From: Octopus sinensis
Lineage: Eukaryota
Length of the DNA: 64,000 nt
NCBI RefSeq assembly: GCF_006345805.1
Contig: NC_043001.1
Span: 117,056,001 to 117,120,000 of the forward strand
Direction of reading: 5' to 3'
Both the position numbers and the translations under genes were made by a program. Position 1 is the stretch's first letter; each line of letters starts with the position of its first letter. Shown here one piece after another: positions 1 through 64,000 of the stretch. A model generated the notes under the pieces. The model worked only from the letters and a program-made list of their open reading frames with translations, was not told where the DNA came from and made no database searches.

Positions 1-12
1 CAGACAGACAGT

Positions 13-89
<77 letters not shown>

Positions 90-155
90 GGATAGATAGA
101 TAGATGGATGGATGGACGGACGGATAGATAGATAGATACATAGATAGATAGATAG
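1..155 (+). repeat. (GATA)n/(GATG)n microsatellite
   Basis: Directly visible tandem GATA run with GACA/GATG/GACG variants. Confidence 0.95.
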
Positions 156-524
156 GCAACTAGATAAATAAATGAATAAATAATAAAAAGAACCCTAAAA
201 TAGAATTTTCCTCTTACATTTTAAAAATATTCTTGGAAATCAACATCCTTTGATTTTTTTCAAACTAATGTACTAATTTACATAATTAGTACATTGAATA
301 ATTTTTCTAATAATAATTTTTTGCAATGTTTATTGCACAGTGTTTTGAAGTAAACAATATAATTTTTACTGTCTTCTGTTAATAAGAGTAAATTTCAGAA
401 AATGTCACACAGCCTATGATCTTCTCCTTGAAAAGATACACACCAAACCAGTATGCCAGCTACCTATGTGCAGAATTGCAGCCATCGCCTTGGAATATAC
501 ATGCAAACATTCATCCACTTTATA

Positions 525-2230
525 TCATCATCATTTAATATTCATTTTCCAAGCTGGCATGGGTTGGATGGTTTCACAAGAGACTTAATGCCAAGGGCTG
601 CACCAGACTCCATTGTCTTTTCTGGCATGGTTTCTACAGCTGAATGCCCTTCCTAGTGCCAACCACTTTGCAAAATACGGGATGCTTTTTATGTGGCACC
701 AGCATCAAAGCTTTTTGCATGGCACCAACACCAGTGCTTTTTACATGGCATCAGCACTGGTATCCACTGTGGTGGATGGGTCTCCTTGACTACAGCAAAG
801 TGCCAGATATCTCTACATCCATACACGTCACATGACCAAACCAGCGCAGTTTTCTCTCTTGCACACTGCATCTAATTCCTCTTATGCCTAACTTTTCTCT
901 CAATGAAACTAGTCCTCTGTCACTGCACATCCAGCGAAGCATACTAGCTTCATTCCTCTCTAGTCTTTGCATGTCTTCTGCATTTAGGGCCTATGTCTCA
1001 CTACCATGTAGTATTGATGTTCATACACATACATCATGCAATCTTCCTTTCATTCAGAGAGAGAGACTTTTGGTTGCCAACAGATGCAAAAACTCTGAAT
1101 TTTCTCCATCCTATTCTTATTCTAGCAATTACACTTTCTGTACATCCTCTCCTACTGCTAAATAGGTCTCTTAGGTAGCAGAAATTATCCACTACCCCTA
1201 ATGAGCCTCCAGGGTATTTGAAAAATCGATTTCCCATGTACCTGTAGTTTTTATGGCTCCTGTGCATCTTCCACATGCAAACACTACTGATTACCTCTCT
1301 TTTATTCCACTGCACCTCTTCTGTGGCCATAGCTTGCACTGAGCACACCATGTGGAATTCCTGCCTACACCTTTCCTATATATTGAGCAAGGCCATTTAC
1401 CTGACAGGTGAAAGGTCCTGTTCATTTTCCTGCTAACTAGAACCTTAGTCTTTTCTGGCGATATTCACCCTGGGTGGGTTGAGTCGGCTTCTACCACCCT
1501 CGAGGCATCTCAAACCATGGCAGCCCACGCACGACGGTCCTGCGCCAGTTCACTGGAGATAGCAAACCAGTCACTTCTTCCATAAGTTAATGTTAAGGCC
1601 TTTTGATTCCAGGTTTTGCTTCAACACCTGAAATTTCTTTTCTAGTTTGGTTACAGAATCTGCTATAAGAGCATATAGCAGTTCCCAGGGGTAGCCAGTC
1701 TTGAATTCCTGTTATGGCCTAGAGGATGATGATGAATAGGAGGGGACTGAGAACCAAACCCTGATGAATGCCCATCTGTACACTTAATTTATTACTATAT
1801 TCATGGGTGACTCTCATCTTACTGACAGAAGCTCTGTACATAGATTGTACAGCTTTCACAAACAACTTGTCTATCCCCAGCTTCATCAGAGCCCACCATA
1901 TTGCACAATGGGTTACTCTGTCAAAGGCTTTCTCCAAGTCAACAAATGCCAAGTACAATGGTTTGCCTGACTATAAAGATAGCATCAGTAGTGCTTCTCT
2001 CTGGCACAAAGCCAAACTGCTTTGCATCTAATTAGATTCTGTTCCTAATTAATTGGGCTTTTTCCATAACTTTCATCATCTGGTCCAGCAATTTGATGAT
2101 TCTATAATTACCTCTTTCTAAGACATCTCCCTTACTCTTGTACATCTGACTATAATACTGCTAAACCAGTCATTGGGGTTGACAGCTTCCAGAATAACCT
2201 TATTAACTATACGGGTAACTAGACCATGTC
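525..2230 (-). mobile_element. Decayed RTE-clade LINE (RT and C-terminal region) with (GAT)n tail; short insert of a second RTE 3' end at ~1455-1582
   Basis: Minus ORFs YLAFVDLEKAFDRV...GIHQGLVLSPLLFII and MLRWMC...KLRWFGHV are typical RTE RT/C-terminal motifs; broken by stops and frameshifts. Confidence 0.9.
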
Positions 2231-2908
2231 CTACTCCACTAGATATTTTATATTTTATATATTAAAATCCTTTGAATATAGATCACCAATTTTAGAATGT
2301 AAGGATGTTGAGGAAATTAGGAATATTCTAGTGATCAATTTTTTCAGAACAAAGCAAAATATCTGTGAAGAAATTAAACTAGTTTTATACCACGAGGAAA
2401 ATTACCAAACCACTTGAAAGAAGACAAATGAGAAGATATCTTCATCAATAACTGTTTTAATTACTAATCAATACATATTAATCTCTGGTCCACAGACGTG
2501 TGGTTCTTCTCACTCTGCTTTTCTCTAGTAATTACAGTGGCTTCAATTCCTCAGAATTAGTTATCTTGTACCACTGCCACTTTGGTACTTCAGATTTACT
2601 TGCCTCTCTCCTCCTTATCCAAAGAACCATACTAACCCCTCCTGCCAGCACTTCCTTTTCAGAATGCAGTCTTCTGGAGTTCTCTCTCTCCCCCTGTCCA
2701 TGTTTTTCACGTAGCTATCAACTTGAAATTTCATGAGCTTCTAACAGCATTTGATAGCCATTAGCAAATCTTCTTTCTCAAGACAAACCCATTAAAAAAT
2801 CATAATCAGCATTTATATGAATTAGCATTCAAATCATACACAACCATTCCTCTTCAAGCTACCACATATTTCCTGCATTCACCATGGAGGTAATGAACTT
2901 GAACCTAC

Positions 2909-3059
2909 CGAATACCATTGTCAACATGCCTCACCCAGCCACTGTTTCCCAACAGTAATGTAACCTGAGGTCTTCGGTAGTCATTATTTGAAATGACCTC
3001 TTTCCTTGCCAGTCTTTTACATTGCAGACAATTTGAAATGGTTTCCCATAGTTCTGAAC
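2909..3059 (-). CDS. TRMT12: TRMT12/TYW2 coding exon 3 (GSELWETISNCLQCKRLARKEVISNNDYRRPQVTLLLGNSGWVRHVDNGIR)
   Basis: tttcag acceptor, gtaggt donor, 151 nt, phase 1 to 2. The translation matches the recalled vertebrate TRMT12 segment GPELWETVA...TPAVTLLLGDHGWVEHVDNGIR. Confidence 0.93.
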
Positions 3060-3339
3060 CTGAAATATCAATATATAGTTTAGTTAATTCATTTACAATT
3101 AGAAGTGATGATAAAATTGGTATGATACAAGGCTAGAAATACACAAGCTAAGAATTCAAATTCTGTTGTACAACATTGCATTGTTCCACTAAAATTTTTA
3201 TTCATTGTAAAAAGACCAAATTCATATTCTCTGCTCTTAAATTAAGCATTATAAGTAGGGTTTGGCTCCACAGTTGAGAGACTTGCTCTGCAAGATAAAG
3301 AAACTAGACAATAAACTGAATAAAATCAAATTATCTTAC

Positions 3340-3707
3340 CAAACTGAGCCCAAATTTCATGTTTGAAAGAATTCTTTGGCAGCATAACTAGATCTTCATG
3401 CCACTCCCATTTTTTGGCAATATCAAGTTCTAATTCTTTGTTGAGAATATAACCATGATCTGTCAAAAGTTTTTCCAATCCTTGAATAAGCAACTGATAA
3501 GGTGAGCGTAGTAATGAACGTTTTGATGGCATCATTTTGACCATTTTTAATTCAAAGTCACAGCCATCTCCAAGGCTGAAATAATCTGAGAGTGTCTTGT
3601 GCAGAAGTTCTTGGTCGACAGAAAGAAGTGGAATAGCAACTCGATCCGACTCTAGATGCTTCAAGCGAAATTTGGCATCAATCAGACATTTGTTCTCCAA
3701 AAACTGC
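3340..3707 (-). CDS. TRMT12: TRMT12/TYW2 coding exon 2 (QFLENKCLIDAKFRLKH...DIAKKWEWHEDLVMLPKNSFKHEIWAQF)
   Basis: tttcag acceptor, gtaag donor, 368 nt, phase 2 to 1, in frame with exon 3. Motifs VAIP, PSK and DIAKKWEWHEDLVML resemble TRMT12 VALP, PSK and DLPRSWQRHGNLLLL. Confidence 0.92.
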
Positions 3708-4789
3708 CTGAAATTATGGAGAGAAAAAAATTAAGTTAATGAATTTAAAAAAAAATATTTATATTAACACAGAATTATTACACGAAAGAGGAAAGTAATG
3801 GTGCATTTTCAATTTAAATGAAACCAGAACACACTTGGTATTTATTTTAATAATACCAAGGGGCCAACTGTGACAATGTATAGGTAAAAAATTCCAGATG
3901 CAATATAAAACATTATTATCTATTCTATATCACATTAATTTATAAATAAAAAAACAAGTCATGATCAACTTGCTTGAAATAGCTACCATATCTTCCTCAG
4001 ATCACACCCTATTCATTATCATAATAATCATCACCATTTATAACTGGAATTTATAACTGGGATGGTTATACTTATTAGATGAATACTTCTAAAGCACAAT
4101 TTTCTAATTTTGTGAGGTTGAATCAGTATTAAGGTATTTGTTATACTATTTCAGGAAATTGTTCCTTTGCCTAATAAATTGCAACTGTTTCCTTTCCTGT
4201 AAATGGGACACACAGTAACAGCTTTGAAGATAAATAAAATTACAAGCAGTAACGAAAATATAGTTAATTAAATTTCAAGTTTTGATTATACAACGAGAGT
4301 CCCACCCATGTCAACATGGAAGGTGGACGTCAAACAATGATGATAATATGGAAAATATTTCGTGAAGCAAAAGGTGCAAATGTAGGGGGAATAACTCCAA
4401 CATTACTTAAGTCGGAGTTATGACTCCTTCGCTAGAAAATGTTGAGCTTTTATGGTGTGATTTGACGGGTGAAATAGACCAGTTCACAAAAAGAAATTTG
4501 TGTGACTCTTGATATCCAAGAAGATTGTAGAGAGAATAAATTTGAGTGTCTGTTTCTGTGGCCGAGGAAGTATGTAGATGATAAGTCTACTAAACTCTTT
4601 TTTTCGCTATTTTATTGAAAATATCCACTTGAAGACATCATTTTATAATATGAAACTCAACAGAAAAATAAATTTCACATTATGGTAAGTTTCTCAGGAA
4701 TGCATCCCTTCTGAAATGTGGAGGGTTTACATGGCACAAGGCCACCTCCTCCAATGCCACTCCACAAAGGATCTTTGTCTTGCGAGTAA

Positions 4790-5080
4790 TTTGGTGACCC
4801 CACCAATGCTGATGTGACATAAAAAGCATGCATCCAGTCCACACAGGCGATTGGAAGGGCATTTAGCTGTAAAAACAGTACCAAACAGACCTCACCAGTG
4901 CTGGTGCCACGTAAAATGCACTGATCTTTATGTAAGGTGGTTGGTATTAGGAAGGGCATCCAACAAATAAAAATAAAAACCATCCCAAAACAGTGTAGAC
5001 TGGTGCAGTCTTCTAGCTTGCCAGCTCCTGTTAAACTGAACAACCCATACCAGCATGGAAAACGGACGTTACATGATGAT
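4790..5080 (+). mobile_element. SINE-like repeat with GGAAGGGCATCC core and RTE-type (GAT)n tail
   Basis: Core and tail 'cagcatggaaaacggacgttacatgatgatga' recur many times in the window. Resemblance to the Meta/MESC SINE domain is recalled, not verified. Confidence 0.7.
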
Positions 5081-5247
5081 GAAGCAGAGCACACAGAGCT
5101 GAGTGCTTGCACAACAACTGATAGATTCCTCAGAGCACTTCTGTACTTCTTTTTAATGGTTCTGAGGAAGCTATAAAATGCTGCACAAACACTTGGCTCT
5201 GAGTACACTGCTTCTTCTAGCAGAAACAGATATACCCTAATGAAGTT

Positions 5248-5444
5248 ACTCTTTTACTCTTTTATTTGTTTCAGTCATTTGACTGCGGCCATGCTGGAGC
5301 ACCGCCTTTTTAATCGAGAAACTCGACCCCAGGACTTATTCTTTTGTAAGCCCAGTACTTATTCTATTGGTCTCTTTTGCCGAACCGCTAATACACCAGC
5401 ATCGGTTGTCAAGTAATGATAGGGGGACAAACACAGACATACAA

Positions 5445-5483
<39 letters not shown>

Positions 5484-5649
5484 CATATATACGACAGGCT
5501 TCTTTCAGTTTCCGTCAACCAAATCCACTCACAAGGCATTGGTCGGCCCGGGGCTATAGCAGAGGACACTTGCCCAAGATGCCACGCAGTGGGACTGAAC
5601 CCGGAACCATGGGGTTGGTTAGCAAGCTACTTACCACACAGCCACTCCT
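5248..5649 (-). mobile_element. tRNA-derived SINE family A (CORE-like domain, internal TA/TG microsatellite)
   Basis: Reverse complement of the copy at 6599-7004; pol III A/B-box-like head and CTTGGGCAAG core. Confidence 0.9.
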
Positions 5650-6598
5650 ATGTATTTTGTATAATACGCTGTACTTGCCTAAGGCTTTATTGTAAAGCAT
5701 GTGTATCTTCAGTTCTAACACCAGGTTATTAGTATTGCTATGCCTACGGGAAATCATAATATGTATGTGTATATGTGTGTATACATTCTATATACACATA
5801 AATATCATATATGCATCTTTCTATCTATCTATCTATCTATCTATATGTGTGTGTTGGGGATGGGTGGGGCTGTATGGTCAAGAAGCTCCCTTTACAATCA
5901 CATGGTTTCGGGTCCAGTACAATGTGCAGCACGTTGGACAAATAACTTCTATTACAGCCCTGGACAGACCAATACTTTGTGAGTGAATTTGGTAGACAGA
6001 AACAGTGTGAAAGACTTACATATCTTTCTCTCCTCTTTGTGCGTGTGTGTGTGTGTGTGTGTGTGTGGTGTTTATCTTTGTGTTTCTGTTTGTCCCCTCT
6101 CCTATCATCTGACAACCAGTGTTAGTTACTTTATGAGCCTGTAACTTAGCAGTTCAGAAAAGAAACTAATAGAATAAGTATGAGGGAGAATTGACTGCTA
6201 TCTCTAGCAGCTGACTGTTGGATTGTAAAGTTTTATTGTATTTGAGTATTGTGAATGAATCTTGGAATCTGTTATTCCATTGATAGGCTTTTATATGCTG
6301 AGGCTTTTATGCATTAATTATACATTAATTATACATTAATCAATAATCACATTGCTTCTTTCCAGGTAAACTGACATCTCACTGCTCAAAGAAGACTTCA
6401 AGAAAGACTTTAAAAAATAAGTCCTGGGATCAATATGTTTGACTAAATCCTTTAAGGTTCTGACCGAACATGGTCACATTTCAATGACTGAAACAAGTAC
6501 TAAATACAGTCCTCTATGTCAATAGAGGTCTGTATTTTAATACTGAAGTCTACTTTTTTGCTACACATGTGATTTGTCAGTGTATATATACATATATA

Positions 6599-7004
6599 GG
6601 CGCAGGAGTGGCTGTGTGGTAAGTAGCTTGCTAATCAACCACATGGTTCCGGGTTCAGTCCCACTGCGTGGCATCTTGGGCAAATGGCTTCTGCTATAGC
6701 CCCGGGCTGACCAATGCCTTGTGAGTGGATTTGGTAGAACGAAAACGGAAAGAAGCCTGTCGTATATATGTATATATATATATGTGTATGTATGTGTGTT
6801 TGTGTGTCTGTGTTTGTCCCCCTAGCTTGACAACCGATGCCGATGTGTTTACGTCCCCGTCACTTAGCGGTTCGGCAAAAGAGACCGATAGAATAAGTAT
6901 TGGACTTACAAAGAATAAGTCCCGGGGTCAATTTGCTCGACTAAAGGTGGTGCTCCAGCATGGCCGCAGTCAAATGACTGAAACAAGTAAAAGAGTAAAA
7001 GAGT
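6599..7004 (+). mobile_element. tRNA-derived SINE family A, full length
   Basis: Head ggcgcaggagtggctgtgtggtaag...gggttcagtccc and tail ...gactgaaacaagtaaaagagtaaaagagta. Further copies at ~22246-22641, 48972-49340, 58560-59408 and elsewhere. Confidence 0.9.
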
Positions 7005-7671
7005 ATATATATAGAAATACATAAAATTTGGAATACAAAAAATGTACATTTGTTTTTGTATGATTCCTTATTTGAATACTTCCCTAACCCCCCCCCCCCC
7101 TCTAATACACTTAGCTCTCCACAAAATCATTACATCTTTGAACTTCTTTCCTTCAACACCTTAAATGTAAGATTTCTTCCCTGATGATGGAGGATTGCCT
7201 AATCCTACGATGGAATCAATCTACAAACATTATTTTGGACTACTGAGCCCCCAAATTATTGGATTTGTAATACACTTCTTCAACCTCTTTAGTTCTCTAT
7301 ATCATTTGTATTCTGGGTAAGTTGACCCATTTTGGACATTAACGTATATACATTTTTTTATATTCTATGTTTTTAATAAACCTCATATATTGATCTGCCT
7401 AACTTGCTTCTCCCTACATTTACTTCTATACCCGCACAAGTTTAAATCTCTTGAGCACTACAAAAAGTGTATTCTACATGGAGAATATCTGATTCTTATC
7501 TATGAACTATATATATATATATATATATATATATCATCATCATCGTTTAGCGTCCATTCTCCATGCTAGCATGGGTTGGATGGATATATTATATATGCAT
7601 ACATATATATGTGTATGTAAATATATATATATATATGTATACATGTATATGTGTGTGTGTGTATATATATG

Positions 7672-7702
<31 letters not shown>

Positions 7703-7822
7703 ATATATATATATATGTGTGTGTGTGTGTGGTGTGTGTGTGTGTGTGTGTATACATATATACATAAACATATATGCATTATTTAAATTTGATGGATATC
7801 TGTCCTCATCTTGTTTGTTGTT

Positions 7823-7868
7823 AACACAACATTTCGACTGATATACCATCCAGCCTTCATCAGGTGTC
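7823..7868 (-). ncRNA. Minimal type I hammerhead ribozyme motif (Penelope-like terminal repeat)
   Basis: Minus strand reads gacac-CUGAUGA-a-ggcug...cagUC-GAAA-UGU-U-guguu: stem I 5 bp, stem II about 5-6 bp, stem III AUGU (probably ACGU after CpG decay). Confidence 0.7.
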
Positions 7869-8115
7869 TTGGGGAAATTTCAAACCTGAGTTCTCAGTAA
7901 CACCGTTTACAAACTCTATGCGTGGAATGGCCAATTTTAAATACTATTGGAACTTACAAGGTACAAGAATCTGATATGTATACCATTCTGCCTAAATAAT
8001 GGCACTGAACAGATACAATATCCCTACATATCTCACATCTATTTTCATTCCTCCACTTCACTCTCTATTCCATATCTTATGTAGAATGACTATTGCTTAA
8101 CCATTTTCTCACGCC

Positions 8116-8164
8116 GTCTCCAATGAAGGGATATATAAAAATATCCTCGAAACAGCTGTAAGGC
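8116..8164 (+). ncRNA. Degenerate type I hammerhead motif
   Basis: gucu-CCAAUGA-a-gggauau...auauccuc-GAAA-CAGCUGU-A-aggc. Palindromic stem III ACAGCUGU; the core differs from CUGAUGA at 2 positions. Confidence 0.55.
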
Positions 8165-8356
8165 CTTCTCTTTATAAATGTTCTGAAATCTTTCACAATC
8201 TTGGATTTTTATCTCATTCTGTTAGTTATTTTGTATACATATATATATATATATATAAATTTAAAATAAGGGTGAGAAATTAGATATTAACTTAATTAAC
8301 ATCGATTTCACAGCAGTGGTCCAGCATAAAAAAACTGAAGGTTCAGTAAAACTGTA

Positions 8357-8586
8357 TTATATATATGTTAGAGGGAAACCACCATGTGGACACCCATATG
8401 CTAGAAATAGATCCGCTACGGTCTCACCACCAAGAAATGTTCTCAAGAAAAATTTAGCAAAACAGATTACATTTTTGTTGTTTTGCTAATTTTTCTTGAG
8501 AACATTTCTTGGTGGTGAGACCGTAGCGGATCTATTTCTAGCATGTGGGTGTCCACATGGTGGTTTCCCTCTAACATATATATATA
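8357..8586. repeat. Near-perfect fold-back palindrome, ~105-bp arms, ~14-nt loop
   Basis: gttagagggaaaccaccatgtgg...ttagcaaaaca versus tgttttgctaa...ccacatggtggtttccctctaac; about 2 differences between arms. Confidence 0.95.
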
Positions 8587-8630
8587 TATATACACATGTA
8601 TGTATAAATATATATATATATATATATATA

Positions 8631-10025
8631 AATCCTTAAATCCTTAAAAATGTTTTAGCCCGAAGGCCGCGGCCATGCTGGGGCACCACCGCTGAATGAG
8701 CCACACTAGTTTGTGAATCCACCTCTGATACGTGGCACTTGATCAACAAGGGAGTTCGATGCTGCTGCCCGCTTCCGCGTCTCCTGTCGTGAGGTAGGTT
8801 CATCTGGGACTTCCAACAAGAAGAGATCCAGTTTAGTTTTAAAGAAACCCACATCCACACCATGTAAGTCTCTCAGGCATTTAGGGAGGATGTTGAAAAG
8901 CTGTGGTCCTCTGAAACCCAAGCTGTTGCAGTATCTGGACCTGTATTTTGATGGTGATGTTGGAATCCTTGGCACCACGCAGCGGCGCCCCGTTCTGCGG
9001 TTGGAGTAACTTTGAATGCCAAAGTTTGGGATAAGACCCTCCAGGATTTTCCAGATGTATATACTGCATATCTCTCCGCCTCCGCTCCAGGGAGAAGAGG
9101 TTTAATACCTTCAGTCTTTCCCAGTAGCTGACATTTTGCATTGAGACGATTTTCTTTGTGTAGCTTCTCTGAGTTGCTTCGAGTTCTGCTGTTTGTTTTA
9201 TATTGTGTGGTGACCAAAGTTGGGAGCAGTAGTCCAAGCGGCTGAGGACAAATGTTTTCCATAGGACCATCAGTGTCTCCTTCTCTCTTGTTCTGAAAGT
9301 TCGGAGAATCCATCCAGCTAGCCGTCTGCATTTTATCACCAGATTAGCAATATGCATTTGGAAAGATGCATCATTGCTCATGTCAATGCCCAGGTCACGC
9401 ACTGATTTTGACTCAGGGATTGCAATTCTTCCTGGGCCAGTGTATCCAGTCTTCACGTCATTTACCTTTGTGTGCCAGTAGCGCAGGGCCTGGAACTTAC
9501 CTGCATTAAACTGCATGTTGTTGTCCTCAGCCCACCTGTATATTGTGTCCAGCTCATGTTGCAGATGCGCAATATTTTCAGGGTTCTGTATTGCGTGGGA
9601 GACCTTTGTGTCATCTGCATAGCTAGCAAGGGTGGTCATCGTAGCAACTGAAGGCATGTCTGAAAGGGCCACTATGAACATCAGTGGCCCCAAGACAGTG
9701 CCCTGTGGGACACCGCTTGTTATTTGCGTTTCCCTGGAGGTGGCTCCATTGCTCACAACTGCCTGTTTTCTGTCTTTTAGGAAGTTGTGCAGCCACTCTC
9801 CAAGTTTCCCGCCTATGCCGAGACCACGCAGTTTATGACAGATCATACCATGGTCGACTTTATCAAAGGCTTTTGCAAAGTCAAGATATATTACATCCAC
9901 ATTTGAGCCATTTAGTAGCTGTTTCAACACCCAGTCATAGTGCTGCAGGAGCTGTGTTAGGCAGCCTCTACCTGGTCGAAATCCATGCTGGGTGTCAGAC
10001 AGTAAGTCATTTTCTTCAAGGAACA
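8631..10025 (-). mobile_element. Young 5'-truncated CR1-group LINE with an open reverse transcriptase frame
   Basis: ORF with [36 protein letters not shown] and [11 protein letters not shown]; one frameshift near the C-terminus; tail (ggatttaa)n. Confidence 0.93.
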
Positions 10026-10027
10026 TG

Positions 10028-10086
10028 ATATATATATATATACACACATGTATGTATAAATATATATATATACACATGTATGTATG

Positions 10087-10119
<33 letters not shown>

Positions 10120-10124
10120 GTATG

Positions 10125-10163
<39 letters not shown>

Positions 10164-10168
10164 GTATG

Positions 10169-10218
<50 letters not shown>

Positions 10219-10378
10219 TGTATGTATGTATTATATATATATATATACACACACATGTATGTATGTATGTATAATATATATATACACACACATGTATGTA
10301 TGTATGTAATATATATATAATACACACACATGTATGTATGTATGTATATATATATATATACACACACATGTATGTATG

Positions 10379-10410
<32 letters not shown>

Positions 10411-10473
10411 TGTATGTATGTATATATATATATACACACAATGTATGTATATATATATATACACACATGTATG

Positions 10474-10520
<47 letters not shown>
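10028..10520. repeat. Compound minisatellite (TA)n-CACACATGTATGTATG
   Basis: Higher-order unit repeated more than a dozen times; source of many spurious YI/CV ORFs. Confidence 0.9.
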
Positions 10521-11086
10521 ATATGTATACACATACACACAAATGTATATATAACATCATTGCTTTAACATTCCCATGTCCATGCTTGCATGAATCATGC
10601 AATACAAGCATGGAAGACTTACATCCAAAACTCAAGAGTCTCTCAGTAGCAGCTGACAAATAGTAGTTGTAAATATGAATTATATCTGATGCTGACAGGA
10701 AACTCCAAATCCTGGACAGAAGTGTTCCATGCTTCTATTATATAAATACATACATGTTTATGTGTGTGTGTGTGCTTAAATATTAATGTCTTTTCTTACT
10801 TTAACAAATATCTTTTATACACAAAATACATACATGATTAGAACTGAGATAAAAGTAAAATGTCAGTAGTGTGAGAAACACCTCATCTTTTGACTCAGAC
10901 ACACATATACATCATCTATTGTTTGACTGCCTTCTACTTCAATACCATTTCATTATTGTAACAATGGACTAACTCCCAAGCTAATTATCATTTGTGGATC
11001 GTCTGATCTAGTTATCTGTCAACATTGTCAATAGTATTTCAATACTATATTTCACATAGCTAGTGATCTGTTCAATATAAGATATG

Positions 11087-11472
11087 GGAAGCACTCCGTC
11101 GGTTACGACGATGAGGGTTCCGGTTGATCCGAATCAACGGAACAGCCTGCTCGTGAAATTAACGTGTAAGTAGCTGAGCACTCCACAGACACGTGTACCC
11201 TTAACGTAGTTCTCGGGGATATTCAGCGTGACACAGAGAGTGACAAGGCCGGCCCCTTGAAATACAGGTACAACAGAAACAGGAAGTAAGACTGAGAGAA
11301 AGTTGTGGTGAAAGAGTACAACAGGGATCACCACCATCCCCTGCCGGAACCTCGTAGAGCTTTTAGGTGTTTTTCGCTCAATAAACACTCATAACACCCG
11401 GTCTGGGAATCGAAACCGCGATCCTATGACCGCGAGTCCGCTGCCCTAACCACTGGGCCATTGCGCCTCCAC
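11087..11472 (-). mobile_element. tRNA-derived SINE family B, full length, with 14-bp TSD
   Basis: tRNA-like head ggaggcgcaatggcccagtggttagggcagcggactc...gtttcgattccc; TSD CAATATAAGATATG at 11073-11086 and 11473-11486. Confidence 0.93.
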
Positions 11473-13680
11473 CAATATAAGATATGCTCATTCAGTGATT
11501 TGTCAACACAGTCTGCAGTAATTCACTACTGCCTGTATATACTGAGCCAGTCAACGTTCCAACTAAATTATATACTCATACTGGTGGATGTCAACATATG
11601 ACACAATCAGTAGAGAACCAAACAAAATACCTTGTAGTGTTCATTTACATCTCTTTATTTTAGCCTTCATTTTTCCACAGTCAATGAAATAAGTATCTGC
11701 CAAATATTAAGGAGTCAATTTGTCTGGCTACAGACCTTAACCCTTTAGCATTCAGGTTGCTCTGTCAAATGTAATGCTTATTTATTCACATTGTTTTGAA
11801 TTTATCATCCATTACTTTGTAGCTTTAAGATTTCAATGATGTGAATATTTACTTTTAGAATGATGTTGCAGGGCAGGTGTGAAAGCCCTGATCCAGTCAG
11901 TTTGAACATAAAACAGGTAGAATATCTGGGCCTGATATGGCTTGTTTGAGTATTAAAAGGTTAAACTTTGTGGTGGCCTTACATATTATATAAGAAATTG
12001 CTATTAGTGTGCTTAACACAAAGTAAAAAGTAGAATGGTAGAAACCCTAATGTCACAGACTAAATGTATTCTAGTATTTAGTTGTGACCCTTTAGTTTCA
12101 AAACCCACCAAGAAACTCTGATGGCCTTTCATGCTTTCAGCATTGATAAAAGAAAAAGCACCAAGTATATACTGTAAGGGTCACATACAAATAACCATAT
12201 CTCTTCCCAACAAATTTGGGATTCTTGTTGTTGTTTAATCTCAGGTCAGTTCTGATTGTACAGACTTATGATCAAAAGTATTCCAACTGTGACCATCCCA
12301 TATTTTTATGTACCAAGAAGCTGAATTTTCCTATGTGCCTTGTTTTCTTTTGAGATAGTAATGTGTGATTTCAGGAAGAACTGATTACAGGCTTAAGTTT
12401 TTTTTTGTTGTCAAGTATTGTGAATGAGTCTTGGAATCTGTTATTCCATTAATTCCATTGACAGGTTCCTCTAAGGCTTTTATACATGATACATTTCTCT
12501 TTCACTTCTATTTTCCATACAAACAGACTCTCTTTGTATTAACCAATGTGGCATTCCCTTTTTTTTTTTTTGTTCACCAAATATGGTGCAGTATGATTTG
12601 AGGGAGATTTGGCTGCTAAAATACATATTATTTGTGACAATGATTTTCAAATTGCTCTAACAGTATAAAACAGAAGTGAAATGGCTTCCCAGGACTCAAA
12701 ATTAACTCTTAGAATGGCTTACTAGTTGAACAGCGATGACCTTATTATAATGAAATAATGACTTTAGTTTAAGGTGGTGAATTGGTTTAAGTATTAGAAT
12801 AACTGCTTTGTGGGTATATGTTCTGATTGTGTGATCTGAGTTCAGATCCCACCAACTTTGCTTTTCACCCTTTCAGGATTGATAAATGAAATACCAGCGC
12901 AGGCCAGTAGATTAGTGTAACTGTTAGACTATCACCAAGGTGTCTTGTGGTATCTATTCCAGTTTTGTACATTCTGAGTTCAAACACCTGCCTAAACCAT
13001 CATTACAGAGAGGTCACCTCTTGTGGTTGTACTAATAAAACCAAAAGAAGGTAACTGAACTCAAAAGAAATAGTGTCCTAATTAAGTAGGAACGAACTAA
13101 GGACACAAACTGATGATGATGCTGGTGGATTTATCTGCAATTAAAGTGAAGTCTATTTGCCAATGTGCTGCAGCATAGCACATGTGAAAGAAAATTAAAT
13201 TATGAATTTAAAGCAGCTCTAGCAATGTAAACATTATTGGTCCTACATACATAGTCTATGTGTTTTGTTTATGTGCCAAATTTGTTGCAGATATAGCGTC
13301 TGGGGAAATCTCCTCAAATGACACTGAGCCTTAAAGAACATCTGTTGACAGATCACAGCCTCTAGTAAAATGGCAAAATTATATATTTATACATAGGGCA
13401 GATGGTCTAGTGGTTAGGATGTTGTACTCACAATCGCGATCACATAGTTTCAGTTCCTAGACCAGATGGTGTGTTGTGTTCTTGAGCAAAACACATCATC
13501 CCACATTGCTCTGCGATCAGTGTGACACCTGACGCATGACACACAGTGCACCTGTTCAGACAACATCAATTTGATGGAGGAAGTGAGCTAATGTGTGGGA
13601 TGAACATTCGATGACTATAAACAAATCATTGGTGCAGGTCATTCAGCAAGCTGAACATTCAAGTGTTGCCTTCAACAGGA

Positions 13681-13741
13681 GTGTTCTGTCCTTACCTTCG
13701 AAACACACTTTGAGTCGAACCAAGGACAGCTGATGAAGGGG
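13681..13741 (+). ncRNA. Candidate non-circularly permuted (pseudoknotted) hammerhead ribozyme, intact core
   Basis: GUGU-U-CUGUCCUU-a-CCUUC-GAAA-CAC-[15 nt]-AAGGACAG-CUGAUGA-a-GGGG: stem I 8 perfect bp, stem III 4 bp, stem II 4 bp (2 G-U). Confidence 0.65.
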
Positions 13742-14028
13742 AATTTTCCTTGTATTGTTTGTCCTGTACTCTGTTTTTTCGTTGTTTAAAAAAACTCCGT
13801 TTCCTTATTTGATTTTATGTTCTCGTCTCTTGTGTTCTATGTTTATTTGTGGTGTCCTGTACTCATATATATATATGTATGCATGTATATATACATGTAG
13901 ATGTAAGTATATACATATATGTATGTATATATGCATATATTTTATTTATTTATTATATTACTATATGACCGAACGCACGCGTTATTTCTCTATTTCTCTT
14001 CTCCAAGTTTTTATTTATATATATATAT

Positions 14029-14062
<34 letters not shown>

Positions 14063-15165
14063 GCACACATATATATACATATACATGTGTGTGTGTATGT
14101 GTCACACTTTTGCTAAAAATCTGTTGCAATGAATGTACCAACAAAAAAAATCTATTTTATTAAATTGTAAAAAAAAAAAATAATAATTACACACCCCACC
14201 TCCAAAATTATCTAAGATTTTAACAAAAAACACAAAATTGATAAATCTTTAATTCAATTTGTCATGCATGAATTCCATAATAATGTTTTCAGCCACAACA
14301 GTTTGGGGATATAACTTCTTCACTATTTAAATTACAAACACAATCCATGAAACCTCAGGCCAGATATTAAATGGATACAATTTATTTGCTATTATAATTA
14401 AAGAGGTCAACGAGTTTTTCTCTGTGCAGTAATTTCTCTTTATGTTCTATTTATTTTCTTTATATTAATTTGGTTAATAATAGAAGAGTCCTAAATTAAC
14501 ACAAGTGGTCTGAGTCACATCCCACACAGTTCTTGGTCTTATCTTGATCATGTAGAGGAAAATGTCAAAAGTGGAATAAGAAGCCTATTTTGGATCATAC
14601 ACTATTAGTCATTTCCCTCCTGCTAAACACTTTCTACCATTAAGCCTAATCAATAAATAAATTATGAACATTAGAGGAGATTCAATGTAAAGCTGAGTTA
14701 ATTTAATATAGCAGCCAAATCCTATCTGGTTTGTTCCTTTAATTGTTGAATATTCACTTTCCATCTCCTTGTTTCTCTATCTCTCTCTATATACACATAT
14801 ATCTACTAATCTCTAACTTACAAACAATATAGGGTATTATGTATTATTAGATAATATTGTACACAAACAAAATAAAACTGATCGTAAAAGACAAGAATAC
14901 AGTCATCAGTCAAAGTGTATTAAGCTCTTAAGCAAAACACTCGCATTTACTTAAATGAATATTTTAAAGATTCAGTTAAGCCAGATTTAAGGACAAAATG
15001 ATTGATTAGTAGGATAGTTGTCGTCTAAAATAAAGTAATATTGAGATGATCTTATGAATCAGACCACCTGTTGTAGATCATGAGATAGTCAAGGAAATGA
15101 AAACTACCTACTGGGGACCCTGAGATGATCAAGTGAATCAGGACTTTCTGCAGTAAACCAGATCG

Positions 15166-15199
<34 letters not shown>

Positions 15200-15206
15200 T
15201 TCCTCT

Positions 15207-16572
15207 AAATTTGAGACCTTGTGTTAATCTATGTAAGATTTCTTGGGAATCCACAGTGGTATTTTAAGGGTCCATAAAAAGATTTGATTTGAATGTATGT
15301 ATAGTAAGAGACAGCTAGGTTTCTTTCTTTAACATTGCTGGCATGAGTTGGATGGTTTAACAGAAGCTGGCAAACCAGAAGACTGCACAGTTCTCTACTG
15401 TTTGCTTAGTATGGTTTCTACTACTGGTGCCTTTCCTAATGCTAACCACTACCACTTTACAGAGTGTACTGGGTGCTTTTTATGTGGCACTAGCACCAGC
15501 AATTAAACCAAGTAAATTGCAAAACATGACTCCTTGACTGAGGGGTGGGTAGTTATAAGGAAGGTGGTGTTGTGCAAGGTAATGAGAAATTAGAGTATGA
15601 TAGAAGAACAGAAACAGGTGTCTTGCTGTAGAGGGGATACAGATAGCCAAGTTAATCCAGAGTGCCTATTGTATACTCTGAGATGGTCAAGTAAATCAGT
15701 GTCTATGTAAAGGCAGGCTTTGTAGAGAGAAGGACAAAATGAACTGAGATCAGTAGAGTGAGAGGCCTGGTAGTGCAGGTGCCATAAGATAGGATCTTGT
15801 GATCAATGTTAACCATTCATCAGTTCATATATGTGCAAGGCCTGAGCAAGATTGTTTGAGGAAGACTATAAAGTGCCTATACATTCAAGTCTACCCTCAA
15901 CATACTAATGACATTATTAAAAGAGAAGGTCACCAACTTGCATCACAGGAGCCTGACACCAGTATCAATACAAGTATTGCTGTCAAAATGCTAAGAACCA
16001 GAACAGATCTGTCAAACCACTGCCTTGGATGCTACTTTTTTTTTTTATTGCCCCTGAAAGGATGAAAGGCAAAACTGACCTTGACAAAATGCATTACAGT
16101 ATTTAGTTATATGACTCTAAGTGCTAAGTTCAAATCTTACCAGAGTGACTTTACCTTTCATCCTTCTAGGTTTGTTAAAATAAATTACCAGTGAGGTATT
16201 GAGGAGTGGGGTGTCAATTTAACTGGTTGTTCCCTGTGTGACCTTGTGTATATTTTAGTTGTTGAGTAGATACAACCGAATAGATCAGTGAAAACGGAAT
16301 GGAGTCAGTTCAATGGTTGTGAGCTATTTTGTAAGATCCATCTTCTGAGCTCATTGGATAAATTTACCATTCTTTTTTTTTTTAAGAAATTAATAAAATA
16401 AATACTAGTGATGTGCATGTGAAGCGACTCCACCTTCCTCCAAATTTGAGACCTTGTGTTAATCTACGTAAGATTTCTTGGGGATCCACAGTAGTATTTT
16501 AAGGGTCCATAAAAAGATTTGATTTGAATGTATGTATAGTAAGAGACAGCTACGTTTCTTTCTTTAACATTG
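15207..16572 (+). repeat. Dispersed 131-bp direct duplication (15207-15337 and 16442-16572)
   Basis: aaatttgagaccttgtg...ctttaacattg occurs twice with about 4 mismatches. Confidence 0.9.
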
Positions 16573-16944
16573 TACATAATTCAAACTATAGAAGTGAATG
16601 AGTGAATTACAAAATAGTAATTTTGAAAGAAGTATCTATCAAATTAGTTCTTTAAAACACTGAATGGCTATGAGGGTCTACCACAGTGAAATTGTAATCG
16701 AAGGGGCCCATAGGAAAAAATGGTTCACAACCACTGGGTTAAGTAATGTAAAGGACTAATTCCCTCCCTCAAAATTTCCAGGCCTTGTGCCTCTGCTAGA
16801 AACAATAAGGCTGGTGGATTGGTAGACGTGTTAGAGTTAGAAAAATACCTTGTGGTATTTGTTCTGGCTCTTTACATATTGCGTTCAAACCCCACTGAGG
16901 TCAACTTTGCTGTTCATCCTTTTGTGGGGGCGATAAAAATACAG

Positions 16945-17355
16945 GGATCTTTTCGGTTTGAACGGCAGTTTTTAACATAATTTCTAGGTAACTAAACACT
17001 TTTAAACTTCATATACTAGTAGAATGTGTTTATAAAACATCTTTTTCTCATGGCTTTATTGAGAAAATTCTATGGTTTGTAAGATATTTGTTGGTTTTTT
17101 TCAATTTCTGCAAATTCAACCAATCACTGACGTCTATTGAGGTAAAAAAAAACATTCTGTGCCGTATGAATTTGTCCCTCGTTTAAGAAACAGATTGGGT
17201 TTATTTACATTTGTGAAGAAAAAAAGATACCCTTCCCCTAACCCTAACCCTAAAACAGATTGAAATGCAATAGATCGATACTAGGGTCATAATTATGGAT
17301 GACAATTTCATGTGACACCGCTAGAAAAAAACTGCCGCTCAAACCGAAAAGATCC
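16945..17355. mobile_element. MITE with ~29-bp TIRs and 8-bp TSD, carrying internal (CCCTAA)n
   Basis: TIR ggatcttttcggtttgaacggcagttttt / aaaaactgccgctcaaaccgaaaagatcc; TSD AAATACAG at 16937-16944 and 17356-17363. Confidence 0.92.
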
Positions 17356-17446
17356 AAATACAGTACCAGTCAAGTACTAGGTTTGATTATATTGACTCGT
17401 ACGTTTCCCCTAAAATTGCTGGCCTTAAGTCAAATTATAAACACTG

Positions 17447-17477
<31 letters not shown>

Positions 17478-18378
17478 CTTCTAACTTTAAAAGAAAATTG
17501 GAGTAAAATATTGAAATATATGTCAAACGAAATTTAATACTTGAATCATAATTTAAAATGAATACATTTCTGGAAGAATCAAAATTCGAAAACAATCCGT
17601 CGTCAGCACCTTCGCCACCTTTTTCTTTTCTTTTTTTTTTTTCTCAATGGTGACTTTAAACCCAGTTTAGGAGAAAAAAAAGGAAAATTGGGGATAACAT
17701 AGTTTGGTTGAAGAGAATAGCTTAACGTCAGCATCTGGTCTAGATTTAAACAACTAAAAAATATGTTCAACCACTACGACTAATTCTGAGGAAGGAATAA
17801 GGGAAATTAGAGGTGATGACGGGGATGAGGCCGACAATGATGATGATGATGAGGAGGAGGAGTAGGATGATGATGATGATGATGTAATTATTCAAGTTGC
17901 GTCTAGGGAACTTAATGCAAGCTGTCGTCGTAATGGTAGAGAGGATGGTGGTGACGGTGGTAGCAAGTGGTGGTGTTGCTGGCGGAGTAATTTAGACACG
18001 AACCTGTTAAGTGTGTGTGTACGGGCAAGCAGTAGCTGCCTGTGTGTATATGTGCATGTAGTTTTGTAAGTAAGCATGTGTGTATGTAGATAGTTTTATA
18101 CACGAGCCTATGTGCGTGCGTGTGTGTGTGTGTGTGAGCGTGTATGTAGATTTGTTTTATACATAAGCATACGCGTGTGGGAATCCTTGAAAATGCACGT
18201 AAAAAGAGAAACGAGCATGTGTGGTGTATATGTTTATAAGCAAGTATAAACACAAGCCTTTATAAATGCAATATGCATGGGTTTAAAAAAAAATAATAAT
18301 AAAAATACAAACAACTAATGTACATTCACGTTTGTACTTGCTTATTACATATAATGAATGTCTGTGCGACTGCAAGTA

Positions 18379-18412
<34 letters not shown>

Positions 18413-18823
18413 ACTGTACGTGTGTAAGTGCGTGTGAGGAGCTCGTGTGCGCGCTCTCAGACCTAAATAATAAAAATGACCTACTGTGGTAGAAAATGTG
18501 TCTCGACACCTTCATGCACAAGTGCGCGCACGCACAGACACACACATACATACATAAATACACGCATACACATACACGAGACAGAAGGAGAAATACATAT
18601 CGTCAATACATATATATAAACCGTAGAAGATCCTGTCTGCAGAATTAAGGAATAATTTCAAGTTTCCTTCATTAAATACTACACAGCATAAGCCAAACGC
18701 TCCACTTTCTAGAAATGGTAATCAAAATCTGCCTCAAATTACTTGTTAACCGTCTTAAGGCATAAACAAAACATTGTAAATCCCTTGACATGTACACATA
18801 CATACATAGATACATACATAACA

Positions 18824-18916
18824 GGCAGGAGTTACAGAGTGACTCAATGAGCGAAAGTTTCGTGTATTGCCCATATACAAAACTTTCGATCCTTGAGTCA
18901 CTCTGTAACTTTTGCC
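18824..18916. repeat. ~44-bp-stem hairpin (mini-MITE or pre-miRNA-like)
   Basis: gttacagagtgactcaa..cgaaagttt.gtgtat / atatac.aaactttcg..ttgagtcactctgtaac. Confidence 0.85.
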
Positions 18917-18958
18917 GATTATTAATAATCATTATATATATATATATATATATATATA

Positions 18959-19358
18959 TACTAGCAGTATCGCCCGGTGTTGCTCGGGTTTGTAAGGGAA
19001 ATAACTATATAAGCATTTTTAGAGAGTTATAGCCAAAAAATAGCAAAAAAATGCATTAAAAATGGAAAAAAAATTATGGTAATTTTTTTTAAAATCGTTG
19101 ACTCATCGTAGACATTTTTAGAGAGTTACTTCCCTTATATAATAGCGAAAAAATGCATTAAAATGGAAAAAAATGATGGTAAATTATTTTTTAAATCGTA
19201 GACTCATCGTAGACGCGCGCTAATACCCAGAAGGGCTCGATATGAATCACGACTATAAGATACCCGGTTTTGGTTACACTGCACCGCAAAATGTGGGAGT
19301 AGTTAGGAATCTAAATCGTAGGAGACAGACAGCACACAACCTCACTTTTATATATAAA
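18959..19358 (+). mobile_element. Helentron/DINE-like non-autonomous element
   Basis: Starts TACTAGC with a gcccg/cgggt hairpin, has internal ~115-bp tandem subrepeats, ends cacttttatatataaag, inserted in a TA run. Family assignment is inference. Confidence 0.6.
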
Positions 19359-19367
19359 GTTATATGC

Positions 19368-19562
19368 ATATATCAAAAATGGGGAAGACCGGTTTATGGG
19401 ATTACCTTAGGTTTCCGGTCCATAAAGGGTTTTAGCTTTATTGGCATATCGTCAGATCCCAAAAACCTGTTGGCCCATGACGACATACCATAAAGCTAAA
19501 CCCCTTATGAACGGGAAACATAAAGTAATCCCATAACCCGGCCTTCCCCATTTTTAATATAT
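19368..19562. mobile_element. Fold-back MITE, ~85-bp arms
   Basis: aaaaatggggaagaccgg.ttatgggattac...gctttat..gtca versus tgacgac..ataaagct...gtaatcccataacccggccttccccattttt. Confidence 0.88.
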
Positions 19563-19618
19563 ACTGCTCTACATCATAGAGCGTGCTTCTTCTTTCGGAT
19601 TTATGTTTTCTACAAACG

Positions 19619-19657
<39 letters not shown>

Positions 19658-21139
19658 ACGCAGTAATTCCTCGCCAAATCGCGGTTTATTATTTAAGCTT
19701 ATGCCAATTCCTCCACGGTGTTGTTTTGCATTTATAATAAAATAAATATATACAAATTGTAAAAAAAAATAATAAAAAATATACTGGTACTTTATTTATC
19801 GACCCCGAAAGGATGAAAGGCAAAGTCGACCTCGGCGGAATTTGAACTCAGAACGTAACGACAGACGAAATACCGCTAAGCATTTCACCCGGCGTGCTAA
19901 CGTGTGTCTGTATGTGTGTGTGTGTATGTATGTATGTATTATACACACACACACTCATGTTTTGAGTTCTATTTTCCTGACTACATCAGCAAACCCATGT
20001 ATATAAGTGTTGGAGGGGGGGGGGCAACCTTTTCATCATAGACTGGCCCTTTTGATTAAGGTAAACTTGGGGGTCAAGAAACCACATTGACGGTAAAATA
20101 TCATTATCGTCAGAAAAGGGAGAGTGTCTATATTGTCGCTCTATAACATACGTTATAGAACTGGAATACGCAATTAAACACAAATCAAAATTAGTTGTAA
20201 ATAATCTAAAAACCAGTACTAATTATCATTCTTTAGATTTGTATAAATGGCCACTTATTATTGACATGGCAAACACTAATACTATGGCATATAAAACCCG
20301 AAAGACAAGAAACCAAAATCCAGTCTTCTTCATGCTAATTAATGATAGTTATTAAATGACCATTTATAATAAATATTTTGAGTTACATATCAGTGTCCAT
20401 TTTAGTGTGAAGAGTCATCAATTTGTTTTCTACCCGGATTGAAATACAAATGTCCTCCTTTATTTAAAATATTATAATGTATACTATTTTATTCTAAACT
20501 AGTTCGTGTCATGGGAGTGGGCGAGGAAGTAGAGTTAAAGAAAATACAATTTCTTACTAGACAAGTTGTCAAATTATAGAAGTAAAGACAGACTAAGAGT
20601 GGATACATGTATACATGCATGCAATACATACATACACTTACATGCTTACATACAGACATCTTTACAAACATATATACATAATACAAATGTACATACATAC
20701 ATGCGTACATACACTTACATGCATACATACATACATGTTTACAAACGTATATACACATATACATATAAAACATACATACATACATACATTAGGTTTCTAT
20801 TTCATTAAAAAAAAAGAACAAACAATAAACTGCGTGAAATGAGATGTTGTTTAACTCTAAGTTAACCCTGATTAATCAGATCAAGTAATGACCATGCTAG
20901 CTTTTCATTTATGCTCTATCTCAGACTACACCATTCAGTGTGTTCTACCTTTTTTTTTTATTAAAAAAATGGTAGGGTGTTATTTAAATGAAATTTAGTT
21001 ATATGAAGCAAGTTGAGCCCGCTTAGAGGTCTTCCTTGTTAGGTCATAAAAGTTCATATGTTGTAGGGAGAAGCTGAATGGTGGCATTTGGACTAGGCTC
21101 TTTGAAGAGATGAGAAAGAATATAGAGAACAACTGTGAA

Positions 21140-22416
21140 GATGGCTTTGGCTTTCGTCCTTCCGGGCTCGATAAAATAAGTACCAGTTGAGGACTGGGGT
21201 TGATGTAATCGACTAGCCCTCTCCCACCAAATTTCAGTCCTTGTACATACAGCAGATAGGATTATTATTATTATTATTATGGTAGTGGTGACAAGCTCGT
21301 AGAAACGCTAGCACACCAGACTTACTGGCATTTCATTCTAGTCTTCATGATCTGAGTTCTAATTCCACTAATTTCAGGGGCCGATAAAATAAAGTACCTA
21401 TTTCTTTATTGCCCACAAGGGACTAAACATAGAGGGGACAAACAACGACAGGCATAGGGATTAAGTCGATTACATCGACCCCAGTGCGTAACTGGTACTT
21501 AATTTATCGACCCCGAAAGGATGAAAGGTAAAGTCGACCTCGGCGGAATTTGAACTCACAACGTAACGGCAGACGAATACGGCTACGCATTTCGCACTCA
21601 AGTACAGGGGTTTCAACCAACTACCCTCTCCCCTCAAAATTACTGTAATTATTATGAGGACAAGCAAGCAGAAATCAACCTTGCCCTTCGTCCTTCGGGT
21701 ACCGATAAAATAAAGTACCAGTAAAATACCGGTGTCGATAGAATCGACACTTCTCTTCCCTCAAAACTGCTGGTTTCTGCCTAAATTAGTAACCATTGAG
21801 GGCACTTGCCCTAGTGGTCGGGCGACCGTGGTTTTGTGGGGTCACCACAAGCAGCCCTATGTAGTCTTTCCCTTTTGGGGAATTATTCATTATTATAACT
21901 TCCTGTTGTTACTGTTTTTGTTTTGTTTTTTTTACTTTTTGCACGCCTTTCATGTAACCCCACATTGTATTGTCACTGATGTTGTAGACCCTTAATAGTT
22001 AATAAAAAAAAAAGGGAAATATTATTATTATCATTATTATTTAAGGTAGCGAGCTGACAAAATCAGGTTTTGCGTTCTGAGTTCAAATCCCATCGAGGCT
22101 GACTTTTCTTTTCATCCTTTCGAGGTCGATAAAAGTACCAGTTGCGCACTGGGGTCGATGTAATCGACTAGTCTCCTCCAACGAAAAATTCAGGTCTTGT
22201 ATCTTTTAGTAGAAAGGATTATTATTATTATTATTATTATTATTAGGCGCAGGAGTGGCTGTTTGGTAAGTAGCTTGCTTACCAACCACATGGTTCCGGG
22301 TTCAGTCCCACTGCGTGGCATCTTGGGCAAGTGTCTTCTACTATAGCCTCGGACAGACCAAAGCCTTGTGAGTGGATTTGGTAGACGGAAACTGAAAGAA
22401 GCCCGTCGTATATATA

Positions 22417-22492
<76 letters not shown>

Positions 22493-23000
22493 ATGTATAC
22501 GTTTATGTGTATACATCGCTTGTGTGGTGTGTTTATATCGGCAAAAGAGACCGATAGAATAAGTACTGGGTTTACAAAGAATAAGTCCCGGGGTCGACTA
22601 AAGGTTTCAAATGACAGAATTCAAGTAAAAGAGTAAAGAGTATTATCAGGTTAATGCCTTGCAGTATTTAGTTGTCAGTTCAAATCCCGCCGGGGTCAAC
22701 TTGGTCTTTCATCCTCCCACGGTGGATAAAATAAGATCCCAGTTAAATATTGGGAGTTGATGTAACTGACGAACGCTGACCCTCAAAATCAACTAAATAA
22801 ACAACAATTATTATTAGAGAAAATACCTATTATTCCCCCCCCCCCATTCTGAGTTTAAATCCCATCGAGATCGCTTTACTTCTCATTTTTCTAGGAGTCT
22901 ATTAAATAAAGTACCAGCAAAGTACTTGAGATACTGGGTGGGAGTCGATGTAATCGACTAAGTACTCCCCACTAATTTTTGGTCTTGTGCTAATGTCATA
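21140..23000. mobile_element. Cluster of SINE family C (Nin-domain-like) copies of different ages and orientations
   Basis: At least 6 copies of ctttgcctttcatcctttcggggtcgataaa..aagtaccag..ctggggtcgatgtaatcgact. Confidence 0.8.
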
Positions 23001-24389
23001 AATGCTTATTTAAGACGGCCGGGTGTTTTCAGAGTGATTTGGTTGCTATTACTAGCAGGTCGAGTGACTAAAGAGAGAGTCTCCTTTGCTAACTCATAAA
23101 AGTTAATGCCACAACCTTCCTCATAACAGAAATAACTAACAAAAACACAATAATACAATAAAAACAATCAACAAATAGCAAAGAAATTAATACTAACAAG
23201 GGGTCAAATCCAAGAGTTCGCGTGGGTTAAATAATTAATTAGGTTGCCCTACTCTCAGGACGAGGGTCTGAATCCGCTGCAAGTATTTCGTTAAGGTCCT
23301 CTCCGTTCATAAGCTCATCATCCGTTTACCAAACTGAAACTCAGCTACAAATCATATCTAAGAGTCAGACTTCAATACTGCCCGCCCCTTAAAGTATCCT
23401 TATCATTTCTAAAAGGTTTAAATGAACACAATTACTTATGAAGCTCATCGCAGACCGCTTTGCAGATTCAATTTATAATAAACATTTATGTATAGAAATA
23501 GAATATTCCCTCGTTATTCTTATTGTTTTCAGTTCTACATCTCTTAGTTATATGGTTTTTCTGCATGAGAATATGTTTGTTTGAATTCTGTCTTGTTTGT
23601 TGTTAGATGCTGTTATTTTTTTATGGTGTTTGGTCGTAACGGTTATGATGTTGTTCATGTTCTTGATGATGATGACGGTGATATATTTTTGTGCTATTGT
23701 TTGGTCGTAACAGTGGTGGTTGTGATAATGATGATGTTGATATCTTTTATCTTTGGCAGTCAGGAATTCTGATCGGTAACCAGGACAACCGAGTCATCCC
23801 AGCAGCTTTTAAATGTCAAATGGACGCAGTGGAAATGTCTTTCTTCGTAAAAACCACCACCACGATATCAACAGCGACGACGATGATGGTGATGGTGATG
23901 ATGATGACAACACTGCCAATTAAATGGAATTACATGGTAATGTCAAGCCATACACCGTTCCCACCAAACCCTAAATAATACAGAAACTAAAACGGCAACA
24001 ACAAACAAAGGGGAGTCTTTTACGTGGTTGCCAAACCTTCTAGAAATAACAGTTACACCCCCCACAAATTAACACGCAATTGTTTAACACGCGCGCGCAC
24101 CTGCTCACACATACAACGTACATTGTTGTTAATATGCCTGAAAAAAATCGAGGTGGTCATATATGGTTCGAATTGATAATAGACCTGCTCGATTGGGGTG
24201 GGGGGCTGACTTAGGGCTAATCACCAATCACACGGGAAACGCAGCAACTACGATCTGACACTACTAATATTATCTCCATACAGTGTCAGACGGAAAACAC
24301 ACCAGATGCTTTAAATGGAAACATTTGAATAAAATATCTTATTTAATCTACATAAAACATGAAAATATTGAAACCGGTGCAAGCACGAC

Positions 24390-24955
24390 ACAACACTAGA
24401 CATCCGCAAATTCACTACACGTCTAGAAATTCATTACGCTACACTTCTACAAATACACTACACATCTAAAAATTCACTACAGCACACTTCTACAAATATA
24501 CTACAGAATACATCTACAAATCCGCTATACTACACTTCTACGAATTTAATACATTTCTATTGTACAAATACACTACACTATACTTCTACAAATACATTAC
24601 ACTTTTCTAAATACGTTATAGTTCACCTCTACAAATTTACTACGCATTTACAAGTACACTATACTTCTACGATTATGCTACACTTCTACAAGTTTATTAC
24701 ATTTCTACAAATTGACTGCACTACACTGTATTTCCACAGTAAACTTCAACGAATTCCTAAGACTACACTTCTACGAATACACTACACTGCACATCTACAA
24801 ATTCACTACTACACTTCTACATATTCACAACACTACACTTCTACAAATATGCTACATTACACTGTGACAAATACACCGTGCTACTACAATCATTCACACT
24901 ACATTTCTACAAATACATTACAACTACACCTCTCCAATCCTACACACCAAGATAC
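24390..24955. repeat. Degenerate minisatellite, ~20-25-bp unit (tacacttctacaaatacac)
   Basis: Recurring acacttctacaaat..actac motif. Confidence 0.85.
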
Positions 24956-25558
24956 ATTTTACAATGTATCATACGTCTCTATAGTATTTAGGATTAAGGC
25001 GGCGAGGAGCGAGCAGAACTGTTAGCACGCTGTGCAAAAATGCTTAGCGGCATTTCGTCCGTCTTTACGTTCTGAGTTCAAAATCCGCAGAGGTCGACTT
25101 CGCCTTTCATCCTTTCGGGGTCGATGTAATCGACTTCCTCACTCCCCCGAAATTGCTGGCCTTGTGCCAAAATTTGAAACCAATATTTAAGAGGATTGTC
25201 AGAATCACTAATGATAGAAATAATACTAGCTATATGAGGTCAAGTTTGCTTTTTTATCCAATCAAGGGTCGACAAAATTAAGTATTATGAAATTACCAGA
25301 GTCGATTTAATCGGCTATCAGCTATCTCCTATAATTTGTGGCTTTGTGCAAACCCAGAGGTCGATATTTGAAGAATAAGTTTCAACCATCTCGAAAGACT
25401 CTTCTACGCAATTTCAGTTCAAGGTTTTTCTTGAAAAATTGGTTTAGGTTTGCATTTCTTGACGTTCTTAGTTCAATTTTCTCTTTTCCCTTCCAGAAAT
25501 AAGACGGATTCTCCGTCGGCTCCGACAATAAGCATTCACTTGTTTGATCAACTGATCT

Positions 25559-25870
25559 GGCACTCCGTCGGGTACGACGACGAGGGTTCCAGTCGATCAG
25601 ATCAACGGAACAGCTTGCTCGTGACATTAACGTGCAAGTGGCTGAGCACTCCACAGACACACGTACCCTTAATGTAGTCCACAGGGAACTTCAGCGTGAC
25701 ACAGCTGGCCATTTTGAAATACAGGTACTACTCATTTTTGCTGGCTGAGTGGACTGAAGCAACGTGAAATGAAATGTCTTGCTCAAAGATACAACGCGTC
25801 GCCGGGAATTGAAAACACGACCTTACGATCGAAAGCCGAATGCCCTAACCACTAAGCCACGCGCCTTCAC
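25559..25870 (-). mobile_element. tRNA-derived SINE sharing the family B 3' half but with a different head and core
   Basis: Head gtgaaggcgcgtggcttagtggttagggcattcggc; tail matches the family B tail (aacggaacagc.tgctcgtga.attaacgtg). Confidence 0.85.
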
Positions 25871-26053
25871 TCAAATGATCTACCTTCACTCAAATGATCT
25901 ACCTTCACTCAAATGATCGACCTTCACTCAAATGATCTACCTTCACTCAAATGATCTACCTTCACTCAAATGATCGACCTTCACTCAAATGATCGACCTT
26001 CACTCAAATGATCGACCTTCACTCAAATGATCGACCTTCACTCAAATGATCGA
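25864..26053 (+). repeat. 10 x 19-bp tandem array CCTTCACTCAAATGATC(T/G)A
   Basis: Counted directly; no spacers. Confidence 0.97.
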
Positions 26054-26749
26054 CCTACTCGTTAAAATAACGTAGACGCTGAGTATTCCACTGAGACATG
26101 TCATGTACCCTTCATGTATTTCTCAGAATATGTAACGAGGCTGGGAGCCGATCAATTACGGGTACAATCCGTCTGACAGGCTTCCAAACAGTCTTTGTCT
26201 ACCCAATTTCACTCACAAGACTCGGGTCGACTCGAGGCTATGGTAAAAAAATACTTACCCAGTGGAATTGAATGCAGTGAGATTGAACCCAGGATCTCAT
26301 GACAGCAAAGCGTGCTTTAACCACCCGGCTGTGCCTGCATCTGCCCGGAATTTACAAATTACTATTTTTGGTTTAAAAGAAGGCAGAAGATTAGCAGAAA
26401 TAGAAGAGTGTTAGAGAAAATGCCTGTGGTATTTGTAGGCTACGAGTTCAAATCTCTCTGAGGTAAACTTTGCTCTTCATCTTTCCGAGGTCGATAAAAT
26501 CGATTGTTCAATCTCACTCAATGTTAGAAATTATTATTTTATACTGTAACGCGGCACTGCCACATCACCGAATACTAAGTCTTTGGATTAGTTTGCGCCA
26601 ACATTTTTGCTTAATGAATCATTTCCACCCACCTCTACTTGAGACTTTCTCTAATTGACGTTTAAACGTTTGAAGGGGGAAATGTTTATTTTTGACCAGA
26701 ATGTGAAATGCTTTGTCAGAGAGAAGTGTCAACTATTACGATCAATCGA

Positions 26750-26781
<32 letters not shown>

Positions 26782-28034
26782 TGTGTGTGTATGGATGAGT
26801 AATGCCATACCTCCCATCCATACTTCTGTAGTAAATCACGGAAGCTCATAAACTAATTTTAGTTAACTTGCAATCCAATAGTAAAACACGGTTGTTGCTG
26901 TTGTTTGATAGAATCGTTTGAGTACCGGATAGAATGTCTTGCGGTATTTGCTCCGACGCTTTGCTCTGAGTTCAAATTCCGCCTAATTCAATACTGTCTT
27001 CTATCATTTAGGAGTCGATAAAAAAACAGTATCACCCTGACGGAACTTTAAGATAAACGGAGTGTATGTCTTGTGGAATTTATTCCACCTCTTTGCGTTC
27101 TGAGTTCAGATCCAGCCATCATGGCCTGCTTAGGTGGTAGACTTAATCTGTCGCTCGGTTTAACACCAACACCTAGCAGATTGGGTGCTTTTACCGGAGT
27201 TCACTCTCTTGCAAGCATTCAAGCTTGGTCTCTGATTTGAGGACAGCTCCTTCTTTTCGTCTCTCCCTTCCATCAGACACGGGCGCCTTGTGAAGGGTCA
27301 TAGACATAGCCGTCCGTCTTAAAAAAAAAGTCAGCCCTATTCGAGCAGATCCATAATAAAGGCTGTTTCAGAGTTTATCGTTCATTTTTCTATTTTAGAC
27401 AGTGTTCTGACTACATTACCCAACATATATTTTGTTTCCAACATTAGGAATGGCTTCATTGGCGTTAAATATGATGATTGGAGAAACATTAAGGGCTAGA
27501 CAACATTATTGCCTGGTTGAGTAAGCCAAGAAGGCAACTCTAAACGCTTTTGTTTGTTAAATTTCATCAGCAACAATACGGCCTTCGCTTATTTTGCAGG
27601 AACTGTGGCAACTAACATGTTATTTTGTTCTTCCTGTATTCTTTTTAAAAATAGTAAAGTAAATAGTTAAGAGAGATTTAGCAAATATTTACAGCTGGAA
27701 AAGTGGCCATATAGACGATCCTTCTTTGGCACAGGGATAAGACATTGGATTTCTGCTTTCATTAGTCTTGAGTTCATATTTCGTCTCCAGGTGCACCCAT
27801 GTGCAAAACACTTTACTATCCACAAGCTCAATAACATGTATTCAGAATATAATTCTATAAGCGCATATATGGCTACGTCTTTAGGAAGTTTGCATCTTCA
27901 GTATATGGTTTTGAAGTCATCTAGCTGCATGGCACCTGTGGTTGACCAATAATCTGTGAGTGGAATTCAGTAGACGGATGAACTGTGCAGAAGTCCATTA
28001 TGCATGCATGTATATATGTATGTATGTCACTAAA

Positions 28035-28620
28035 TATTCTTTTCTACTCTAGGCACAAAGCCTGAAATTTTGGGGGAGGGGACCAGTCGATTAGATCGAC
28101 CCCAGTACGCAACTGGTGCTTAATTTATCGACCCCGAAAGGATGAAAGGCAAAGTCGACCTCGGAGGAATTTGAACTCAGAACGTAAAAACAGATGAAAT
28201 ACCTATTTCTTTACTACCCACAAGAGTCTAAACACAGAGGGGACGAACAAGGACAGACAAACGGATTAAGTCGATTATATCGACCCCAGTGCGTAACTGG
28301 TACTTATTTAATCGACCCCGAAAGGATGAAAGGCAAAGTCGACCTCAGCGGAATTTGAACTCAGAATGTAACGGCAGACGAAATACCTATTTCTTTACTA
28401 TCCACAAGGGGCTAAACACAGAGAGGACAAACAAGGACAGACAAACGGATTAAGTCGATTATATCGATCCCAGTGCACAAGTGATACTTATTTAATCAAC
28501 CCCGAAATGATGAAAGGCAAAGTCGGCCTCGGCGGAATTTGAACTCAGAACATAAAGACAGACGAAATATCGCTAAGCATTTCGCCCGGCGTGCTAACGT
28601 TTCTGCCAGCTTGCCACCTT
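28035..28620 (-). mobile_element. SINE family C with internally triplicated ~180-bp unit
   Basis: atcgaccccgaaaggatgaaaggcaaagtcgacctc..gaatttgaactcagaa occurs 3 times at about 180-bp spacing. Confidence 0.88.
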
Positions 28621-28649
28621 AGTGTCACTAAACATTAATCACAGACTCA

Positions 28650-29250
28650 TCTGCTACAGCCACCAGAATTTGTACGTCTTCAAATGCGCTTCATCAGTCT
28701 CGTAAAGCACTTCTATGAGGTGACATCTTCATCGTGTATCCCAGTCATTGCAGGTGGTGCTAGATGATCAGCGCCGCAACACTTTTGCGATTGGTCTTCG
28801 TAACTATTTCACTGTGAGGTACATGATCATACCAGGCAAATGCCGGAATGTGCTGGAAGCTCAAGCGGAAGCATGCGAAGGACTTAATGTATCAGTTTGT
28901 AAATTACCCAAACTTCATAGCTATAGAGGGAAATGGTGATACAGGCTGCTCGGTGCACGGTGATCGGCGGGGAAGAACTGAGGATCTTGTGAAAGAACGA
29001 TGTTCTCAATTAATCAATGCCGTAGTCTCCCAAAGACAGCCAATGACAGTATAATGAGGATTTGGATATAGGGGTCAATGCTGCTGCACCAGAGAAACTA
29101 CTTCTCGGAAACTTGAAAGACGGCGCTACAGACAGCAGCTCATCACCAATAAAGAATGCAGGTACGGTGACTGAGACACTAGAATTCAATAGGGATGCCA
29201 CAGACACATTAGATATCGTTCTTCCATATAATTCAGATATTTCAGGACAA
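28650..29250 (-). mobile_element. Old RTE/BovB-like LINE C-terminal fragment
   Basis: Minus translation pieces PAFFIGDELLSVAPSFKF, VHRAACITISLYSYEVW and WYDHVPHSEI..HHLQ*LGY fit the RTE post-RT region. Confidence 0.75.
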
Positions 29251-29619
29251 CGTGTGTGTGTGTATGTATGTCGTACATGCACATAACATATTGTATTTAA
29301 CTGTTCGTCATATATCCTTTCTCCCCCGTATTCTTCATCCTAATTTTTGTCGACATTTTTAATTCTTTTGTATAAGGGTTATTATATACTCACCTTGTCT
29401 ATCGTGGCTTACAGCTTTGCACGAATTTTTAAACAGATTATGTTTTGCATGACTCATAATTAGGCAAGTATTAAGCAACAAGAAACGACCAGAGGGTGTA
29501 CATACATACATACAACTAGCCAATCATCCATCCATCCATATATATATATACGACCGCGAGTTTATCGTTGGCGATATTCTTCCTCCGTCTGCCCTTCCTT
29601 GGACCTTTCCTCTTTCTAT

Positions 29620-29654
29620 GTTTCTGACGAAGAGCTCCGCTCGAAACGTTAAAT
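29620..29654 (+). ncRNA. Minimal type I hammerhead ribozyme motif, intact core
   Basis: guuu-CUGACGA-a-GAGC-ucc-GCUC-GAAA-CGU-U-aaau; palindromic ACGU stem III. Confidence 0.72.
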
Positions 29655-29774
29655 CCTCCTTTGTTTCTTTCCCTTCCTGAGCGTCCAATAACTCTATACT
29701 TGTTCCACGTCCTCGCGTTGTTGTGTTTTCTCTTTGTGTTTTCATGTTTGGATTAACTATATATATATATGTAT

Positions 29775-30111
29775 TAAATAATTGATATAGAAGATAGAGT
29801 GTGCTGTAAGCTATATTTAACACGACGACCGTTTCGGCTTACATCTGCACTGCTCCTTAGTGGGTAGGGAACGATATAATGTAATCGAATGCACCCCACA
29901 GTGCAGAAGAACCCTCATCAGGTTACATAATACTTTACAATGTTATAATAAGTACATTCACTACTGTGCGTGGCAGGATGTTTGGAATGTATTCGAAGAA
30001 TGGTAGGTAGAGAAAGCAAAGAATCAAATACAAAGACTAAATGCGAAGGTCAGAATGGCTTTTGAATGAAAAGCGCTCTAAAGATGCTGCGTATCATTCG
30101 TGGTAATATGG

Positions 30112-30150
<39 letters not shown>

Positions 30151-30620
30151 CTTTGTATTTGAATTTTTGCATTCCTTACCTACAACTCCCTGAATACATA
30201 CTGAACATACTGCCTCATTAATGGATTTGTGAACTACGTCACTGTGATTTAGCGGTTCGACAAAAAGGAAGGCAATAGAATAAGTACTAGGCTTACAAAG
30301 AATAAGTCCTGGGTTCGGTTTGTTCGACTAAAGGCGGTGCTCCAGCATGGCCGCAGTCAAATTACTGAAACAAGTAAATAAAAAAAAATACTATAAACGC
30401 ATGCATCATACCAACACCATCCTGCCACATACAGTAGCGAAATGTACTTATTATAACACAGTGACGTATTATGTAACCTAATGATGTTTCTGCTGCACTT
30501 GGGGTGCATTCGATTGCATTATATCGTTCCCTACCCACTAGGTAGTATTCCAGATGTAAGCCGAAACGATCGTCGTGCTAAATAAAGCTTACAGTACACT
30601 CTGTCTCTCCTAGTAATTAT
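29775..30620. mobile_element. ~210-bp inverted repeat pair (29775-29985 / 30410-30620), each arm with a hammerhead-like core
   Basis: Left arm minus strand: aac-CUGAUGA-ggguu..ucugcacug...cagugcaga..aagcc-GAAA-CG-GUC. Right arm plus strand: CUAAUGA...aagcc-GAAA-CG-AUC. Confidence 0.8.
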
Positions 30621-31022
30621 CTAAAATATACTAAACGTACACCGAGGAATTCCTTCCGTAGCTCCTGCGACTTTAGTGCAGTAGCGCGGATGACGCCTGG
30701 TAGCTGTATGTGGTGAACGTGCTCTCAAGGTACACGATTAGGGACATACCCAAAACAAAGTTTGGATACTACATTTTAAAGTCTCCAGTCTAAACTTTGG
30801 TTTTTGAAGTGTATATATATATATATGGAACCTGAAAGAAGCCCGTCATATATATATGTATATATACATGTATGTGTAAGCGTGTGTTTATGTTTGTGTG
30901 TCTGTGTTTGTCCCCCCAACATCGCTTAACAACCGGTGCTGGTGTGTTTACGTCCCCGTAACTTATATGTATGGAATCTAATGCTCTTGGCTTTGTTTTT
31001 CCTTGGGGCTGGCCAGATTGGA

Positions 31023-31088
31023 GAAATCTCAAGATTAATCAGCCGAAATTGCGAGGATGATCCGGTTCTTGACTGAAGATTAAAGGCT
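31023..31088 (+). ncRNA. Weaker candidate non-circularly permuted hammerhead (unrelated primary sequence)
   Basis: gaaaU-C-UCAAGA-uuaauc-AGCC-GAAA-uugc-[14 nt]-UCUUGA-CUGAAGA-uuaaa-GGCU. Confidence 0.4.
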
Positions 31089-31626
31089 TCCAATGACCCG
31101 TCCGTGTTTTTTGTATCGTCTTCTGGATGTTTTGCGTTCTTGTCCCATTTTGTATCTTTATATATATATATATATATATACACATACATACATATGTTGA
31201 ATAAAGTTACAACATGGTCTGGTGTACACGTTTTTTTTTATTATTGTATTAATTTTTTTTTACAATGTTGAAGTGTATTAACACTAAGAAAGAATATTTA
31301 GTAACGTTCATAAAGTTCAATTAGCGGTTCCATACGTTCGTAGTAATCATCAGATTTCAAAATGTATTGACTGACAGTTGAGCTGAGTACTTGACAACTG
31401 ACTTCTTTCTTTTATACCTGAGTTCTTCACAAATGACTTCTTCCTTTTTATACCTTTTAGAAGGCTCCGACAAGCTGAATTTTTCGAATACGGTTTTGAC
31501 CAATCAGCATGCACCTTAAACGTCACGGTTTGCTACGAGCACCGATATTACTGGTATAGATCCCGCCTTTATTTCAACCAATTAGCTTAGACATTGCGAG
31601 ACAAAAAAAATTGCGCTTTATATTCG

Positions 31627-31708
31627 AGGCAATGATGAAGCTATAGGATGTTATTCAGACACTCAACAAAAAGTCCACTGCATCTTATAACAGCAACAGC
31701 TGTAAGCT
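31627..31708 (+). ncRNA. Decayed hammerhead motif, same family as 44146-44226
   Basis: aggc-aAUGAUGA-agcuauag...cacucaa...cacugcau.uuaua.ca-gcAACAGCUGUA-agcu aligns with the reverse complement of 44146-44226. Confidence 0.5.
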
Positions 31709-31763
31709 AACGAGGTTCGCAACATAATCTTTGTTCATCCTGCCTCATCTCTTTTTCTCATAT

Positions 31764-32570
31764 ATGTATGTATATATGCATATACTTATGTATTATTTAT
31801 ATTATTATATGATCGAACGCCACGCATCCTTTTCCAAGTAAGTTTTATATTAATAATTATGATGCGCACTCTTCTACCTTCACTATCTCTTCTTTGTCTA
31901 TCTCTCTCCCTCTCTTGTTCTTCATCCTTTCTGGGTTTTCTCTCCCACCCTTCCCTATTCTTCTCTCCCCTTCATCGTTCCCTCTCTCTCACTCCTCCTC
32001 CTCGACTCTCTCGTCGCTGACACGTGACGAGAGTGAATCCATCTTTCTGACTACTACCTTCGCAAAGACTAAACGTGCTTATTCTGTCTCTTCATAAGCT
32101 CGTCTCCTTAAACGTTCAGAATAATTTTTCCATCGTCTTGGCTTAAAAACCCTCATCGTTTGTTTTTACTATTTTGTTCTCATTGTTCTGTCTTTTACTG
32201 TTTTTACTTTTTTTTTTTGTTCTTACTGTTTTGTTCTCACTGTCCTGTACTTGATACCACTTTCACCCTCCGCAAAAAATCTCAAATTTTATTTAATTTG
32301 CTTTGCGAGAAGGATTGTTTCAACGAAGTCGCGTATTGTCCTTGCCTTCAAAACGTGGAGTAGTTGAAACAGGGACGACTGAAGAAGGGGAATATTGTTT
32401 ATGTTGTATGTCTAGTTTCTCTGTTTGTTTTTTTCGTTGTCCGAAAAAAAAGTTCGCTTCTATGTTTTCGTTTCTCATTTTGTTCAACGTTTTTTTGATG
32501 CCCTGTACCCATATATGCATGTATATATACATATATAGGTAGGTATGTATTTATATGTATGTCTATATGC

Positions 32571-32575
<5 letters not shown>
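31764..32575 (+). mobile_element. ~0.8-kb non-coding repeat unit carrying a permuted hammerhead (32329-32390); same family as 13670-14010
   Basis: Sequence downstream of the core matches the 13.7-kb copy (ggggaat.tt...ttttcgttgt...cctgtac.catatat). The core has G12->A (CpG->CpA). Confidence 0.65.
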
Positions 32576-32623
<48 letters not shown>

Positions 32624-33610
32624 CTTCTGTATCTTATAACTCGGATTCTAAGGATGGACACCAGAGATTATGTTTATATAATGTGTGCATACCCCCAAGT
32701 GTACAACCCAGTAATCGATGGTAAATTTTACGTACACACCTCCTTATATGTATACACAATTATTCAAACATACTGTGACGATATGCGTGGTTATATCCAC
32801 ACATATTCTATTGACATCATTCTTCACTGTAGTGGGAGTAATGTCTGCATAAATGTATAAATATAGCGAGTGAAGTCTGGTTTTGATTCCAGTTTGAAAA
32901 TACGTATAATCTCCTTTCACATCATTAATGCCTTGAGAAAAGCAACACAACTGGTTCTTAATCCTCCTTAAGTTAGTCGTAAGTTTGCAGTCCTTAATCA
33001 AATAAAGGTCAAGAGTTTTGAAATGCCATGGTACTCTGTAGTGTTTGTATAAAACATTCTGCCAGGAATAAGTACTAGATTATCCGGGATCAGCCTGAGG
33101 ACAAGAGCTAGGTTCAAGACCCTGGATTTTAATCGTAAGTAGCATGTAATAACATGTATTTAGCTGGCTTTTCGCACCACCAGATGGACATTACACATAC
33201 ATGCACAATTGTTCGTTCCTTGACGTAAAACATCGTCGCAAGATACGGTGTGTGCTAAGCATTTAAACCTAACGGAGTCTATCCTTTGCCTGTCCTGCAT
33301 ACCGTTGATTTCTTCCAAAAAAGATATTGGGAGAAAGACCCAAATAGAGAAAGAGAAGAATCTTGTAGTTTATTTTTGACTTCGAAAGAAAAGGCAAAAC
33401 TGATCTCAATGGGATCTGAACTAATGGTACAGAGAGATTTAAACTCACGTATAGAGCCGAAAGAAATATCTTTAGGATTTATCCGACGCTGTAACAACTC
33501 TGCCAATTCGCTACCCCAGTGTGTATGTGTGTGAGAGAGAGGGAGAGAGAGAGAGAGAGCTCAAATATCAACTACTTGTATTCCGCAACTAGCCTATCCT
33601 GTGGTGTGAC

Positions 33611-34856
33611 GTACCGCGTGTGAAATTTTCTTCCCACGAGAGTTCCGGACCCCAGTAACGAACTCATTTGCATACAGCCAATCAGAGCTCGCTTTGACCT
33701 TCCTGTCAAATTAACAAAGGTTTACACTTGCAACGCTCTCTTCAAAACCAATTTGATACTCGGCAAAATTTTGATGCACGCGGTTGCACATCAAAATCAA
33801 ATGCTGAGGATGGAAATGAGTCAATAATCAATGGGCTGAACAAAGCTTTTCTTGCTTTACAAGTTATATTCAAGACAAAGAATTCCTTGCAGAGGGGCAA
33901 GTGAAAATAATTCACCAAGCAGCTTCTGGAACAGATACTGAGTTAACTTCCGCGCTTCACTGCTTTGGTCGGTACTCTGGTGTGGCACATGCTCTTGGTA
34001 AGAAAAAAATGAAAATCTCTAATGCTAGTGCGAAATTTTTTCCCCCACAAACAAAAATCTCTAGTCAGTATGAAGACAATTGGTGCGCAACCAACTGCAG
34101 CACCCAGGAGGAAGATGGTTGGTGGTGGCAGAAACGACATTGGTGCTGGCAGACCGTTGAAGGATTGTTTGAAAAGTATGAGAGGAAAGGTGACGTTCAG
34201 CTCTTAGATTATGCCTAGACGCAAAGCCCAACACAACATTAGTGAATGTGTCAAAAACAACCAATCTCTTGGTAAAACACACTCTACCAAGTAAACTCAA
34301 GGCGAAGAACGGTGTTGTAAGTTGACCGATCGCTAAATTATGCCTGATTTTAGGAGACAATTAGATAGGTGTAGATATAAATCTATACCTATTATTGGAT
34401 TTTGTTAGGGCCCCATGTGGTAAAGATGTTGATGGGAAAAATGTGGATAGAGGGCGATGTGCTAGCAACACTTTCCCCCTATTGTTTTACAAAGTAAACA
34501 GTAGCACAAATAGCTACGCAGAGGCAGCCATGGTTGAAACAAGAACAAGAACAATAAGCATTATCAAAAGGGAAAAGAAGCATGGTCATTCCTTACCCAA
34601 GGGACCTTATCTTATCGCCCATCACTTGTTATGCGCCCATAAATTAGTTTGATAGTTGAGCTCTTATTGGCTGTATGCAAATGAGTTCATAATTGGGGTC
34701 CGGAGCTCTAGTGGGAAAAAAATTTCGTGTCCCGCGTCGTACCGCATTGAATATGAAAGTGGAATGTGGGACCTTCTACTGAGTCGAACATATTTGGTCT
34801 GCAAGGAGCTCATTTTGGCAGTTTTTTTACTGGTCTAAAGATTTTTCCAGCAGTGT
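33611..34856 (+). mobile_element. Internally deleted DNA transposon (Mutator/MULE-like) with ~80-bp inverted repeats and a transposase C-terminal remnant
   Basis: IR 33611-33690 / 34659-34742. Frameshifted peptides ELTSALHCFGRYSG, IGAQPTAAPRRK..GAGRP and RRKAQHNISECVKNNQSLGKTHSTK* resemble, from memory, C-termini of invertebrate MULE/SWIM proteins. Confidence 0.55.
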
Positions 34857-35546
34857 ATCATCATCATCGTTTAACGTCCGTTTGCCATGCTAGCATGGGT
34901 TGGACGATTTGACTGAGGGCTGGCGAACCAGATGGCTGCACCAGGCTTCAATCTTGATCTGGCAGAGTTTCTACAGCTGGATGCCCTTCCTAACGCCAAC
35001 CACTCCGAGAGTGTATTGGGTGCTTTAACGTGCCACTGGCACGGGGGCCAGTCAGGTGATACTGGCAACGACCTCGCTCGAATCTTTTACACATGCCACC
35101 GGCACAGGTGCCAGTAAGGCGATGGTGGTAACGATCACGCTCGAATGGTGTCTTTTACGTGCCACCGGCACGGAGGCCAGTGTGTATATGTGTATGTGCA
35201 CGTAAGCATGCATGTGCACGTGTGTATATATATATATATACACGTGTGTGTGTGTGTGTATGTATATATATATATATGGGGAAGCACTCCGTCGGTTACG
35301 ACGATGAGGGTTCCGGTTGATCCGATCAACGGAACAGCCTGCTCGTGAAATTAACGTGTAAGTGGCTGAGCACTCCACAGACACGTGTACCCTTAACGTA
35401 GTTCTCGGGGATATTAAGCGTGACACAGAGAGTGACAAGGCCGACCCTTTGAAATACAGGTACAACAGAAACAGGAAGTAAGAGTGAGAGAAAGTTGTGG
35501 TGAAAGAGTACAGCAGGGATCACCACCACCCCCTGCCGGAGCCTCG
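34857..35546 (-). mobile_element. (GAT)n-tailed SINE-like copy followed by a 5'-truncated SINE family B copy (35279-35546)
   Basis: Matches other copies in the window. Confidence 0.85.
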
Positions 35547-36955
35547 TTCAGTTTCAGTCAACTCAATCCACTCATAAAGCTTTGGTCAGACCAGGGCTAT
35601 TGTAGAAGACACCCACAAAGGAGCTGCACAGTGGCTGCCGAATCAAAGACCACATTGTTGGGAGGCAAGCTTCTTGCCTGCACTGATTTATGAATTATTT
35701 AATATGTATGAATTAAGACATACATATTGAAAATAAAAACAAACTTGAAAAAAACAACTACGTGGCAGAAACGATTGCAGTATAATGTCCTTAAATGAAT
35801 ATATAACTCTACTAAATTTGAAATAAGTCTACTTCTATTGAACCTTATCAATGAAGAATGGACTATTTACACACACACACACACACACACACACCTTAAT
35901 TCTCACTTGCTCTATGTGTATTTAATTCTTAAACATCTGTGGGTAAACACAGCTGATACTTCCATCGATGTCAAAAAACTTCATTAATGTGTTAGGTGGC
36001 TTTACATCCAGGCGGGTGTCCCAGTTTTATTCATGTTGTTAATGACACCATGGAGGATATACAGTGGCAATAACCTCACAACCTTTCATTTTCTCTGCCC
36101 AAACAAATCTAAGTCTTCATGCAGACGTAAGCAAAAAAATGTTAAACATGCCTAAATTATATTATTTACAAAATTACATTGCAGATGATGGCAGTATTTC
36201 CTGGTGAACTAAGTCAACCGATATGGTTTCAGTTTCTAGTCTGGAATGTTCTTGGAAGTAAACACTGAATACAAATAAATAAATCAAAATATTACTGTCG
36301 CAGATGTTCTCCTGTCTCAAATTTGATTTCATTTAGCCTTAATTCAGCTCTTATCGAAAGAGATCTATAATCAAAGGCAATTCTGATTAGACCATCCATC
36401 TCTTGATTCACACACAATGTACTTAAGATTACATTAATCAATGTATCTTTAGAAAACACCAGAAAATATAGAGTGTGATTTGATGATGGTTTGTCTATTA
36501 TTTCAAGCAGAATAAATGATGAGTCTGATGTTTGCCATTATTGTTATTTTAGATTATGTCCTGTTACTTATCACAGTTGGATAATAAGGGGAAGTGGTTA
36601 GTCCCCGTGTTTGTGTGGCAGAACCAATACATTGCTAATATTTATTCTGGTTCTTTTTGCATTCTGAGTTCTAGTTCCACCAAGGTCAAATATGCATTAG
36701 TTGACAGTGGGCTTGATGTAATCAACTTACACCTTCCCTAAAAAAAAATTAACCTTGAACGAAAATCTGAAACCATTGTCATTAATATTTGAGTAATATT
36801 GATCTAACCACCTGCTGGGGTTGACTTTACCTTTCATATTTCTGAAATCAGTAAAAAGAAAAAAAAACCTGTCAAATACTAGGATAGATTGGATTGATTA
36901 AAGCTTCTTGACAAACTTCAGATATGGTGCCTAGATATGAAAATATTACACACAC

Positions 36956-36990
<35 letters not shown>

Positions 36991-36994
<4 letters not shown>

Positions 36995-37530
36995 TCATCG
37001 TTTAACGTCTGCTTTCTATGCTAGCATGGGTTGGACAATTTGACTGAGGGCTGGTGAACCAGATGGCTGCACCAGGCTCCAATCTTGATCTGGCAGAGTT
37101 TCTACAGCTGGATGCCCTTCTTTACGCCAACCACTCCGAGACAGTAGCTTTTATGTGCCACCGGTACGGGGGCCAGTCAGGTGGTACTGGCAACGACCCT
37201 GCTCGAATCTTTTTACACATGCCACCCGCACAGGTGCCAGTAAGGCAATGCTAGTAACGATCACACTCGAATGGTGCCTTATATGTGCCACCGGCACGGA
37301 AGCCTGTTAGCCGCTCTGGCAACGATCACTCTTGGATGGTGCTTTCAGCACCCTACTAGCATGGGGCTCAAGTGCCAGTAAGGCTATGCTGGTAATGATC
37401 ACGCTCGAATGGTGCCTTATATGTGCCACTGGCACGGAAGCCGGTTAGCCGCTCTGTCAACGCTCACACTCGTATGGTGCTCTTTGCACCTCGCTTGCAC
37501 GGATGCCAGTCATCGAATTTGATTTTGATA
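36991..37530 (-). mobile_element. (GAT)n-tailed SINE-like repeat with internal ~55-65-bp tandem modules
   Basis: Repeated tgtgccaccggcacgg...ctcgaatggtgc modules; similar copies at 43393-43860, 47610-47870 and 50946-51400. Confidence 0.8.
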
Positions 37531-37616
37531 TATATATATATATACACACACATGCACATATACAGGCACTTATATAGACATCTGTCTATCTGTTTACCTA
37601 TCTATATATGATTACC

Positions 37617-38295
37617 AACAAGAAGAATTGACTGAACAATTCTTATTATTGCATGATTTTACAATTGTTTCATCAATATTTTATCAAAAGAGTATTGCTA
37701 TATTGAACCTTGGGGGGGGGGCATAATGCCAGTAATAATAAACACGTACATGTGTTTATTATTACTGGCATAATTCCCCTCCCAAGGTTCAATAGTATTG
37801 CTATATTATTATATAATGTTTGACAATACATCACATCAGTATTAATATGCTTATACTGCAAAAATATCAACTCATCAGGTTTGTGTATAAGATCCATTTG
37901 CTAGATGAACTTATATTTTCAAGAATATACACTCATTGTCTAGGATGTTTTTATCATATTATTTGTATATTATCATCATCATCATCATCGTTTAACGTCC
38001 GTTCTCCATGCTAGCATGGGTTGGACGGTTCGACCGGGGTTCTGGGAAGCCAGAAGGCTGCACCAGGCTCCAGTCTAATCTGGCAATGTTTCTACAGCTG
38101 GATGCCCTTCCTAACGCCAACCACTCCGTGAGTGTAGTGGGTGCTTTTTACTATATCATAGTATAATAATACCAATGCAATGTATTGTTACATTAATAAA
38201 ATAATATTTTAGCAATACTCTTTTGATACAATGTATATGAAAGAATTGCAAAATTATATAGACAAAATATACTGATTACTCCATTCTCCTTGTCG
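37617..38295. mobile_element. Old fold-back element with a nested ~94-bp palindrome (37701-37794) and a nested SINE fragment (37970-38150)
   Basis: Diverged outer IR (tatcaaaagagtattgcta / tagcaatactctttttgata). Inner palindrome is flanked by direct repeat AGTATTGCTATATT. Confidence 0.7.
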
Positions 38296-38864
38296 ATAAT
38301 TATATACACTCTATGAACATTTAGTTATTTTCAGACATACCATAAGAGAAATTATCCATTCCCTTTTTTATGATAGCTAGTACTGGCTGATGAACTTAAT
38401 AAAGCAAACATCAAGGTTGAAACCCAAGTGAAATTCACACACACACACACATGTACATATATATACACACACACACACATATAGATGTACACACACACAC
38501 ACACACATATACAGATACACACACACACACATATATATATATACATACATGCACACATATATATATATGCACATGTATACATACATACACACACACATAT
38601 ATACATACATACACACACACACAAATATACATACATACACACACACATACATATATACACATATATACCTACCTACACACACATGTACACATATATACAT
38701 ACATGCATACAGACACACATGTACATACATACACACACATATATGTGTGTACACAAACATTTGGCCACTATAAACAAATCACCTGTGTGGTTGTTCGGCA
38801 AGAAATTGTCGAATCCTCATATGTCGTCTAATGAAGGTAGAGTCCATGATATATATATATATGC

Positions 38865-39440
38865 ATATACATAAATACATATATATACATATACATAAAT
38901 ACATATATATACATATACATAAATACATATATATACATATACATAAATACACATATATATATACATATACATAAATACACATATATATATACATATACAT
39001 AAATACACATATATATATACATATACATAAATACACATATATATATATACATAAATACACATATATATATATACATAAATACACATATATATATATACAT
39101 ATACATAAATACACATATATATATATACATATACATAAATACACATATATATATACATATACATAAATACACATATATATACATATACATAAATACACAT
39201 ATATATACATATACATAAATACACATAAATACATATATATACATATACATAAATACATATATATATACATATACATAAATACATATATATACACATATAC
39301 ATAAATACATATATATACATATACATAAATACACATATATACATATACATAAATACACATATACATAAATACACATATACATAAATACACATATATATAT
39401 ATATATAGATTCAATATATACATATACATAAATACACATA
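38865..39440. repeat. Minisatellite (TA)n-CATATACATAAATACAC
   Basis: Regular ~22-28-bp unit repeated more than 20 times. Confidence 0.92.
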
Positions 39441-40425
39441 TATATATAGATACAATATATATATATATATATAAATATCCATACACACACACACATTCAT
39501 CCGTTCAGCGATACCATGTAATTTCAAACGTAATTGGTAAATAGCATTATTAACAGACCAGTGTGGGAATCGGTGGTGCGTTGTTGAGTTGCCAAGTGCA
39601 TCGCAGAAAAGAAAGTCCTGTTGTATTGGAAACATGACAACATGTAACACAGTGCAAAGTAATTATGGAAACGATGAGCGGGACTGGAAAAGGGACGGCG
39701 AGTGCTGAAGATCGAATTCAGCAAAGCACTGGAATGTGAAAAATGTGTTTAGCATCCCTACCCTCCTCTCTTTTCTCTGTTGTTGTACTTTGTATTGTAG
39801 CAAGCAGATATTTTGGAATGGAAGAGGAATACAAGTACAATGAGACTGAAAGAGATGAATTTATATTCTAATAAACTGTTACGTTTATGCATACAAGATA
39901 ATAAAGATAGAAAGATAGCACCGCAAAATAAATATACATAGATATATGCATCGGTGAGTTGATATAAACAAGAGTTGTACACAAGTCATACAAGCATGTG
40001 TCTGTGTGTGCGTAATACACACACATAGAGGCATATATGTGTCTATCCACGTGTAACATATCATTGTTAATAGATTAATATATTGCAGGTGTATATAAAA
40101 CGGTAGATCGGTTCTAGTGACAGCGATACAAATTCAGTCCAAGATCACCCACTGACAGATGTATTTGATCATAAGTTTGGAAAACACTAAATTCTGAGAG
40201 GAATTTTATCAGACAGTACAAAGTTTCATTCGGGACAGCCCCGTCCAGTGAATGATGGTCTCCAGTATATTTCGAGGTCCCAGGCACAGGTGCGATGTAT
40301 CCACCGAACGTTCCTCTCATAAGCCCAATGCATACATGCATGCATACATACATACATACGTACATACATAAGGTATATAATACACGCATATAGGCCCTTC
40401 GTCTTTTGTTTTTTTCGTAAACTCT

Positions 40426-40470
<45 letters not shown>

Positions 40471-40535
40471 GGAGTAAACACATAAATGTGAAACAAGGTG
40501 GAAAAAAAGAGTACTCAAATACCAGAGGTAGAGTA

Positions 40536-40686
40536 ATATGCTTTATTTAAAAGCAGCAGAAATATAACAAAAGCTGTCCGTTCGTCGGACAGTATTGTTA
40601 AAAATACAAAACTGTCAGACGAACGGGAACGTGAAACTCCGAGTAACAGCTTTTGTTATATTTCTGCTGCTTTTAAATAAAGTATA
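40536..40686. mobile_element. Snap-back (inverted) terminal repeat containing a type I hammerhead variant at 40612-40649 (+)
   Basis: ~40-bp perfect IR ctttatttaaaagcagcagaaatataacaaaagctgt. HHR: cugu-CAGACGA-acg-ggaa-cgu-GAAA-CUC-c-GAGU-A-acag. Confidence 0.72.
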
Positions 40687-41085
40687 TATATATATATATA
40701 CATACACACACACGAGCGTATATAGCCATGCATATATATATATATATAATATACATACACACACACGAGCGTATATAGCCATGCATATATATATATATAT
40801 ATATACATACACACACACGAGCGTATATAGCCATGCATATATATATATATATATAATATATATATATATATATGTGTGTGTGTATGTATGTATAAACAAA
40901 CATACGTACTAGTTAATTTTCATTTTAGTAGGTAAATGCATTTAGTTGCACAAAGATTAAGGAGAAAACGAGAAGGTACTTGTGTTATAAGGTACATCGC
41001 AAAAGAATGTCGTGTTGCATTCGATACAAGACATGTAACAGTACAATGTAATTATGAAAACGATAAGGTCGATTGTTACATATAC

Positions 41086-41116
<31 letters not shown>

Positions 41117-41256
41117 GAGAGAGAGAGAGAGAGGTAGATTTACATACACATGCAGACACTTGTGTACGTGTGTATGCATGTATGTATGTATGTATGTGTG
41201 TAGGATCGTATGTATGCATGATGGGTATAAACAAATAGATATATGTATTTAATTAC

Positions 41257-41312
41257 CTGATCCTTTGGGCTTTCTGTGCAGGCACGATCACGGCGCTGGT
41301 AAGCTGGTACAT
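41257..41312 (-). CDS. TRMT12: TRMT12/TYW2 coding exon 1 (MYQLTSAVIVPAQKAQRI-R)
   Basis: ATG at 41312; canonical AG|gtaatt donor; 56 nt = phase 2, matching the exon 2 acceptor. The joined peptide AVIVPAQKAQRIRQFL aligns with recalled TRMT12 AVVTEPWFTQRYREYL. Lies in a CpG-retaining region. Confidence 0.8.
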
Positions 41313-41860
41313 GTTGTAGAAAGAGACAGAAGAAGGCAGAGCAAAACTGACTGAATGGGTCCCAAGTAGCAGAAAAAAAAAAAAAAAAAAAAGTAATGTA
41401 GGAACTAGGGTGTAACTTTAAAAGCCCCACCAACTAGTAGCAGGTTACCGACTGTCGGGCCTTCTTCGTTAAACATGCTCGATTCATCGACGAAGCTACT
41501 TCTATCTAAACCTTTTTCTCCGTCTTTCTCTCTCTCTCTCTCTCTTTCAACAGTCTTTAATATATGCAGTCTTCTCCTGCTCCTCCCCCATTCATTAAGC
41601 TATTCACTCTACTGTTACCACCACTCTCTACCTACTACTACTACTTATGCAATTAACGAGCAGAAGCACGCTTAGGTTCACGAAAATAAATATCCGTCAG
41701 TGGAAAAACCAGAGAGCATCTGCTCAGCTACAGATGACGATTGTTTCACTAAAACCTTCGACAAAGATCTGTTGCACATTTTTACATGAAATTTCGATTG
41801 CATCTCTGCACCCAAAACATGATCACGTGACAAGTCACATGATTTGTGTCACATGATTTA
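41313..41860 (-). promoter_or_regulatory. Putative TRMT12 5' UTR/promoter, with three E-box motifs at 41823-41856
   Basis: Unique CpG-retaining sequence upstream of exon 1; TCACGTGAC plus GTCACATGA x2 within 35 bp. Confidence 0.5.
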
Positions 41861-42078
41861 ATCTTAATCTTTCACTTTCTCTGAACAATACTAACTGGCA
41901 GAATCATGCTTACTATATTTTTTTTTTATTATACCAAGTTTTTTTTTTCCTTTTATTATATATATATTTTTTTGCCTGATTTGTTTGCTTTTTCTCTCTT
42001 TTTATTTTAGTTTTTACCTAATAACATAAAGAGATTTTTACTCTGCTACTGATCTGCTAATGTTCATCATCATCATCA

Positions 42079-42632
42079 GTATGTATGTATGTATGTATGT
42101 ATGTATGTATGTATGTATGTATGTATGTATGTATGTATGTATGTATGTATGTATGTATGTATGTATGTATGTATGTATGTATGTATGTATGTATGTATGT
42201 ATGTATGTATGTATGTATGTATGTATGTATGTATGTGTGTATGTGTGTATGTATGTATGTATGTATGTATGTATGTATGTATGTATGTATTATGTATGTA
42301 TGTATGTATGTATGTATGTATGTGTGTATGTATGTATGTGTGTATTATGTATGTATGTATGTATGTACGTATGTATGTATGTGTGTATGTATGTATGTAT
42401 GTATGTATGTATGTATGTATGTATGTATGTATGTATGTATGTATGTGTGTATGTATGTATGTGTGTATGTATGTATGTATGTATGTATGTATGTATTATG
42501 TATGTATGTATGTATGTGTGTATGTATGTATGTATGTATGTATGTATGTATGTATGTATGTATGTATGTGTGTATGTGTGTATGTATGTATGTATGTACG
42601 TGTGTGTGTATATTATGTATGTATGTATGTAT
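42079..42632 (+). repeat. (TATG)n array, ~550 bp
   Basis: Directly visible. Confidence 0.97.
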
Positions 42633-44145
42633 GTCATTGTTCAATTTTATTTCAAGATTTCTTGCCAATAGAGAAAGAGCCGGATTCTAGCAAAGATTCA
42701 AGGCTCTTTCATTGGAATAACATCAGCAGGGTATTTTTGTTTCTATATATGTATGTTTGTATGTACATATGAATGCATGCATGCAAGCATCTATACATAC
42801 TTACGTACATACATACATACATACACACACATACATACATACATACATACATATATACATACATACATACATACATACATACATACTCAATACATACATA
42901 CATACATACATACATAATACATACATACATACATACTCAATACATACATACATACGTGCATACATACATACATGCACATATACATACATATATACATGAA
43001 TATGCACATTTATACATCATCATTTTAACATTCATTTTTCCATGCTTCCACAGGCCAGATGGAGTTTATTGAGGCAAATTTTCTACAGTTGAATGCCATT
43101 TTTGTTGTCAGTCCTCACCTGTTTCCAAACAAGGTAATATAATCCCATGGTCAGACATGTTTTTGCAGAATATTGTAGGTGAATGGCACTGCTTGTATGA
43201 CAGCGATAATCATTTACAACTATTATATGATGTCAAGACAAGGAGATACACAAATTCATCAATGTGACTGTTGTGGAAAGAAGTTTGATTCTCAACCACA
43301 CGATTCCAGGTTTCTTCTACTGTACCTTTGGGCCGACTGAATCATTGTGAGTGGATTTGGTAGATGGAAACTGAAAGGAGCCTGTAGTATATATCATCGT
43401 CATCATCATCATCATCGTCTGTTTTCCATGCTGGCATGGGTTGGACGGTTTGACTGAGGTCTGGAGAGCCAGCGGCTGCACCAGGCTCAAGTCTGATCTG
43501 GCAATGTTTCTATGGCTGGATGCCCTTCCTAACACCAACCACTCCAAGAGTGTAGTGGGTGCTTTTTACATGCCACTGGCACAGGAGCTAGTCAGGCAGC
43601 ACTGGCATCAGCCATGTTTGGATAGTGCTTTTTATGTGCTACCAGCACAGGAGCCAGGCGGGGCAGTGGGGCTGGCATTGACTATGTTGGCATGGTGCTT
43701 TTTATGTGCCACCGGCACGAGGAGCCAGTCAAGCAGCACTGGCAATGTCCCACACATAAATGGTGCTTATTACATACCACCAGCATGGGAGCCAGTCAGG
43801 CAGCACAGGCATCGGCCACAACTACAATTTCCATTTGATTTGATCTGATTTTGATTTTGATTTTATTTGACTCAATGGGTCTCCTCAAGCATGGCAAGTC
43901 GACAATTCAAAGGTACTTTTTAAATGGGCTGGTGTAGTCTATGGCTGTGATTTCGCTTTACTTGTTGGGTCTTCTCAATCACAGCATATACGTGTGTGTG
44001 TGTTTTGATATTTTGTTTAGGCATTGCGATACTAATAACCTGGTGTAGAACTCAATATGCGCATGCTTCTGAGTGAGACTTTAATTGAGTACAGAGTGGT
44101 AATAAGAAAAGAGATGACAGCAGAATAAACAATTATCTAATGCAC

Positions 44146-44226
44146 AGCTTACAGTTGTTTCCGCTATAATATGCAGTGCACTCAAAGTTGAGTGCCTGAG
44201 TAACACCTTACTCTTTCATCAGAGCC
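44146..44226 (-). ncRNA. Type I hammerhead-like motif with branched domain II
   Basis: ggcu-CUGAUGA-...gaguaa/uuacuc and gcacuca/ugagugc hairpins...-GAAA-CAACUGU-A-agcu. The base of stem II is not paired in this copy. Confidence 0.55.
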
Positions 44227-44340
44227 TCAGCCATGAAGTAGATATGCATTCACACATGCATAAAGCGTAATGAAGCACACGCATTTGTGCTCTAACATGA
44301 CATGCTTGCCTACTTTCATGTCAGCGTTCATCTGCATGTG

Positions 44341-44722
44341 GAAGCACTCCGTCGGTTACGATGACGAGTGTTCCGGCTGATTGGAATCAACGGAACAGCC
44401 TGCTCATGAAATTAACGTGTAAGTGGCTGAGCACTCCACAGACACGTGTACCCTTAACGTAGTCCTTGGAGAGATTCAGCGTGACACAGAGAGTGACAAG
44501 GCCGGCCCCTTGAAATACAGGTACAACAGAAACAGGAAGTAAGAGTGAGAGAAAGTTGTGGTGAAAGAGTACAGCAGGGATCACCACCATCCCCTGCCGG
44601 AGCCTCGAGGAGCTTTAGGTGTTTTCGCTCAATAAACACTCACAACGCCCGGTCTGGGAATCAAAACTGCGATCCTATGACCGCGAGTCCGTTGCCCTAA
44701 CCACTGGGCCATTGTGCCTCCA
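44341..44722 (-). mobile_element. tRNA-derived SINE family B, full length, with 12-bp TSD
   Basis: TSD CATCTGCATGTG at 44329-44340 and 44723-44734. Confidence 0.93.
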
Positions 44723-45219
44723 CATCTGCATGTGCACACATGCATACATCAATGAATTCAGATAACCACAAACCCCATGTAGCCAAAAATGCCTTGCTAC
44801 TTAGTGACCAGCTAAAATTTTGCGTGAAAAAAAAGCTTAAATAAATCTCAAAGAACCAACCATATGTATGTTTAAATGCTTATGTATGTATCATCATAAT
44901 CATCATTAAAGTCCCTTTCCGTGTTGGTATGCATTGGATAGATTGACAGGAGTTGGTGAGCCAGAAGACTATCCGTCATAGCATGATTTCTATGGCTGGA
45001 TGGCCTTCCTAATGCCAACTACATATCTATGCATGTATGTATGTGTGTATATGTCGTATGTATGTGTGTGTGTGTCTGTATATGTGATTGTGTGTGTGTG
45101 TGTACATGCACACATACATATACATCTATATGTGAAGAGAGGGACAGAAATGGATGTCTTGCAGTAAAGTAGATACAAAGCTACTCCAGTTGGAAAAAGA
45201 AAGAGGAAAGGAGAAGAGA

Positions 45220-46035
45220 CAGGGGGGAGAGAAATATAAAGAGAGAGAGAGGGAGAGAAATATAAAGAGAGAGAGAGAGGGAGAGAAAGATAAAGAGAGA
45301 GAGAGAGAGGGGAGAGAAATATAAAGAGAGAGAGAGGGAGAGAAATATAAAGAGAGAGAGGAGGAGAGAAAGATAAAGAGAGAGAGAGAGGGAGAGAAAT
45401 ATAAAGAGAGAGAGGGAGAGAAATATAAAGAGAGAGAGAGGGAGAGAAATATAAGAGAGAGAGGAGGAGAGAAATATAAAGAGAGAGAGAGGGAGAGAAA
45501 TATAAAGAGAAAGAGGAGGAGAGAAATATAAAGAGAGAGAGAGAGGGAGAGAAATATAAAGAGAGAGAGAGGGAGAGAAATATAAAGAGAGAGAGAGAGA
45601 GGGAGAGAAATATAAAGAGAGAGAGAGGGAGAGAAATCTAAAGAGAGAGAGGAGGAGAGAAATATAAAGAGAGAGAGGAGGAGAGAAATATAAAGAGAGA
45701 GAGAGAGAGAGGGAGAGAAAGAGAAAGAGAGAGAAGGGGGAGAAAAATATAAGAGAGAGAGAGAGGGGGAGAGAAATATAAAGAGAGAGAGGGAGAGAAA
45801 GAGAAGAGAGAGAAGGGGAGAAAAATATAAAGAGAGAGAGAGAGGGGGAGAGAAATATAAAGAGAGAGAGGGAGAGAAAGAGAAAGAGAGAGAGGGGGAG
45901 AGAAATAGAAAGAGAGAGAGAGGGAGAGAGAAAGATAAAGAGAGAGAGGGAGGGAGAGAAAGATAAAGAGAGAGAGAGGGGGAGAAAAATATAAAGAGAG
46001 AGAGAGGGGGAGAGAAATATAAAGAGAGAGAGAGG
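45220..46035 (+). repeat. Purine-rich minisatellite (GA)n-GGGAGAGAAATATAAA
   Basis: About 30 units of ~25 bp; source of the L/S-rich pseudo-ORFs. Confidence 0.95.
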
Positions 46036-46889
46036 GAAGACAATGATGTGTGAGGGCATATCCTCAAGTTATGGAGACATGTAAGTGAAAAGTGGATAGG
46101 GTGGGTGGACAGGTAAGTTGATGAGAATGTAAAAGATGGAGGGGAAGGGAATGCAGTGGGTGAGCACAGGTGGAGGAAGAGGGGTTAGGAAGATGAGTTG
46201 TGAGGGAGCGAGGCTCGGCAGGGACAGATTGTATGCAGGTAAATTTGTGAGAATGTGAAGCGAGAGAGTGAAAGGTAGAGAAGGCAGGGAATAAATACAC
46301 AGGTAGAGAGAGGGGGGGATGTTAGGAACTTGAGTTTTGGGGGAGAGATTTATCAAGGACAGATGTGCAGGGCATAGACATAAAGAACACGTTTTAGAGT
46401 CTCATTTTGCTCAGGTAGACAGGCCTTCTTTAGCATTGCAAAACCCTAATCATCCTTCTATCACCTCAGTCATTTTCCACCACTTTATACCCATCTACCT
46501 GGGTTTCCTTCTTTCTCAAATTTCATCCACATTTACTGATTGGCACTTCTTTACACGGCTATCCTCATCCACTTGCATCACGTAACCATTCCAACATGGC
46601 CTTTTCTCTTGCACACTCTACATATGTACAAGTTTTCTCTCAACACACTTACAGTTTGTCATACTTGTACATGCAGACATTGCATGTTAGCGGAGCATGC
46701 TAGCTTAAAAAATAAGTCCTGAGGTCGATTGGTTCAACTAAAATCTTTCAAAGGGTGCTCCAGTATGGGTGCAGTTAAATGACTGCAACAGATAAAAGAA
46801 TAACAGAATATATTGTTGACACTTTTGTCATAGATGACAGATGAGCTTTTTGCAATTTCTTGCTGGAAAACCTGCACAGATGATTTGTT

Positions 46890-47292
46890 AAAAGGCAGTG
46901 AGCTGGCAGGATTGTTAGCACGCCGGGCGAAATGCTTAGCGGTATTTTGTCTGCCGCTACGTTCTGAGTTCAAATTCCGCTGAGGTCGACTTTGCCTTTC
47001 ATCCTTTCGGGGTCAATAATTAAAGTACCAGTTATGCACTGGGATTGATGTAATCGACTTAATCCCTTTGTCTGTCCTTGTTTGTCCCTTCTGTGTTTAG
47101 CCCCTTGTGGGCAATAATGAAATAGGTATTACACCTGTCTTTACGTTCTGAGTTCAATCTCTGCTGATGTCAACTTTGCCTTTCATCCTTTCGGGGTTGA
47201 TGAATTAAGTACCAGTTGTGTACTAGGGTTGATCTAATCGACTGGTCCCCTCCCCCAAACTTTCAGGCCTTGTGCCTTGAGTAGCAAAGGAT
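46890..47292 (+). mobile_element. SINE family C with duplicated internal unit
   Basis: Head aaggcagtgagctggcagg...; two copies of the core. Confidence 0.87.
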
Positions 47293-48249
47293 TGTGATTA
47301 AAGAGCAAGTGTTTGTATGGTACATTAGCTCACTTCTATCAAATTGATATTCCCTGTGCAGTTGCATGGTGTACCATCATCTGGGTATTAAAGCAATATG
47401 AAATGAAATATTTTGCTCAAGAACACAGGAACTGAATCCACAATCTTGCAATCATGAGTGCAACATCCTAACTGCTTGGTCATGTGCTCTCACACGTGTG
47501 CACGCACACATACATACACACACACATGTATGTGTGTGTGTGCATATATGTAAATATGTGTGTGTGTGTATGTATATATATACATATAGGTATGTGTGTG
47601 TGTGTAAAAATCATCATCATTATCATCATAATCATTTAACGCCTGCTTTCCATGCTGGCATCGGTTCGATGGTTTGACTGAGGCCTGGCAAGCCAGAGGC
47701 TGCACCAGGATCCAATCTGATCTGTTATGGTTTCTACAGCCAGATGCCCTTCGTAACGCCAACTACTTCGAGAGTATAGTGGGTGGTTTTTATGTGCCCC
47801 CAGCACGCGAGCCAGTCAGGCGGCACTGGCAATGACCACACTCGAATGGTGCCTTTTACGTGTCACCAGCAAATAATATTTCTCTGTGTGTGTGTATATC
47901 CATACATTCATACACACTAATAAATAGATGAGTATATAAAATATAAAGCTGAAAAAAGGAGAAAAAACCCAGATATTTTCGTTTATTGTTGATTTTTATA
48001 CTTTAAAGCATAAATGTAATTTTCGGTCTAAAAATATCTCATTTTATGACAAAAAAGTTATTAATTAAAATAAACACTATATTTTCCCCCATCCCTTTAT
48101 GAATTAATTTTATCTTCAATACAACTCTCTTCCTTCAATTCCACTCCCTTAGTCATCATAACTATTATTATTATTATTATTTTTGTCTATGTTAGAAATC
48201 CTTTAAGAAAACCTCCTCATCATCAACCTCCTCCTCACCATTTTCAATT

Positions 48250-48280
<31 letters not shown>

Positions 48281-49359
48281 CCATCATCTTTCCTTTCCAT
48301 TTTATTTAATTTCCATAATGACAAGGCTGCGGTAGAAACTATTTGTTGCCCTAATTTCTATGGACCCACCTTCCTTTTTTGAAACAAAAAAAGAAAATGA
48401 AGAAATTAAAATTTGAGGAAAGGAATAGGGAGAATAAGGGGAAAGAAGTGACGGAAAAAAAAAATGTTGGCGGATGTTGCATTAACCCCTTTCACACATC
48501 CCCAACCTAATATTTTCTGTGTTCATTCTGCAAAAACAATCAATAAAATGAAGTATTTATAGATTTGAATCTTTCAGCAAGAAGAAAATAAATAAATATA
48601 TATAAATAAATTAAATGAATAAATATATATATAAATAAATTAACTGAATAAATAAATAAAATCAAAATATAAACCCCTATCTATGTAATTATAGGGGAAA
48701 ATCAATATGTGTTAAGTTGATTGGTTAAGAAATACAGAACAAGGGAAAGGTATACCATTTTTTTTATGACTAGCTAAATAGAAAATGACAGGAATTTTTA
48801 ACATGCCTACTAATGTATCTATGTGTGCGTACAAATGCTTGCATGTACATGTGTAACCATACACTCATAGATATACGAATACATACTTCTACACACACAC
48901 ACAGATATATGTGAGAGTGTCTATATATAAATATATTTAAATATGTGTGTGTGTGTATGTTTTTATATATATTCTTTTATTCTTTTATTTGTGTCAGTCA
49001 TTTGAGTGTGGCCACACTGGAGCACCACCTTAAGGGGTTTTAGTCAAACAATTCAACCCCAGAATATATTATTTGTAAACCTAGTACTTATTCTATCAGT
49101 CTCTTTTGCCGAACCACTAAGTTACAGGGACATAACACACCAACATCGGTTGTCATGTGATGGTGAGGGAACAATTGTAGACACAAACACACAAATATAT
49201 ATATATATGGCAAGCTTCTTTTAGTTTCCAATTACCAAATCCACTCACAAGGCTTTGGTTGGCCTGAGGCTATAGTAGAAGACACTTGCCTCAAGGTGCC
49301 ATGCAGTGGGACCAACCCGTAACCATGTGATTAGGAATCAACCTTCTTACCACACAGTC

Positions 49360-49395
<36 letters not shown>

Positions 49396-50388
49396 ATCAT
49401 TATCATCATCATCATATAAAATGAACATTAAATGATGATGATGATATTCATTATGAGTGATAAAAAGAAGTATTAGTTCAAAATAGCAATCTATGTATCA
49501 TATTTCAAGTACACACACACACACGCACATGCATGATGGGCTTCTTTCAGTTTCTATCAACCAAATCCACTCAGAAGGCTTTAGTCAGCCTGAGGTTATA
49601 GTAGAAGACACTTGTTCAAGGTGTCAGGCAGTGGGACTGAACCCAGAACCATGTGGTTGGGAAGCGAACTCCTTACCACACAGCTACGAATAAATCAATT
49701 CACCCCATCATAACTGTAATTTCTCTCAAAACACTTCACCTAGTCATTACTCTCATTCTTTCCTATTCTCTCTTTTAGTTGTGGAGGCTCTTTTATGAAA
49801 CACTTTACAAGGCAGCCTCATTAGTGCTTGCGGCATGGAAAACAGACCTAGAACATTCCGTCAAGTGCTTAGAAAATTGAACAGAGACAGTACAGAGTTG
49901 AGAAGATACTTTAGTTTTGTTGAACACAAGAAAACTCTATAGTGTTGATGCCAAGAAAAAAAAGAAAAATCCCCCCCCCCTACCCTCTCCATCACTGCCA
50001 GTGCATTCTACAAAGTGGTCGGTGCTAGGAGGGGCATCCAATCATAGAAACTAAGCCAGAAATTGAGACATTAAAGTTACATGTGGTCTTCCAACACATG
50101 GATCCTGTTGAACCATTGAGCTTATGCCAGGATGGCAAGTGGATGTGACATGATGATGATGATTATGATAGGGATATATATATATATAAATGAACATTAA
50201 ATGAATATTAAATGATGATTATGATATTCATTTTGAGAGATAAAAAGAAGTATTAGTTAAAAATAGCAATCTATGTATCATATTTAAAGTATACACACAT
50301 CATCAACGTCATCATCATGTTACATCCACTTGCCATCCTGACATAGGCTCAATGGTTCAACAGGATCCAATGTGTTGGAAGACCACAC

Positions 50389-50454
<66 letters not shown>

Positions 50455-51699
50455 ACACATACATACATACATATATATATGTATATATGTGTGTGTGTGT
50501 GTGTATGCATATGCATGTATATAGATATATATATATGTGTGTATGTGTATGCTTAGGGAGAGATGTATAAATTCACATATATTATATTAAATAAACAAAT
50601 AATATTTATCCCTCACCAGATGGAATATTTTTTTGTAGGTCTTACCCTCATGGAACAGTACACTATATATATATAAAACATAACACACACATACATACAA
50701 AGACACACACACACACACATGTAATTGAAGCTAATTATATATGATAGTTACCAATTCACTTGCTTTACTATTTGCTTGGCAAGATCATTAATGCCATAAC
50801 TTGCAATTTCCTCTGCTCCTCAAGATGGACCATATTACCTTTGATGAATATGGTCTCAAATGGCCACATATTTGACCATATTTATCATGTATGCACATGG
50901 TATGAATACACATGTATCTGTGTGTGTGTGTGTCTTTATGTGTATATCATCATCATCATCATCATCGTTTAACGTCCGCTTTCCATGCTAGCATGGGTTG
51001 GACAGTTCAACTGGGGTCTGGATAGCCAGAAGGCTGCATCAGGCCCAGTCTGATCTGGCAGTGTTTCTACAACTGGATGCCCTTCCTAACGCCAACCACT
51101 CCGAGAGTGTAGTGGGTGATTTTATGTGCCACCGACACAGGTGCCAGACGAGGCTGGCAGACGGCCATGCTCGGATGGTGTTTTCTTATGTGCCACCGAC
51201 ACAGGTGCCAGACGAGGCTGGCGAACGGCCACACTCGGATGGTGTTTGTTACGTGCCCTCAGCACGGAGGCCAGTCGATGCGGTACTGGCTACGGTCACG
51301 CTCGGATGGTTTTCTTATGTGCCACCGGCACTGGTACCACAAGGATACAAATTCCATTGATGTTCATCTATTTTGATTTGGTTTGATTTGATTTGATTTG
51401 ATTTTCACTTGCCTCAACAGATCTTCACAAGTGTCACAAGAAGGAAGGTATGCACAGGTGGACTGACTACGTCCCAGGTAGGGGCCACGGGTTATGGCTT
51501 CACTAGTCTTGCCGGGTTCAGATATATACTGAATAGTATATATTTCTACAAACAGTAATGAAACTGGAATGTTTGATCAACACCTTACATACAAGGTCTG
51601 GTCATGCCGAACTTGTTAGGACCAGGCAGAAGACAAACCACAATGGCAACCCATAACCAATATTTTGATGAGTGATTAAAATCTTCAAAATCTTCAAAT

Positions 51700-52125
51700 C
51701 TTCAAAGCCACAGTCGAACCAATTCTACTATATGGCTCAGAAACCTGGACGTTATCAAAGAAGCTTGAGAGGCGGTTGGATGGAACCTACACTCGCCTCC
51801 TTATGAGAGCTCAAAATCTCTCGTGGAAGCGTCATCCAACCAAAATGCAAATATATGGGAAACTACCACCTGTGTCATCTCTTGTGAAAGGGAAGAGAGT
51901 CCAGTTTGCTGGACATTGTTGTAGAGCTGAAAACGAGGCAATTTCTACTCTTCTCCTTTGGAAGCCATCTACTCGCAATACCAAAGGGTGCACACTCTCC
52001 TACCCTGATGTAATCTCCAGTGATACAGGAATCCAGCAACAGGACCTCTGTAATGCCATGATGGACCGTGAAGTCTGGCGTAGCATGGTAAATTCCATTG
52101 TCTTGACCACGGTCGAACAATGATG
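51700..52125 (+). mobile_element. RTE-clade LINE 3' fragment with (GAT)n tail
   Basis: LYGSETWT..LDGTYTRLLMRAQNLSWK...FAGHC...AMMDREVWR. Confidence 0.88.
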
Positions 52126-52269
52126 ATGAAAGGTGCAAAACATGGCAATACATAGGTAGTCAATATGTGGTTATTTACCCTACTAGAAATAGCAGATAAA
52201 TCAATCTCAAACGCTGATATTCTATATATCATTGATGGGAGATTCAGCTGCTATGTCACTACTGGATTT

Positions 52270-52315
52270 CTGTCACTGAGGAGCCCAAAACAGGTAAAAT
52301 CACATGATCTGTCAG
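52270..52315 (+). ncRNA. Decayed type I hammerhead motif
   Basis: cuguca-CUGAGGA-gcc-caaaaca-ggu-AAAA-UCACAUGAU-C-ugucag; restoring two CpGs gives ggc-GAAA and the palindrome AUCACGUGAU. Confidence 0.5.
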
Positions 52316-52829
52316 TTTAGTGGCCATAGCAGACAGTTGCTGTCTGTCAATAATACAAACCCAGGTGCTTTTATGCACCATGAGTCGATATGAGAGGTCC
52401 ACTCAGAGGAGGTAATGCAGTCATTTGTATGAAACTCACTCACACTCTGGATTTCCACTCATACTTCAAGATAAAAATTCACATGAGCCTCGGCTCATAC
52501 AATAAATTACTTAAACAGCAGTGCACATGTACCACTGTGAGGTTCTACTCTATATATATATTATCTATAGCATCATTTCTATGTATCTTTTTCCCATAGA
52601 TTGGATTGGTCTTCTCCAGTACAACCTCTTACCCTATTTGTTGCAGTCTTTTATGAGACCAGGAGATCATCTCATATCTGTCTGTTTTCTTCTGCAGCTG
52701 CCTTTCACTTCAATCATTTGACAATTCTTTATCTAGAAATAAATCCTCCACACATAACACATAATCATACTCGCCCAGTTTTCTTTCCTATACACTAAAG
52801 ATTATACCTGTTTGTATAACATATAAAAA

Positions 52830-53380
52830 AATAATAATAATGAAATTATTGTATACAGTGCTCAGGTGCACCACAACTTGTCAGAAAGTGCATATAAAGT
52901 ACATGCAGTAATGTAAAAATGTCTGGAAAGCGAACAATGTGTGAGTCAGATACATGCTTGTGTGTGTATGGAGGGGAGAAAATCAGGTGTAGTGTTGGCG
53001 AATCTCAGGAAGCATGGAAGTTTTGAAGGATGCAGTGCTCCAACAACTAACAACCGATGCCGGCAGTTTGCTCCATGCTTCAGCAACTCTCAGCGTGAAA
53101 AAATGTTTCCTGAAGTCATGGGAGCTGTGCTGTTTTCTGACTTTGTAAATATGTCCACGGGTGTTAGATGGGTGGAGTTTGAAAAGGTGCTCAGAGTTAT
53201 TGTTTGTACGATGGTTGATAATTTTATGGGTGTCTGCCAAGTCAGCTGCCAGACGTTGGAGTTTCAATGTGTCCATGCCCAGGGAAGTAAGGCGTTCAGG
53301 ATATGGCAAATGCCTGATGGAGGGTATTCTTTTGGTTGCACGTCGCTGAACAGCTTCCAGACGATTGATATCCTGGGCAA
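52830..53380 (-). mobile_element. CR1-group LINE 3' fragment
   Basis: DINRLEAVQRRATK...YPERL...NTRGH..K...RKHFFTLRVAEAWSKLP. Confidence 0.9.
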
Positions 53381-53419
53381 GATATATATATATATATATA
53401 ATGGCTTGCATGAGTCCAC

Positions 53420-54055
53420 CAGCTTATCTGTGCTCTCTTGCTTGTGCATATTAACATGACACATTCATAGAAAGCAGGCTCATTTCTTTCTTGCCTTTAC
53501 CACATCCACTGCATTCACTGCCCAGGTTTCACTAGCCTACCACACCACACCACACCACAATTCACCTGCATGCAATTTACAATTCACTTTTCACTTAAAG
53601 GCAAAATCTCTTTGTTGCTAGCAGAGGTAATAACTCTCTGAATTTTTTCCATCCTATTCTAATTATTGCTACAGTACTTTCAGAAGCCCACTACCATCCT
53701 TGTTGTTGATTAGATCATCTAGGTAACAGAAGCCTTCTACTACACCTAATGAGCTTCCCAGGCACTTGAAACAATTCATTTCATATGATCTTTTACCGTT
53801 AGCTACTATTATACATCTGTTACATATGAGTTCATTCCTTTCTGTTAGTCTGCCTTTGATTCCATGGCATCTTTCGTGTGCCCATTGTTTACTTTGGTAC
53901 ATAGTATAGAATTTCTACCTTCACCTTTTCTGCATATTTGGAATGACACCTGCCTGTATTGATTTACTATGTGAGTGATTAGTCTATGTCCCACAGTGCC
54001 ATTTATTTTCAGCATCTCAACAACTACCCCTGCTGGTCCAGCTGCTTGCTTTGTC
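53420..54055 (-). mobile_element. Decayed RTE LINE fragment (family of 525-2230)
   Basis: SLGVVEGFCYLDDLI and AAGPAGVVVEMLK pieces. Confidence 0.75.
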
Positions 54056-54276
54056 TTCATACATACATACATACATACATACATTGCTGAACAATTCTTT
54101 CTGCATATACTTAAGCAGAGAGTAAATGTGTGTGTGTGTGTGTGTGTGCATGATATATATTACAGATATATTTCACACACAGATACACACAAAATATTTG
54201 TTTTACTTAATCAATCATTCCTTGAGTCTTTCCATTCTGTTGTTATTTTAAAAGCATTTTTAAATAACAACCTAAA

Positions 54277-54369
<93 letters not shown>

Positions 54370-54733
54370 TCAGATGAATATGGTACTTAGTTAAGGCACC
54401 AGAATTTAGTATGGTATTATCCATACAATTTCAAAGTAAGGTTATTAAAATCAAAATAAGCAACAAGGATATCCAGATCCTTGTTGCTTATTTTGATATA
54501 TATATAGTGAAATTTGATTTAAAATTGTTAAATTGAATTTTTCCCTGTAAGTTTTGGAATTATATTCCCTACTATTATTATTATTATGTGTATATATATA
54601 TATATATATTATATATATATATATATATATACACACGTGTGTGTGTGTGTGTGTCTGTCTGTGTCTCTGTGTGTGCATGTGTGTGTGTGCGTGTGTGTGT
54701 GTGCACACGCATGCGTGTTTATGTCATTGTGTA

Positions 54734-55530
54734 CCAGGTGGTATGAAAAGGTTCTCAGACTAGTTATGTTTAATAAAAAATAACTTATTTACCTAAGTTT
54801 TAACATCATCTCCTTCAAAATAGACACATGACACAGCAATACACTGGTCCCAGCATTCTTGCCACTTTTGGAATCTGGTCTGGAAGTCGTTTTCCGTAAG
54901 CGAATTGAGGACCCTCTGCCATTCACTCTGGATCAACAGCAACCCTTGAGTTGCATTTTCCTCTTGGGTGAGTGCAGAAGTGATGCCATGTTGTTTTTGG
55001 CGAGAGACCCATGAGTGAGGAGATCTTAGTGAAAAATTCAATTCTTTGCACTCTACAAATCTGGTTGCTTTTACTGACTGTCCTCCTTCGAATACTTCAA
55101 ACCATTGCAGTAGAACTCCCAATTGATGGTCTGACCCTGGAGGATGAACTCTCAATGCACAATACCACATTTCTGAGGATGAATCTCGTGGCAGGTCTTC
55201 CAGGGACATTATTCTGCTTTTGAAGTGTCTGTGCCACATAAAACATTGCGTACGACCCATTGCCTTATCATCGTAAGTTTGTCAAAGCATGCTTAACATC
55301 TCTGTAGCAGACTTCCTAAGTTTAAAGCAAAATTTCATGTTGGATCTTTGTTCCTGTTCATGACAAAATCATAGACTACACAAATTCCACAACTTGTGAA
55401 GTAAACAGTGATGTCACTCAGAACACTGCCTCATCAAAGTAACTGCTAGCTCCCACTGCACACACAACCATGTGCTGCCATCTGTTGGGATGCTACAGAA
55501 CTAGTCCAGGAACTTTTTGATATCACCTCA
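54734..55530 (-). mobile_element. Internally deleted mariner element with ~30-bp TIRs and TA flanks
   Basis: TIRs ccaggtggtatgaaaaggttctcagactagt / actagtccaggaactttttgatatcacctca; peptides MGRTQCFMWHRHFK and FQKWQECWDQCIAVSCVYFEGD. Confidence 0.88.
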
Positions 55531-55752
55531 TATATATATACACACCCACACACATGCACACATATATCAATGATATTTTCTTCATGATTGCAAGAATGAA
55601 ATGCATGCGATGCATGTCTAAGTATATAAATATCTAAGGTACACAAGTGTAAGCACAAATAAATCTCAAGGTTTAAAATATGTTCTCCTTTTTGTCAGAG
55701 ATAGTTGGAAAGAGGGTAAATATATGCTAAATGTACCCCATCTCAATGGTAT

Positions 55753-55936
55753 AAATCCTTAAAATCCTTAAAAATGTTTTAGCCCGAAGGCCGCGGCCAT
55801 GCTGGGGCACCACCGCTGAATGAACTACACTAATTTGTGAATCCACCTCTGATACGTGGCACTTGATCAACAAGGGAGTTCAATGCTGCTGCCCGCATCC
55901 GCGTCTCCTGTCGTGAGGTAGGTTCATCTGGGACTT
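55753..55936 (-). mobile_element. Short 3' end of the CR1-group LINE seen at 8631-10025
   Basis: Near-identical to 8631-8812. Confidence 0.92.
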
Positions 55937-57099
55937 TTAATTTTTTAAATTATATGCTCTAACTTCAGTACAAAGAGTTACTCCTGATACATACATACAT
56001 ACATACATACATACATGCATTCATTCTTGCATACACACAGACACACACATATACATACACACTCACACATATGTATATGCAGACACATACATACCTCTCC
56101 CCTCCACACACACAATTACATATACATTCATAAATATATACTTATACTTGGACACATTAAGATATATACATACAAATCTCTCTTTCTGTCTAGTATTTCA
56201 GACAGAATGGAATGCAGATGGAATATTTGTCTGAAGGCACCGGGTGGAGGGGGAGTTCCAAAAGTCAAGATTATATTGGCGCTCTTATCCATTCCTGATA
56301 TTGACTGCATTTTCTTAGCTATTAAGCTAATGATACCATGTAACTGAGCTCGACTCTTTTACATGTTTATACATGTGTACATGTGAATGTCTGTGCATGC
56401 GTTTGTGAATCTACGCATTTATGTGTATGTATATGTGAGCATGTGTGTATGATGTATATATGTATATGTATATATGTATATATGTGTGTATGATGTATAT
56501 ATGCTTAGCACATACGCATATTTGTACGTGTGTGTGTGGTGTGTATTTCTGTCTGTGTCTGTGTGTATGTGTGTATGCATATGTGTGTGCGTTTGTATGT
56601 GAGTGTGTGTGTGCGTCATTGTCATCACCGTCGACATCATTATCATCATCATTTAACGTTCACTTTCCGTGCTGTGAATTATGTATAGTTTTCGGAAGTT
56701 TCCGAGGCAAACTTCTTAAAGCTATCCATAAGCCACAATTAAGAAATTTGCCTTGCAACTCCATAGTTTTAGTTTCAATTCTGCTGCATAGCACAATTGT
56801 GGGGTATCTTCTAATATAGACTCAGGCTAAACAATGCTTTGTGAGGGAATTTGGTAGGCCAAATCTGTGTGGACGGCCATTGTGTATATGTATATGTGTG
56901 TGTGTGTATGTATGTATGTATGTATGTATGTATGTATGTATGTATGTATGTATGTATGTTGTATGTATGTTTGTGTGCATGTGTGTGTATGTGTGTATAT
57001 AGGCATACATTTATGAGTGTATAAGTACATACTTGCATGGGGGAGTGTATGTATGTGTATGCATATATTTAAATATGTGGTTGTATATATGTATGTATG

Positions 57100-57151
<52 letters not shown>

Positions 57152-57190
57152 TAAATAAATGAAAGAATGGAGTCAAACGAAGATGTTAAC

Positions 57191-57286
57191 AAAATTCCTT
57201 TACTCTCGACACATGTTTCGAAGACAGCATGTTTTCATTCCAAAGGAATAAAGGGTGCATTATGCAATCTTCTCATCAGGAATTTT
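57191..57286 (-). ncRNA. Type I hammerhead ribozyme motif, canonical core with GUC site
   Basis: uuc-CUGAUGA-gaagau.gcau...augc.gucuuc-GAAA-CAUGUGU-C-gag. Confidence 0.68.
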
Positions 57287-57555
57287 CCATGCTGACGATA
57301 AACATAGGATAATTCATTCTCCTACTTAAATATATATATATACGTATGAATATATATGTGTGTGTGTGTGTGTGTGTGCATGTGTGTATATATATATAAT
57401 GTAATAATATATCTATATCTATGTGACCACGTGTGCATCGCTGGCAATATTTCTTTCCTTTCCTGAGCATCCAATAATAAACACAGTACTTGTTCCATGT
57501 CCTCGCATTGTTGTTTTTTCTTACTTGTTCTATTTATGGTGTTGGTGTTGCTGTC

Positions 57556-57595
<40 letters not shown>

Positions 57596-59027
57596 CTAAT
57601 GATCATGATGATGGTGACGACGACGACGACGATGATGATGATGATGATGCAAAAAGTACTCAAAACTTAAGTAAAGTGAAGTAACGTTCATTCAAAGTTG
57701 AGATAGTATGAGTTGCTACTTGGAGTTTTACATTTCCATTCCTTAGTTGACTGTGTATCCATACTTGGAATTGGCTTTCAATACAAATCTGGCTTTCTTT
57801 TTGATCAGCCGACAATTGGAATCAATTTGTGCAGAGTCTCTTGGTTACTGGTGGATAGGAGAGAAGAGAGGAAAAAATGGCAAAAGAAAGAATGAGAGAG
57901 AGGTAGAGACACAAAGAGATAGGCAAAATGGTGAAGAAGAACAAGAAGAAGAAGAAGAAGTAGAAGAAGAAGAAGAAGAAAGAGGAGGAGGAGAGGGAAG
58001 AGGATGAGGAGGGGAGGAGGGGAGGAAGAGGAGGGGAGGAAGAGGAAAAGGATAAAGAGGAGAAGAAGAAGAAGAAGAAGAAGAAGAAGAAGGTGGTGGT
58101 GGTGGCGTTGGCAATGATGATTGGATTGAGTGAAGAACAAAGCCAACAAAGACAAAAGACTAGAAGAGGAAGAGTATTGTGCTTGATGAGGCATGAAGAA
58201 TTTTTGGCTGGAAAATTTAAAATAAGGTAGCATTAGTCTTATATTGAGATTAATTGTTTTGTTTTTTTTCTGAAGTTGGTGGCTTGTCAGTCATGAGTAT
58301 GAAGGATAGTGATTTGGAGTTAGTGCTATGAGCTCCACACATATGCACATATAAATTCATGAATATTCACGCACATGCACAGACATAGTCACCCACAAAG
58401 ACTTGTGCATGCTTAACAATACAATTACATGTATACTTGTACATACCTTAACCTCTCGTTCTCCCTCTCTCCTTCTCTCTATTTCTCCCCCCCCCCCCAA
58501 TGCACACATATATATGGATAGATAGTTATGGATACATAGATATTTGAGTGTGTGTGTATGGCTGTGTGGTGTGGTAAGTAGCTTGCTTACGAACCACATG
58601 GTTCTGGGTTCAGTCCCATTGCATGGCACCTTGGGCAAGTGTCTTCTGCTATAGCCTCAGGCCGACCAAAGCATTGTAAGTGGATTTGGTGGACTGAAAC
58701 TGAAAGAAGCCCATCGTTATTATGTGTAATATATATATATATATAATATATATATTATATATCATATATATATATTATATATATATATATGTAATTAATT
58801 AATAAGGGTGAGAGAATTAGATACAATTTAATAGTATATTTATTTTTACTTGCCCTGTCCGTGTGAGCTAACAGTCGTACTGCTTTCATGGGAAACATGT
58901 ATTTTCGTGGTTGAACCTTTTGGATTAACTGGTGCTAGAGTGAGCAATATAGTGACCACTCTCTTATTTATATATATATGTAATATATATATATATATAT
59001 GTAATATATATATATATATAATATATG

Positions 59028-59168
<141 letters not shown>

Positions 59169-59544
59169 TGTGTGTGTGTGTGTATATGTTTGTGTGTCTG
59201 TATCTGTCCCGCCAACATCGCTTGAGAACCGATGCTGGTGTGTTTACATCCCCGTAACTTAGTGGTTCAGCAAAAGAGACCTATAGAATAAGTACTAGGC
59301 TTACAAAGAATAAGTCCTGGGGTCAATTTGCTCGACTAAAGGCAGTGCTCCAGTATGGCCACAGTCAAATGACTGAAACAAGTAAAAGAGTAAAAGGGTA
59401 AAAGAGTATGCATGCATATACACATATATATATTAATATATACTCATACATATGTGCAAGTATAAATTATCTGTGTACACACACAACACACACACACATA
59501 CACATATATATGGAAGTATATATGTCTCTTCTATTTTTTAATTA

Positions 59545-60062
59545 TTATAAATCTTCCACTGAGGAGGGAGCCAGTTTCCAACAAAGATACAAGGCTCCAT
59601 ATTTGGGATATAGTTAACACAGAAAAATTCACATTTGGAACTTGAGAAAAATCTTGCATATTTTTACTGTTCTGCTTATGGATTGCACTTGTAATGTACG
59701 AATTAGCCGTTCGATTTCTCTTCCTGGAAATCCCAGTTTATCCTGATTCTCCTCTAAGCATTTACTAACAAAACCTAGTGCTCCAATTATTATTGGTATG
59801 AATATGAATTCCTAGTCTGGATATAGAAGCTGGAGGCTTCGAAGCAGTTGTCCATCGATATCCTCTTTTTCTTTGATTTTTCTAGAGATATTTATATCTG
59901 CAGGGAAGCTGACCTCTATGATGGTACATATCTTTGCCCCTCTGTCCCAAACAACAATATCCAGTCTGTTATGTTTGCATTTGACAGAAGTTTTAATGGG
60001 AATATTCCACCAGTATTCCTTGCTTTGGTGTTTATGAATGTATTCCATAACAGAGGGATTTC
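59545..60062 (-). mobile_element. R4/Dong-clade LINE 3' fragment (restriction-like endonuclease and 3' UTR)
   Basis: HNRLDIVVWD..CTIIEVSFPAD..KEKE...IPIIIGALG is the REL-endonuclease signature; 3' UTR hairpin ggagcc/ggctcc. Confidence 0.85.
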
Positions 60063-60261
60063 CTAAGTATATTTCAGGACAGTCTAGGCACAGGAGTGGT
60101 TGTGTATGTATGTATGTATGTATGTATGTATGTATGTATGTATGTATGTATGTATGTATGTATGTATGTATGTATAGGAGCAGGAGTGGCTATGCATAGG
60201 TGAAGGAGTGGCTGTGTGGTAAGAAGCTTGCTTCCCAACCACATGGTTCTAGTTTCAGTCC

Positions 60262-61320
60262 CATGCTTCACCTCCTTATCCCATGTATTTTTGGGTCTGC
60301 TTCTTCCACAGACTCCCTCCACTGTTAGAGTGTGACACTTCTCCTCACTGTTGTCCTCATCCATATGCATCACACGACCATGCCAGCACAGTCATCTCTC
60401 TTGCACACCACATCTGATGTTTCTTATTTCCAACTTTTCTCTCAGGATGCTTACACTCAGTCAGTCATGCACACTGACATTGCACATCCAGTGGATCATA
60501 CTAGCTTCATTTCTTACAAGCCTATACATGTCCTCAGCAGCCACAGCCCATGTTTCCATATCCTCAGCAGTCATGGCCATGTAATGTAGCTGTTTGCAAA
60601 CAAGTATAATACAGTCTACTTTTCACTCTGAGTGAGAGGCCCTTTGTTACCAGTGGATGTAGGAGCTTTCTGAACTTTGCCCAGCCTATTCTTATTCTAG
60701 CAGCTATCCTCTCAAAGCATCCACCCCCACTACTGACTTGGTCATCTAAGTAATGGAAGCTATAGACTACTTCTAGTTTTTTCCCCTGGCATGTGATGGA
60801 ATCTATTTTCTGTACATTTTTGGTGTTTTTTGTACCTGTGCACTTTCCACACACAAAAACTATTTCCCTGTTAACCTTCGTCTGATATTGCTGCACCTCT
60901 TATGTGTCCATAGCTTACACCAGGTACATCTTATGGAATTTCTACCTATGCCTTTCCTACAGATTGATCAGGGCCATCTACCTGAAGGAATTTGTGATTT
61001 GTCTGCCTTCCTATTTCCTAAGACTTTGGTTTTTGTTAGGTTAACTCTAAGACCCTTCAACTCCAGACCTTGCTTACACACCTGAAACTTCTCTAGTTCT
61101 GGTAGTGATTCAGCTATTAGAGCAAGGTCATCAGCATCCATAGTTTCCACATTGACCACCAGATAAGGTATCGGGGGACCCTGTCAAAGGCTTTCTCCAT
61201 GTCAACAAAAGCCAATTACAGAGGTTTATCTTTGGCCAGGTATTTCTCTTGCAGCTGTCTTACCAGAAATACAACATCAGTGGTGCTTCTCCTTAGTGCA
61301 AAACCAAACTTGCAAACTAA
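60262..61320 (-). mobile_element. Decayed RTE LINE fragment
   Basis: ADDLALIAES, LRVNLTKTKV, ARIRIGWAKFRKL and LAFVDMEKAFDR. Confidence 0.88.
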
Positions 61321-61383
61321 CTCTCTCCCTAATTCGTTGGGCTATGACCCTTTCTGTGACTTTCATCACATGATCCAACAATC

Positions 61384-61438
<55 letters not shown>

Positions 61439-61463
61439 CATATATATACACACACATACATAC

Positions 61464-61496
<33 letters not shown>

Positions 61497-61509
61497 ATAT
61501 ATAATATAT

Positions 61510-62645
61510 ATATATAATATATATATATATATGCAGGTACAGTCGTGGCTGTATGGTAAGAAGATTGCTTCATAACCATATGCTTCTAGGTTCAGTCCCA
61601 CTGCATAACACCTTAGGCAATTGCCTTCTACTATGGCCTTGGACCAACCCAAGTCTGTTGAGTAGATGAAAAATGAAAGAAGCCTGTCGTGTATGTATGT
61701 GTGCGCGTGTGTGTGTGTGTGTGTGTATATATGTATGTTTGTGTGTGTGTACATACATATGTATGTATACACACACACGTCATATATATATATAAAGCAC
61801 ATGCATACACACATACATTCACACACAGATAAATATGCATGCATACAAACACATCCCATATACATAATAATAATAGCTTTAGCACATCAGATGACAGCTC
61901 ACATTGAGGCGATGAGACAGACATCTGTAAATTGCAGTGATGTATGCATATATCACAACATGACGTGCATACCTCCCTCTAGGTATCTAAGTATCTAGAA
62001 TTAAAGAGCCATGACAGACAAGTGTTAAGGTAACTGGTAACTATTTGAACTGAATGTTTTATTTCAGAGGGATTTCTAAATTTTTCTTATAAAAATAATA
62101 CCTACAAGTCAAGGTTTGATTTGGGAGGTTTAGTTCACCAAATGGATTTATGGAAGCACTCCGTCGGTTACGACGACGAGGGTTCCGGTAGATCCGAATC
62201 AACGGAACAGCCTGCTCATGAAATTAACGTGTAAGTGGCTGAGTACCCCACAGACACGTGTACCCTTAACGTAGTTCTCGGGGATATTCAGCGTGACAAA
62301 GAGAGTGACAAGGCTGGCCCCTTGAAATACAGGTACAACAGAAACAGGAAGTAAGAGTGAGAGAAAGTTGTGGTGAAAGAGTACAGCAGGGATCATCACC
62401 ATCCCCTGCCAGAGCCTCGTTGAGCTTTAGGTGTTTTCGCTCAATAAACACTCACAACGCCCGGTCTGGGAATCGAAACCGCGATCCTACGACCGCGAGT
62501 CCGCTGCCCTAACCACTGGGCCATTGCGCCTCCACCAAATGGATTTATTGCACATCCGAAGTAAACCAAGAGATTTTCTGGTGCCCACACAACACACACA
62601 CACATATATATATATATATACATATATATACACACACATACATAC

Positions 62646-62688
<43 letters not shown>

Positions 62689-62846
62689 GGTACAGTCGTG
62701 GTTGTATGGTAAGAAGATTGCTTCATAACCATATGCTTCTAGGTTCAGTCCCACTGCATAACACCTTAGGCAATTGTCTTCTACTATGGCCTTGGACCAA
62801 CCCAAGTCTGTTGAGTAGATGAAAAATGAAAGAAGCCTGTCGTGTA

Positions 62847-62890
<44 letters not shown>

Positions 62891-63735
62891 TGTTTGTGTG
62901 TGTGTACATACATATGTATGTATACACACACACGTCATATATATATATAAAGCACATGCATACACACATACATTCACACACAGATAAATATGCATGCATA
63001 CAAACACATCCCATATACATAATAATAATAGCTTTAGCACATCAGATGACAGCTCACATTGAGGCGATGAGACAGACATCTGTAAATTGCAGTGATGTAT
63101 GCATATATCACAACATGACGTGCATACCTCCCTCTAGGTATCTAAGTATCTAGAATTAAAGAGCCATGACAGACAAGTAACTGGTAACTATTTGAACTGA
63201 ATGTTTTATTTCAGAGGGATTTCTAAATTTTTCTTATAAAATAATACCTACAAGTCAGGTTTGATTTGGGAGGTTTAGTTCACCAAATGGATTTATGGAA
63301 GCACTCCGTCGGTTACGACGACGAGGGTTCCGGTAGATCCGATCAACGGAACAGCCTGCTCATGAAATTACGTGTAAGTGGCTGAGTACCCCACAGACAC
63401 GTGTACCCTTAACGTAGTTCTCGGGGATATTCAGCGTGACAAAGAGAGTGACAAGGCTGGCCCCTTGAAATACAGGTACAACAGAAACAGGAAGTAAGAG
63501 TGAGAGAAAGTTGTGGTGAAAGAGTACAGCAGGGATCATCACCATCCCCTGCCAGAGCCTCGTGGAGCTTTAGGTGTTTTCGCTCAATAAACACTCACAA
63601 CGCCCGGTCTGGGAATCGAAACCGCGATCCTACGACCGCGAGTCCGCTGCCCTAACCACTGGGCCATTGCGCCTCCACCAAATGGATTTATTGCACATCC
63701 AGAAGTAAACCAAGAGATTTTCTGGTGCCCACACA
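61510..63735 (+). repeat. ~1.14-kb tandem duplication; each unit has a SINE A head and a full SINE B (62152-62532, 63297-63674) with the same TSD
   Basis: Two near-identical units; TSD CACCAAATGGATTTAT around both SINE B copies. Confidence 0.93.
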
Positions 63736-63829
63736 ACACACACACACATACACACAACACACACACACACACGTACGTACATGCACACGTACACACACAC
63801 ACACACACACACATAGTTAAGTTAATTTT

Positions 63830-64000
63830 TGGGCTCAAAAAGCAAAAAGCAAGGCCATGTAGGGGGACATGGAGTTATGTACAGGGAGGGTGTTCATGCA
63901 AAGAGTTCAGGCCATTTGTGGTCAAGGGAGACTTTGAACCGAGCGGTCGTCGGCATCTTCACTATCTCGTCCGGCAGCTTATTCCACGGATCCGCAACCC
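63830..64000 (-). mobile_element. CR1-group LINE 3' end
   Basis: Minus frame VADPWNKLPDEIVKMPTTARFKVSLDHKWPELFA*. Confidence 0.8.

Follow-up and report, generated by a model that had tools for sequence, protein, structure and literature searches.

How is a predicted hammerhead ribozyme with its parts in a rearranged order wired in the genome of Octopus sinensis, which element carries it, and did it cut its own RNA? These questions are raised by positions 32329-32390 of the 64,000-nucleotide stretch of DNA analysed here (the window), where a preliminary description had placed the second copy of a permuted hammerhead. We consider it quite likely that the locus is a copy, decayed at G12, of a Penelope-like element (PLE) repeat present in thousands of copies, with a predicted self-cleaving hammerhead whose stem II strand stands upstream of the CUGAnGA core word and whose cut likely set the 5' ends of the reverse-transcribed RNAs. 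The preliminary description missed three further helices as well as the link to Penelope-like and Naiad elements.

A re-reading of the window sequence found the letters and coordinates reported for this locus to be correct (Table 1); after block G the sequence runs for 11 nt to CAG, followed by GGACGA, CUGAAGA, a single A and GGGG, and the differences from the 13.7-kb copy at 13681-13741 that had been described in stem III, stem I, the cleavage triplet and N7 can all be seen. For their interpretation we used 29 close relatives, 25 of which align at G12. The change of a stem I pair from U-A to U-G at 32377 had been counted as compensatory and selected, but 28 of the 29 relatives have A at this position and the change is, judging from these copies, private and due to decay after insertion. 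The triplet, described as altered from GUU to GUA, is GUA in the window copy, but mostly GUC in its subfamily (22/29, with GUA in 6/29). The loss of G12 by CpG decay holds up: G is present in 19 of the 25 aligned subfamily copies and A in 6, the family thus having GAAA at this position. Since the general base of hammerhead catalysis is G12 (PMC11300833) and A replaces it at 32350, the suspicion that the copy is inactive is supported, and because of this decay it should be unable to cleave as it stands.

The core motif is far above chance. The pattern CTTCGAAA-N20-32-CTGANGAAGG, which covers the G-block and the core only, has 5,288 exact matches in the 2.72-Gb genome versus 5 for the reversed control, and the complete pattern including the upstream GAAGG has 3,919 versus 0 for the controls. 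At the family level the words of a hammerhead core (CUGAnGA, GAAA and UH) stand in register with stems I and III, with the window copy failing at G12, and the blocks follow one another as stem III/UH/stem I, then GAAA, then CUGAnGA, which is the order S, G, C as far as stems III and I and the core words are concerned. Among 125 copies with intact core the triplets are GUC (46), GUU (38), GUA (25), AUC (11) and AUA (5), where U-H was imposed by the search pattern and the leading purine was not. Over eight core-proximal pairs (one stem I pair was left out), stems I and III are 97.2% paired in 63 copies, namely the 62 of 92 pattern matches that are not 5'-truncated plus the window copy, all chosen by core words and upstream extent and not by stem pairing. 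Six of the eight pairs change on both sides, none of 500 shuffles reaches the paired fraction, and slid structures attain 8-49%. In a tree built from the flanks only (73 copies chosen with intact stems), the stems change stepwise on successive subfamily branches via G-U intermediates; counts of changed cells reflect shared descent, so that in the CCUUC tree only about six two-sided events are independent. Covariation and flank tree support the proposal that stems I and III underwent compensatory change from one source subfamily to another, and the inference that the fold was under selection in the source elements holds.

Stem II is another matter. The helix first proposed (CUUC/GGGG) consists of two Watson-Crick and two G-U pairs after an extra A, and probably involves the wrong partner, as the partner of C11.1 covaries upstream. 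A perfect complement of CCUUC, GAAGG, lies outside the stretch described at first. Four families with unrelated stem II can be compared, namely CCUUC (that of the window copy), UGCUC, GUGUC (the Naiad type, family N) and CAGCC (family J, whose pattern has 8,449 genome-wide matches versus 0 for the controls), with the duplexes GAAGG/CCUUC, GAGCA/UGCUC, GACAC/GUGUC and GGCUG/CAGCC, respectively. In four of four the upstream complement starts with a G opposite C11.1, approximately 21-29 nt before the cleavage base, and across families it covaries at three to four positions. A perfect 5-bp partner was found in 94/152, 12/16, 17/23 and 24/40 copies (denominators that take in truncated copies), compared to 0, 1, 1 and 0 in the control window and 0.9-3.6% in shuffles. 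Mean duplex energies are -6.2 to -8.4 for the upstream strand versus -3.4 to +0.2 after A9, in favour of the former in each of the four, and a partner directly after A9 (offset 0) gives around 0 pairs in all four families. Stem II with its G10.1-C11.1 pair is thus probably formed through the upstream strand. What stands of the permuted hammerhead first described is a core in non-circularly permuted order; the plain S-G-C topology loses its support together with the assignment of stem II.

A plain type SGC hammerhead, in which stem II would be formed with the G-run after one extra nucleotide past A9 and the upstream complement would be an accessory, nevertheless has to be weighed, because the CCUUC and UGCUC families do pair in this offset-1 register (about 1.8 Watson-Crick plus G-U pairs; runs of 3.4-3.7), the CChMVd hammerhead puts up with an additional A at the A9-G10.1 junction (PMC3705267), and types SGC and CSG both cleave in vitro (Eckert et al., 2023, PMC10085705). 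We regard it as very unlikely: family J has 0 pairs in the same register, which by eye also does not fit the coral, hydrozoan-type and arthropod Naiads in the excerpts of the published consensus file, it is the upstream partner that covaries, and the G-run after A9 is explained without stem II by the closing helix P0 (see below). A contiguous stem II with at most one or two inserted nucleotides, as in type SGC, is thus at best weak, and with the SGC descriptors of Eckert et al. (PMC10085705) 0 of the 125 copies match CUGAUGAG and 13 match CUGAUGAUG, of which at most 2 could pass. The motif would accordingly be placed in the SGC/CSG class of hammerheads, yet outside type SGC, its stem II not being contiguous with the core. 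Two further pairings speak against the upstream stem II: family J has a partial partner of 3-4 bp located 5 nt after A9, and in CCUUC copies G8-A9-AGG pairs with CCUUC about equally well (-6.0), a pairing that would be inactive and that may either act as a switch or expose a weak point in the model. Taking the hairpin that follows the core for stem II, as in a canonical type I hammerhead, was rejected because no GAAA comes after it.

Within the CCUUC subfamily some copies (loci L245, L263, L290, L296 and L298) have UU inserted after A9, and retain both the stem II strand upstream and the partner CCCCU. Another repeat (L154, minus strand, 7461, and L338, ~1460) has a core in canonical order in which A9 is followed by one more A; its stem II, GGCUG/CAGCC, is that of family J, to which the repeat is possibly related.

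Table 1. Features of the window, all on the forward strand, numbered from its first nucleotide.
Feature	Positions	Strand	Remarks
Subfamily A copy	13681..13980	+	Core intact; 5' truncation lies ~5 nt ahead of the cut predicted after U13685
Family J motif	31007..31079	+	Third motif in the window; stem II GGCUG/CAGCC, H 31028, G12 31045, C3 31073
3' tail of preceding truncated unit	31759..31845	+	Partial tandem, pseudo-LTR-like; 88% match to tail of the 13.7-kb copy over 68 nt
Subfamily B non-autonomous repeat unit	31846..32604	+	Runs into (TA)n
P0, 5' strand	32266..32269	+	CCCU; predicted partner 32386-32389
Hairpin Pa	32270..32308	+	Ends directly before G10.1
Stem II, 5' strand	32309..32313	+	GAAGG (G10.1-10.5); detached from A9; 5/5 Watson-Crick pairs with 32345-49
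Interaction helix, 5' strand	32315..32324	+	10 bp with 32363-32372
Block S	32329..32341	+	Stem III 3' strand UCGCGU 32329-34; GUA triplet, with the cut predicted after A32335; stem I strand UUGUCC 32336-41
Block G	32345..32358	+	Stem II strand CCUUC 32345-49; AAA 32350-52, core GAA with G12 changed to A (32350); stem III strand ACGUGG 32353-58
Interaction helix, 3' strand	32363..32372	+	
Stem I strand and core	32373..32385	+	GGACGA 32373-78; CUGAAGA 32379-85 (C3-A9)
P0, 3' strand	32386..32389	+	AGGG, pairs with CCCU 32266-69; directly after A9; overlaps the stem II first proposed

Three further helices are predicted around the core. Hairpin Pa, which ends exactly before G10.1, reaches a score of at least 10 of 14 in 81/101 CCUUC, 6/12 UGCUC, 10/17 Naiad-type and 11/24 family J copies and shows two-sided changes, while a shifted-hairpin control was uninformative; in the window copy A32308 is a private mismatch in this hairpin, with G in 27/29 relatives. 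In copies with a good hairpin, P0 with at least 4 bp directly after A9 was found in 63/81 (CCUUC), 4/6 (UGCUC), 2/10 (Naiad type) and 0/11 (J), the last family having it in 8/11 with a 2+2 spacer, so that support for P0 is weak in the latter two families; shifted controls gave 0.0-1.1 pairs in CCUUC. The partner of P0 precedes the hairpin, and within the 18 nt before G10.1 no partner above shuffles was detected (mean z -0.1 to -0.6). The putative interaction helix would join the segment that follows the upstream stem II strand to the one that precedes stem I; its mean z is -2.3 in CCUUC (n=93), -1.5 and -1.6 in two other families and -0.2, not above shuffles, in the Naiad type. Unprompted, RNAfold recovered P0, Pa, the interaction helix and stem III in the window copy (fold z -1.67, 13/200 shuffles being as good), and only parts of this skeleton in four other natural copies (z -3.1, 0.2, 0.3 and -1.1). 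From these helices we infer a hammerhead core that has two abutting helices set between A9 and G10.1, with P0 containing both ends of the RNA. An intact natural copy that extends from P0 to P0' is found in L004 at 1614-1744 on the minus strand (about G000:C5:76047767-76047897). The predicted order would read P0, Pa, stem II strand, interaction helix and stem III/UH/stem I in the first half, and stem II/GAAA/stem III, interaction helix, stem I/CUGAnGA and P0 in the second, as if the CSG/SGC ring of Eckert et al. had been cut open at A9|G10.1 and the gap filled with P0 and Pa, two neighbouring helices that would hold A9 beside G10.1.

The same pairings could in principle form between two RNAs or two tandem units, as in dimeric minimal PLE hammerheads, instead of as a triple pseudoknot in one strand. 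Penelope hammerheads have been proposed to act as dimers (PMC4209133), tandem units are common in the octopus repeat, and the Poseidon hammerhead needs its own protein in order to cleave (PMC11167929); we find this reading unlikely, since RNAfold places P0, Pa, the interaction helix and stem III of the window copy as a nested skeleton in one strand, stem III has 4-6 bp as opposed to the 1-2 bp that forces dimers, and single strands of types SGC and CSG cleave during transcription (Eckert et al., 2023, PMC10085705).

The repeat that carries the window copy belongs to a dispersed superfamily of non-autonomous Penelope-like units of about 750 bp (~700-830 bp) whose 3' tail is fixed and whose 5' ends are truncated to varying extents; the units occur in tandem and inverted copies and have (TA)n as neighbour. 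At three loci (L230, L249 and L279) an inverted tail at the 5' end was read by eye. 5' truncation, partial tandems, inverted 5' copies, a tail and microsatellite neighbours are marks of Penelope-like elements (Craig et al., 2021, PMC8557442), and the repeat bears the marks of a non-autonomous member. In tandems the tail runs straight into the next unit, and the family is therefore non-autonomous; the tail-to-start junction upstream of the window copy recurs in L004 and L056. Relatives of the window unit are 84-91% identical over the searched 231 nt and are spaced by ~700-830 bp in tandems, and no protein homology was found for the unit. Neither was a reverse transcriptase (RT) frame contiguous with CCUUC, UGCUC or J copies present in 208 upstream flanks, nor did blastn of the window-copy unit against the Naiad 3' UTR give a useful match, and the frame that defines a Naiad, which begins with GIY-YIG, ends with the RT and precedes the 3' repeat, was not seen for the CCUUC family. 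Family N (GUGUC), by contrast, represents a Naiad 3' end: its motif, sought within a 1.5-kb flank, lies 3' of the RT on the same strand at 10/30 RT loci, it matches by eye the 3' ends of Naiad_Obim and Naiad_Ovul, and locus L303 matches the Naiad_Obim consensus, again by eye. Twenty more divergent Naiad-like RT loci had one family-N motif and no CCUUC motif. Judged by ribozyme architecture, a Naiad would be the likeliest relative of the CCUUC subfamily. Cephalopod Naiads have been called long inactive (Craig et al., PMC8557442), which contrasts with the 93-96% identity of the subfamily A copies.

Two candidates for an autonomous partner were rejected. A PLE with C-terminal endonuclease beside L010 is separated from it by microsatellites and has a minimal type I hammerhead at its own 3' end, and (TA)n intervenes between L109 and a second PLE fragment upstream of it. 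Locus L109 (34-1005) contains a fragment of another PLE family with C-terminal endonuclease, ~28% identical to the L121 protein, and an in-sense match lies upstream of L408. Loci L152-L171 represent an abundant PLE family with C-terminal GIY-YIG and long open frames (6,658 first-look candidates), which has a minimal type I hammerhead 3' of the ORF with a core that mostly starts with U instead of C3. At L070, L082 and L088 (G000:C2, ~153.458-153.462 Mb) there are at least four tandem and two inverted units of the UGCUC family, and L008 (706-1254) holds a fragment of a Pif1 helicase 2B domain (PF21530), probably of Helitron-like origin.

According to Craig et al. (2021, PMC8557442), Naiads have no canonical hammerhead, although matches termed "HHR_core" and "HHR_half_core" are listed, the half cores being left uninterpreted there. 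Reading by eye the excerpts of the supplement, we recognised the split form in 10/54 Naiad consensus records (Beroe, with a weak stem I, three Acropora, two Octopus and four without visible header) and the plain CSG form in 6/54, three from Nippostrongylus (Naiad-1/2/3_Nbra) and three without visible header; the nematode-type 3' ends of these six read by eye as CSG with an interaction helix. P0 and the hairpin are clear in the coral records and in the four unlabelled ones of the split form. In the bivalve, hemichordate and fish part of the file none was recognised in excerpts in which line breaks can hide words. On these comparisons, the split architecture is likely to be the missing ribozyme of Naiads that were thought to lack one.

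The 5' ends of the insertions bear on cleavage, as copies were picked by anchors 3' of the core, which leaves their 5' ends free to vary. Among the first 78 of 3,547 CCUUC matches, 14 have their 5' end at -2..+10 of the predicted cut (1.08 per nt), 3 at -30..-3 and 6 at +11..+30, and 26 run past -300 (p 3e-9 for the pile-up versus a uniform distribution). For family J (the first 50 anchored copies of 1,826 matches) the figures are 11 at 0..+10, 1 at -30..-3 and 6 at +11..+30, with no end between -17 and -1 (p 7e-8). The ends are spread over ~13 nt rather than fixed at one base and have a shoulder to +30, and most copies run through the predicted cut site. The pile-up just 3' of the predicted cut suggests cleavage in vivo, and its sharp upstream edge would fit templates that were cut at H17 and copied to the end with the loss of a few bases; stalling of the RT is a weaker explanation. 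The broad spread and the shoulder further 3' could also be produced by enzyme stalling at a hammerhead-derived but non-catalytic structure, for example an RT binding site, and for Poseidon insertion in vitro proceeds without need of hammerhead cleavage and no RNA-seq reads ended at the cut (PMC11167929). We give this possibility little credence: unrelated families retain CUGAnGA and GAAA although they differ in every stem, and in two families the pile-up stops sharply at the predicted cut and not at the 3' edge of the structure, the place expected for a stall.

If the element does cleave, read-through RNA from tandem units would fold the motif, G12 and G8 would carry out the cleavage as is established for the hammerhead class (PMC11300833), the cut would free a unit with a new 5' end, and the RT of an autonomous Penelope-like element would copy the freed unit starting from its 3' tail. 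Contigs assembled from four sequencing runs presumed to be of RNA cover the motif, but resolve neither its ends nor its strand.

Compared to the SGC and CSG types of Eckert et al. (PMC10085705), the octopus motif shares the core letters, the crossing of stems I, II and III, the short linker from stem I to stem II and, putatively, an interaction helix that flanks the stem I and stem II strands. It differs in that block C is split, with the stem II strand upstream and P0 and the hairpin at A9|G10.1, and its block order is none of the six of that study, in which the CUGAnGA block C and its stem II strand were assumed to be inseparable. Examples given there come from metatranscriptomes and metagenomes and in no case from a eukaryote genome, with only one bacterial GCS candidate from the genomes of known organisms and only two CSG sequences, both from metagenomes. 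In the pseudoknot (PK) hammerhead (PDB 8YDC, PMC11300833) a long-range pairing takes the place of most of helix II with activity retained, and unlike in the octopus motif A9, G10.1 and C11.1 are on one strand and the block order is circular. With Naiads (PMC8557442) the window-copy family shares partial tandems, inverted 5' copies, the tail and (TA)n neighbours, and differs from them in being non-autonomous. Metazoan non-LTR retrozymes and the minimal hammerheads of PLEs (PMC7229834, PMC4209133, bioRxiv 10.64898/2026.07.22.740005) are likewise short, non-coding, PLE-derived units with one hammerhead each, in tandem or dispersed; these are of type I (CGS) in units of mostly 150-450 bp, whereas the octopus units measure 700-830 bp, carry a fixed 3' tail, are heavily truncated at the 5' end and are non-circular in topology. 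In the literature searched, which covers few subscription journals, neither Naiads nor octopus had been reported to carry a permuted hammerhead and there was no precedent for a break or a helix insertion at A9|G10.1, and a term look-up in PMC3088659, PMC7936874, PMC10162972 and PMC13725137 returned neither.

On balance we lean towards a seventh natural wiring of the hammerhead, opened between A9 and G10.1 and rejoined by a pair of helices, which together with CSG would be the hidden ribozyme of Naiads in several invertebrate phyla, present in more than ten thousand copies here and bearing the footprint of self-cleaved RNA as a template of retrotransposition. If true, non-circular RNA permutation, so far a matter of anonymous metatranscriptome contigs, would reach into a major family of animal transposons, and the split would break the assumption that CUGAnGA and stem II form an indivisible block. 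It would also overturn the view that Naiads lack hammerheads, part of the basis on which hammerheads have been regarded as mere parasites of Penelope-like elements (PMC8557442), and the pile-up of 5' ends would bear on the role of the ribozyme in retrotransposition in vivo.

Two further motifs are present in the window (Table 1). The subfamily A copy is without the upstream stem II strand, Pa and the 5' strand of P0. The family J motif, absent from the preliminary description, 1.3 kb from the window copy and belonging to an unrelated family, has an intact core and one mismatch in stem III. With Rfam covariance models, 30950-32480 gave 14 matches up to E 10, not one of them to a hammerhead family, and there was none among the 150 listed of 369 matches in the whole window; the matches were dismissed as microsatellite-driven miRNA and similar noise. 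On the minus strand, 8709-10230 holds a fragment of a LINE-type reverse transcriptase (PF00078, E 4e-18).
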